DNA of 64,000 nucleotides from Octopus vulgaris (Eukaryota). Numbering within the stretch: the first letter of the stretch is position 1; each line of letters begins with the position of its first letter. The stretch covers positions 204,972,001 through 205,036,000 of the forward strand of contig OX597815.1 of the NCBI GenBank assembly GCA_951406725.2. The letters run 5' to 3'. The notes under the pieces were generated by a model, which was given only the letters and a program-made list of their open reading frames with translations, ran no database searches and was not told the origin of the DNA. Made by a program: the position numbers and the translations under genes. This document shows positions 1 through 64,000 of the stretch, piece by piece.

Positions 1-860
1 TATTTATATATATATATATAATATATATTTATGTATATATATATATATAAATATATATTATATATATATAAATATATATTATGTGTATATATATAAATAT
101 ATATATATGTATGTATGTATGTATTTATGTATTTATGTGTGTGTATGTATGTATGTATGTATGTATGTATGTATGTATGTATGTATGTATGTATGTGTGT
201 GTGTATGTATGTTTGTATGTATGAATGTATGCATGTATGTATGTATGTATGTTTGTATGTATGTATAATATAACGTTACAAGATCCCACTGGAAATCGCA
301 AAAACAGAAGAACTTACCTTACAAGTAATTAGAAACGTCTTCTGGAAACGTTGGACCATTAATGGTACAAAGCTGGCTATCTCTTCTTCTTCTTCTTCTT
401 CTTCTTCTTCTTCTTCTTGTCATTGACTTCAATTAACGTTTATTCATTCCTAACCCATTTCCGTCAGTACTAACAACAAAAACTAGAATTTCCTCTCTTC
501 CTTATTTTCCTATTTCATTTCATTTGTCGCTCGACGTCCTCCATCTCTGTCGTCTCTCTACCAACCTGCAAGGATTACTGACAAGGAAATAAAGCGCAAA
601 GCTCGTTTACACATTCGTTCACCTCATAAAGCTGTCAACTGCCAGCACAAGACGGCCAATAAATCCTGCTGATGGTTTGATGTTTGCCTTTTTATATACA
701 GTGTGTGTGTATTCATTCATTTATTTATTTATTTATTTGTGTATTTGGTTATTTGTTTATTTATTTGCTTATGTATTGTTGGGTTGAAATATTTGGAAAG
801 GAAAAAGTGAATTGGCTGTCAATGCAGGTCAAAACGTCAAACAAGCAATATACATACACA

Positions 861-895
<35 letters not shown>

Positions 896-954
896 ACTCA
901 CTCTCTCGTTCTCTCACACGCGCGCACACATACACATCTATATATATATATATA

Positions 955-1344
955 TCTATATAAAGCTGAAGCTGTCTGTCTGTGTATGGCAGGTTTGGTA
1001 GCCTTCAACTAACACTATCTCCTCCGAGACCCTGCGGCGCAACTTGACCAAAATTGAAATTATGGTAGAAGAAGGCTTGCTCTTCATTCCGTAGAAGATA
1101 AAATTCAAATCGAACCATGTTAAAACCAAAAATTATTTACATCAAAAAGGTGCTTTTTCTATGAAAATCCCTATTTTTTACGATATTTTTACTGCTGTGT
1201 CGCCATTTTTTTCGGTGTATTTCAACCAGAAAAATGTTCACTTAAAGAGAATAACAAGCTACATAATGCAAAATTTTTACTTTTCAAAAATTCCACTTCT
1301 AAAGGGTCGAAACAAACCCGATCAACGCCGGGCGATACCGCTAG
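955..1344 (+). mobile_element. Non-autonomous Helitron
   Basis: Starts TC after A and ends CTAG before T. Subterminal hairpin CCCG-atcaacgc-CGGG. No TSD. The 5' part recurs inverted at 60152-60467. Confidence 0.8.
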
Positions 1345-1810
1345 TAAAATGATAAATCCATACGTTTTACCAATTCACCTTATTTAGTTATTTGACTTGT
1401 GGCCATACTGGAAAACCGCTTTGAAGAAGAATTAAGGCCCAACGACTCGACCCCTGTAGCTATGTTTTCTTCTATTTTTTTTTTTTTTGTAAGTTCTTGT
1501 ACATATTCTGAGTGTCTTGCCGAATAGCTAAAGTACGAGAACATAAGGAAACCAACGCCGGTTGTCAAGCGGTGTGTGGCGCTGATAAATGGACACAGAC
1601 GTACGGATCAGCTCAATTGTACAAGTGCAATCTGTGAGTGGAACAGTAAAAATATGCAAGACTTTTCTCAAGTTCCAAGTGTGAATTTGTCTGTGTTAAC
1701 TACATCTCAAAGATGGAGATTTGTATCTTTGTATGCACAAAAATATATATATATATGTATGTGTGTGTGTGTGGATAGACAGATAAATAGATAGATAGAT
1801 AGATAGATAT

Positions 1811-1900
<90 letters not shown>

Positions 1901-1944
1901 GGGGGGTGCGTGTGTTCTCAGCAATGTGTGTGTATCTTCTCTGC

Positions 1945-2790
1945 TGCAACGACGATGAAACCAGCGTCAACATTAGATTCCAGACTGTTCAGCCTATGGA
2001 GGCAACGACCAAGGTGGAAGAGGACTCAGCCTGTTCGCTGACGACTGCACTCTCAATGCCCTCAAAGAGATCCCGATGCAGCAGAGCATGAACTGCTTTT
2101 CCACTGCCTGCAACAACTTTGGTCTCACACTCACTACTCAGAAGACAAAGGTATTAGGCTGTCCACTAAGTTGAAGGTGTACAAGGCAGTTGTACAGCTT
2201 ACGCTACTGTATGCCTGCAAGACTTGGACGGTTAACGAATGTCACGCCAAACGGCTAAACTGCTCCCATACGAACAGCTTGAGAAAGCTATTGAAAATCA
2301 CCCGGCAAGACAAGGTCCCAGACACAGAAGTCCTCACTTTACCTGATCTGCCAAGTATTTACACACTGCTGAGGAGAGCGCAAGTCAGGTGGGCAAGCGA
2401 CCTTGTTCGAATCCCTGACACACAACTACCCAAGAGACTCTTTTACATGGAATTGGTTATAAAACTAGAGAGAAAAAGCGCTTCAAAGATACATTCAAAG
2501 TTTCGTTGAAGAGCTTTGGGAACAATCCCAACACCTGAGAAACGCAAGCGAATGACGGCCCTGCCTGACGAAGCTGCACCAAAAAGGCTTCCACCTTCTA
2601 CGACACAGAAGAGGATTGCAGAGGCAGAAAGAAAACGCGACCGGCGCAAGTCCAGAGTCAACTCCTTCCTTCAATCCCAGCAGACAACCAACTCCCGACC
2701 TGCGGCAGAGTCTTCCGAGCAGGCATCGGACCACTGGGCCCTGTCTTCTCCCATGTGATAATCCTTGGTTATCGTCAACAACGACTGAAG
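1945..2790 (+). pseudogene. Decayed RTE-clade LINE: RT core and C-terminus fragment with 3' end
   Basis: LFADDCTLNA (YADD-equivalent) near 2031. ORF 2171-2509 KVYKAVVQLTLLYACKTW...QDKVPDTEVL...LRRAQVRWASDLVRIPDTQLPKRLFYMEL matches the RTE/BovB-type C-terminus. Frameshifts and deletions present. Confidence 0.85.
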
Positions 2791-2819
2791 AACTAATAAT
2801 TCTTTTATTCTTTTATTCT

Positions 2820-3221
2820 TTTATTCTTTTACATGTTTTAGTCATTCGACTGCGGTCATGCTGGAGCACCGCCTTAAAGGGTTGTTTTAGTCGAAGAAAT
2901 CGAGCCCAGAACTTATTCTTTGTAACCCTAGTACTTATTCTATCGCCTCTTTTACCGAACCGCTTAGTTACGGGGACGTAAACACGCCAACATCAGTTAT
3001 CATGCATGGAAGGACAAGTACAGACACAAAACCACACATAAATATGTACATACATATATAGGACGGTCTTCTTTCAATTTCCGTTTACCAAATCCACTCA
3101 CAAGGCTTTGGATGGCCCGAGGCTATAATTAAAAAAAAAAAACACTTGCCCAAGGTGCCATGCAGTGGGACTGAACCTGGAACCATGTGGTTTGGAAGTA
3201 AACTTCTTCCCACACAGCCAC
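2820..3221 (-). mobile_element. tRNA-derived SINE family A (diverged copy)
   Basis: Same sequence as the copies at 9360, 46788 and elsewhere. Confidence 0.8.
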
Positions 3222-3224
3222 ATT

Positions 3225-3285
<61 letters not shown>

Positions 3286-3287
3286 TC

Positions 3288-3323
<36 letters not shown>

Positions 3324-3480
3324 AATAACAATAACAACAACAATAACAATAATAATAACAATAACAATAACAACAATAATAACAATAAGAATGATGATGG
3401 TAATAACAATAACGATGACGATGACGATGACGATGATGATGATGATGATGATGATAATAATAATAACAATAATAATAATA
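3225..3480. repeat. Compound (AAT)n/(AAC)n/(GAT)n trinucleotide microsatellite
   Basis: Directly visible. Confidence 0.95.
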
Positions 3481-4147
3481 GTTTCAAGCTTTGGCATAAG
3501 GCCAGCAAATTCAGGGAAGGTTGTAAGTCGATTATATCTCAGTGGTCAACTGGTAAATATATGAAAAGCAAAATCGACCTCGCACGAAATGCCGTAAAGC
3601 ATTTTCGCCCGGCCTACTAATGATTCTGCCAGTTCACCATATGTGTGTGTGTGTAATATACATATGTGTGCATGTATGTGTGTGTATGTGTGTGTGTGTG
3701 TGTGTGTAAGTGTATTTGGTTTCAGACAGCGGCTGGGGTCAAGCTGAGACATTGTCTTTCATTGTAATTGGGTTTCTTTTCTGTTTGGTCGGAGTTGTTC
3801 TTCCTTGTGATTCTTGCTGTGATACATACCACACACATTAATGATTTATAATGATTACCTACAAGAGAACTGTTCTTCATTATAAATCATTCTAAGTCCT
3901 GTTCTCCTCTGTATGCCACCAACTACCGGCAAATAACGAAATGTATTCTAACGAAATAAGCGAAACGGAGATTAAAGAGCGAGGTAACTTTTGACAAGTT
4001 GCCTGACGAGGCACATCTGCATCGAATGATGCACCACAACCATTTGTACAGAATCTCGCCCGCGAGGGACTGATACACGATGGGTCGAAACGATCGTAGT
4101 GATTAATAAAGAATCGCGCGAATTCCATCTTCTGTTTCTCTCAAAAG

Positions 4148-4218
<71 letters not shown>

Positions 4219-4884
4219 AGTGTTTGTGTGTGTGTGAGTGTGTATGTGTACCAGAGAACCTCTCCAAAACTAGACACCAATATCTAAGTTTAATGAGATT
4301 TTCTATGAAGAAAAACAATTGATATCAATTTATGCAATCTTCACAAACCATGAATTCACGAAGACTTTCCACTTAACAACAACAACAAAAATATATCAGA
4401 ATACCGAAAGTAAGATATAAAATTCACAAACAAGTATAAATGATATGCGTTCTCTTCATCGGCAGCTAAACGGATATCATTATGGTTTCGACATCCTATG
4501 AAATGTTGAGATGTCACTGTCATTATTTCCTGTTTCTATCGCATTTTACTTCCACATTTTTGCGACCATAAATTGCATATTAACTCTATCTTGTCTAATC
4601 TAACCCCCTAAGAAATAAATATATTAATCTAACACTTTCAACGAAGAGCAACTTGCTTTACATTACGACCAAGTATTAAAGTCAAACACATGCATTTTAA
4701 CACACAAGTGCGTTAAAGATTTATAATGATCGTCTGTAAGAGAACTGTTCTTCATTCGAACTCTTGCCCTCTCCTGTATGCCACCAGCTACAGGCAAATA
4801 ACGAAATGTATTCTAATCGAAATAAGTGATGTATGTATTCAGTTATTCATTTATTTATTTAATTAATTAATTAATTAATTATAT

Positions 4885-5345
4885 TGTAGCGATGACTCGA
4901 AACTGAATCCCTAGATACGCAGTCAGACATTACGAGCAAACCACCGCAGTTTCACATTATCGGTCAGTTGACCGACCAATCAGCGAGAAGCAATGGAGTG
5001 GACAGGTTTTCTCGAACATTCTAGAATTTGACTTACGGTATCCTTTAAAAACCGTTAGTCGCGCATCTTTACTAGCCAGACGAGCCAAGAAGGCGGTCAA
5101 GACAGATGGCGCAGATAGATGAAAAGAACTTCCGTCGCCACGAATATAGCACAACTGTTTCCGGTTACGTTGGACAAGCCGCAGGTTGCCGTATCAATAG
5201 CTTGCCGTAAACTCCAAGCAGTAACTCTTTCCCAGTATGTAATTATCGATGTTGTTATCTGTAAAAGGCCAACGTAGTTTGTTTTGAAGAGCGATAATAA
5301 AATTTGCTGTTAAATCTTCGCGGGTGTTGTTTAGTTGCTTCTACA
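4885..5345 (+). mobile_element. Probable solo LTR (461 bp)
   Basis: TGTAG...CTACA inverted termini. CCAAT at 4976, TTTAAAA at 5044, AATAAA near 5296. CpG-rich. TSD poor (TATAT/TGCAT). Confidence 0.55.
5008..5027. promoter_or_regulatory. Perfect four-unit heat-shock element
   Basis: tTTCtcGAAcaTTCtaGAAt = four contiguous alternating nGAAn pentamers. Confidence 0.6.
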
Positions 5346-5654
5346 TGCATCCCAAGGAACATATTTTCGTTCATCGACTCAGTCAGTTACCCCCAACAGA
5401 CCAGCCCCGCAACCAACAGGCTGCAACAATCTATTTAATTGGTTCTTTATTAGAAGGAATAACCTACCGCCAATTATTTCTGGTCATATTTATTTTCAGT
5501 TTTTTTCTTCTTTTTTTTTTTAAAGTTTGGTACTTATTTTATCGATCTCTTTTGCCGAACCGCTAAAATAACTAGGACGCAAACAAACCAACATAGGTTG
5601 TCAGGTGGTGGTGAGGTTGACAAACACACATATACACTATATATATATATATAC

Positions 5655-5709
<55 letters not shown>

Positions 5710-5763
5710 CATACATACATACACACACACACATCTATACATATATACATATATATACATATA

Positions 5764-5810
<47 letters not shown>

Positions 5811-6589
5811 AATATAAGAGAGTGGTCACTATATTGCTCACTCTAGCACCAGTTCTAATTCTCTCACCCTTATTAATTAATTAATATATATATATATATA
5901 TATGTATATATATGTATATATATATATATATATACATATATATGTATATATATGTATATATATATATCGACCCCCACTTCTTCAGTCCTTCATCCTTTCA
6001 CCCCTACTCCCCTTCCCTTCTTCCCTCTTTCTCCCTCCCTCTTCCTCTTCCCTCTGCTCCCTCACTCCCTCTCTCCCCTTCTCTCTCCCCCTCTCCCTCT
6101 TTCCTCCTTCATCCCTCTCCTCCCCTTCCTTCTCCCCATCCTCTCCTCTTCACCCTCCCCTCCCCCTCTTCTTCCCCTCCCCTTCTCCCCCTTCTTCTCC
6201 CCTCCCCCTCTTCTCCTCACTACACCACATGACTTTACACATCACATCACATATGATGTGCCATACTAATACACACACCAACTAATACATACTAATACGT
6301 ACTAATACATACTAGTACATACTAATACTTACACCAACCCTATACATACACACGTCCAGACCCCGCATACGCACTTATACTCTCTCACACACACACACAC
6401 ACACCTATACATACCAATACTTACTAATACATACTAATACATACACCAACCCCATACATACGCACGTCCAGACCAATCCCACGCACTGATACTCTCTCAT
6501 ACACACACACACACACACACACACACCCTTATACATACTAATACATACACCAACCCTATACATACACATCCAGACCCCTCCCACGCACT

Positions 6590-6885
6590 TTTAGCTGGTC
6601 CCTCAACCCTATTATCTCCCCTTATTTCGCTCTCGCGTCTCATGTTTGATCTTTGACCTCTGGCCGAAATCAGATCGCCATGTTGATTCGTTAGCTACTG
6701 CACGCATTTTTTTCTCTCCTTCTTTCTGTGTTTTTCTCTCTCTGTGTATCTTTCTGTTGAAGAGCGTAGGCTCGAAACGTTAAAGACTTGTTTTATTTAT
6801 ATTTCCTGAGCGCCATACTAATACAATTGTTCGTTTGTTTTCCACCTGCCTTCGTCTTTTGTTTATTTTCATAAAGCTTCCCGTT
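6590..6885 (+). mobile_element. Penelope-like element end with hammerhead-like motif at 6749-6786
   Basis: TCTTT CTGTTGA A GAGC-gtag-GCTC GAAACGTT AAAGA. Ends in (AT)n. Relatives at 30775-30905 (-) and 58845-58948 (+). Confidence 0.65.
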
Positions 6886-6891
6886 ATATAT

Positions 6892-6942
<51 letters not shown>

Positions 6943-7034
6943 TATATATATATATATATGCATATATATATATATGCATATATATATGTATATATATGTA
7001 TATATGTATAGATGTGTGTGTGTGTGTATGTATG

Positions 7035-7104
<70 letters not shown>

Positions 7105-7464
7105 ATATACATATATATATATTATATGCGACTTGCTTCCACTCATCCGTCGTATATTTCCAAATCCAATCACAAGGCATTGGTTGGCCTGTAGGAATGA
7201 ACCCGAAACCACGTGGTTGCAAAGGGAACTTCTTAACCACACAGCATGATATTACAAATATAATATAATATTAAACCTTTATTAATCACATGCAATAATT
7301 TAAACTAAAAAACTGTTAATCTATTGAAAAAAAAAATCGAAAACTATAATAATCATAATTACCTCCCTTACACTCTAGTGACATAACGGCCTTTCGACAC
7401 TTATTCAAATTTGTTTAAATACAATTGCTACTGGCCGTTATATTTAACCCAACAACCTCTCAAC

Positions 7465-7780
7465 TGAAATCAAGCCAGGGGTCTCCTCATAACCTGGTGA
7501 CACCTGGTACTACCACAATGCAAACCGATACTACCTGTTTCATGGTCTGGTGGTCGGCGAGTAAACTGGCTTGCCTACTTGAGTAGTTTTGCTACTCTTG
7601 TGAGGAGAGTGTCTGGGCACCCAGCAGGATTAAAAACAAGGCCTGTCGAAAGCCGGGTGATCTCCTCGTGGGTCAACGGCCATCCGATTGGAGAAGGCAA
7701 TAGAAAACTACCCCAGTGTCTTTGACAAGAAAACACTATGAGAAAGTTAGAACGAAGTAACGTTCTCGCTTCTCCCGCTG
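7465..7780 (+). mobile_element. Probable RTE LINE 5' UTR remnant
   Basis: GGAGAAGGCAATAGAAAACTACCCCAGTGTCTTTG resembles the BovB/RTE-associated GGAGAAGGCAATGGCA..CCACTCCAGTA.TCTTGCC motif. Confidence 0.45.
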
Positions 7781-8024
7781 GGAGAATCGCGTTTAATCAG
7801 GAGGACTTTCGTTCTAATGTCATCAACGCGCCGCAAAAGCGTAACGACGGCGACGACCTCTTAATTACTCCCGTTCCTTATTAACTCAGCTTTTCAGCTT
7901 AACCACTCCTACGTCTCCCATGCTTACATATCAAGTGCATAGGTGCGGGAGTGAAATTTGCTTTGGTGGGTCAAACCCAGCTCCAGAATTTTTTACAAAC
8001 AAACTCAATTTTTTTTCAATACTC

Positions 8025-8365
8025 TTTTACTCTTTTACTCTTTTACTTGTTTCAGTCGTTTGACTGTGGCCATGCTGGAGCACCGCCTTTAGTCGAACAA
8101 ATCGACCCCAGGACTTATTCTTTTCAAGCCTAGTACTTATTCTATCGGTCTGTTTTGCCGAACTGCTAGTTTACGGGGACGTAGACACACCAGTATCGGT
8201 TGTCAAGCGATGTTGGTGGGGGGGACAAACACAGACACACAAACACATACACACACATACATATATATATGTGTGTGTATGAGTATGTGTATGTGTGTCT
8301 GTGTGTGTATACATACATACATACATACATACATACATACATACATACGTACATACATACATACA

Positions 8366-8399
<34 letters not shown>

Positions 8400-8458
8400 C
8401 GACGGGCTTCTTTCAGTTTCCGTCTACTAAATCTTACCACACAGCCACTCCTACGCCT
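8025..8458 (-). mobile_element. SINE family A, internally deleted
   Basis: (GTAAAAGA)n-type tail, internal microsatellite, and only the first ~25 nt of the tRNA head. Confidence 0.8.
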
Positions 8459-8495
8459 AATCTTAATATCAAGACAAACACAGATATAACAATAA

Positions 8496-8859
8496 TCTCT
8501 CTATATATAAACGGCAAAATGTCTGTGTGTCTGTCCTTTATACAAATCCACAATTTTTCAGTTGGAGGGCTCGCACTTTCTACGGTCATTCAAAACCGTC
8601 CAAGGGTGGTCGTGCACATCTTTACATTTCCCAGGTAACCCCGCAAGGCCATTAAAAGATCAATAGAAGTTACTTTTTCGTGAATTTTCTATCCAAAACC
8701 TAATCAAAATGCCCGAAACCTGATACGCCAATTGAATGCCAGCTAGCTGTATGTGATTGGTCGGAGATTTGGACAGTACTCGCGTGTATGTGCGCACGCA
8801 CGCAGCTGTATATGCATGCACTAGCACTATGACCCGGCAACGCCGGGTCATAGTGCTAG
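8496..8859 (+). mobile_element. Non-autonomous Helitron
   Basis: A|TC start, CTAG|T end. Terminal 18-bp perfect hairpin at 8820-8860. Confidence 0.8.
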
Positions 8860-9109
8860 TACTTATTATATTTCTACATCAATTAAATCAAATAAATCCA
8901 GTAATGGAAAAGTAATGCTTCAAATCAATTCAAAAATGTTTCTACCCTCGTTTATCTTAACGATGAAGAGTTCCAGGGGGATGTCCAAAACGTTTTCACT
9001 GCCCCCACCCCCCAAAAAAGTTTAAGGAGTGGCAGTGCACCTCATTCGCCTCCTGTTCCCGAGCCTATGAACAAATATATTACTAATTTCTTCATTTTGT
9101 TCGCTAAAC

Positions 9110-9298
9110 CACTGCTCCGCAACCTTTTTTTTCACTTGCGGCACACATATTCTTTTCAAAATTCGGCGGCACAACCCGAAGTAAAATTATAACTAAAAGT
9201 ATAAGGAAAAAAAAATTATACTCAGATTACACTACAGTACACCTGGCATCGTCTCGTAGCACACCAGTGTGCCGCGGCATACCCGTTGCGGAGCACTG
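9110..9298. mobile_element. hAT-type MITE
   Basis: TIRs CAcTGCTCCGCAAC / GTTGCGGAGCACTG. 8-bp TSD CGCTAAAC/CGCAAAAC. Confidence 0.8.
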
Positions 9299-9359
9299 CG
9301 CAAAACAAAACACCTAAATTTGCCGCCCATCCATAAACAGATCAAATCAATGTACATTA

Positions 9360-9776
9360 CTCTTTTAATCTTTTACTCTTTACTCTTTTACTTGTTTCAG
9401 TCATTTGACTGCGGCCATGCTGGAGCACCACCTTTAATCGAGCAACTCGACCCCGGGACTTATTCTTTTGTAAGCCCAGTACTTATTCTATCGGTCTCTT
9501 TTTGCCGAACCGCTAAGTGACGAGGACGTAAACACACCAGCATCGGTTGTCAAGCAATGCTAGGGAGACAAACACAGATATACAAACACACACATACATA
9601 TATACAAATATACGACAGGCTTCTTTCAGTTTCCGCCTACCAAATCCACTCACAAGGCATTGGTCGGCCCGGGGCCATAGCAGAAGACACTTGCCCAAGA
9701 TGCCACGCAGCGGGACTGAACCCGGAACCATGTGGTTGGTAAGCAAGCTACTTACCACACAGCCACTCCTGCGCCT
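9360..9776 (-). mobile_element. SINE family A, full length
   Basis: Minus-strand head GGCGCAGGAGTGGCTGTGTGGTAAG (A box) ... GGTTCAGTCCC (B box). CORE-like CTTGGGCAAGT segment, internal (AC/AT)n, tandem-repeat tail. Confidence 0.9.
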
Positions 9777-9989
9777 ATCTATCTATGCTGTGAAAGTTCA
9801 ACTTTTTTAATGCAAATTTTTAAAACCTGCTGCATGAAACTTTATATCACTGTTTCATTAAGGTTCGCTTTATTTTTACCAAGCAAAATAAATTATAGAC
9901 GCTACGTTAATTATTAAATTCTTTCAACATCAGCTAATGAGCTCATTATTCATAGATGATTTTCAAAGGGATTGATTCGTGTAAGTTTT

Positions 9990-10552
<563 letters not shown>

Positions 10553-10805
10553 GAAATCTGAGAATTCTACTTAGCAATACAACAATATAAGATTCCTGAT
10601 TAATCGTCTGGTCTGAAACATCAATTTCCGGTCTTCTAAATCAAAATCAACATCTTTTAGTCTCCTCTTTTTTTTTTTTTCCTATCGATCGTTCAACAGC
10701 CTGTACTCTCTCCTTCTTCATCTCTTTCTCTCTCCCTACCCCTACCCCCTCTCTCTCTCACTCTCCTTCTTGCATTTTATTTTTCTCTTCCACAAATATA
10801 ACAGG

Positions 10806-10869
<64 letters not shown>

Positions 10870-11179
10870 CAGTTCATCTCTGATGTCATCAAAGATCTCT
10901 CTAATTACAAACAATCCAAACATCATCAGTCGACTGAATAGAGTTGATAGCATACACTGTCAACAGAAAAATCATTTTTTAATAGATTGCAATCTTCATC
11001 TGGAGGTGAATAAACTCTTGCCTGATCCCCTTAAAAGCGGAGTGAACCCTGAGATAGCAACAATCGCATGTTGCATTATCTTCGGCAAACCAAGCGAAAT
11101 AGTACAGCTGAGCGAGACAAGTCGGAGATGATTGTTCCGACCGATTATTCTCTTTGCCTTCTCAACATTTACTGGAATG

Positions 11180-11870
11180 TAGCTGTGTGATAACAAGCTT
11201 GGTTCCCAACCACATGGTTCCGGGTTCAGTCCACTGCGTTGCACCTCAGGCTTGCCAAAGTTTTGTGAGTGGATTTGGTCAACGGGAATTGAAATAATCC
11301 CTTCGTGTGTGTGTGAGTGTGTGTGTATGTGCGTATGTGTGCGCGCGCGAGCGTCCGTCACGAGTCTTGGTGTTTGTTATTTCTTTATTGCCCACAAGGG
11401 GCTAAACATAGAGGGAACAAACAAGAATAGACAAAGAGATTGAGTTGATTACATCGATCCCAGTGCATAACTGGTACTTTATTTATCGACCCCGAAAGGA
11501 TTAAAAGCAAAGTCGACCTCGGTGGAATTTGAACTCAGAACGTAACGGCAGATGAAATACCTATTTCTTTACTACCCACAAGGGGCCAAACACAGAGGGG
11601 ATAAACAAGGACAGACGTAGGCTGCGTGCTAACGTTTCTGCCTGCTCACCGCCTTAAATCTTTGTGTTTGTGTCCCTCCCCCACCATCACTTGAGAACTG
11701 GTGTTGGTTTGTTTACCTCTCGTAACGTAGCAGTTCGGCTCAGGTTACCAATAGAATAAATACCAGACTTAAAAATGATAAGTACTGAGGTCGATTTGTT
11801 CGACTAAAATTCTTCAAGGCGGTATTCCAGCATGGCTGCACTCTACTGATAGAAGCAAGTAAAAATAAAA
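11180..11870. mobile_element. Diverged SINE A (+) interrupted by SINE B (-, ~11378-11657)
   Basis: SINE A head at 11180-11310 and body at 11660-11870 flank a SINE B copy. Confidence 0.65.
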
Positions 11871-13226
11871 GTCAAACGGTTCTTTCTTCTATAATAATAA
11901 ATGCCAAAACGAATTTCTGTGTGTCAGTGTGTCACACTTTGAACCTCCTCTCTCTCACCATTCAGTGACACTTCCACTATTCCTCGTGATGGGGTGAGTG
12001 TAATAGTAGGCATAGAGACGGTAGTAGACTGACGGTTGTGATGGTAATGGGATGATAGTAATAGTATGAGGTGTAGTTGTGATAGAGGCGGAGACGACGG
12101 TGATGATGGTGGTGGTAATCAGTCAGGGATGACAGTGATAGTAAGCGATGTGAAAGACAATGGTGATGGTGGTGGAGTAAGCGATGTGAAAGACAGTGGT
12201 GGAGGGAAAGGCGGCGAAGTCAAGGGTATTGGTGGTGGCGTCAGATGTCTGAATGATGTGTGTATGGCAGTTATGATGGCGATGGTGGTGGTACTGGTGA
12301 TGATGATGGTTAAAAACAATCAACAGAAAGAGAGAGAGGGGGAGGGAGAAAGAGAGACAGACAGACAGAGAGACAGAGATAGAGACAGAGAGAGAGAGAG
12401 AGAGAAAGAGGTTAGTCAGAAAACAAAATTGTACTGACCCCTGAATGGGAATACAGAAAATATTGTTTATCTTGCAGTTTTGCAATAAGTTCCAAGTCGG
12501 CAAATTATATCATTGTTTGGATGAAAATTATTCATCGCTTGAAAAATATTGGTCGAGTTTAATAAAATTTAATATGTATTCAACGCATGAAGTGTCATTG
12601 TTGAGCCCTAAGTCTAATGAAGGCCCTACGTAAGAGCTACTCTAAAAGCCGCTCCTTCGAGCGACTTTTGAGCTAGTTAGCCGTAAAATCACCCATTTTC
12701 TATTCTGGGGAAGATATGCTGACTAAATGTTGTTCTGAGCCAGTGAGACTTGACTGCAGACTTAATGCCGCTCCCGTTAAAAAATACAAACACGTTGATT
12801 ATTTTCTCAGTAATTTGACATTTAAGAAATTCAGAACGTTGTAATTCTTAACATGCATTCATTGTAACATATTACAGAAACTATTAAAACAGATATACCG
12901 AAAGAATTCGACCAGGTTCGATTTCGCCTTTCTCTTTGTCGAGAGCGATAAAATAAAGTATAATCGATTGTCTTATTTTATTTTATTCTAATCTGTTCTA
13001 TTTTACTTGTTTCAGTCAATGGACTGCGACCATGCTGGTGCATATTCTTCGAGAGATTCTAGTCACTTATGGTACTTGTTTCATTTTGGTACTTTATGAC
13101 CCCCTCAACAGCTAGTTAAAGGGCCATGAAGGAAGAGGATATGAACAACAACGGTTTTTCAGACCGATATAAAAATGATGTGGACAAGCAGATACACATA
13201 CACCCATACATTCTTGCGCGCGTGTG

Positions 13227-13271
<45 letters not shown>

Positions 13272-13714
13272 ATGCATGTATGCGTGTATATATACATACA
13301 TACATACATACATACACACATACATACATACATGATGGCTGTCCAATCGTAACCGAGGAAGAGCTTTGCAAAATAGCAACCTTGCCCGTGCATGCGGTTA
13401 TTGCACGAGCTGTCGGCTTCGCATGGATTCGCTTCCGCGGCGCTCTACTCGGCTGAGCATCGAATAGTTGTCTCACTGGAGATTGTATATCCTAAAATTT
13501 TGGATCCAAAAAGGCTTTCACACAACCTCGCCGACCCTTGTCACTCTACTGACATGATCCAGAAACAAACCAGGGCAACATATTCAGTGCCTGTATGAGT
13601 CGCAGACTCAGAAAATGCCTGTGGTGAAATTTAATAGATGCCATTGCCAGGAATGAAAAAATCGTTAGAACTAGGTTTTCATAAATGTGAATGATACCGG
13701 TAATATTTTAAGAA

Positions 13715-14498
13715 TGGAAGGCGGCGAGCTGGCAGAAACGTTAGCACGCCGGGCGAAATGCTCAGCGGTATTTCGTCCGCCGCTACGTTCTGAGTTCAAA
13801 TTCCGCCGAGGTCGACTTTGCCTTTCATCCTTTCGGAGTCGATAAATTAAGTACCAGTTAAGCACTAGGGTCGATATAATCGACTTAATCCGTTTGTCTG
13901 TCCTTGTTTTTCCTCTCTGTGTTTAGCTCCTTGTGGGTAGTAAAGAAATAGGTATTTCGTCTGCCGCTACGTTCTGAGTTCAAATTCCGCCGAGGTCGAC
14001 TTTGCCTTTCATCCTTTCGGGGTCGATAAATTAAGTACCAGTTAAGCACTAGGGTCGATATGATCGACTTAATCCGTTTGTCTGTCCTTGTTTTTCCTCT
14101 CTGTGTTTAGCTCCTTGTGGGTAGTAAAGAAATAGGTATTTCGTCTGCCGCTACGTTCTGAGTTCAAATTCCGCCGAGGTCGACTTTGCCTTTCATCCTT
14201 TCGGGGTCGATAAATTAAGTACCAGTTAAGCACTTGGGTCGATATAATCGACTTAATCCGTTTGTCTGTCCTTGTTTTTCCTCTCTGTGTTTAGCTCCTT
14301 GTGGGTAGTAAAGAAATAGGTATTTCGTCTGCCGCTACGTTCTGAGTTCAAATTCCGCCGAGGTCGACTTTGCCTTTCATCCTTTCGGGGTCGATAAATT
14401 AAGTACCAGTTGCGTACTAGAGTCGATCTAATCGACTGACTCTCACCAAAAAAATAAAATAAAATAAAATTTCGGTCTTTGTGCCTAGAGTAGAAAAG
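13715..14498 (+). mobile_element. SINE family B with internal tandem array (3 x 184 bp plus partial unit)
   Basis: tRNA-like head GGCGGCGAGCTGGCAGAAACG, B box GAGTTCAAATTCC. Units start at 13769, 13953, 14137 and 14321. TSD AATATTTTAAGAA at 13702 and 14499. Confidence 0.9.
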
Positions 14499-14561
14499 AA
14501 TATTTTAAGAAAGTGTTTGTTGACTGAATTGATCTGCAGTACTCAAGTTTTGTTTATTTTA

Positions 14562-15856
14562 TTAGTTTGTCCTGGAAAGTTCTGAGCGTTTTTAAACTAA
14601 ATCATTTAATGCTTCATTGAACACACCTGAAACGACACAGTTAAAACTTTGGCGTTGCTTGAAGTGGTAATGCATCTCTTCTTTATTCCTGACTAGAAAT
14701 CGATTTATCTTTTACTCCGGTTACCATTTATTCACATTTGAAATGAATAACCAAAAATTTCATATTTGCGTTGTAATGCTTTTCTTTTTTTTTTAAAAAA
14801 AAAAAGGAGAAAATGCTGCAAAGACCTGCCAAAATATTTGTGAAGTGTATGGTGAGGATGCTGTGAGCGAATCAACTATTCGAAAGTGGTTTGCAGGATT
14901 TAAATCAGGTAAGTTTAACTTGGAAGATAACAGTTGCAGTGGAAGACCTTCAAAATTGGATGAAGGTGTTTTGAAGGTAAAAATCGAAGAAAATTCAAAT
15001 ATCAGGACTAGAGAACTAGCAGAGTAGTTGGAGGTTTCTAAAAGTACGGCTCATGAACACCTAGTGAAGCTAGGATACATTTCTCGCTATAATGTATGGG
15101 TCCCTCACAAACTCTCAGAATAGAATTGCTTAAACCGGTATTCCGTTTGTGATACGCATTCGAAACGGAATGAAAGCATACATTTTCTTAAACAACTTGT
15201 GATTGGAAAGGAAAAATGGATTTTGTACAAAAACGTAGTACGAAAAAAATCCAGGAGTGTGCATAAGGATCCCCCAAAACAGCAACCAAAGACGAATATC
15301 TATGCAAAAAAAAAAACCCGTACTCTATGTTTGGTGGAATCATAAAGGCATTATTTATTATGAGCTCCTCTCACAAAACCAGACCATTAATTCTGATATG
15401 TACTGTCGTCAACTGGCTAATTTGAACAAAAGAAATCAAAGAATTGAGGCCGGAGATTGCCAACAAGAAAGGGGTAGTGTTCCAACAAGACAATGTCCGC
15501 CCGACCACATATATCTTTGGCAACCCAAGCAGAGTTACTTGAACTTGGCTGAGATCTCTTACCCACCATATTCTCCTAATATTGCACCATCCGACTATCA
15601 CTTGTTTTTGTCTCTACAGAACTCATGCAAGGAAAAACATTTAATGATTTAGATGGAGTCAAAATGCATCTAGATATCTTTTTTTTCTTCAAAACCAGTC
15701 AAATCTTATGCTGATGGAATATCTAAATCGCCTCATTATTATTATTAAAGGTCATTAATAATAATAGAAATTACTTCATTGAAAAATTTTGAAATATCAC
15801 TTATTTATATCCCTTTTTGCATATTAAAACTGCTGAGAACTTTCCGAACAACCTAA
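14562..15856 (+). mobile_element. Full-length decayed mariner transposon (~1.3 kb)
   Basis: Imperfect ~30-bp TIRs (TTAG.TTGT..GGAAAGTTCT). Transposase remnants WVPHKL, GKEKWILY, QDNVRP, PPYSPNIAPSDYHLF, with stops and frameshifts. Confidence 0.93.
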
Positions 15857-16649
15857 TGTAAAAGATTAAAGGCTAAAACTCAAATTCATGGACAACATAT
15901 GGAAGGGGCATAACTCATGCTTACTTGTGTTAGGGGAAGCAATCATGAACTGAATTCCTTCCCTTGAATTATGTCGGTCTTCTTCAATTTAATGCGAGTC
16001 TTGATGTTTTGATGATTTTATATGTACCAATACCGTTTCTATCTCGAATTCACTGTAATGCATACATTGTACACTCACACACACACGAACAAACACAGAC
16101 GAGCACACACACGCACACGCACACACAAACACATATACATACATACACACAATTCTATGGGTACTAATGGTGACGTCTCGCTGAATGGATGCTTTAGTCA
16201 AACTAGACAGAGATAGACAGAGAAATACACGGGGAGAGCGAAAAAGAACTGGGGTCAACAAGGAAGCTTTTATATGTTTGGAGGACCTGTTCGAAATAGC
16301 AGCCAAGTCTTCCTCGCATCAGATCCTACCGTCTGAAAAGAAGAAGGGCGCATTGGATAATGCAGCACATGATACACCGTCTCAAAAAATGATGTGACTA
16401 TAATGGTCGAAATGTCTTTGCGCATACGTTCTCTTCCATTAGGGATTACTTAGGGGTTGAACAGTTGTGACAACAATAGTTCTGTATTTCTGTTTAAGAC
16501 AGTAAATTCTCGGTGTATTGTTTAACATATAAAATGCGTTGTTGAACACCTGCCCGGTTTAATATCTCCAACATCAAGTTCAATCCATCGCAAGCATTTC
16601 AACCAGGCTACACACACAGCCCTTTTTTCGACGATTGTTTTTTGTTTTG

Positions 16650-16714
<65 letters not shown>

Positions 16715-17028
16715 TCTGGCATGTGTTGGGTTGTACATTTATCTATCGTATGATTTCTCATCTTCTATGAAAATTATCTCCGAAATTGTAAACATATAAC
16801 CGTCAAACTTTGTTCCATGATAAATATGCTACTTAGTTTTTAGTGTTGTATTGATTAATTTTCTTGGATAGCAAATCTGAAACCCCGTTTCATTTCCACG
16901 GAATCGAAACGCTGATGCTCTTGGAGAAGACAATTTTCCCGCCTCATTCTCTGAACAGATTCCTTACTAAAATACCGAGAATTTCATAAGGGAAAATAGA
17001 GGGCGTTTATTCTAATTAATATTTATTA

Positions 17029-17537
17029 CCGTAAATCTTCGAGTATAATCCGCATTTTTCCCCCAAAATTTAAAGGTCAAAATCCCTAGTGCTTACTATA
17101 TACGAGGTTAAAAATGAAAAATATTTTCTAAGCAATGTCCGAGTTTCTATTTGCTGTCTGGCAATGTTTATTCAGACGCATTTTGTGATGCCGGGCGCGA
17201 AAATACCTTAAAGCCTGAAAGCAATGAAGACTCATCTATAACTTGCAGTAAGCAACATTTATTAAAATAAAAGTATTCAGAACACAGAATAACATGTAAC
17301 AAAAACAATTTGCAAACATATTTACATTCCCATATAACAGTTAAGAACATCACCATTATTGTATTACGCATGTGCGGAAATGTTTGTTCGACTAGGTGCT
17401 GCTGGCTTAATTATACACGACTCAAGTTAGAGAAAGGGTGAGTATTATACATTAGGTTTAGATTTTTCAGAGGTACAACCCCCTAAAAATCCCCTGCGTA
17501 TTATACTCAAGGGTGGACTATACTCGAGGATTTCCGG
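17029..17537. mobile_element. pogo/Tigger-like MITE
   Basis: TIRs CCGTAAATCTTCGAGTATA / TATACTCGAGGATTTCCGG with TA on both sides. Confidence 0.8.
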
Positions 17538-17644
17538 TATGTCATTTCTATTTGATTGTTTCTTTAGTTCAGGTTTGCTACAAAAATTATCAAATAATAT
17601 AAATGTTTGGGGCTGTATAAACGAAAAGATATATACTCAGTTAC

Positions 17645-17968
17645 CAGACTAGAATTTGTTGGAAGCGCCATCCAACCAAAATGCAAATATATGGGAAACT
17701 ACCACCTGTGTCATCTCTTGTGAAAGGTAGGAGAGTCCAGTTTGCTGGACATTGTTGTTGGGCTGAAAAGAAGTAATTTCTACTCTTCTCCTCTGGAAGC
17801 CATCTACTCGCAATACCAGAGGGCGCACACTCTCCTACCCTGATGTAATCTCCAAGGATACAGGCATCCAGCAACAGGACCTCCGTAATGCCATGATGGA
17901 CCGTGAAGTCTGGCGTAGCATGGTAAATTCCATTGTCTCGACCACGGTCGAACAATGATGATGATGAG
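17645..17968 (+). pseudogene. RTE-like LINE 3' fragment
   Basis: WKRHPTKMQIYGKLPPVSSLVKGRRVQFAGHC, followed by a (GAT)n tail. Confidence 0.75.
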
Positions 17969-19050
17969 AATTTGTTTGTTCGAAGTTAAGGCTTCACACC
18001 TTCACTAATTAAGTTCTAATGGAGAAGGAAACAGCAATGAACTTGCTGTATACAGTGCTCAGGTGCTCTGCATCTCATCAGAAAAAGTAGCCAAAAGTGG
18101 ACAGTACATGGACAGTACATAATGCGCAGGAAGTGAACAGTGAATGAATCGTTAAACAAAATGGTTTTGCAGGGGAACATCAAGTGTACCGTTGGCGAAT
18201 TTCGGGATACATGGAAGTTTTGAAGGATGTAGTGTCCCAACAGCTAACAACTGATGCAGGTAATTGAATTCCTGCTTCAGTAATTCTGAGCGTGAAAAGA
18301 TATTTCCGAAAGTCATGGGTGTTATGTTGTTTTTTTTATTTGTTAGCATATCCACGAGTGTTAGACAAATGGATTAAAGGATTTCTAAATGTGTAAATAC
18401 TTCATAAGACTCCGATGAGATTTTAAGGTCCAGCTCTTAGTTTTCATGTCATGGCGTGAAACCAGTGAAAGACAAATCTTCCGCTGGTTGTAATTGTATT
18501 TATTTCATGTAACATGGACAAGACACCTACCTTATATTCCCAACCGCTGTAGAATGTAGATGAAAATAATTCTCTCGGAAATACATTAAAAAGCATTCTA
18601 CGAAATGGAGCTCAGCACTACTAAACAGGTAATCAAACAGTTGATTCACTTGACCGTCTCATCTCCATAATCGACGAGTGAGGAAATCAGATTTTCACTT
18701 TTAATTTCATTTTGAGGCAAATTTGCCAGAGATTTTGCTTCCCAAGTCATTCACTGCCGATCGCGTTCGACAGCACAACGATGCAATCATTGCCAGATAT
18801 ATCGCTCACTTTCTCCTTCTCTTTTTCTTTCTCTCTCTTTCTCTCCCCTCCCCCCCCTCTCTCTCTCTCACACACACAAATAAGATGGAATAATTTGTCT
18901 CCAGTTATTGTACGAGAGATTTAATCTTCATATTCTGTCTTCATGTGAAATATCCATGGCAAAGGTCTTTATTACTAATGGGCTACTTCGCCTCCATTCA
19001 ATAGATTGCTGCTGCTGCTGCTGCCGTTACTGCTGCTGTTGGTGTTGCTG

Positions 19051-19407
19051 TTGAGTGTAGCGGTCTTCGTCCAGATGGGAGAAGTCCAAAACGTGGTCCT
19101 TTGCTATTCGTAAGACCCGCAGAAGAGAGAGCAGGTCAACCCCCGACACCGAGAGCATCGACGGATGGATGAATGCGCATCCAGGCCCAGCGGTAGCGTA
19201 GGAAGTTGGGGACAAGAAACAGGAAGAAAGAGTGAGTGAAAGTTGGAGCGAAAGAGTACAACAGGGGTCGCCACCACCCCCTGCCGGAGCCTCGTGGAGC
19301 TTTAGGGTGTTTTCGCTCAATAAACACACACAACGCCTGGTCTCGGAATCGAAACCGCGATCCTCCGACCGCGAGTCCGCTGCCCTAACCACTGGGCCAT
19401 TGCGCCT
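19051..19407 (-). mobile_element. tRNA-derived SINE family C (tail type 1)
   Basis: Head GGCGCAATGGCCCAGTGGTTAGGGC...GGTTTCGATTCC. Near-identical copy at 41804-42147. Confidence 0.85.
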
Positions 19408-19604
19408 TCTTGCCGTTGCTGCTACAGCTTGTTACTACTGCTGCTGCTGCTGCTGCTGCCGTTCTTGATGTTATTGTTGTTGTCCCAATCCTCTGTCATC
19501 TCATCTTCTTTCCAATCTGTCAGTATCCCGCATCCCAGTAAGAAGTGATGTTGTTAGAACTGAGGTAGATCATTTCTTTTGGCTGTGAACATAACGATAT
19601 TACT

Positions 19605-19812
19605 ATTCTATATTTTCGAGATGAGAAATTCTGTACATTATTTATAATGGACGGATATAGCTCTCCAGCTTTCATCAGGTGTTCTGGTGGAATTTCGAAC
19701 CCAACCCTTCCACCAGAAGACTTGATGAAGGCTGGAGAGTACATCAGCAGAAACGTCGTGATACCAACAAACAAGATGAGGACACCTATCCGTCCATTAT
19801 AAATAATGTACA
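19605..19812. mobile_element. Fold-back PLE end with degenerate hammerhead at 19717-19762
   Basis: Inverted arms TGTACATTATTTATAATGGACGGATA / TATCCGTCCATTATAAATAATGTACA. Same family as 43305-43667. Confidence 0.7.
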
Positions 19813-19994
19813 TGGAGACATCTTTAGACAATTTTGCGCCGAGATAACCATAGAAACAGCCCGAACAATAAAATCAAGGCAGCTTTATGTAGTCTCTCGA
19901 CTGCCAGAAATAACAGTCCAATCTCCTGCAAATTAATCCCTGCAGTTTTGAAATGAAAAGGAAGGACACGTAGTATAATGTAATGCTTTTTTTT

Positions 19995-20186
19995 CTTTTT
20001 TATTTGTTTCAGTCATTTGACTGCGGCCATGCTGGAGCACCACCTTTAGTCCTACAAATGGACCCCAGTACTTATTCTTTGTAAGCCTAGTACTTATTCT
20101 ATCGGTCTCTTTAACCGAACCGCTAAGTTACGGGGACGTGAACGCACCAACATCGGTTGTCAAGCAATGGTGGGGGGACAAACGCA

Positions 20187-20273
<87 letters not shown>

Positions 20274-20435
20274 GACGGGTTTCTTTCAGTTTCTGTCTAC
20301 AAAATCCACTCACAAGGCTTTGGTCGGCCCGAGGCTATAGTAGAAGACACTTGCCCAAGGTGCCACGCAGTGGGACTGAACCTGGAACTATGTGGTTGGT
20401 AAGCAAGCTACTTACCACGCAGCCACTCCTGCGCC
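19995..20435 (-). mobile_element. SINE family A
   Basis: Full-length match to the other copies. Confidence 0.9.
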
Positions 20436-20459
20436 AAATAATAACTATAACGGTTTCAA

Positions 20460-20885
20460 TTTTTGGCGCAAGAACAGCAGTTTTGAGAGAGGACCTAAGT
20501 CAATCACATTGACTCCTGGTTGACTGGTACTTATTTTATCAACCCCGAAAGGATGAAAAGTAAAATCAACCCGGGTGGAATTTGAACTCAGGATGTAAAG
20601 ACGAACGTAGTGCCGCTAAGCATTTTTCCCGGCGTGCTAACGATTTCACCAGCTCACCACCTTAATGTAATCCTCAGTATTGAATCCAAAATTTGGCACA
20701 AGGCCAGCAATTTCAGGGAAGGGGAGATAAGTTGATTATATCGACCCCAGTGTTTAACTGGTATTTTCTTTATCGACTTGGAAAGGTTGAAAGGCAGAGG
20801 GGACCACAGTAGAACATCAAGACCAACGAAATGCCGCTAAGCATTTTGCCCGGCGCGCTAACGATTCTGCTTGCTTGGCGCCTTA
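20460..20885 (-). mobile_element. Two diverged SINE B copies in tandem
   Basis: GGTACTTATTTTATC.ACCCCGAAAGGATGAAA and CCGGCGYGCTAACGATT motifs, repeated. Confidence 0.7.
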
Positions 20886-21468
20886 ATGTAATCCTAAAAG
20901 ATATAACATTGTCTAAGAGAAGGACAGGATGGCCATGGCTGGAACATCTTAGATCATAAGTGTGTATAGTCCAGATCTGACCTGGTTCTAAACAACTACA
21001 CAACGACTCGGTAATAAGAGGAAAAGCTCCTATGTTGTCAAACGGCGGTGGTGGTAGTGGCGGCGGTGATGGCGGCGGCGGCGATGATGATGATGATGAT
21101 GATGATAGTGCTGGTGGTGATAGTGGTGGTGGTGGTGGTGATGACAGTGCTGGTGATGGTTGTGATGGTGGCTACAACAATGACGACGGCAACATACAAT
21201 AAACTATAAATAAAGAAACAGTACAGAAACACACAACTAGATATATATATAAAAGCAGGTTTCACTTAAAATTCATGGTTGAATGAGGGCCATTAGGCCC
21301 CACTCCAGCTGTAAAACATCTGTTGACACAGATCGTGCAGATCTGAGAAAAAATATGAAAGAATCGTGATAGTAATAAACGAAGAGATTAGTTGAACTGT
21401 CAATATCCAGGGAGATAATGGCTATCTTCGAAATGTCTCGCGGGAGAGGGGGATTTAACTAAAATAGG

Positions 21469-21965
21469 CAGGGCCGGATTAAGACCCATTGAGGCCCTAA
21501 GCGCTTAAAGGATTTTGGTGCCTCCATATGTAATTCAAAATATAAACAATAATAAAGTATAAAATAAATTTATATTTTTCAAATGAAACAAAACTAACAG
21601 TAAAATAGAAAATAATGTTTATTTTTGTATAATTTATGTTGGCGCGTGGCTTAGTGGTTAGGATGTCAGCATCATGATCGTAAGATTGTGGTTTCGATTC
21701 CTGGACCGGTCGACGCGTTGTGTTCTTGAGCAAAACACTTCAGTTCACGTTGTTCCAGTCCACTCAGCTGGCAAAAATGAGTAACGCTGCGATGGACTGG
21801 CATTCTGTCCAGCTGGGGAACACATACGCCATGGAAACCGGGAAACTGGGCCCATGAGCCTGGCTAGGCTTTAAAAGGGCGCTTTTTTTTTTTTGTATAA
21901 TTTATATTCAAAAAGTTTTCTCCTACTAATTTTTTTTTAATTGCAAAGTTTTCGTTCAGATCCTC
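21469..21965 (-). mobile_element. hAT transposon 3' end carrying a nested SINE family D (+, 21641-21882)
   Basis: TIR CAGGGCCGGATTA; homologous to 36668-37288. The nested SINE has a tRNA head and TSD TTTTTGTATAATTTAT. Confidence 0.75.
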
Positions 21966-22034
21966 ATCGATGACACCATAAACACTTCGAAATTATAGTT
22001 CTAATCATATAAACCAATTTAAATACTATTTTAA

Positions 22035-22169
22035 CAACCCACATGGTTCTGGGTTCAGTCCCACTGCGTGGCACCTTGGGCAAGTGTATTCTACTGTAGC
22101 CTCGGGCCGACCAAAGCCTTGTGAGTGGATTTGGTAGATGGAAACTAAAAGAAGCCCGTCGTATATATG

Positions 22170-22204
<35 letters not shown>

Positions 22205-22415
22205 GTGTTTGTGTGTCTGTGTTTGTCCCCCTAGTATTGCTTGACAACCGATGCTGGTGTGTTTACGTCCCCGTAACTTAGCGGTTCGGCAAAAGAGACC
22301 GATAGAATAAGTACTAGGCTTACAAAAGAATAAGTCCCGGGGTCGATTTGCTCGATTAAAAGGCGGTGCTCCAGTATGGCCGCAGTCAAATGACTGAAAC
22401 AAGTAAAAGAGTAAG
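22035..22415 (+). mobile_element. SINE family A, 5' truncated
   Basis: Match to the other copies. Confidence 0.9.
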
Positions 22416-22850
22416 TTTAATGTGATTTCTTTTGTACCGTAATTCATTTACCATTTCTGCGTGCACCCCTTCACCTGGTGTCCTAAGCAGGTACTTATTT
22501 TGCATTATGGTTAATCCAATGCCGGAAACAGATGTGTACCTATTGAAATCGATTGGTTATCATGTGAGACTATTGTTTAATCCAAGACAAACATTTTGCG
22601 AATTAAACCACAGGAGAACCTCCACATGACTGAGCGACCTGTGAGACATAGCAGAAAAATCTCCCTCGAATCACACAATTCTACTGTTAAAAGAAGGTAG
22701 ATGAATTATTAGATATATGGGGAAGAGGTGAAAAGAAAAAAAGTAGAATGAAATGTGAAATTGAAATATTACATCGGAGAGAGTACGTAACACAACAGAA
22801 ACATGTACATAGAAATTATTATTCATAAAATAATGAAAGATACTCAAATA

Positions 22851-22905
<55 letters not shown>

Positions 22906-23194
22906 GCGATGGGTAAATTGTGGCCATTTTATATTTTTACTTTCGCGCATGCACTTTGTTTGTTTTTGATTTTGTCAAATACAGAGTATAGTAGGGTCAG
23001 CTGGGCACCGTCTGTAAGAAAAACAGCACCATGACGCAATTATGACAGCAATCCACGTTCTGAGTCTGAAAACAATCTTTCAGGCTCAGAACGTAAAGCC
23101 TGAAAGATTGCTTTAAGATACATGGCGCATTATATAAACATGCCTGTTCAAGTATCATAAAAGCATGATACTGTTAGCAGCTCTTTCGGATATA

Positions 23195-23411
23195 TATTCA
23201 AAATGTAACCACATGAGGATCGTTAGCGATTTTTTTCTCCGTCTTCCTTTTCTCTTGGACTTTCCTCCATTTCCTGTTTCCGACGAAGAGCTTTGCTCGA
23301 AACATAAAACTCCCTTTCCTTCCTTGAGCGTCTGCTAATACTTTGCATGTACCATGTCCTCGCGTTGTTGTTATTTACTTGTGCGTTTTCTTCGTTTTTT
23401 TAAAAATTAAC

Positions 23412-23415
<4 letters not shown>
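23195..23415 (+). mobile_element. PLE end with hammerhead-like motif at 23276-23310
   Basis: GTTT CCGACGA A GAGC-ttt-GCTC GAAACATA AAAC. Relative at 25155-25365 (-). Confidence 0.65.
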
Positions 23416-23485
<70 letters not shown>

Positions 23486-23843
23486 TGTATGCGTGTGTGT
23501 GTGTGTCTGTGTGTATGTGTGTTTACACAGTAATACCAAGGACAATTATGAGCATCAGTAAGTGTAAAAGCAGTGCAGTAGAATTTAAAAAAAAAACAAA
23601 CCATAAAACAACAGTATTCTTTGTAGACCGTATGTTAAGTAGGGTAGTAGGTGTATGGGTGGGCGTGGATGGTGCACAATTAATCAGCATGACATATGGG
23701 TAGATGCTTCGAAAGTAGGGAATTGGGGACCTGTGGTTACCCTGAGTAGAGTGTTAAGTAAACCCGTCAAGCAGTACCTACACTTAATTACTAATCCGTT
23801 GTAAATAAAAAAAACACCAAATTCAGGCTTTCTCTCTGTTCTG

Positions 23844-23908
<65 letters not shown>

Positions 23909-24037
23909 CTCTCTCTCTTTCTCTCTCTATTTATCTATCTAGCTACCTGGCTCTCTCTCTCTCTTTGTCTCTCTCCTTCTCTCTCTCTCTATATATATAT
24001 GTGTGTGTGTGTATTACATATTTGTGTATACATATAA

Positions 24038-24068
<31 letters not shown>

Positions 24069-24081
24069 CATACATACATAC

Positions 24082-24178
<97 letters not shown>

Positions 24179-24358
24179 TTTCTGTGAAAGTTAGAGGTTG
24201 GGAAACCAACCAACTAAGGGATAATACTTATCCAATATACTGCTGGTATTGTACCCAATTATTCATACCCAAGTGCTAGTTATTGCGTGGCAATCTCGCA
24301 ACTGAGTGTGTGTTATATGTGGGCGGGTGTAAAAAGTGGTTTACCCTTAATTTATACG

Positions 24359-25052
24359 GCAAATAAGAAAATGGAGAAGATACAAGAACGACACACATCA
24401 GCCGGTAGATGTATGTCTAGTATTCTAGTATGTCTATTTATTCCATTGTATTAGAATGTATTAGACGAATACGTACACCTGCAATAACCATGTATTACAT
24501 GTGCTAATATTACAGAAAATTCCAAAAGATCAGTTTGTCACAGTTTGTCCTTACGGCCGTTTCTGCAAAGAGGAAACGAAATCCGCCATGCCCTCTCCAT
24601 CTCTTCAGTGTTCTGTAGTGATTGGCAGATAAAGTTTGGATGATGAATGTGCGTCTAGGCTTCTTCAGAGGATCTAAGTGGCTGGGAGGGCTAATACATT
24701 TAAGAATATAAGAATATTTATATTAGTCCTCCCAACCACTTAGATCCTCTGAAAAAGCTTAGAGGCACATTCATCATCCAAACTTTATCTGCCCATCACT
24801 ACAGAATACTGAAGAGATGGAGATGGCATGGAGGATTTCGTTTCTCCTTGGCAGAAACGGCCGTAAGAAACTAGTGCCTAGTGACACACTGATCTTTTGG
24901 TATTTTCTGTAATATTAGTACATGTAATACATGGTTATTGCATGTGTATGTATTCTTATAATACATTCTAGTACAATTGAATAAATAGACATACTAGAAC
25001 GTCTACCGGCTGATGTATGTCGTTTTTGTATCCTCTCCATTTTCTTATTTGC
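24359..25052. repeat. Long inverted repeat (~335-bp arms, ~22-bp spacer), probably PLE-derived
   Basis: Arms ~24359-24697 and ~24720-25052 are reverse complements with scattered mismatches. Each carries a hammerhead-like motif. Confidence 0.9.
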
Positions 25053-25059
25053 TATATAT

Positions 25060-25365
<306 letters not shown>

Positions 25366-25384
25366 ATACATATATATATATATA

Positions 25385-25451
<67 letters not shown>

Positions 25452-25798
25452 CATACATACATACATACATACATACATACATACATACATACATACATAC
25501 ATGCATGCATACATGCATGCATACATACATACATACATACATACATACATACATACATACATACATACATACATACATACATACATACATACATACATTG
25601 GTATATATGAGGTTTAAACGTGATCTTCTCAATTACGTATTGGTTTTCCTTTGTCTGCTATTATGAAGTTGTCGTTCACCCTTGAACTGTATGTTCACTT
25701 TACGTAACACCATACTATACTAAATTACATGCATACACACATGAATATATATATATATATATGTACATATGTATATATATATATTGTAAAGCTTGCAT

Positions 25799-25848
<50 letters not shown>

Positions 25849-26233
25849 GCTGCATAGACTTTTATTATATTTATGATTTTTATGCGTCAATAAATTCATC
25901 TGGTTCATTGTTCACTGACTTCTTTGAGTTGCAATATGACTCTCTAGCAAAAAAATACATTAATTTCACGGTTCATATTCAACCACATAACACATAAATG
26001 CGCACATAGATATACAAAAAACTCGGTTATAGATTTATGACTGTGTGTTTGTCCATCTATCATTATGCATGCACATCTGGGTGTATAGATGTGTGTTCGT
26101 GTGTGTATATATTCTAATACATCTTAGATCGGTTTCAAGGATTGTACTCCAGTCAATCGATCGCCTAAGCAACTCACGTCATGATTGTTGATATAATACT
26201 AATGGAGTATTCCACACTCATTTATATCCATAA

Positions 26234-26629
26234 CTAGCAGTATCGCCCGGCGTTGCTCGGGTTTGTAAGGGAAATAACTATATAAGCATTTTTAGAGAGT
26301 TATAGCCAAAAAATAGCCAAAAAATGCATTAAAATGGAAAAAAAATGATGGTAATTTTTTTTTAAATCGTTGACTCATCGTAGACATTTTTAGAGAGTTA
26401 CTTCCCTTATATAATAGCGAAAAAATGCATTAAAATGTGAAAAAATGATGGTAAATTTTTTTTTAATCGTAGACTCATCGTAGACGCGCGCTAATACCCA
26501 GAAGGGCTCGATATGAATCACGACTATAAGATACCCGGTTTTGGTTAAACTGCACCGCAAAATGTGGGAGTAGTTAGGAATCTAAATCGTAGAAGACAGA
26601 CAGCACACAACCTCTCTTATATATAAAGA
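26234..26629 (-). mobile_element. Non-autonomous Helitron
   Basis: Minus strand: A|TC start, ...CCCGAGCAACGCCGGGCGATACTGCTAG|T end. Confidence 0.8.
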
Positions 26630-26845
26630 TATATATCTTCAGGTGTTATGCGGTGTGTGGAAAGGCTGTTCTTTTATATTATAGGTGCAGCCCTTCAACT
26701 AAGTTCCGCACAATTTCTGTCAACGTAGTTTTACGTAAAAGGCTTTAGGTAGGCTCGAACTGGACCATCATGGTTGCGTAGAAAACTTCTAAACTATTTA
26801 GGCAGTCCCCCAAGTGCTAGCACACACACACGCTCACACACACAT

Positions 26846-26915
<70 letters not shown>

Positions 26916-27238
26916 TCCATCTAGGGTTTCACTCACAAGGCATTGGAGGATATACACAAATAGTTTTTTAATTTTGTTAAGCAATTATCCTCATATGCTT
27001 GAGTAGGTATGTAAATTCCTTAACGATTTAGGTATGTTGCCCGTGCACACACACACTTACGCGTACACAAACACACACGGTTTCCGTTGGCAGATTTCAC
27101 TTATAAAGCCTTGGGTCGATTCGAACCTGACGTTCACGAGTGCGTAGCAAACTTCTTAATTATTTGTGTATGTGTTCAAGTACACACACATATACGTACT
27201 CTCACACACGCGCACAAACACACACTCATATCACCACC

Positions 27239-27697
27239 TATTTTCTTTTCTACCCACAAGGGGCTAAACACAGAGGGGACAAACAAGGACAGACATAGGT
27301 ATTAAGTCGATTATGTCGACCCCAGTGCGTAACTGGTACTTAATTTATCGACCCCGAAAGGATGAAAGGCAAAGTCCACCTCTGCGGAATTTGAACTCAG
27401 AACATTTCGCCCGGCGTGGTAACGATTCTGCAGGCTCGCCGCCTTACTTCTACCACTGATACCTACTTCTTTATTACCCACAAGGGGCTAAACACAGAGG
27501 GAACAAACAAGGTCAGACACACGGATTAAGTCGATTATATCGACCCCAGTGCGTAGCTGGTACTTAATTTATCGACCCCGAAAGGATGAAAGGCAAAGTC
27601 CACCTCAGCGGAATTTGAACTCAGAACGTAACGGCAGACGAAATACGGGTACGCATTTCGCCCGACGTGCTAACGTTTCTGCCAGCTCTCCTCCTTC
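27239..27697 (-). mobile_element. Two adjacent SINE B copies
   Basis: Two matches to the family B unit, each with its head. Confidence 0.85.
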
Positions 27698-28052
27698 GCA
27701 CTCATATCACCACCGTCGCCACTATCATACACATCTGAGTTATCAAAGGCAAAGAGACATGCAATGTAATACACATTACATACATTTCTCCTCACTCTAT
27801 AACGGCGCTGAACGTAGAGTAGTTTTTATGTTGCATCTATGAGTCTCTGTAAGATACCTTCTGGTACTGAACTCGCGGCACGTGGGATTAACAGCTTTAC
27901 GCATTAGTACACGCATTAAATGTGGAAAGCAATGGAAGTTATCCTAATTTAACATTTAAAATATCAGCCTTTTACTGAATTACACACAGTGAATTCCGTG
28001 TACTAAATTAGCATTTTCATGAAGAATTAGAACTGATTTGCTATTACGTTTA

Positions 28053-28572
28053 TCTATAATAATAAAAGCGAAATTCTATCTGTCCGTCTGGGATTCCTGT
28101 ATGTGAGTCTACCTATGCTCTACATAGACATGATATGCCCTTTTGGAATCAGGATGAACCCGGGATTGAAAAATCAGCTTTTCATTTGATCCTTGAACAT
28201 CTAGCATTGGGATCTGATTTAAAAGCATTTGGTAAAGATTAGGTGATTCACACCATCTTGGTTTGACTCTTGTCAGATGACGTCAAAGATTAAGAGGGAG
28301 ATGAATGACATTTGCTTCGTTAATTTTACGTCGAGATAAGAACTTTGGGACAAATTGACCAACGATTGGAATTCAACTTGGGACTGGAACAACAGAACGA
28401 TTGCATTACAGAATTAATTCTCATCCGTTTTTAACCTCTGATCAAATTCCACCGGGGCATATAATCATTATAGGCGTATTATAGTCATGCTATTCAGCTC
28501 TCTTTAGTTCTGGGTTGCAGTCCCAATTATCCCCGCCCCCCAATACACATACAGGAACTAGCTTAAAGCTAG
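28053..28572 (+). mobile_element. Probable older non-autonomous Helitron
   Basis: A|TCTATAATAATAAA start, ACTAGCT-taa-AGCTAG|T end. A similar 5' end lies at ~11888. Confidence 0.55.
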
Positions 28573-28875
28573 TATGTAATAGTTTTGACTTAAACCTATG
28601 GATCCCTCTAATTCTTATTTTACTCTACTGGACCCTCATAAAAAATCCTATTATATTTTTATAATTAAATATTTCTGGGAATTGTATTAAAAAAATTGTG
28701 AAAATATTCTGTGTGTTGTAGAAGTATGACCAATTTATTACACATAAATCTTAGCAGCAAAATCTTATTTGAACCCCTAAGGGCCAAATGGACCCTGGTT
28801 GAGAAACACTGGTTTAAAGGCTCTGTTTAACTTACCTGATCAGACGGAAAGTGCCGTGTGTGCGTGCGTGCGTGC

Positions 28876-28933
<58 letters not shown>

Positions 28934-29106
28934 ATGTATGTATGTATGTATGTATGTATGTTTGTCTGCCGCTACGTTCTGAGTTCAAATTCCGCCGAGG
29001 TCAACTTTGCCTTTCATCCTTTCGGGGTCGATTAAATAAGTACCAGTTACGCACTGGGATCGATGTAATCGACTTAATCCGTTTGTCTGTCCCTTCTCCT
29101 AGGCTC

Positions 29107-29747
29107 TGTTGAGCCACCTTACTTGTATATAAAGGAAGGTTCTCAGTATACTTGGTCTTTGGTTCTAGTCCTTCTACGGACTAACTTCAGACCACAGAGC
29201 TACTCAACCCAGCGACAGACGATTGCTCCTGCTACAACCAGCGACGACGCCAGCATACATCCGGACCGCAGAAAGCCTTCTATCTCCGCGGCCGTCGTCA
29301 CCATCATTGTACCAACTTCAAGTCGTCTCTACCATCGTCGCCATCACCATCGTCCACTTCATACATCGAGACACATCTTGATATTGAACTCTTACACATC
29401 GGGTACCTTACGAACTGTAAACCAATTTCCATCATTAACTCTATGCTCTGTACTTTCTATGTCTCACGCATTCACCCTTATTGTATCTGTCACACACACG
29501 AACACACAGACACAAACACGTGTTGCACGCACACATACACAACACTGGCTAGCCCTCACAACCCTCTAACCTTAACACCATTGTAAATAAAATCTTATCT
29601 TCTCTCAAACGGCTCGTCGTCTTCCATCTATATTCTGTTGGCACTGCATTGTATAAATTGTATTTATGGCTTATCTTATTTCGTTAGGGATGCGACCGTG
29701 TGACTTACCTATGTCACCAACCTCCACATACGGTCGTATTTCCTACA
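29107..29747 (+). mobile_element. Possible 5'-truncated solo LTR next to a truncated SINE B (28960-29092)
   Basis: TATATAAA at ~29126, AATAAA at ~29586, ends CCTACA. No TSD found. Confidence 0.4.
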
Positions 29748-30131
29748 CTGTCGATCAATAAAGACCTGCTCTTCAGGTTACACGCGGCAAAAACCTATCT
29801 CAGTAGATATCATAAGGATTTAGTATGTTTTTTGGGGGGCGGCTTGTGTTTTGGGGCTTACGTTACCAACTCTCCCTGCAAATAGAAACTCAACCTAATA
29901 TATTCAATATATTCAATGTCCTTTTCTTTCATCCGTACACCACACACACGCGCGCGTACTTCTGTCTGTCTGTATGTATGTATGTCTGTATGTATCTGTG
30001 TATGTATGCATGTCTCTGCTTCGCCTCAATTCTTGTCTCTTTCCTACTAGACCTAACAGCACATCACAGACGGTAGCTCCAGGTGTATACATGTGTTTGG
30101 GTCCGCGCGTGTATGTGTATGTTGTGTGTGC

Positions 30132-30169
<38 letters not shown>

Positions 30170-30480
30170 AATAATGAGGAAAATAAATTAAAATATTTTA
30201 GATTAAAATAAATTATTACCAGAGGTTAGCGTGCACAATAAAAGTCATAAGACATATGCAAATGGAGATGTGCAATTAATATAATTTATTATCTGCAAGA
30301 ATCCAACATATTCTCTTACAGCTGTTTCAATTAAGCCTAAAAGATTAAATTACAATAATTAAATCATTGTATTTGACAAAATCTCATCAGCGGGGTAGAA
30401 AAGATATACCGTAAGGTTATTAGGTGTTGTGTTTTCAAATCGTCTCAGTTATTAGGTTTTCAAATTATCTCAGCAGACTA
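30170..30480 (-). mobile_element. PLE-like end in (AT)n with degenerate hammerhead
   Basis: Minus strand CTGATGA ... GAAACAGCTGTA (palindromic stem III). Stem I pairs poorly. Confidence 0.45.
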
Positions 30481-30505
30481 TATATATTACATATGTACAC
30501 ACACT

Positions 30506-30619
30506 AAGGGTGCAAATCAACACCAGCGTTGCTAGAAATAAGAGTCAAAACAACTCTTAGCCACGAGCAAGAGTTGTTTTGACTCTTATTTCTAGAAATG
30601 TTGGTGATTTGTACCCTTA
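30506..30619. repeat. Hairpin with ~50-bp arms
   Basis: CTAGAAATAAGAGTCAAAACAACTCTT / AAGAGTTGTTTTGACTCTTATTTCTAG pair perfectly; outer arms TAAGGGT.CAAATCA. Confidence 0.9.
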
Positions 30620-30684
30620 GTCACTCTCGTGACGCTTGTATTTGTGCATTTTGGTTTTTAAATTGTGGATAGTCACCTTAATAA

Positions 30685-30765
<81 letters not shown>

Positions 30766-30774
30766 GTGTGTTGT

Positions 30775-30905
30775 TCGAATTTGCAGAAAACAAAAGACGA
30801 AGACAGATGAAGGAACAACCAGATGGCGTATTAGTTTGACGCTTAGGAAGAATAGAAAGGACTTTGACGTTTTGAGCCAATGCTCTTCGACAGAAAGGAT
30901 TGAAA
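30775..30905 (-). mobile_element. PLE end, same family as 6590-6885, with mutated hammerhead at 30862-30897
   Basis: Minus strand CTTT CTGTCGA A GAGC-attg-GCTC AAAACGTC AAAG. Confidence 0.6.
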
Positions 30906-31315
30906 TGTGAAAAGAAAAATGGGGAGAGAACGGGGGAGAAAAAAAAACGGAGAGAGAACAGAAAATTTGTTAGATCACATTGTGAAAAAAAAAAACCCGT
31001 TTTCTTTAGGTGAAATAAAAAATTTAACTTTGGTTCGGAGAAACAATATCAAGATTTGGAAATGTGGATTGACTCTCATTTCGGCATCATATATACATAT
31101 GTGTGCATGTATGTACATGTATGTATATATATATATGTGTGTGTGTGTATATATATATATATAAACATACATACATACGTATGTGTGTGTGTGTGTATAT
31201 ATATATACAAACATATATACATACATACGTATATACAAACATACATACATACATACATACATACATACATACATACACACGCGCACACATGCAGACACAT
31301 TCACACGCATGTGCG

Positions 31316-31356
<41 letters not shown>

Positions 31357-31939
31357 TGGCTTAGCTTTTTTTTCTCGAAGCTAATAACAATATGAAATGG
31401 ATGTCTACAGTGAGGAACAAAAGTCGGGGACAATATAAGTAACAGCTTGTGTCCTTTGAATGCTGGGGTGTAGGGTGTTCGGTGGGGAGGTAGGAGGTGG
31501 GGGGGTGGGGAGGTAGGGATATTTTTATGTGAAGGTGTGTAGGGAGTGTCAGAGGGACGGGGGGAGTATGGAAAGCAAGGGTGCGTGAAGGGTAGTGGTG
31601 CGTGTAGGGTAGTGGCTGTACAAGAGTTTGCTAAGATGTCGACGAGGGTGGTGGTGGCGGGGGGGAGAGGCTTTTGCGGTGGTGATGGTGGTGATGGTGG
31701 TATTGGCGGTGGTGGTGTCAGGGCTTGTGGTAGAAGTGATTTGGTGATGACAGAAGTATGCTGACGTATTTGTTTATGGTGGTGGTGATGGTGATGGTAG
31801 TGGTGATAATGGTGGTGGTGGTGGTGGTGGTGGTGGTAGTGGTTGCCGTCGTCTGGTAACTGAAAGAATAGTATTACTGAAACCTGGAAACAAATATTTA
31901 TAAAAGCTTTCAAAGCTGGAGAAGGAGACTTTGGGACAT

Positions 31940-33680
31940 CAGTAGTGGTGGTGGTGGTGGTGGTATTGGTGGTGGTGGTGGTGGTGGTGGTGGTGGTGGT
32001 GGTGGTATTGGTGGTGGTGGTGGTGGTGGTGGTGGTGGTGGTGGTGGTAGTGGTGGTGGTGGTGGTGGTATTGGTGGTGGTGGTGGTATTGGTGGTGGTG
32101 GTGGTGGTGGTGGTGGTGGTGGTGGTGGTGGTATTGGTGGTGGTGGTGGTGGTATTGGTGGTGGTGGTGGTGGTATTGGTGGTGGTGGTGGTGGTGGTGG
32201 TGGTGGTGGTGGTGGTGGTGGTGGTGGTGGTGGTGGTGGTGGTGGTGGTAGTGGTGGTGGTGGTGGTGGTGGTGGTGGTGGTAGTGGTGGTGGTGGTGGT
32301 GGTGGTGGTATTGGTGGTGGTGGTGGTGGTGGTGGTGGTGGTATTGGTGGTGGTGGTGGTGGTGGTGGTGGTGGTGGTGGTGGTGGTGGTGGTGGTGGTG
32401 GTGGTGGTGGTGGTGGTATTGGTGGTGGTGGTGGTGGTGGTAGTGGTGGTGGTGGTGGTGGTGGTGGTGGTGGTGGTGGTGGTGGTGGTGGTGGTGGTGG
32501 TGGTGGTGGTGGTGGTGGTGGTGGTGGTGGTGGTGGTGGTATTGGTGGTGGTGGTGGTAGTGGTGGTGGTGGTGGTGGTGGTGGTGGTGGTGGTGGTGGT
32601 GGTGGTGGTGGTGGTGGTGGTGGTGGTAGTGGTGGTGGTGGTGGTGGTGGTATTGGTGGTGGTGGTGGTGGTGGGTGGTGGTGGTGGTGGTAGTGGTGGT
32701 GGTGGTGGTGGTGGTAGTGGTGGTGGTGGTGGTGGTGGTGGTGGTGGTGGTGGTGGTGGTGGTGGTGGTGGTGGTGGTGGTGGTGGTGGTGGTATTGGTG
32801 GTGGTGGTGGTGGTGGTGGTGGTGGTAGTGGTGGTGCTGCTGTGGTGCTGGTGGTGCTGGTGGTGGTAATGATGATGGTGGTGGTGGTGGTGGTGGTGGT
32901 GGTGGTGGTGGTGGTGGTGGTGGTGGTGGTGGTGGTGGTGGTGGTGGTGGTGGTGGTGGTGGTGGTGGTGGTATGTGGTGGTGGTGGTGGTGGTGGTATT
33001 GGTGGTGGTGGTGGTGGTGGTGGTGGTGGTAGTGGTGGTGCTGGTGGTGGTGGTGGTGGTAATGATGATGGTGGTGGTGGTGGTGGTGGTGGTGGTGGTG
33101 GTGGTGGTGGTGGTGGTGGTGGTGGTGGTGGTAGTGGTGGTGGTGGTGGTGGTGGTGGTGGTGGTGGTGGTGGTGGTGGTGGTGGTGGTGGTGGTGGTGG
33201 TGGTGGTGGTGGTGGTGGTGGTGGTGGTGGTAGTGGTGGTGCTGGTGGTGCTGGTGGGGGTAATGATGATGGTGGTGGTGGTGGTGGTGGTGGTGGTGGT
33301 GGTGGTGGTGGTGGTGGTGGTGGTGGTGGTGGTGGTGGTGGTGGTGGTGTGGTGGTGGTGGTGGTGGTAGTGGTGGTGCTGGTGGTGGTGGTGGTAATGA
33401 TGATGATGGTGTGGTGGTGGTGGTGGTGGTTTGTGGTGGTGCTGGTGGTGCTGGTGGGGGTAATGATGATGGTGTGGTGGTGGTGGTGGTGGTGGTGGTG
33501 ATGATGGTGGTAGTGGTGTGGTGGTGGTAATCATGATGATGGTGGTGGTAGTGGTGGTGGTGGTGTTGTTGGTAGTGTTGGTGGTAGTGGTGTTAATGAT
33601 GATGGTGGTGGTGGTGGTGGTGGCGGCGGCGGCGACGGCGGTGGTGGTGGTATGGGTGTTGGTGGTGGTGGTGGTGGTCC
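31940..33680. repeat. ~1.7 kb (GGT)n trinucleotide array
   Basis: Directly visible, with recurring GTATTG/GTA variants. Confidence 0.97.
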
Positions 33681-33949
33681 CCGTCGTCGTCGTCGTCGTG
33701 GAGCTGCTGGTACTGCCGGGGTGGTGAGAGTAGAGGAAGCGGGGAGACACGAACCACCTGTCACAGTCGATGGCTCCGCAGCTGATGTCACTCTTGCATC
33801 CACCCTTGTCCCTGTTCATTCATGCATATCCGAACGCACGCGCGTGTTTTAGCGAACATTTATGTGCGTTTATGCGCGTATGCCCCGTGTGTAGAACTGT
33901 TATGACTTTTTAAGACGAGGGGCAACCCTCCACAAAGCAATCACACACA

Positions 33950-35556
<1,607 letters not shown>

Positions 35557-35809
35557 TACCGTAAGTATAAGGCGAACTTTGTGTCTGGTTGCATGTAACG
35601 GATGACATCTAACGGATGGGGGTAGGTTGAAGATTTTTCTTCATTGCTATGAACAGAAGAAGCAATTAATGTCAATAAACATCTAGCTGGATACATTATT
35701 AGATATCAATTTATCATCCAATGAATATCAAGTGATGGATCGAATTATCTCTTCGTATATATGAGTATGCATGTGAATCTTCTTTACTTTGTTCTCCGCG
35801 CACGCACAC

Positions 35810-35869
<60 letters not shown>

Positions 35870-36237
35870 TGAAACCCATATCATAGTTTTAAGTATGTAT
35901 TTATGAGGTGCGTGTGGCTGCCGACGATCCTCGATTGGCATGGAATGAAACAGAGACAGGAATGTGTGAAAAGGAGGGGTGAGAGGTAAGAAAGAAGCAG
36001 CGCTGGCTTAACCATTAAGCAAAATAAGCACGTGCTTAGGACATCAAGGGAAGTAGGGAGCACCACAGAAATAGTTAAAGGTTTACGGCACAAATCACCA
36101 GGATTTAATGATTAGAAAACTTTGCTGGTGTTTTTCCTGTGAGGAAATGCCTTCGGTGATGTGAAATAAAAGCCGCTACTCATGTTTCACTTCGAAAATC
36201 TAAGGGTTTTCAAGAGATACGACCAGCGCTGGATTAA

Positions 36238-36565
36238 CAACATCATAAGCGGAAAGTGTAACCTCTCGAAAGAGCTGTTCTTCACTCCTGCTCCAGAGCG
36301 TCGGCTGCGGGGGTCACTCCGAAAAGCTCTATCTGCGACGATTTCATCTCAATCGAAGGAGAGGGGCTTTCTCTGTCCGGGTTGTGGATCCGTGGAATAA
36401 GCTGCCGGACGAGATAGTGAAGATGCCGACGACCGCTCGGTTCAAAGTCTCCATTGACCTCAAGTGGCCTGAACTCTTTACCTGAACACCACCCTGTACA
36501 TAACTCCATGACCCCCTACATGGCCTTGCTTTTTGCTCTTTGAGCCAAAAAATTAACTAACTAAC
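36238..36565 (+). mobile_element. CR1/L2-type LINE 3' fragment
   Basis: Near-identical to 57737-58075 (-), with (TAAC)n tail. Confidence 0.9.
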
Positions 36566-36667
36566 CATTAAGCAAAATAAGCACGGAGGGGGGGGGGCAA
36601 CACAGAAATGGTAAATGGTCTACTGCACAAAAGAAATCCCTTTAAACTTGCTAAAAATAATATTTGG

Positions 36668-37288
36668 GACGCCTTTATCTCTACTTAGTATAGATGCAGA
36701 TGTGTTACCTAAGATTAATTTTGAGGATCTCATCAAAGACTTTGCAATTCAAAAAAATAGGAGGAAACTTTTCAAATATAAATAAAGTGGAAATATACAA
36801 AAACAAACATTATTTTCCCTTTTACTGTTTTGTTTCATTTTGAAAAATAAAAATTTATTTTATGGTTTGTTATTTTTTTTTATATTTTGAATTCTTTCTT
36901 CTTTTGTTTTTCACCCTTTTCAAGACTGGTCAGGCTCATGGGCCTGGTTTCCCGGTTTCTGTGGCATATGTGTACCCCCCCCCCCGGCTGGATGGGACGC
37001 CTGTCCATCGCAGCGTTACCCAAGAAACAGGAAGAAAGAGTGATAGAAAGTTGGGACGAAAGAGTACAACAGGGGTCGCCACCACCCCTTGCCGGAGCCT
37101 CGTAGAGCTTTAGGTGTTTTTCGCTCAATAAACACACACAACGCCCGGTCTGGGAATCGAAACCGCGAATCTGCTGCCCTAACCACTGGGCCATTGCGCC
37201 TCCACATATTTTGAACTACGTAATCTTTTATGGGGGCACCGAGATCTTTTAAGTGCTTCGGGCCTCGATGGGCTGTAATCCGGCCCTG
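36668..37288 (+). mobile_element. hAT transposon 3' end with nested SINE C (-, ~36895-37204)
   Basis: Encodes LSLLSIDADVLPKINFEDLIKDFAIQKNRRKLF (end of the hAT dimerisation domain). TIR TAATCCGGCCCTG. SINE TSD ATATTTTGAA. Confidence 0.8.
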
Positions 37289-37734
37289 GTTACGACAGTA
37301 AAACTTTCCTCTGATTTGTAATGGTTTACAAATATGTTTTATCTTCTTGTACGGTGCCAAACATAGATAAAAAAGAAAAACAAAACATATTTCCCAAAAC
37401 ATTTATACTCAGGCCATTGGATTAAGATGTAATAGCAACTTCAAGGAAAGTAGTTGATAGGAAGGATAAACCTACAGTAAAAGACTTCTGCAGAATTAGA
37501 GCAAACGGAATAAATAGAACTTAATACATAAAAGTATACATTTGCTTAGTACCATGAATGAAATTTTCGACTAATGAGTCGGCCGATTAAAATAAGGATT
37601 TTACTACACGCACACACACACATACACACCCATATATATATATATATATATATGCAAACATACACACCACACATACGCGCACACGACACACAGACAGGCA
37701 GGCTCACACACTCAGACACGGAGGGAGAGAGGGA

Positions 37735-38068
37735 GACTTCCTTCGTTTAATAGATCACTATTTTCCGCCAGGCCATAATTAAAAGATATCAAAAGAGAAC
37801 CATTTTAAGGTTAGTAATTCAGCTTCTATGAATTCCGGGTGTTATATCAAAGGGTATCATTTTGCAAAGCTCGATCAAAAAAGGGAAGCAAACATCTAGC
37901 CAGTAAGAAAATATCTAGCCATGCAACCTTAGAATCTGCGAGAGGTGCTCACTAGATGGTAACTGTCCGGCAAAGTCCATAATATGTAACACTGAAGTAG
38001 AAACTTACTGCAGAAATGAACTTAAAATGTATGTTGGAATGAATGAAGTAACATTCAAAAATCGCTAT
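37735..38068 (+). pseudogene. Penelope-like (Neptune-type) linker and GIY-YIG endonuclease remnant
   Basis: FLRLIDHYFPPGH ... PCNLRICERCSLDGNCPAKSIICNTEVETYCRNELKMYVGMNEVTFKNRY fits CNCR..CPL.G.C...VVY......YIG.TE..FK.RY. Confidence 0.75.
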
Positions 38069-38137
38069 CCGTTGGGTAGTTCTTGAGATTTAGTGATCCA
38101 CACATATAAAAAGACACACACACACATTCCCAGTTTT

Positions 38138-38293
38138 GAGTGGCAGTGTGGTAAGTAGCTTGCTTACCAACCACATGTTTCCGGGTTCAGTCCCACTGCG
38201 TGGCACCTTGGGCAAGTGTCTTCTACTATAGCATCGGGCCGACCAAAGCTTTGTGAGTGGATTTGGTAGACGGAAACTAAAAGAAGCTCGTCG

Positions 38294-38358
<65 letters not shown>

Positions 38359-38567
38359 GTATGCGTGTGTATATGTTTGTGTGTCTGTGTTTGTCCTCCC
38401 CAACATCGCTTGACAACCGATTCTGGTGTGTTTACGTCCCCGTAACTTAGCGGTTCGGCAAAAGAGACGATAGAATAAGTACTAGGCTTACAAAGAATAA
38501 ATCCTGGGGTCGACTTGCTCGACTAAAGGCGGTGCTCCAGCATGGCCATAGTCAAATGACTGAAAAG

Positions 38568-38570
<3 letters not shown>
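38138..38570 (+). mobile_element. SINE family A
   Basis: Match to the other copies. Confidence 0.9.
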
Positions 38571-38603
<33 letters not shown>

Positions 38604-38799
38604 GGCGCATGGCTGAGTGGTTAGAGCGTCGAGTTGAGTGAACCGGAGCAACGTGAAATAAAGTGTATTGCTCAAGAACAAAACACGCAGCCCAGTCCGG
38701 GATTCGAACTCACAACCTCACGATCGTAAGCTCAACGCTCTAACCACTGAGCCATGCGCCTTCGCGTCTGTTTTCTTCATAACTCTCCTGTCACCAGTT

Positions 38800-39130
38800 T
38801 CGCCTGTATAAATCTGATTATCGGATGTTGTTATGCACCGCTGGTCATTATGTGCTTCCATTTCTTTTCTCGATTGCGCCCTTGTTTTCCACCATGGTCC
38901 AAATCATTTAACTAAATCACCTTCTCATTGTCGTGGGGGCCTTCAAAGTTGCCTTTCCCAATCTCCAGGATACCACTCGGCAACTGCACGAGTCCACCTG
39001 TTGACTGTGAACCTCGTGGCGTGTCTAGCCCTGTGGAATTTGTACCTTTTTGTTAACAAAGGTCATAGTCATAATCACCAGACTATCAAAACATCTCAAA
39101 ACATCAGCAACCGAGGGAGCAGAGAGGTGT
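38800..39130 (-). pseudogene. RTE LINE C-terminal remnant
   Basis: ARHATRFTVNRWTRAVAEWYPGDWERQL.RPPRQ, compared with the RTE consensus WAGHV.R..DNRWT..V.EW.P...KR..GRP. Confidence 0.6.
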
Positions 39131-39140
39131 CCAAAAGAAT

Positions 39141-39555
39141 TAGGAGTGGCTGTGTGGTAAGTAGCTTGTTTACCAACCACATGGTTCCGGGTTCAGTCCC
39201 ACTGCGTGGCACCTTGGGCAAGTGTCTTCTGCTATAACCTCGGGCCGACCAAAGCCTTGTGAGTGGATTTGGTAGACGGAAACTGAAAAAAGCCTGTCGT
39301 ATATGTGTATATATAATTGTATGTGTGTGTGTATATGTTTGTGTGTCTGTCTTTGTCCCCCTAGCATTGCTTGACAACCGATGCTGGTGTGTTTATGTCC
39401 CCGTTAATTAGCGGTTCGGCAAAAGAGACCGATAGAATAAGTACTGGGCTTACAAAGAATAAGTCCCGGGGTCGAGTTGCTCGACTAAAGGCGGTGCTCC
39501 AGCATGGCCGCAGTCAAATGACTGAAACAAGTAAAAGAGTAAAGAGAGTAAAGAG
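39141..39555 (+). mobile_element. SINE family A
   Basis: Match to the other copies. Confidence 0.9.
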
Positions 39556-39559
39556 TAAT

Positions 39560-39810
39560 ATATTCACTCTAACACAGTTTATAGAACGAGCGAAGGATAC
39601 AAGTTACCTTTGCGTACCACTTTCATCGACTACGTAAAGGTTTCCGATGGCCTTCGAGATGAATTCAGCGCTGAAATCTCTGTAGATGCAAGGAGTCGAG
39701 GCGATAGACAACAAATTGCTCATGGATGCGAAATCCGAATGTACCACCGATATAGTTCTGTCAGTGCCACTTGTAAGAGATCCAATTGAAAAGGGTGTCA
39801 AACAAGGAGA
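39560..39810 (+). pseudogene. RTE LINE reverse-transcriptase remnant
   Basis: IFTLTQFIERA..YKLPLRTTFIDYVKVSD ... PIEKGVKQGD (RT motifs FVDYEKAFD and GVRQGD). Confidence 0.75.
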
Positions 39811-39811
39811 C

Positions 39812-40420
39812 GTATGTATGTATGTATGTATGTATGTATGTATGTATGTATGTATGTATGTATGTATGTATGTATGTATGTATGTATATTTGTATGTATG
39901 TATGTATGTTTGTATGTATGTATGTATGTATGTATGTATGTATGTATGTATGTGTATGTATGTATGTATGTTTGTATGTATGTATGTATGTATGTATGTA
40001 TGCATGCATGTATGTATGTATGTATGCATGCATGCATGCATGTATGTATGTATGTGTGTATGTTTGTATGTATGTATGCACGCATGTATGTATGTATGTA
40101 TGTATGTATGTATGTTTGTATGTATGTATGTATGTATGTATGTATGTATGCATGCATGTATGTATGTATGTATGCATGCATGCATGCATGTATGTATGTA
40201 TGTGTGTATGTTTGTATGTATGTATGCACGCATGTATGTATGTATGTATGTATGTATGTATGTATGTATGTTTGTATGTATGTATGTATGAATGTATGTA
40301 TGTATGTATGTATGTATGTATGTATGCATGCATGTATGCATGTATGCATGTATGTATGTATGTATGTAAGTTTGTTTGTATGTATGTATGTATGTTTGTA
40401 TGTATGTATGTATGTATGTA
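39812..40420. repeat. (TATG)n array
   Basis: Directly visible. Confidence 0.97.
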
Positions 40421-40589
40421 AGTGTTATGTATACACGAGCGCGCGCACACACAAGCTCGAATTATGCAACGAAGCTTTATATGACATATTCAAAATATGT
40501 CATTGAAAAGCCACAAGTTGCAGTATTTCGTCCAACAAAAATCCTTTTACGAACATATTGCGTTAAAGACAATATACTCCAGATCTAAT

Positions 40590-40918
40590 CGAAACGAAAT
40601 CGCCCTAGAAACGACTGCGAGAGATACAGATACGTATTTCGTTGTTGTCGAGGTTTGTCAGTGTTATGTACTCATATCACTTCCGAAACGAGATCGAATC
40701 AGCAAGTCTGAAGTATATAGAGGTAGTATTTAAACTATACACTGGTTTGCACTGGGGTTGCTTAAACAGAATGGAATTGGAATTATGCAATACTTCAGAC
40801 TGGCTGATTCGATCTCATTTTGAAGGTGACTCGAGTACGTAACACTGAAAAACCGCAACAACGGCGAAATGCATATCTGTTGCTCTCGCTGTCGCCTCCA
40901 GGCGATTTCATTTCGTCT
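40590..40918. repeat. Diverged inverted repeat, ~125-bp arms
   Basis: GAGATCGAATCAGCAAGTCTGAAGTAT (~40690) / ATACTTCAGACTGGCTGATTCGATCTC (~40790), extending outward. Confidence 0.8.
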
Positions 40919-40977
40919 AGCTGTAAGGTATATGATATTTTTTGGTAGTACGTCTATAATGGGATTCTTCTCAGACG

Positions 40978-41215
40978 CTTTTACTCTTTTACTTGTTTCA
41001 GTCATTTGACTGCGGCCATGCTGGAGCACCACCTTTAGTCGAGCAAATCGACCCCAAGACATATTCTTTGTAAGCCTAGTACTTATTCTATCGTCTCTTT
41101 TGTCGAACCGCTAAGTTACGGGGACGTTAACACACCAGCATCGGTTGTCAAGCGATGTTGCGGGGACAAACACAGACACACATACACACGCACACACACA
41201 TACATATACACACAC

Positions 41216-41314
<99 letters not shown>

Positions 41315-41470
41315 GACGACGGGCTTCTTTCAGTTTCCGTCTACCAGATCCACTCACAAGGCTTTGGTCGGCCCGAGGCTAAAGTAGAAGACACTTGCCC
41401 AAGGTGCCACGCAGTGGGACTGAACCCGGAACCATGTGGTTGGTAAGGAAGCTACTTACCACACAGCCAC
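40978..41470 (-). mobile_element. SINE family A
   Basis: Match to the other copies. Confidence 0.9.
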
Positions 41471-41803
41471 AGCTCCCGGTTTTTCAACGATTCACAAATG
41501 TTAAATATGGTAATATAGATGAAGATTTTACGCTAGAGCTGTTTCTGATAACTATGGGCAATCCATTGGGCCACAGCGCTGTGGGATCGAACCCGGAACT
41601 TGAGAGTGGAATTTCTTAACCAGAGAGTCATGCCAGGACCGAACTATTGCAGTGCATTAATCAACAAGGTCAGCCGTCACATGTACTGTTTTCTGTTCTG
41701 CTATTTGCTTTCGATATTAATATTTCCATTATTTTACTGCTATTTCAATGTTGTTGCTGTTGTTGTTGTTGTTGTTGCTGCTGCTTGTTTGTTTGTTTGT
41801 TGG

Positions 41804-42147
41804 TTGAGCGAAGCGGTCTTCGTGGGAGAAGTCCGAGACGTGGTCCTTTGCTATTCGTAAGACCCGCAGAAGAGAAAGCAGGTCAACCCCCCGACACCGA
41901 GAGCATCGACGGATGGATGAATGCGCATCCAGGCTCAGCGGTTGCGTAGGAAGTCGGGGGACAAGAAACAGGAAGAAAGAGTGAGAGAAGGTTTGGAGCG
42001 AAAGAGTACAACAGGGGTCGCCACCACCCCTTGCCGGAGGCTCGTGGAGCTTTTAGGTGTTTTCGCTCAAAAAAACACACACAACGCCCGGACTGGGAAT
42101 CGAAACCGCGAGTCCACTGCCCTAACCACTGGGCCATTACGCCTCCA
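41804..42147 (-). mobile_element. SINE family C (tail type 1)
   Basis: Match to 19051-19407. Flanked by CAATGTTGTTG. Confidence 0.85.
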
Positions 42148-42337
42148 CAATGTTGTTGTTGTTGTTGTTGCGTGTATACTCCAATTGTTGTCTCTGCGTA
42201 TTTGTAGTTTAATGTAAGATTGAGTTGTCAGATATTGTTGAAGTTGATCGAGCCAGACTGAAGATCAAAGGTGTTATGGCTGTCCCACCCCCACTCCCAA
42301 GCATTCCCACTCTTAAGTACACATACACACGCGCGGG

Positions 42338-42405
<68 letters not shown>

Positions 42406-42414
42406 CAGATAGAC

Positions 42415-42485
<71 letters not shown>

Positions 42486-42504
42486 TAGATAGATGCAGAC
42501 GTGT

Positions 42505-42580
<76 letters not shown>

Positions 42581-42785
42581 GTAATGTATCTAGGAGTACA
42601 TTATCCAGTATGTCCTCCTGTTTCTTGTCTTTCTTTTTTAATATATATCTATTTATTTTTACCTGGTGGGGTGTGGTTTGAAGGAACGGGACAGGTATTT
42701 GAAGCAAGACATGCAACAAATAAAGTTTCCGTTTTGGAATCGTTCAAAATACAAATAAAAAAAAAATGTAAAGAAATAAAAAGAA

Positions 42786-43159
42786 CTAGCAGTATCGCCC
42801 GGCGTTGCTCTGGTTTGTAAGGGAAATAACTATAAAGCATTTTTAGAGAGTTATAGCCAAAAAATGGAAAAAAATGATGGTAACTTTTTTTTGAGAGTAA
42901 AAAAAAGGTGGAGTTGCGTCCCCTAGACAGTTTGCGGTTTGTGTTTCTGATTCTCGACCCCATGTCGAATTTATCGATTTTTTTCAGAACTGGGGGAACT
43001 TTTCAAAATTTTCGCTGCGTTAGTTTTGAATTATGACATTGGGCTATGTGTGTGTCAAGTTTCATCAGAATCGGTTGAAAGCCGTGGTCAGGATGAGGGT
43101 ACAAGCAAACAGACACACAGAAACACGCACAGACAAACTGCCGTTTATATAGAGAGAGA
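42786..43159 (-). mobile_element. Non-autonomous Helitron
   Basis: TC start and CTAG end on the minus strand. 3' ~100 bp shared with the 26234 element; 5' end shared with the 8496 element. Confidence 0.8.
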
Positions 43160-43433
43160 TAAAACCAGTTGGCTTTCTGTTTCTATTCTTTCTTTGTTAC
43201 TTCCCGAAACGAGATTGAAACAAGTAGTCTGAAATGTTGCAATTTCTCTTGTATATTTACTCGTCTAGACGTATTAAGGTGTAGTTATGGACATTAACCT
43301 GCTCAGTTCTATATTTAAGAGATGAGGAATTATGCACATTATTTACATTATTTACATTCGACGGAAATTTGTCCTAAGGTAGAGGACAAATTTCTACCTT
43401 AGGAATGAGAATCCAGGCTCGAAATTTCCCCAA

Positions 43434-43479
43434 GACACCTGAAGAAGGCTGCAGGATATATCAGCCGAAACGTTGTGTT
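43434..43479 (+). ncRNA. Minimal type I hammerhead ribozyme motif (copy 1)
   Basis: GACAC CTGAAGA A GGCTG-loop-CAGCC GAA ACGT T GTGTT. Confidence 0.75.
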
Positions 43480-43569
43480 AACAACAAACAAGATGAGGAC
43501 AAATATCCGTCGAATGTAAGGACAAATTTCTACCTTAGGAATGAGAATCCAGGCTCGAAATTTTCCCAA

Positions 43570-43615
43570 GACACCTGAAGAAGGCTGGAGGGTATATCAG
43601 CCGAAACGTTGTGTT
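43570..43615 (+). ncRNA. Minimal type I hammerhead ribozyme motif (copy 2)
   Basis: Same stems and core as copy 1; differences fall in loop 2. Confidence 0.75.
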
Positions 43616-43881
43616 AACAACAAACAAGATGAGGACAAATATCCGTCGAATGTAAATAACGTAACTAATTAACCTGCTCGTCTAAGTATAAATGCTTTAC
43701 AATAATCGTGTGTAGTGTCATTTATTTGAATTATTTTCAAATCAATATTGTATTTTGGGAATATAATTGGACCCTAGTATTTAACTGGTACTTATTTAAC
43801 TGAGCCTAGAAGAATGAAAAGCAAAGTTGATCTCGGCAGGATTTCAAATTAGAACGTAACTAATTAGAATACAGCAATATT

Positions 43882-44113
43882 AAGGCGGCGAGTTGGCAGA
43901 AACGTTAGCACGCCGGGCGAAATGCTTACAGGTATTTCGTCTGTCGTTACGTTCTGAGTTCAAATTCCGCCGAGGTAGACTTTGCCTTTCATCCTTTCGG
44001 GATCGATAAATTAAGTACCAGTTTCGCACTTTGTCGATGTAATCGACTTAATCCATTTGTCTGTCCTTGTTTGTCCCCTCTATGTTTAGCCCCTTGTGGT
44101 TAATAAAGAAATA
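43882..44113 (+). mobile_element. SINE family B monomer
   Basis: Head plus one unit ending AAAGAAATA. TSD TAGAAT(A/G)CAGCAATATT. Confidence 0.9.
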
Positions 44114-44229
44114 TAGAATGCAGCAATATTTATTGCTCAACACTCTGGTAATAACGAAAATCATGCCCTAAAACGGTAAGATGAGGGCGAGTGGAAGAAA
44201 ATGAGTTGAACAGCTTCTTAAGATTTTAC

Positions 44230-44760
44230 ATTAAGCAATCGTACGTACAATTTCCTGTAATTCAGACAGGTTCGTGGTCCCAGCAGACAAAATGCAAAAG
44301 GTGTTGCCGCGGAGGATGGCGAGGGAGATGCGCTGGAACATCCACTCTGACTCACAGGGCTCGCACTTGCAGACAGCTATCTCCGCTCCGATAGCGGTGA
44401 GAAGGGATATGGTCCAGGGGTCAAGAACGCCGGAGTCTCCATTGCCACAGGCTCGACCATGAACCTGCCAGAAAGTGACTAATACCATAACAGTTTGTTT
44501 TTCTAAGCCTGACGAGCAGCGAAGCCTGGACTGATAGCTGATCACACCAAGTTGCCGCTGGAGAAGGTGTCCCAGTATGTGAAACCCCAGATGAGGGGCT
44601 TACCGTCATACCGTCCACTCGGTCTTTTACCGTCCCCTCAGTCTTGCCCTGCTAGTTCGAGCTGGGAAGGAAAGTTTGCGGCGTCTAGTATGGCTTCCAG
44701 AGCAAGAGTCACACGGGCATGATCATAGCACGCTGTAGCTCAATGATTTATTAAAATCCG
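44230..44760 (-). pseudogene. CRE-type non-LTR retrotransposon: restriction-like endonuclease C-terminus
   Basis: DAANFPSQLE...GDGKRP/DGMTV ... ESEWMFQRISLAILRGNTFCIL, compared with RPDG...WLFQRLS.A.QRGNA. Confidence 0.75.
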
Positions 44761-45242
44761 TAATTGGTGGTGGCCTTCAGCTTTCTAAGCTTGTAAAAAA
44801 AGGTTGGCGTCGAATCGGAAATCAAAAGCAAAATTTCGTTTCCCTTTCCATCCTTCTTTATAAACGGATAATCAAATAAACGAGGAAGATGTTAAGTAGT
44901 ACAGTATTGCCAATGTGAAGCCTTGCCTAACTTCCGTTTTTTTATATTGAAGGGTTCAGCTTTCTACCCTTCAACAATTCGAACCATCTCTATATAGAAC
45001 TGACCAAGGAAATTTACAAATTTAGGCACAAACCAAACGAGCTAAAGAAATTTACAAATCTTAGGAAACCAAAGTTTCTGAGAACATCCCACAGAAGTTT
45101 CGTATAATAAATAGGTCCTGATAATGTTTTGTTTTTGTTTGTTTTTTTTTCGTTTTTTTTTCAGGCTGCCTTGTAACTAAGATCGTGAAGACCGCTTTTG
45201 AAGAAGTAACACTGTGACTCTTGTGCGAGTCACATTATATTG

Positions 45243-45434
45243 TTAGTTAGTTAGTTAGTTAATTTTTTGGCTCAAAAAGCAAAAAGCAAGGCCATGTAGG
45301 GGGACATGGAGTTATGTACAGGGTGGTGTTCATGTAAAGAGTTCAGGCCACTTGTGGTCAAGGGAGACTTTGAACCGAGCAGTCGTCGGCATCTTCACCA
45401 TCTCGTCCGGCAGCTTATTTCACGGATCCGCAAC
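45243..45434 (-). mobile_element. CR1/L2-type LINE 3' end
   Basis: Matches the 57737 copy, with (TAAC)n tail. Confidence 0.9.
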
Positions 45435-46590
45435 CAATATTGGTTGGATCCGTCTCTTGAACATCTTTCCATGAACCTTCTCAGCTTTCGATAGGCGAGC
45501 CCTAACTCTATTGTAGGAGTAAAAAGATTTATCTATCTTATTCTTGAATGGCAATGATGTTTGCATTCTTTCAATGTTGAGATATATACTCATAGTTCCC
45601 CGTCGCTATGATGCAGTGATGAAGCCATGTAGAGAGTCTTGTCCCAACATAGAAATTGTGCATGCCACACGTGTCTGCATACATCTGGATATCTTGAGCT
45701 TTTGCCATCCACCATACATTTTACAAGATACGAACAGTTGATTGAACCTCACTCCAAAAAGTGCAGCATTACCTTTTAGAGTGTGTTATGAGGTGTTGTC
45801 CAGATTTGTTATGTAGGCTTTATACATCATCATATTAAGGGAACTGTTTGAGTAAAAATTATCATTGAAAAAGTCTCGGTGTGTGTTTTTTTTTTTGTTT
45901 TTTTTTTTGTATTTTGTTTTTCATCTGAGGGCTTCGGTTGCATTAGCGAATGTGGTTCTTTAGAGCTATTATTTGTTATCCATTTGAGTGCCTCTGAGGA
46001 TTTCAGGTTGGCAGAGAACGATAATTGTTAAGCTTGCAGAAATCGAGCTTCTTCAAAATTGAGAATTTTAATATTTGTCGGAAATCGCTTTAAAACTGAT
46101 CGTTGCAATCTGCTTTTTTTTTTTCTGTTAGAATCTACTCCACAAACCTGTCTTTCTGGATGTAGTCACAAGACACCTGTACAGTGGTTGATAAATACAA
46201 GGGCATATCCACTAAGTGAGCCTGTGCACTGCATATCTGAGAGCCATTGAGATTGCAAGATCCCTTATTAAGTTATGTATGGACGTGGGAGGTCTGATGG
46301 GAATCCTGGTAAAGAATAGGTTGTATAGTAACCATGGATACTCATACACTAAACGGTTTCTCCGTTCAAAACTTGGACTGGCCAATAGCAATGAACTCTA
46401 AGCAAACGGTTCCTAATCAACTATGTGCTTCTGCGCAAGACAAATCACTTCACTCACTCACTCATTGTCTCTGATTTCTCTCTCTCCCCTCTCTCTATCC
46501 ACCCCTCTCTCCCTCTCTCTACCCTCTCCTCTCTCACTCTCTCTCTCTCTCTCTCACTCTCTCTCTCACTCTCTCTCTCTCTCTCTCTCT

Positions 46591-46626
<36 letters not shown>

Positions 46627-46787
46627 TCATTAATATTTAGCAGAAGCAACAGAGTGACTCAGGGGCCGAGGGTTTCGTGCGTTGGCACTTATCAAACTTA
46701 TCAGAGTTTCACGAAACTCTTGGTCATTGAGTCACTCTGTTGCTTCTGCTAAATATTAATAAAAAATATATACATATATACATATAT

Positions 46788-47345
46788 AGGCGCAGGAGTG
46801 GCTGTGTGGTAAGTAGCTTGCTAACCAACCACATGGTTCCGGGTTCAGTCCCACTGCGTGGCACCTCGGGCAAGTGTCTTCTGCTATAGCCCCGGGCCGA
46901 CCAATGCCTTGTGAGTGGATTTGGTAGACGGAAACTAAAAGAAGCCTGTCGTATATATTTACATATATATATATGTATGTGTATGTGTGTGTTTGTGTGT
47001 CTGTGTTTGTCCCCCTAGCATTGCTTGACAACCGATGCTGATGTGTTTACGTCCCCGTTACTTAGCGGTTCGGCAAAAGAGACGATAGAATAAGTACTGG
47101 GCTTACAAAAGAATAAGTCCCGGGGTCGAGTTGCTCGATTAAAGGCGGTGCTCCAGCATGGCCGCAGTCAAATGACTGAAACAAGTAAAAGAGTAAAAGA
47201 GTAAAGAGAGTAACCTAGCAAAAGAGACTGATAGAATAAGTACTGGGCTTACAAAAGAATATGTCCTAGGGTCGATTTGCTCGACTAAAGGCGGTGCTCC
47301 AGCATGGCAGCAGTCAAATGACTGAAACAGATAATAGAGAGTAAA
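46788..47345 (+). mobile_element. SINE family A with duplicated 3' portion (47215-47345)
   Basis: Full-length copy followed by a second copy of its last ~125 bp. Confidence 0.9.
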
Positions 47346-47600
47346 CTACGTACAATGTACAAAATGCGCACAAACTTGCACGCGTACACACACACACATA
47401 AAGCCCTTATATGTAATGTGTGCGCGTGAGTTTGTTTTAATATTTGTAATTTCTTATATTTCAGCCTCAAAAAATTTGCATTTCTTTGTGTGTATATATT
47501 GCATGTGTGCGCGTGTATTGGTGTGCATATATTTCGTATAGATAGATAGATATATATGCGTACTTTTACATATATAAATAAGGGGGACACACTCACACAA

Positions 47601-47634
<34 letters not shown>

Positions 47635-48070
47635 TCGTATGTATCTGTGTACGCGTGGGTACGTCTGTAAATGTAAAGTGTATGTATATATATATACACC
47701 CAAATCTACGATGTGTGTGACTACTGCTCCTTCACGCGAATAACAGCCTGTCTGTCTGTCTGCCTGTCGATCTGTCTGTCGTCGTTGTTTTGTTTCGTAT
47801 TTTCTTTTCTTTTCTTGTTTTTATCTTTCTCACCCCATTTTTTCTCCTCCCTCACCATGCAATACAAGTCTGGGACACCAGGCCCCTTATTTTCCTATCT
47901 ATCTATCTTACCTACTTTATTTCTTTCTATCTCGCCTCTTTATGTTGTCTGTGTATTCCCTTTTATCTACCACACTTCAACAGGTTATTTGTGCGTGGTT
48001 GATCGTTTTAAGCGATGCCGTGCACGTGGACGACGCCGCATTTGCGTCGTGTGTGCCTCCCCAAGTCTGT

Positions 48071-48132
<62 letters not shown>

Positions 48133-48241
48133 GTGTCTGTGAAAAAGCTTGTGTATTTGTGTCTGTGTATGTGTGTATGTATGCGATTATATGTATGCGC
48201 TTTCCGTTTCAGCGTGTATGCTTGTCTGTGAATGTGTGTGA

Positions 48242-48295
<54 letters not shown>

Positions 48296-48426
48296 ACTTC
48301 AAGTGGGGCGCATGTATGTATGTACACTTCCAGTACTTCAGTACTTCTGGGTAGTTTATATATACGAATGCTTTTGTATACGAGCGTGCGTTTAAATTGT
48401 TGGGTATGTCTGTCTTTGTATTGTTA

Positions 48427-48462
<36 letters not shown>

Positions 48463-48593
48463 TGTATGTATGTATGTATGTATGTATGTATGTATGTATG
48501 TATATGTGTATGCAGGTGTGTGTATGTGTTTGTGTATGTGTATGCAAGTATGTAAATATACATGCACGTATGCAAGTATGTGTGTATGTATAG

Positions 48594-48660
<67 letters not shown>

Positions 48661-48663
48661 GAT

Positions 48664-48745
<82 letters not shown>

Positions 48746-49003
48746 CAAGAGAGAGAGGGAGGAAAGTTGAGCAGCTGTATGTATATGAATGTATATTTGA
48801 GTAGGTGTGTGTGTGTCTATGTATAATGAATATGTGCGTATGTATTACACGAGCATGCGGAGATGTATTTCTTTGTGTAAGAATGAATGCCTGCGTGCAC
48901 ACATGTATGTGTGTCGGTGTATGTGTTAATATGTGTGTATCTCTCTCTCTCTCCTCTCTCTGCATATATATGTATGTGCGTGTGTATATGTATATTTGTA
49001 GAT

Positions 49004-49135
<132 letters not shown>

Positions 49136-49315
49136 CATGAGCGTGTGGTGTGTATGTCACTACATGTATTCCTGTGTGGGTATGTGCCTGTATACATACG
49201 TGTATGTCTAGGCATGTGTATCATCATACATGTATGCATGTGTATCTTACGATCATGTTTCTCCGTGAATTAGTGTGAGGGAGCACGCTTAAATGTATGT
49301 GTGTGTATGGCATAT

Positions 49316-49366
<51 letters not shown>

Positions 49367-49975
49367 TACATACATATATGTACGTACCTACATCTACATG
49401 TACATATACATGCATATATGGGTACAGGACACCAAAAAAACGTCGAACACATATATATATATATATATTTATATATATATGCGTGAGTCTACCAACATAT
49501 ATATATATGCGTATCAAAATATGTAACTCTATTTGTGAGTGTGGACGGGCATGCGCAGATGTGTATGTGGCGTGTGTGTGTATGTGATGTGTGTCTCTGT
49601 GTGTGTGTCTGTGTTTAGAGGCTTAAAATCTTTTCTAATGTTTTCGTTTGTTTTTTATCCAACATTACTAACGAAAAAAAAAAAGAAAAGAAAAAAAAAG
49701 GGATGACATCTTTATCGTCTTGTACTGTATCTACGCTGCACATAGTCTCCCGAATTATAGCTTCCCACCACTACCACCATCGCCACCACGATGACTACCA
49801 TTACCACCACCTCTATTACCATCACTACGACCAACAGCACTAATTTCACCAGCTGCCTTACCAGCACTACCAGCACTTTATCACCTCCTCAACCACCACT
49901 AACGCCACCAACACCACCACTATCATCATCATCATCATCATCATCGTCATCATCTCATTATTATCCCAGCCACAA

Positions 49976-50371
49976 AGGCGGTGAGCTGGCAGAATCGTTA
50001 GAACGCCGGGCGAAATGCGTAGCCGTATTTCGTCTGCTGTTACGTTCTGAGTTCAAATTCCGCCGAGGTCGACTTTACTTTTCATCCTTTCGGGGTCGAT
50101 AAATTAAGTACCAGCTACGCACTGGAGTCAATGTAATCGACTTAATCCCTTTGTCTGTCCTTGTTTGCCCTCTCTGTGTTTAGCCCCCTGTGAATAGTAA
50201 AGAAATGGGTATTTCGTCCGTCGTTACGTTCTGAATTCAAATTCCGCCGTGGTCAACTTTACCTTTCATCCTTTCGGGGTCGATTAAATAAGTACCAGTT
50301 GCGTACTGGGGTCGATCTAATCGACTGGCTCCCCTTACACAAAATTTCGAGCCTTTGTGCCTAGAGTAGAG
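49976..50371 (+). mobile_element. SINE family B: one unit plus partial unit with alternative tail
   Basis: TSD ATTATTATCC(C/G)AGCCACAA at 49957 and 50372. Confidence 0.9.
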
Positions 50372-50409
50372 ATTATTATCCGAGCCACAATCACTACCAC
50401 CACCGTTGT

Positions 50410-50511
<102 letters not shown>

Positions 50512-50518
50512 GGTGGTG

Positions 50519-50563
<45 letters not shown>

Positions 50564-50789
50564 TGAAATAGGTGGGGGGCTCTATGCGTTCTCTTGACTC
50601 GCTAGAAATAGCAGCCAAATCTTTGAATTGCATCCTACCGTCTTCAAAAAAAGTGGTTGAAGTAACCCTGGATATACAAAAGAAAAGGGTGAAGTAGCCG
50701 TTGAAATACAAACGAGATAGTCAAGGTTGGAACGGTATTTGCTCAGTGGTCTGATCATCATCATCATCATCATCATCATCAATTTTCTT

Positions 50790-50992
50790 TCTTTTTTCTT
50801 TTTACTTGTTTCAGTCATTTGACTGCGGCCATGCTGGAGCACCGCCTTTAGTCAAGCAACTTGACCCTGGGACTTATTCTTTTGTAAGCCCAGTACTTAT
50901 TCTATCGGTCTCTTTTGCCGAACCGCTAAGTGACGGGGACATAAACACACCAGCTAGGGGGACAAACACAGACACACAAACACACACGCACT

Positions 50993-51085
<93 letters not shown>

Positions 51086-51237
51086 CGACGGGCCTCTTTC
51101 AGTTTCCGTCAACCAAATCCACTCACAAGGCTTTGGTCGGTCCGAGGCTATAGAAGAAGACACTTGCCTAAGGTGCCACGCAGTGGGACTGAACCGGAAC
51201 CATGTGGTTGGTAAGCAAGCATATCACCACACAGCCA
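50790..51237 (-). mobile_element. SINE family A
   Basis: Match to the other copies. Confidence 0.9.
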
Positions 51238-51639
51238 TCATCAATGATGTCGTTCCTTTTTGAAACTGCGACCAAATCTCCCACAGATCACTCCTTGCAG
51301 CATTTTTGGCAAAAGACAGTTCTAGATACAATTTGGTTGTAACAAAACAAACACAGCGTGGTCAAGGCTGGGGCACCTTAGATCTGCTCGATCAAGCCTG
51401 ACCTGAAGTTAAACAACTACAAAGACCAGGAAAGAAGCCAGTGCGTAGTCACACCACCTGCTAGAAACAACAACCAAACCACTTGTTTTTAAAAACCGAT
51501 GTCTAGACATTGGATAATGTAGTATGAGAAACGTGATAGATGAAGAAAAAAACGAGTGGAGGGGTTTCGATAGAAATGTCTTTGATCATAGATCTATTCA
51601 AATAGGCCTGACCTTGAATTAAACAGTAACATCTTTATC

Positions 51640-51872
51640 CGTTTCTTTATTACCCACAAGGGGCTAAACACAGAGGGGACAAACAAGGACAGACATAGGT
51701 ATTAAGTCGATTACATCGACCCCAGTGTGTAACTGGTACTTAATTTATCGACCCCGAAAGGATGAAAGGCAAAGTCGACCTCGGCGGAATTTGAACTCAG
51801 AACGTAACGGCAGACGAAATACGACTACGCATTTCGCCCGGCGTGCTAACGGTTCTGCCAGCTCGTCGCCTA
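51640..51872 (-). mobile_element. SINE family B monomer
   Basis: Match to family B. Flanked by ACAGTAACATC. Confidence 0.9.
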
Positions 51873-53814
51873 CAGTAACATCATTATCACTGCTCGGAAA
51901 CCCAACATCTTTACCATCACCGTACCAGTTTGTTCCTCTGTGCAGGCATCTTCGTACAAAGGACTTTTTGTGATCTTGCAATTCTCCTGGATTGTGTACC
52001 ACAGGGATCTGTCTTCCTACACACCATATCAACCGACAGGGTTGGCCAAAAGTCAGCTGACAATAAATCAAAACCATTTAATTCCAAGATTTATTTTTGT
52101 TTAATAATAAATGAATTTGATAAAAGCATCTAAATACGAAACATCATGAAAATGGTTCAAACTGAATACCTTCTTGAGTGACACATTTTCCATTCGGGTC
52201 AATACAGAATTACAGATAGTATTTATAGAATTTTGATTTACTGTCGGGTAACTTTTGGCCATCTTCATTCCCATGCCACGCTTCCTCAAAACACACAACT
52301 TCATATATAAATGGCGTCTCATTCACATTAACTCACCATTCTCCAGAAACTTCTGCAAAGCTGGTTAGTCTATTACTGTGTTAGGAACAAAGGGCCGGTC
52401 TCTCCGTTTTTCTCGTGGATATATTCCTTCCTGGACAGGACACCAGTCCGTCGCAGGATTACGCAATTTTGCTAGCTGAGTGGACTTGAGCAACGTGAAA
52501 TGAAGTGTTTTGCTCAAGAATACAAAGCATCGCAAAAACACGAGGGAAAATACTTTGCGACATTTCTTCTGGTTATTTAAAATCTAAGTTCAAATCCCAC
52601 CGACACCAGCTTTACCTTTAACTCGATCGGGGTCGATAAAATGCGATGACAGTCAAGTACTGAGGTCGATAGCATCGACTAATACCCTCCTCTCAAAATA
52701 TTTGACCTTGTGCTTAACCTAGAAACCATTTTAAAACGCAACGAATGGCTAGAGGACTGCTACTGCTAATGGGTTGAACGACCGAAATAAAGGCTCCCTT
52801 GGGGACCGACGCAAAATAAAATGTTAAGTATCTCCTTCAGAAACAGCAGCAGGTGTTGGAACTGGCAACTGTTTCTTATAGCAGCAAACTTATGTGAAGT
52901 ACAACAAGAAAATTCTTGAAATATCAGAAATACTTGAAATAACCCAAATAGTGGAGAACGAGATTCCATTCTTTCACTCCCTTTCAGGTTCTAATTACAC
53001 GACCTGCCATCTACACTTCTTGCAAAAGATGCATACATCTTCCTGCACCACCCACCATTATTTTATCGCAGCTGCAAAAATATTACGTCGACCATCTAGA
53101 AATTCTGCCCCAGACAAACCGGCTAAAAGTGCTTATCTACTAAAGTGCGAACTAACACACTTAATGCGGTGTGCTAAAGCTACAGCAAATTATAATAATT
53201 CTTTTTTCTACTAAAGGCACAAGGTCTGACATTTTGGAGAGGAGTCTAGTTTATTATATCGCACCCAGTGTTCAACTAGTACTTATTTTATCGACTCCAA
53301 AACGATGAAAGGCAAAGTCGGTGACATTTGAACTCAGAACATTTTGCCAGAAAAACTGCTGTAAAGCTATCTGTCCGGGGTGCTAATGATTCTGCTGGTT
53401 CACTGGTTTTGGCTTCATAATTTGGCACAACGTCAAGGGATAAGTTGAATACATTGACCTCCAGTGTTCAACTGATATTAATTTTATTGACCTCGAAATG
53501 TTTCTCAGTAACTAAGGTGACAGCTTTAACTAATGTGACATGACTGTGGCCATGTTGTAACACCGCCATTGGAGTGATTGCTAGTTTATTTAATTTCACT
53601 TTCACGCTTCTTTCTCCTGGTTTGGTTCTGGTGAATCAGTGGGTTGGACAGAGCTGCCCTTACGTGCATTTCTGGTCTTTATGTGTGTTTATCTTATCTT
53701 TGCAGACATTCCCATTTACGCCTCGTAGAATTATGAGGTTCTTTACAAAGGTAATTGAAAAACTCCACGCCCTTTAACTTTAAACCGTGACACTGCCGAG
53801 TTCTCACTCTAGAT

Positions 53815-54391
53815 CAGGGGTTCGCAACCATTTTTTAACTATGGACCCCTTTGATTACTATTTTTATTCTGGTGCCCATCCCATAGCCATTGAATGTTTA
53901 AAAACTAGTTTTTACAGAAACTTCTTTCAAAATTCTTATTTGTTTTAGACTTGTGTAGGTTAAACTATGTGAAATGTTAGAGAAAGAAACTTAGCTGTTT
54001 CTTGCAAAACATACCAATACATACATCTAAGTTCAAATCCCACCGAGACCAGCTTTATCTTTAACTCGATCGGGGTCGATAAAATGCGATGACAGTCAAG
54101 TACTGAGGTCGATAGCATCGACTAATACCCTCCTCTCAAAATATTTGACCTTGTGCTGAAATTAGAAGCCATTTTAAAACGCAACGAATGGCTAGAGGAC
54201 TGCTACTGCTAATGGGTTGAACGACCGGAATAAAGGCTCCCTTGGGGACCGACGTAAAATAAAATGTTAAGTATCTCGTAAAGCAAAACCTTTTCAGGGG
54301 GCCTTAAAATACTATAGTGGATCCCCAGTTTACTATTTTGTTACGTGGACCCCCAAAAACATCTTTTATGGAGCCCGGTTGAGAGCCACGG
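53815..54391. mobile_element. hAT-type MITE containing an inserted local duplication
   Basis: TIRs CAGGGGTTCGCAACC / GGTTGAGAGCCACGG. TSD-like CTCTAGAT/CTCCAGAT. Relative at 28595-28811. Confidence 0.7.
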
Positions 54392-54983
54392 GCTCCAGAT
54401 GGAGAGAGTGGGATCATTGGTGTCTTGCAATGGCGTTCATTTCAGGCGTTGGTGTAATATGTAATTTCAAACATGCTTAACTAATCATAAATGGAAGTTG
54501 ATCCACTAAAAAATAAATGAAGCACATGTAACAGAGACTTTATAAAAAATTTGTTCCTCCTAAAAAGTGTCGAGAAAATAAGAGATGGAGAGTGTTAAAG
54601 ATTATTCTGTATATTTTGCTCGGCTCGAATCATAGCAATTTTAGCTGTGGGAGTAGAGTGACGGTTTGGAATTTAAGGAGGTCTTCTTCATATATAACAA
54701 TAAAATAAAATATATATTAAAATATCTTGAATATAAGTATGCATGTGTGTGTGTGTGTGCGCGTGTGTGAGTGAGTGTGTGCGTGCGTGTGTGCGCGCGC
54801 GCATTAATCTCCGAGACACGAGTCTGTTTCTGAAAATTAATTAATCGCAGAACGAGTTAATTGCTACCTTCGTCAGACGCGGAATGGGAGATGAAGAGAT
54901 TGAATTTATCCAATTAAGCTACGCGTATTCAATTACACACCTCCTACACACAAACACACTCACACGCACATGCATACACATAT

Positions 54984-55025
<42 letters not shown>

Positions 55026-55092
55026 ACGCGCGCGAACAAACATACAAACTGGTCTCTCTCCCTTTCTCTCTCTCTACCCCTCTTTCTACATA

Positions 55093-55139
<47 letters not shown>

Positions 55140-55232
55140 AAGGAAGATAGATAGCTAGATGGATAAATACATAGACACATAATGCATACATACAGAGATG
55201 ATATAATAATATATATGTGTGTGTATGTATGT

Positions 55233-55280
<48 letters not shown>

Positions 55281-55472
55281 ATAAGCCTTCATACGCCATA
55301 CCTCCATGCCAGTTTGTCTTGGAATAGATACAGCAGCGACTTCCCGTTGATTTCTGTCGGTTTATACAAAGCTTACTCTGCTAGTTTCCTGCTCTTCCAT
55401 TCTTACCCCCCTGGAGCTCTGGGGAGTACGGAGCCTCGCCACAGGAAGTAGTTTAATGTCTTGCCCAGGTTG

Positions 55473-55568
<96 letters not shown>

Positions 55569-55822
55569 TCTTCTACTTCTTTCAGTCATTATACTGTGTC
55601 CATTCTGGGACACCATCTTGAGGAATTTTTTCGTCGAATGAATCGATCCTAGTACTTTTTTTCAAAAGGTCGGTACTTACTTTACCGACCTCTTTTACCA
55701 AACGGCTAGATTACGGGGACGTAAACACACCAACACCAGCTGTCAAGAGATGATGGGGGACAAACACAGACACAAAACCACTCACACACACACGTACACA
55801 AATATATATATATATATATATA

Positions 55823-56013
55823 CCTAAAGCTCCACGAGGCTCCGGCAGGGGGTGACGATCCCTGCTGTACTCTTTCGCCACAACTTTCTCTCATTCTTTC
55901 CTCTGTTGGCCTGCTCGATCAGCCAGCGAGGTGGCGTCATTTGAAGGCTAAAACAATGCAAAGCGCATTGTGACCAGCGATGTGTAACAACATCTGATAG
56001 CCTGGTCGGTCAC
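55823..56013 (+). mobile_element. SINE C body with tail type 3
   Basis: CCTAAAGCTCCACGAGGCTCCGGCAGGGGGT shared with family C, then an unrelated 3' sequence. Confidence 0.65.
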
Positions 56014-56035
56014 AGTCACGGTCATATATATATAT

Positions 56036-56565
56036 AATTTACAAGATAAGGGCAGAAGAAAAATTCTAATACCAAATATTTTATCCTATATCAATTATAA
56101 ATAGACTAGTGTTCACTTCCGGATTCTATCACTCTGTGAAAGTTTCTAGTTCGAATCACACGTGTCTCGAGGTGCGCCGAAGATTTTTCTATTTTGGATA
56201 TATTTGGGGTACTTAAGTCTGCTCGGGACTTAGTGCTTGCTTTTTCCATGGGTATGAGTAAGTATTTAATTTATATCTCGCGTATTTGCCGCTGAAGAGG
56301 GGAAAATTTCTTATGAATTAGCCCCGAAATTGGACCAATACGGTAATAACGAATTTTTTAGAGATTTCTATCGGTTTGTTTCGAGACGCATAAATTATAA
56401 TGGTTATCGACAATTTTTTGTTTCGGCACATTTGGCATTAGAATTTTTCTTCTGCCCTTATCTTGTAAATTATGTATAAATTTTACCTTTAAAGGCATTT
56501 TTTGATATGCTGGCCATTGATAAAATGTTTTTCCCGAAAAAAATCTTATCCTATATTAATTATAA
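56036..56565 (+). mobile_element. Non-coding PLE/retrozyme-like insertion with intact hammerhead
   Basis: TSD AGTCACGGTC(AT)n. Inverted 44-bp arm. 20-bp terminal direct repeat with period 465 bp. Confidence 0.8.
56286..56346 (+). ncRNA. Type I hammerhead ribozyme, predicted cleavage after 56340
   Basis: Stem I TTGCCG/CGGTAA, core CTGAAGA, stem II GGGG/CCCC, GAA, stem III ATTGG-A-CCAAT, cleavage triplet AUA. Confidence 0.85.
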
Positions 56566-57116
56566 GTCACGGTCATATATATATATATATGTAAGGAAAA
56601 TAAGACAAGATAGAAAATGCTAAAATAATTTTATCATGGAATACATTTTGTAACGGTTACTACCGGTTTCAGACTTTTCGACTTTTCGCCACTAATGAAC
56701 AACCAAACTTCAGATATCGTATGTATTGATATCTTTTATCTTTTTATCATTTACTTGTTTCATTCATTAGACTGCGGCCATGCTGGGGCACCACCTTTAA
56801 AGGTTTTAAGTCGAACGAATCGACACCAGTACATTTTTAAGCCTGATATTAATTCTAGCGGTATATATACATGTGTGTGTGTGCGTATGTGTGTGTGCGT
56901 GCGTGTATGTGTGTGTGTATGTGTTTTTGTGTGTGTGTAAGTGCATTTTTCCGTTTAAATTCTCCGTTTTCTCGTTTTTTACTGATTTTTTTCTTGTTCT
57001 TATATTATGTTTGTAGCAAGCAATTAAAAATTGCAGAGTCATTAAGAAAGTTATAGATTGGTTTGACGAAAAATATTACTAAGGATATAAATAAACATTA
57101 ACTGCTTCGGGAAATG

Positions 57117-57192
<76 letters not shown>

Positions 57193-57736
57193 GATCATAT
57201 ATACATATATATATATACGTAAATATGAACACATATATATGTATGTATACATGTATATATATATATATGCATATATATATATATGTATATCTATATCAAT
57301 CTATATGCATATATACACACACACACACACATCCTACTAACGCTACTTTGTTTACCGTCCGGTCCAAATACCTCATTTGTTCTTGTTATCGTTCTTGTTT
57401 CATTTTTTTTTATAGTTGTCTTATTTTTTCCTTTTCGTGTCTGACTTCCATATCCGCTCGTTTATACATCACCAACTTATGCTGCTGATACCGAGAAATT
57501 GAACAATATTATCGTAGGTGTCAAAATTGCGCTGATACTTGGTCGATAACTAATGAAGCAGAGAACATGTCCACGTTCATTGAGCGTGTTTTAGATATTA
57601 TTCCATATGTTCCTTTGCCGTCCCACTATCCCAGATTTTTATTAAATCAGTTCTAACTGGGGTAAGCTAGAATTTTCTTCTGGTTGAGCAGCCCATCCTG
57701 CTCAAAAAGCCTCTGAAAAAGGGTTGTTTAAGAATG

Positions 57737-58360
57737 GTTAGTTAGTTAGTTATTTAGTTAATTTTTTGGCTCAAAAAGCAAAAAGCAAGGCCATGTAGGG
57801 GGACATAGAGTTATGTACAGGGTGGTGTTCATGCAAAGAGTTCAGGCTATTTCTGGTCAAAGGAGACTTGGAACCGAGCGGTCGTCGGCATCTTCACTAT
57901 CTCGTCCGGCAGCTTATTCCACGGATCTGCAACCCGGACGGAGAAAGCCCCTCTCCTTCGATTGAGATGAAATCGTCGCAGATAGAGCTTTTCGGAGTGA
58001 CCCCGCAGCCGACGCTCTGGAGCAGGAGTGAAGAACAGCTCTTTCGAGAGGTTACACTTTCCGCTTATGATGTTGTGAGCAAGAATGAGATCACCACGGC
58101 GTCGTCGTTTTTCTAGAGAATAAAGGTCGAGCGTCTTCGGCCTTTCTTCATAAGACAAATGCTTGAGACCAAGAACCATGCGGCTAGCCAGCTTCTGGAC
58201 TCTTTCGAGATAATGTATGTCTTTGAGGAGATAAGGAGAAGAGGCTTGAATCCCGTACTCCAATATGGGTCTCACCAGCGTGACATAGAGCGGTAGGAAT
58301 ATGGCTGCTGTGAGCATTCCGAATGACCGTCGAATCAAAAACAGAACTCCGAAAACATGT
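57737..58360 (-). pseudogene. CR1/L2-type LINE, 5'-truncated ORF2 C-terminus and 3' UTR
   Basis: LPLYVTLVRPILEY...LERVQKLASRMVLGLKHLSYEER...LYSLEKRRRRGDLI...RGHSEKL...WNKLP, with (TAAC)n tail. Confidence 0.92.
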
Positions 58361-58656
58361 TTCCAGGGAAGGGTGAGATCTTCAAATTCCAAAGAATCCC
58401 TCTCAAAACATGCCTATGATGCTCCCTGTAGTACTGCTCGTGATTTCTTGCCCATGATCAAAGATACACATATCGTCAGCCACTAAGGGACTTGCTCAAC
58501 TGGTTATGGTCAAGCAACTAACAAGCAAAACTGTGGTATTGAGCAGTATGTTTACTGTAGTCCATCTTTTACACCAAGACAAAATATGTACATTTATACA
58601 TACGTATGTACATTTGTATATATAAGTATTCATACATTTATGTATATATGTATGTA

Positions 58657-58688
<32 letters not shown>

Positions 58689-58775
58689 ATAACAGATGGA
58701 CTGTGGTTCACTACAACTGTTTCAGGTGTGTTTTTTTATTGATGAACGGAAGTGTTACATTATGCAAAAAAACCG

Positions 58776-58849
<74 letters not shown>

Positions 58850-58969
58850 GTAAAAGAGATTTTCTATTCCTGAGCGTTATACTAATACATCTGTTTGTTT
58901 TGTACACCACCTGTCTTCGTCTTTTGTTTTTTTCGTAAACTCTCCCTATATATATATATATATATATAT

Positions 58970-59064
<95 letters not shown>

Positions 59065-59436
59065 TGTAATACATTTGTATGTATGCATGCATGCATATCT
59101 CTTGTCATTTATTTCTTTCGGTCATTGGACTTCGCTTACGCTGGAACACGGCCTCGAAGAAGGGTTCAGCTAACGAAATCGACACCAGTGCTTTCATTCT
59201 AAACTTGGTATTTATTTTGTATTTATCTTATTCTTCTCTTTTCGCAAAACCACTTGGGTACGGGGATGTAAAGAAAGCAACACTGTCGTCAAACGCTAAT
59301 AGGACAAAGCCCAACCACCACACACACATACACACACACAAATGTGTGTGTGTGCGCGCACGTGTGCATGGATGTGTGTGTGTATGTATGTATGTATGTA
59401 TGTATGTATGTATGTATGTATGTATGTATGTATATA

Positions 59437-60050
59437 CGAGGGTGAGTCAAAAATTATACGAACTCTTGTTTTTTTCAATGGATTTACACAAAGGCAGAGG
59501 ATAAACAAGTACGCCATTTTTCTATTTCATGTCCTTCTTTTCCAAAGCACTTGGTCCAGCGGTTCACAAGTTTGCGTATTCCCTCCGAGAAGAAGGTTTT
59601 CTGATGGTCGTGCAACCACTTATGCACCTGCTTCCTTCACATCTTCATCCGTAGGAAATCGACGACCTCGTAAATTATCTTCGAGAGAACCAAAGATCTG
59701 AAAATTGGAAGGGGCGAGAACTGCGCTGTAGGCAGGGTGTTCTAGCGCCTCAAAACCCAACTGGTTAAAGGCTTCAATGGCCTGGGCGGTCGTGTGTGGG
59801 CGTGCATTGTCATGCAACAACAAAATTTTCTTCGACCATAGGCTTCGGCGTTTGGTGCGAATTGCTGGCTTCGGTTTGTTGGCCAGCAAAAGCACTGCTT
59901 CTTGCACTGTCGGTCGTACACTCCTTTTCCAGAGAAACCGAATCACTACTCTTTGTTCTTCTTTGGTGCACATCGCTAGTGGAGCGACCATGCTGACACT
60001 GTAAAGTCAGGAAGGAAAAATGGTACGATCAGGCTCAAACTTCGATCACG
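59437..60050 (-). mobile_element. Internally deleted mariner
   Basis: TA|CGAGGGTGAGTCAAAAATTAT end. EEQRVVIRFLW, LLHDNARPH, HPAYSAVLAPSNFQIFG. Confidence 0.85.
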
Positions 60051-60151
60051 TGTGTGTGTGGGTGGGGTGTATGAGGGTGTGCTGAAAAGTTTCTGGCTTT
60101 GGGTTAAAGAAAATACAGGATGCTTAGTTAATTATGATTTTTATTTCATCA

Positions 60152-60467
60152 TGTAGTTTGTTATTCTCTTTAAGTGAACATTTTTCTGGTTGAAATACAC
60201 CGAAAAATGGCGACGTAGCAGTCAAAAAATCGTAAAATATAGGGATTTTCACAGAAAAAAAAAGCATTTTTTTTATGTAAATAATTTTTGGTGTTAACAT
60301 GGTCCGATTTGAATTTTATCTTCTACGGAATGAAGAGCAAGCCTTCTTCTATCATGCTCTCAATTTTGGTCCACTTGCGCCGCAGGGTCTCGGAGGATGT
60401 AGTGTTAGTTGAAAGCTACAAAACCTGCCACACACAGACAACTTCAGCTTTTTTATATAGAGAGAGA
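60152..60467 (-). mobile_element. Helitron 5' part, same family as 955-1344
   Basis: Reverse-complement match to ~955-1265. Confidence 0.8.
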
Positions 60468-61034
60468 TTAGAGATTCTTCAGTTGTGTTGTATCTTATTT
60501 CCATTGACATTATTCGCATAACTTAAAAAAATTTCATTAGATTTGACTTTATTGAATACATTCAATCAAAAATGCCCCATTTTGGATTAGCTGAACTATT
60601 CTGGTTGAAACCTATGTATATGATACAGACATGGCGTGCAATCATAAATTATTAGTGAACATAAAAAGTTTCTCTCTTTGTTTTAATTATTCAAACAATT
60701 CTGCTGATATAATTAATAAGTCCATTTAATGAATTTATTACGGCATACGAATTTATATGAAGCCATCCATCATTTTCTGTACATGTGGTTGAGGAAGATG
60801 GGGAAATGAATGTGAGGTTTTTTTGCGTGTGTGTTTTTTTTCATTCTTCCTGTGTTTGTATACGTAATATGTGTGTGCGTATGTATGAGTGCGAGCGTAT
60901 GTTCTTGCGTGTGTGTGTATGTGTGTGTGTGTGTGTGTGTGTGTATGCGTGTCGTGTGTCGCGTGTCCGTGCATGCATCTGTGTGAGTCTGTGGACGTAG
61001 CGTTCATGACTATGCTGCTACATGGGGAAGTCAA

Positions 61035-61269
61035 AGGGCAGCGAGATGACAGAATCGTTAGCACACTGGGCGAAATGCTTAGCGGTATTTCGTCTGCCCC
61101 TACGTTCTGAGTTCAAATTCCGCCGAGGTCGACTTTGCCTTTCATCCATTCAGAGTCGATAAATTAAGTACCAGTTACGCACTGGGGTCGATATAATCGA
61201 CTTAATCCGTTTGCCTGTCCTTGTTTGTCCTCTATGTGTTTAGCCCCTTGTGGGGTAATAAAGAAATAT
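61035..61269 (+). mobile_element. SINE family B monomer
   Basis: Match to family B. Confidence 0.88.
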
Positions 61270-61329
61270 ATGGAGTTGTCAAAGAACTTTAACCAAAACT
61301 TTCTTTAGGTTTGCCACACTGCCTTCAAC

Positions 61330-61680
61330 GCTCGCGTGCTAAAAGGTTACGTAACCGAGGTTTGACCTTGATCACTCCGGTTTTCTTTCTTGTGTCACAG
61401 AGTAAAATATGACTGCTCCGCTAGTTGTGTGCACCAAAGAAGAACAGATTAGTGATCTGATTTCTCTTGTCTGAAGGTGTGCCAGGCTTTCAGGACAAGA
61501 TGGAGACAGCGCTCTACTGCGTAGAAATGTGTATGATTGGATCGATGCGCTTAAAAATGACCGGACAAGCGTGAAGCACGAAGGGGGAGCAGGATACTCA
61601 TCAACCTCCACCACTGTCGTGGAGATTCAAGAAAGCTCAAGAGATATGTTCGGGCGAGCGACCGTCGACAAGGTGACGTA
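61330..61680 (+). mobile_element. Mariner N-terminal remnant
   Basis: MTAPLVVCTKEEQ... and VYDWIDALKNDRTSVKHE (HTH region); related to the 59437 element. Confidence 0.65.
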
Positions 61681-61705
61681 TTCTCTCTTTTACTCTTTTA
61701 CCATA

Positions 61706-62122
61706 TCTATTTCTTTACTACCCACAAGGGGCTAAACACAGAGAGGACAAACAAGGACAGACAAACAGATTAAGTCAATTACATCGACCCCAGTGCGTAA
61801 CTGGTACTTAATTTATCGACCCCGAAAGGATGAAAGGCAAAGTCGACCTCGGCGGAATTTGAACTCAGAACGTAGGGGCAGACGAAATACCTATTTCTTT
61901 ACTACCCACAAGGGGCTAAACACAGAGAGGACAAACATGGGCAGACAAACGGATTAAGTCGATTACATCGACCCCAGTGCGTAACTGGTACTTAATTTAT
62001 CGACGCCGAAAGGAAGAAAGGCAAAGTCGACCTCGGCGGAATTTGAACTCAGAACGTAGCGACAGACGAAATACTGCTAAGCATTTCGCCCGGCGTGCTA
62101 ACGTTTCTGCCAGCTCGCCGCC
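61706..62122 (-). mobile_element. SINE family B dimer
   Basis: Head plus two units. TSD TTTTACTCTTTTACCATA at 61688 and 62123. Confidence 0.9.
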
Positions 62123-62639
62123 TTTTACTCTTTTACCATACAGCCATGCCTGCGCCTAAGTGTCAGTAAAGAACTGGGGTCGATTTCCTCGGCCCTAGCC
62201 GTCCCCTAACGCATGTGGCTTTTATGCCTATGTTAAACCATCGTTTATTTGTTTTTATGTTATAAATCTGACACAATTTTGCAGCATCACTAGGCATCGA
62301 GTCAAGTAGCTCGCCTGGATACCGTAGCACCCCTGGTGAAAAAAACATGATATATGTTAGCTACAAACATATTTCATATAAGTACAGCCTCACTAGAGGT
62401 GACATTTCAGTTAAGCACAGATGTTTTTATTTGTTTTGGGGTTTTTTGGGGGTTTTTCTTTGTTTTGTTTTGTTTTGCATAAAACATCGAAGAGGGTGGC
62501 GGCGGCGGCGGCGGCGGCAGTGGTGGAGCGACGGCAATGGCGATGGTTCCTTCTTTGGTTGTTTTCTTTGCTTCATTCTTTCCTAATTTTGTTCTTCTTT
62601 ATTCTTCGCCCTTTTTCTACAGTCTCCGTCTCACTTCGC

Positions 62640-63270
62640 TTGATCATCATCATCATCATCATCACCACCACCACCACCAGCATCACCACCACCACCATCA
62701 CCACCACCACCACCACCACCATCATCACCACCGCCATCACCACCACTATCACCACCACCATCACCACCACCATCACCACCACCATCATCATCATCACCAC
62801 AACCACTATCACCACCACCATCACCACCACCACCACCACCACCACCACCACAATCGTCACAACCACCACCACCACCACCACCACCACCACCATCACCACC
62901 ACCACCACCACCACCACCACCACCACCATCACCACCACCACCACCACCACCACCACCACCACCATCATCACCATCACCACCACCACCACCACCATCATCA
63001 TAATCACCACCACCACCACCATCACCACCACCACCATCATCATAATCACCACCACAACCATCACCACCAACATCACCACCACCACCACCACCACCATCAC
63101 CATCACCATCATCATAATCACCACCACAACCATCACCACCAACATCACCACCACCACCACCACCACCATCATCACCACCACCACCACCACCATCACCACC
63201 ACCACCATCACCACCACCATCACCACCACCATCACCACCACCACCGCCACCACCACCACCACCACCACTA
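62640..63270. repeat. (CAC/CAT)n trinucleotide array
   Basis: Directly visible. Confidence 0.97.
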
Positions 63271-63763
63271 TCTTATTCATATTCTTTAACTTTTGCGTCT
63301 TATTTTCTTTTTCCACCCATTCTCATCTCACCACTGTCATCATCTTCATCTTCACCTTCACTTTCATCTTCATCTTCGAATCGCTGGCGCGTCGGACAAA
63401 ATGCTTCACGGCAAATCTTCCGGGTCTCTTCTACGTCCTGAGTTCAAATTCCACCGAAGTCGAGTACGCCTTTCATCCTTTCGAGGTTGACAAAATAAAG
63501 TACCAGTCGAGTACTGAGTTGAAGTAATTAACTAAACCACCCCGCCAAAAAAAAATTTGAAACGCTTACCATTGTTATTGTTATTGTTGTTGTTGCTGTT
63601 GCTCTTGTTGTTGTCCCCTGCTCCTCCTTTCCTCCTCCTCCTCCTTCTTCTTCTTCAGTCTTAACTTCCCTTTTCTTCTTCTTTACCATCCCTTCTTCCC
63701 CCTCCGTTTCATCCTAATTCCCCTCCTAATTTTCACCGTCATTTGGTCATCATCATCATCATC

Positions 63764-63817
<54 letters not shown>

Positions 63818-64000
63818 GTCATCATCATCGGTTTCCTCCTCCTCCCCCACTTCAGTAACCATGACAACTTTGTAATAATTAATCAGCTGGGTTTCTCTTA
63901 CTTCGGTGCAAATGCCCTTAGAAATATCAAAGAAAGTCTAACTAGATAAGTTCTTAGCATTTGAAATCTGACTATAAGTTAACTATGGGCACAGGAGTGG

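Follow-up and report, generated by a model that had tools for sequence, protein, structure and literature searches.

A tandem pair of minimal hammerhead motifs in a truncated Penelope/Poseidon-type terminal-repeat insertion of Octopus vulgaris

Introduction

In the retrotransposons Poseidon_Ac and Pen2a, the terminal repeat (pLTR) holds a hammerhead together with the first codons of the open reading frame (ORF), according to the parts of the two accounts available to us (PMC11167929, PMC3846280). Described pLTR insertions of Pen2a_Av and Poseidon_Ac combine this content with an inverted, 5'-truncated arm and partial tandems (PMC3846280, PMC11167929, bioRxiv 10.1101/2021.04.23.441226; each seen in part); these endonuclease-bearing elements and their insertions also have long and short 3' ends, target-site duplications (TSDs) of 8–12 bp and a reverse transcriptase (RT) followed by a C-terminal endonuclease. 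The locus analysed here, which lies in a 64,000-nucleotide stretch of the Octopus vulgaris genome (contig OX597815.1, positions 204,972,001–205,036,000; ‘the window’), and the family to which it belongs resemble these elements in all of these respects. Unlike the insertions in the sections available, the window insert is composed of pLTR pieces only and its tandem unit has a fold-back linker, while the pLTR of the octopus family bears a tRNA-like segment and an (AAT)n tract upstream of the hammerhead. In the literature outside subscription papers and Repbase, we found neither this octopus family nor any pLTR with a tRNA-like segment described.

The hammerheads themselves are like the minimal ribozymes of metazoan PLEs (Cervera and de la Pena, 2014, PMC4209133, available in part), in that helix I has 5 bp, a base is unpaired between positions 9 and 10.1, 10.1–11.1 is a G-C pair, 15.2–16.2 is palindromic and the monomer has no helix III. 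They differ from those described there in a helix II of 5 bp rather than 7–8, in a spacing of 136 nt rather than ∼3 kb, and in being known from sequence. In the portions at hand, dimers and trimers of minimal hammerheads cleaved weakly (PMC4209133), a single frog dimer out of nine was active (bioRxiv 10.64898/2026.07.22.740005), and the Poseidon_Ac hammerhead of the anole required the element's protein for cleavage and was dispensable for insertion (PMC11167929).

Two further systems invite comparison. Metazoan non-LTR retrozymes, as far as the excerpts available describe them (PMC7229834; bioRxiv 10.64898/2026.07.22.740005), share with the octopus dimer head-to-tail type I hammerhead units, low GC content, a long TSD and pLTR ancestry. 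In contrast to them, the octopus unit is shorter than 150–450 bp, its ribozyme is minimal rather than canonical, it occupies a single locus, it has no family of the same length and it is known from DNA. The likeness to the SINE-like hammerhead repeats of schistosomes (PMC6765202, partly available) is at the level of the family, where a candidate Pol III-type promoter lies upstream of the hammerhead; unlike the schistosome case, the tRNA-like segment belongs to the 3' end of an autonomous element and is absent from the window insert.

Results

Two minimal hammerhead motifs in a 136-bp repeat

A sequence-only reading of the window had placed two minimal hammerheads in tandem, with a 136-bp period, inside one TSD pair. 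The coordinates, stems and core of both motifs proved to be as claimed (Table 1), as did the period and its position between duplicated target sites. Both motifs have stem I GACAC/GTGTT, of which the final pair is G-U, the core CTGAAGA with an extra A, and stem II GGCTG/CAGCC and GAAACGTT. They thus contain what defines a minimal type I hammerhead: core positions C3–A9, G12–A15.1, U16.1 and H17, helices I and II, and a palindromic helix III. The cut sites are predicted by standard hammerhead numbering. The cleavage triplet, GUU, was checked as a cleavable NUH site; GUU is cleaved more slowly than GUC. The AACGTT palindrome that the earlier reading took as stem III is present, but only ACGU is available to form helix III of a dimer, since the first A and last U of AACGUU belong to the core as positions A14 and U17.

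When both strands of the window were searched with a generic type I descriptor, three matches resulted, namely the motif pair and an unrelated one at 56292. This last belongs to a hammerhead-like motif at 56284–56345, with CTGAAGA, a GGGG/CCCC stem and GAAA, which may be due to chance or represent another family. Neither motif of the pair was detected by Rfam, at gathering score or at E up to 10, as expected because they are hammerheads without helix III. Rfam matches to miRNA and CRISPR models were below gathering scores, arise from simple repeats and were discarded.

The two copies of the 136-bp repeat are 98% alike, with three mismatches. One of these (43428/43564) lies upstream of the motif, and those within it (43452/43588 and 43456/43592) are confined to loop 2, as the sequence-only reading had observed. 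Since loop 2 makes up 10 of the 46 motif positions, both would fall there by chance about once in 23 times, a weak signal.

Anatomy and origin of the insert

The insert is an inverted arm, a fold-back linker and two direct pieces, not a bare dimer (Table 1); the earlier description of a tandem within a TSD was right as to the tandem but had overlooked the 71-bp inverted arm and the linker. An exact 12-bp direct repeat is expected by chance with a probability of ∼5e-8 at a fixed site, or ∼2e-5 given 400 choices of boundary. As in described pLTR insertions with inverted or partial-tandem layout, the long 3' end is on the inverted arm and the short one on the direct copy. The upstream part of the pLTR, comprising the tRNA-like segment and (AAT)n, is absent, and with it the region in which a promoter would be expected. 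The match of the linker to the arm includes a base that is unlike both direct units. Because the inverted arm stops short of them, the hammerheads of the window are free of a long hairpin.

Table 1. Features of the insert, in window coordinates
Feature	Position	Strand	Basis or remark
Left target-site duplication, 12 bp	43293-43304	+	Exact direct repeat
Inverted arm, 71 bp; long 3' end of this pLTR, lacking the hammerhead	43305-43375	-	Reverse complement matches family 3' end
Short inverted piece of unit start plus one extra base	43373-43382	-	43373-43381 is the reverse complement of 43395-43403
Locus-private 12-nt linker, fold-back copy	43383-43394	+	Exact reverse complement of 43364-43375
Tandem unit 1: linker plus 124 bp of pLTR	43383-43518	+	Repeat comparison
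Minimal type I hammerhead motif 1	43434-43479	+	Predicted cut after 43474 (GUU)
Hypothetical 136-nt RNA from double cleavage	43475-43610	+	Bounded by both predicted cuts
Tandem unit 2: linker 43519-43530 plus 124 bp of pLTR	43519-43654	+	Repeat comparison
Minimal type I hammerhead motif 2	43570-43615	+	Predicted cut after 43610 (GUU)
Short 3' end of direct copy, within the family's 9-nt repeat zone	43655-43667	+	Family comparison
Right target-site duplication, 12 bp	43668-43679	+	Exact direct repeat

Comparison with family copies bears on how the second unit arose. Two substitutions common to both units occur in 3% and 0% of family copies, and the three differences between the units are each private. 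Since both units contain the private linker and the two rare substitutions, they derive from a single sequence at this locus. The end of unit 1 lies 6 nt inside the 9-nt repeat zone; as only 5 of 92 family copies end at 9 nt or less, this is not the usual start of RT and a fresh RT start is unlikely. We infer that the dimer is best explained by a switch of template, on either nascent or genomic DNA.

The unit is the terminal repeat of a Penelope/Poseidon-type element

The link of minimal hammerheads to Penelope elements drawn by the sequence-only reading was upheld: the tandem unit is pLTR sequence, from an abundant Penelope/Poseidon-type retrotransposon of this genome, with RT and a GIY-YIG-type endonuclease. 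Among 19 endonuclease-bearing loci, the shared 3' UTR and tRNA-like segment come next in 17 and this hammerhead is found in 12. RT motifs upstream of the endonuclease (RVT_1 match weak, E 0.0011) and the endonuclease motif CxYxIPCxCG..Y.GET were found in broken natural copies; no intact full-length copy was seen. The C-terminal part of the gene aligns with RT-bearing proteins (68% and 64%), and longer homologues of the element protein carry PF00078 and PF26215. The Pfam GIY-YIG model gave no match to the family's endonuclease, which we take to be of this type from the motif above. Some copies extending past the usual end read in frame from the pLTR into the ORF start, and at one locus the ORF start is joined to an endonuclease-like region, after which the hammerhead appears again. 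At the level of the family, therefore, one ORF encodes RT and then a C-terminal GIY-YIG-type endonuclease, as in EN+ Penelope elements, and the pLTR contains the hammerhead and the ORF start. No CxxC linker between thumb and endonuclease was found in the family sequences examined. The clade is assigned provisionally, by architecture.

Across the 2.8-Gb genome, a 23-mer downstream of the hammerhead occurs 6,198 times and a 16-mer within it 6,423 times. For a sample of 92 copies, picked by the downstream flank from the first 90 of the 6,198 listed places, all on one contig (C1), the 16-mer was exact in 22, which gives a rough figure, resting on one contig arm, of ∼27,000 family ends.

At the 3' end of the autonomous element (loci L193–L211), a segment with A- and B-box-like motifs is followed by (AAT)n and then by the hammerhead. 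From these motifs we take the segment to be tRNA-like; ARAGORN called no tRNA in 13 loci, nor did Rfam. We dropped the idea that the family is a separate tRNA-derived SINE: because the tRNA-like head comes after the endonuclease gene at 17 of the 19 loci, it belongs to the autonomous element. Short copies with the tRNA-like segment and no upstream UTR make up 27 of the 92, and may reflect either initiation by Pol III or a site prone to truncation.

Several other sequences were encountered beside the parent element. The endonuclease families returned by a genome-wide search with the Pfam GIY-YIG model are different ones, with this hammerhead in none of 30 loci. They include a separate young family (L131, L136 and others) in which intact frames of 781 codons are numerous and a CxxC motif precedes the endonuclease, and in which the descriptor found no type I hammerhead over 30 loci. 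The sole longer protein matched by the 56-codon pLTR frame is a gene model of Octopus sinensis (LOC115224785 X2; P0001) with the frame at its start, in which 31 pLTR-frame codons are fused to a cysteine-rich membrane protein, through either exonisation or an annotation artefact. Two unlinked loci (L004 on contig C22 and L026 on C5) have in common, upstream of the pLTR, a decayed LINE-like stretch of ∼1 kb, with differing 3' flanks; it is possible that the pLTR mobilised read-through flank here.

Family copies appear to decay neutrally

Non-CpG substitutions were counted in the 77 of the 92 sampled copies that span the motif. The core had 26 in 752 positions (3.5%) and the flanks 137 in 3296 (4.2%), with 65 in 1431 in the stems and 45 in 751 in loop 2. 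The sequence-only reading had proposed that its dimer hypothesis would fall if the core were hit as often as the loops. Compared with the flanks, the core is indeed hit as often (p 0.41), but not compared with loop 2, than which the core has a lower rate (p 0.021); a single loop 2 position accounts for 15 of the 45 changes, and without it the count is 30 in 676. Genomic copies thus look neutral after insertion. The test is a weak one, because decay in dead copies is even both with and without a working ribozyme in the parent. The only large split within the core region is at the free position 7 (55 U, 20 A, 2 C). It is partly linked to a base further downstream and points to subfamilies in whose parents the core was preserved.

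An intactness rule was passed by 21 of the 77 copies. That both window motifs are intact is expected, since the second is the duplicate of an intact copy.

Folding and predicted cleavage of the dimer

We considered whether the locus could be an accidental working dimer, in which the two motifs of a host transcript would swap strands, pair ACGU with ACGU and cut at both predicted sites, so that a 136-nt RNA would be released or the host transcript clipped. All 24 pairs of this arrangement can form and are fully nested, and both cores are intact, so that a cis dimer is topologically possible on this model. Reviews describe PLE hammerheads as cleaving as dimers (PMC6765202), and low but real dimer cleavage is on record (PMC4209133), both as given in the parts available.

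In short monomers, helices I and II are the minimum-energy structure of each motif. The dimer conformation, in contrast, lies 10.3–13.4 kcal/mol above the ensemble in four contexts of 201–601 nt, a penalty that arises partly from cross-pairing of loop 2 and helix II between the copies. Eleven tandem loci were folded and gave penalties of 7.7–25.1 kcal/mol, so the 10.3 of the window dimer is among the lower values. Nearest-neighbour folding omits tertiary contacts of the core and the order of co-transcriptional folding; because such contacts lie outside the model, the penalty lowers the expectation of activity yet leaves room for it. Work by Lunse et al. reportedly also concerns dimer cleavage.

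Besides the cost in folding, a helix III of only 4 bp counts against a working dimer, as does the ability of A14 to pair with U17. No host gene was identified in the part of the window's ORF list that was covered, and the five runs guessed to be RNA gave a share of 0.18 of sampled words, which family sequence alone could supply; the share is evidence neither for nor against transcription. The starts of family copies were also scored at the cut site: by eye, 5–7 of 30 (of 135) began there against 1–2 of 30 (of 362) at the next position, and a cruder script rule gave 9 against 4. There is no clear excess of cut-site starts in these copies, on a rough count whose control is inflated by a recurrent 3-nt deletion. 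The earlier proposal that a transcript would supply both partners in cis and release a 136-nt RNA therefore holds as far as topology is concerned, while release is unsupported by the fold, the truncation, the lack of progeny and the varied periods elsewhere in the family. Weak cis cleavage of the dimer in vitro appears possible on the model; a dimer at work in the cell we consider unlikely.

The 136-bp junction is private to the locus

The inverted-arm architecture is routine in the family: 48 of the 92 flank-selected copies, sampled from one contig arm, have an inverted arm within 900 nt, and in two a further copy lies head to tail within 400 nt. Genome-wide, the 16-mer formed 2 exact pairs at periods of 121–151 and 19 at 152–316. 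They correspond to at least 15 tandem loci including the window dimer, with periods of 87–309 bp and up to 17 hammerhead copies, counts that are lower bounds. At several of the other tandem loci, L124 among them, a TSD-like repeat likewise encloses an arm followed by a tandem. Their junctions vary by locus, many passing through the (AAT)n tract and some through the ORF start.

At the window locus, the 20-mer across the 136-bp junction has two exact matches genome-wide, both at the locus itself, and none of the 40 best-matching copies elsewhere in the family has the linker. A second junction, that of an 87-bp array and the only other one searched for, likewise had all 12 of its matches within its own locus. 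This array (L158, minus strand, in the region G000:C7:11042998–11044600) is a minisatellite of 17 hammerhead copies behind an inverted arm, many with a helix II change. Other loci (L166 at 27.709 Mb on C24, L173 at 17.292 Mb on C30, L171 and L170) are arrays of 3–6 pLTR units of 158–309 bp, those of L166 containing ∼60 nt of ORF start; they are better retrozyme candidates than the window dimer.

These tandems could be seen as a snapshot of the birth of a retrozyme, in which insertion accidents produced the window dimer and the 14 other loci, and a dimer that cleaves in cis when read through would, with its 136-nt circle, become raw material for a self-propagating retrozyme; we regard this as improbable, and as somewhat less so the working dimer discussed above. 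Less credible still is an established retrozyme, in which a 136-nt circle would have been copied by the Penelope enzyme through rolling-circle reverse transcription to yield the dimer. The tandem, the type I hammerhead and the long TSD do fit the published operational definition, in the parts available (PMC7229834; bioRxiv 10.64898/2026.07.22.740005), each of the two units contains a complete type I hammerhead, and arrays of up to 17 copies exist in the family. However, exact matching revealed no dispersed family of the same unit, and the exact junction occurs at no second locus, which largely refutes this reading. The linker is a copy of the window locus's own arm, so the 136-nt unit was born there. 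The family also has no common unit length, and the starts at the cut site are not in clear excess.

Contigs from sequencing runs X1, X4 and X5, under three organism labels, enter the insert by 24–28 nt from both flanks, and a contig of run X3 enters it from the left flank alone; this suggests an old shared insertion. The right TSD shows two changes (43673 and 43679) common to X1, X4 and X5, while the two TSDs of the assembly are identical. The flank contigs are swamped by family contigs. That the assembly collapsed or doubled one unit from two haplotypes is very hard to credit: the junction does rest on assembly sequence and the copies are nearly alike, but it joins the units cleanly head to tail and has a private linker, the layout recurs at L124 and elsewhere, and the flank contigs of the three other runs, whose reach is below the 31-nt bridging rule, are silent on unit number.

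Discussion

The anatomy of the insert, its parent element, its private junction and the neutral-looking decay of its family are established. They are best read, and with considerable confidence, as a 5'-truncated pLTR insertion with an inverted arm and a 12-bp TSD, of which the direct part was probably duplicated in place at the DNA level and which is predicted to be inert. What speaks against inertness is that both motifs are intact, that their differences fall in loop 2, that no long hairpin locks them, that the folding penalty is comparatively low for the family's tandems, and that core changes are fewer than those of loop 2. The locus is on this best reading a dead Penelope insertion and not a propagating retrozyme.

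Such a locus could have formed in four steps. The endonuclease and RT of the element would first have inserted a head-to-head pair of pLTR ends. During synthesis or repair, the growing strand would then have folded back on the arm twice, giving rise to the 9-nt inverted piece and the 12-nt linker. The linker and 124 bp would subsequently have been recopied, at insertion or later, through template switching at a microhomology of 1 nt, and each copy would have acquired one or two private substitutions afterwards. The hammerhead would have been cargo throughout, and any function would lie in the RNA of the parent element. The window pair would show weak cleavage at most, given a plus-strand host transcript across the locus.

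As one of many thousands of dead Penelope ends, the insert matters little as such. The dimer is nevertheless a convenient natural construct, being a short, intact pair of minimal hammerheads with an internal monomer control, and could help to show whether the hammerheads of metazoan Penelope elements are active when the element's protein is absent. In combination with the other tandem loci, the dimer offers a test bed for the proposal that animal retrozymes stem from locally amplified pLTRs.

Other repeats were noted in the window. A second, more diverged insertion of the family, at 19606–19813, also has an inverted arm, with a GUC cut triplet and broken helices. At 13767–14437 there is a 184-bp tandem of 3.6 copies, 97% alike, of a SINE-like repeat; this repeat recurs across the window, including at 43783–44023, where it adjoins the hammerhead insert.

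Follow-up and report, generated by a model that had tools for sequence, protein, structure and literature searches.

A 64,000-nt stretch of Octopus vulgaris DNA (GCA_951406725.2, contig OX597815.1, positions 204,972,001-205,036,000 of the forward strand; hereafter the window) contains a copy of a non-coding repeat, likely a non-autonomous retroelement of the non-LTR retrozyme type that is copied by the reverse transcriptase (RT) and GIY-YIG endonuclease of a Penelope-like element (PLE); we put the probability of this reading at about 0.8. The full unit spans 465 nt on the forward strand (56101-56565; 34% GC), and its longest ATG-started frame, searched with the unit tripled, reached 47 amino acids. 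A previous sequence-only reading of this DNA had suggested a non-autonomous, PLE-mobilised or retrozyme-like family, and this suggestion was borne out by hundreds of dispersed copies, self-wrapping junctions, (TA)n targets, inverted 5' pieces and a one-sided tail, by hammerhead stems that covary between sister families and by copies free of any attached ORF. Thus, the 465-nt repeat is a new family (family A) of a class already described, that of non-LTR retrozymes or non-autonomous PLEs. The element itself is not surprising; its value lies in a clean data set, in which a short unit with hundreds of copies obeys a strict two-site end rule, leaves target duplications that can be read and occurs as natural dimers suited to in vitro tests. 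We found no description of family A in the literature on hammerheads, retrozymes, Penelope and octopus transposable elements, with subscription papers mostly outside the search. The octopus repeat annotation (PMC13282606) lists 31 recently active Penelope-like families; the terms hammerhead, ribozyme and retrozyme have 0 mentions in its main text, and its library may hold the unit under another label.

Organization of the insertion in the window

As previously proposed, the insertion is bounded by a duplicated target, AGTCACGGTC(AT)n, whose left copy (56014-56036, forward strand) matches the right copy (56565-56587, forward strand) in 23/23 nt, the first base of the right copy being shared with the unit end. 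The left copy also forms the end of a flanking repeat that is older and very common (~55830-56023) and that is very deep in public contigs. Among the 15 joints listed in the search for an empty insertion site, none skipped just the window element.

Between the 23-nt duplications, the insertion amounts to 1.06 units. It opens with an inverted, 5'-truncated piece (56034-56077, reverse strand), which runs into the (AT)n and copies 56430-56473 (unit ~330-373) with one mismatch; this inverted copy had been recognized earlier, and it starts two bases to the left of the position first claimed for it (56036). The 3' end of a 5'-truncated upstream unit follows (56074-56100, forward strand; unit 439-465), overlapping the inverted piece by 4 nt and forming a head-to-tail junction with the full unit. 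The 20-nt direct repeat of the sequence-only reading was recovered at 56081-56100 and 56546-56565, at a spacing of 465, and extends to 27 nt at 89%; it is not a terminal repeat and corresponds to the 3' end of this upstream unit. At 11/465 sites the window unit departs from the majority sequence of the family, and the copy has one hammerhead only.

We infer a main and a second, internal priming site. The internal one, represented by the outer end of the inverted piece (56034-56077), would be the AT-rich site at 56470-56481 (forward strand; unit 370-381), at which insertions end their second arm; the main priming site would be TTATA at the end of the ~84-nt tail (56482-56565, forward strand), which is present at one end only and carries a motif common to the sister families A2 and B described below. 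A GTAAGT motif near 56257, resembling a splice donor, was discarded as a feature because the motif itself failed to align between the A and B families. Elsewhere in the window, we observed a 184-nt tandem array (13767-14437; 3.6 copies at 97%) made up of a common interspersed repeat, and two very long microsatellites, (GTG) x 579 at 31945-33678 and (TGTA) x 286 at 34417-35555.

Repeat families and the ends of their copies

The searched genome comprised 2.8 Gb in 227 contigs, ~30 of them large, and loci were picked by similarity or by exact patterns, so that they form a non-random sample. A similarity search with the element returned 3169 first-look candidates, of which 40 were scored, and the best 30 listed were 89-100% identical and distributed over many contigs. 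Genome-wide, the hammerhead 3' 20-mer had 413 exact matches, and the search for tandem copies recovered 92 exact matches to the head-to-tail junction, with no locus having more than two; the reversed control was 0 in both cases. In the exact junction search, no long source arrays of the unit were seen genome-wide. Two same-strand hammerheads were present in 8/142 family-A loci, and the longest insertions held about 2.4-2.6 units (L025, L017). These results indicated that the 465-nt unit is a high-copy, dispersed and mostly sub-unit-length family.

Two sister families were found: A2, which is ~77% identical to A, and B, which is weakly alignable to A and has a period of 497-500 nt. All three are self-wrapping units of 465-500 nt (470-500 nt for A2 and B), and they have the layout and a ~85-nt tail in common; the tail pattern common to A and B had 874 exact matches, with a control of 0. 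A terminal hairpin is present in all three families and is not significant in A or A2 (predicted at ~56519-56550, with z +0.80 in the window copy and z -2.21 in family B). At C8:106.81-106.96 Mb (L178, L179) and at C1:218.94-218.96 Mb (L186, L187), nearby copies have identical breakpoints, which suggests segmental duplication and not separate insertions. At L018 (1265-1330), a type I hammerhead whose stem III is a 10-nt palindrome lies in a different repeat, which ends in (TA)n and directly adjoins a family-A copy.

Two opposed arms were present in 93/142 distinct family-A loci. The arms ended at unit positions 381 and 464 in 69 of the 93, which thereby repeat the inverted-piece geometry of the window copy, whereas 0 loci ended 464+464 and 0 ended 381+381; of the remaining 24, 22 paired 381 or 464 with another end and two had neither. 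An end rule of the 381/464 type was followed in 27/34 family-B loci, and the end pairs of A2 were less clean (6/12 internal plus end, 2 end plus end). Among 104 3' ends, 57 lay at unit 460-465, 33 at 370-391 and 0 at 236-246, the interval of the predicted cut site; likewise, a truncation pile-up at the cut site was rejected, with only 4/104 truncation points within 5 nt of it (236-246). The 5' truncation points were scattered, the inner boundaries of the arms varied, and 5'-truncated partial tandems occurred in the family.

A TA run was found at an end in 129/142 loci, compared with 12.6% of random flank positions. Duplications of at least 10 nt, as selected by a script filter, occurred in 8 loci, roughly half of which were low-complexity cases, and mismatched controls gave 0-2; the window duplication was the clearest non-microsatellite case among the 142 loci, and L260 showed one of 15 nt. 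For PLEs, the reported signature combines partial tandems and a bias to (TA)n with an inverted copy that is 5'-truncated and a tail of 30-40 bp at one end only (PMC8557442). The combination of 381/464 ends, inverted copy and one-sided tail is the Penelope 'inverted copy plus tail' pattern.

A SINE-like repeat mobilised by a LINE, with twin priming of the L1 type behind its inverted arm, is a very improbable source of these structures, as is a DNA element bearing inverted ends. Twin priming also yields 5' inversions and target duplications, and the copies have rough inverted ends. However, single-RNA twin priming gives non-overlapping arms, whereas here the inverted and direct arms have sequence in common and begin at two sites that are fixed and distinct. 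The asymmetric ends (381 vs 464), the variable inner boundaries, the head-to-tail tandems and the absence of a poly(A) tail from the family copies also argue against both variants.

The hammerhead fold and its conservation

The unit carries a type I hammerhead fold with a near-palindromic stem III (56286-56346, forward strand). Stem I pairs 56286-56291 with 56341-56346 (6 bp, one G.U); the core is formed by CUGAAGA (56292-56298) and GAAA (56326-56329); stem II is GGGG/CCCC (56299-56302 with 56322-56325); stem III is AUUGG-A-CCAAU (56329-56339); and an AUA triplet ends at 56340, directly after which the cut is predicted. The sequence-only reading had described this hammerhead as fully paired with a canonical core. 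The canonical core and stems I and II were retained in our analysis, but stem III was not fully paired because a 1-nt loop cannot close: in the monomer it comprised 4 bp and a GAC loop with a pair probability of 0.12-0.13, stems I and II having 0.69-0.96 and 0.99-1.0, respectively. When two copies were co-folded, a double hammerhead formed at -38.9 versus 2 x -14.2 kcal/mol. The weakness of stem III in the monomer suggests that cleavage would probably need a dimer, which is the dimer-dependent design of metazoan type I hammerheads (PMC4209133). In Xenopus, in vitro cleavage occurred in only 1/9 predicted retrozyme dimers (bioRxiv 10.64898/2026.07.22.740005); therefore, a good fold is no guarantee of activity.

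When the window was scanned with a strict descriptor, 56286-56346 was the sole high-quality match, accompanied by one weaker match with a 1-bp stem II at 58479; a looser descriptor returned 56286-56346 and matches at 43439 and 43575, and 1 match in 20 windows of the shuffled control. Rfam did not recover the fold, giving 0 matches at gathering score and 7 weak matches at E<=10, none of them a hammerhead. Plain folding of 56270-56360 yielded z -0.67, and the best structure mis-paired the core. The positions 43439 and 43575 are the cores of a separate repeat, a 136-nt tandem dimer (43383-43655) with a minimal, PLE-type type I hammerhead and an inverted piece at ~43338-43375, which is unrelated to the 465-nt unit. 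The dimer is a member of a short repeat family present in many copies (3741 candidates, 40 scored), which have inverted arms and are often preceded by (AAT)n; in 30 loci, no PLE ORF lay beside them except for an opposite-strand fragment ~700 nt away (L309).

The core motif was intact in 45/52 family-A hammerhead segments. For comparison across the three families, we used 79 of 106 segments, one per locus and located by homology, not structure; second copies, one duplicate and several gapped copies were left out. Stem covariation was present among the copies: 93.5% of the stem cells were paired, versus 27-45% in slid controls, and 8/15 pairs were changed on both sides, a count that was reached in 87/500 shuffles and reflects covariation across three related lineages only. 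These comparisons suggest that the ribozyme was preserved by compensatory change across the three sister lineages, and the unit carries a conserved hammerhead fold that is predicted to cut its own RNA.

Template, proposed mobilising element and relation to known systems

A linear monomer cut by two hammerheads would begin at unit 241. This monomer was rejected as the template, since 16/29 tail-selected loci (hand count) run through the cut site and pass unit 241, truncations near the cut amounted to the 4/104 noted above, and the longest insertions extend to the 2.4-2.6 units of L025 and L017. Because copies read through unit 241, the template was not the cut linear monomer; it must have been an uncut multimer or a circle, without an end at the ribozyme cut site. 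Tandem pieces of one insertion shared non-majority variants at ~3x background (65 vs 21.7), and inverted pieces of one insertion shared 79 vs 26.3 in the background. At a T/C site at unit 457, agreement within the locus reached 27/28 (L030, where the site is altered, was left out) and 22/23, the window copy being the discordant exception in the 27/28 count. Thus, each insertion derived from one template lineage.

We proposed that a staggered cut in or beside (TA)n would leave two DNA 3' ends, one of which would prime cDNA at the AU-rich unit end (464) and the other at a second AU-rich position (381), which lies 84 nt further upstream. Both cDNAs would stop at variable points, and their head-to-head joining would produce the inverted arm as well as the tail at one end only. 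The rare dimer loci would supply the template: after their transcription, two hammerheads would pair via stem III and cut out a monomer, which would be ligated into a circle, and RT running round it would produce 1.06 units here and up to ~2.6 elsewhere. This course, from dimer transcription through monomer excision to a circle and RT running round, is the most likely one, and we hold it at about even odds. A circle route for PLE tandems has been proposed previously (PMC4209133).

The same non-autonomous, PLE-mobilised element may instead have been copied from uncut linear multimers or by RT template jumping, with a hammerhead that trims the precursor or is rarely active and with no circle; to this we give somewhat under an even chance. 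Tandems, shared variants and cut-site read-through are equally explained in this way, and tandems alone are no proof of a circle because autonomous PLEs also make partial tandems. Moreover, tandem and inverted structures of this kind are also made by PLEs that have no canonical hammerhead (PMC8557442), stem III is weak in the monomer, and the circular fold of the unit is unremarkable (63% paired, z -1.26, 6/60 shuffles as good). However, a linear daughter cannot exceed its source, and with no long arrays such multimers need regeneration; indeed, the few double-hammerhead loci and the absence of long arrays favour some multimer regeneration, for which PLE template jumping is equally suited. The apparent maintenance of the ribozyme by compensatory change in three sister lineages speaks against copying without a circle, and circles have been demonstrated for comparable repeats of coral, mussel and axolotl (PMC7229834). 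Junction reads are uninformative on circles because a religated circle is the same in sequence as a genomic tandem; the public contigs cover the flanking repeats as well as the unit, and their source runs are only presumed to be RNA, so that they count neither for nor against expression.

More tentatively, and at odds well short of even, the three ORF-less hammerhead units may form a long-lived clade that spread as circular RNAs, which the PLE RT copied using two internal priming sites of fixed position, each serving one end of the target. If true, the strict 381/464 asymmetry and the visible target duplications would record directly in the genome how the PLE inverted arm and one-sided tail arise, and the circle model of PLE retrotransposition could be tested on the 465-nt unit as a minimal substrate.

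Intact PLE ORFs of 781 amino acids with RT and GIY-YIG domains are present in the genome. They belong to a young autonomous PLE family on many contigs, the copies of which are 97-99% identical (L051 2245-4587, L052-L055); at L054, an open frame of 479 amino acids lies upstream of the 781-aa ORF. The linker of these proteins, CGRPNCGIC, fits the CX2-5CxxC motif given for Neptune and Nematis (PMC8557442), and the elements have a two-end layout with a ~35-nt tail (by eye, 3 loci) and, at their very end, only a short ATCCTA..TTATAA likeness to the unit, which their terminal repeat otherwise does not match. A minimal hammerhead-like motif with a U3-A8 core variant was seen by eye in the terminal repeats of the 781-aa PLEs and in other PLE remnants (L051 ~5565-5605; L043, L047, L052; L007 ~1335-1375); it was not flagged by the strict descriptors, and this variant of the minimal hammerhead is described in PMC4209133.

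The linkage to PLE ORFs raised by the sequence-only reading was not found: no contiguous RT/GIY-YIG ORF accompanied the family copies in the loci examined (142 A, 30 A2 and 70 distinct B), and across the same loci the copies were not simply truncated ends of an autonomous PLE. PLE fragments near nine copies (L005, L007, L025, L052, L188, L223, L230, L255, L259) were separate elements, delimited by TA runs or by different repeats, and the fragment at L256 lay on the opposite strand. Comparison of the unit with PLE terminal repeats in 32 PLE loci gave no match except a separate insertion seen as L042/L052, the PLE sample being small and biased (150/6136 GIY-YIG candidates scored, 32 loci fetched). 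A partner PLE was not found in the GIY-YIG scan, 12 extended PLE loci, PLE 3' ends, or the tail-pattern and hammerhead-anchored loci.

These searches bear on whether an unsampled autonomous PLE gave rise to the copies, either as its terminal repeats (pLTRs) or through deletion, which we consider improbable. The small fraction of candidates scored and the PLE fragments near some copies leave room for such an element, and Xenopus retrozymes match PLE pLTRs (bioRxiv 10.64898/2026.07.22.740005). However, each long copy wraps onto the unit's own start, as do the units of all three sister families; the neighbouring PLE fragments examined are separate; and no common foreign extension was seen at the loose ends of genomic contigs on the unit among the 24 matches listed.

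The element works like a non-autonomous PLE and falls within the sequence-level definition of a non-LTR retrozyme, two classes that have been proposed to be one and the same (Li et al., bioRxiv 10.64898/2026.07.22.740005). Like the metazoan non-LTR retrozymes (Cervera and de la Pena 2020, PMC7229834, in whose main text 'octopus' has 0 occurrences), the unit is non-coding and low in GC, has a canonical type I hammerhead with a palindromic stem III, occurs in head-to-tail copies and co-occurs with PLEs, by which mobilisation is proposed in both cases. At least two complete hammerheads head to tail, the retrozyme criterion, were found for the family in the 8/142 loci and not in the window copy. 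The unit, at 465 nt, is longer than the ~170-400 nt given for retrozymes in PMC7229834 and lies inside the range of 51-972 bp in bioRxiv 10.64898/2026.07.22.740005. Unlike metazoan non-LTR retrozymes, it is found mostly as dispersed sub-unit copies without long arrays. The circles described for retrozymes are 'highly self-paired' (PMC7229834), whereas the circular fold of the unit did not exceed shuffled sequences in stability. The inverted-arm and tail rule is absent from the retrozyme descriptions in the available text of PMC7229834 and bioRxiv 10.64898/2026.07.22.740005.

The unit resembles non-autonomous PLEs, for example MRC1 in the Chlamys clade (Craig et al. 2021, PMC8557442), in being short and non-coding, with pLTR-like partial tandems, head-to-tail multimers and microsatellite insertions. 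MRC1-type PLEs resemble their autonomous partner at the 3' end, whereas the unit had no such match in the 32 PLE loci, and they mostly have no canonical hammerheads as described in PMC8557442, whereas the hammerhead of the unit is canonical (6-bp helix I, 4-bp helix II) and not of the minimal PLE form. With PLEs in general, the unit has in common a type I hammerhead, 5' truncation, an inverted upstream copy, a one-sided tail and a (TA)n preference, but unlike autonomous PLEs it lacks an ORF for RT or endonuclease. PMC8557442 leaves open the function of PLE hammerheads and the way in which PLEs come to insert as tandem and inverted copies. The most useful details in this comparison are the two-site end rule of the unit and its tail of ~84 nt, compared with the 30-40 bp stated for PLEs (PMC8557442).
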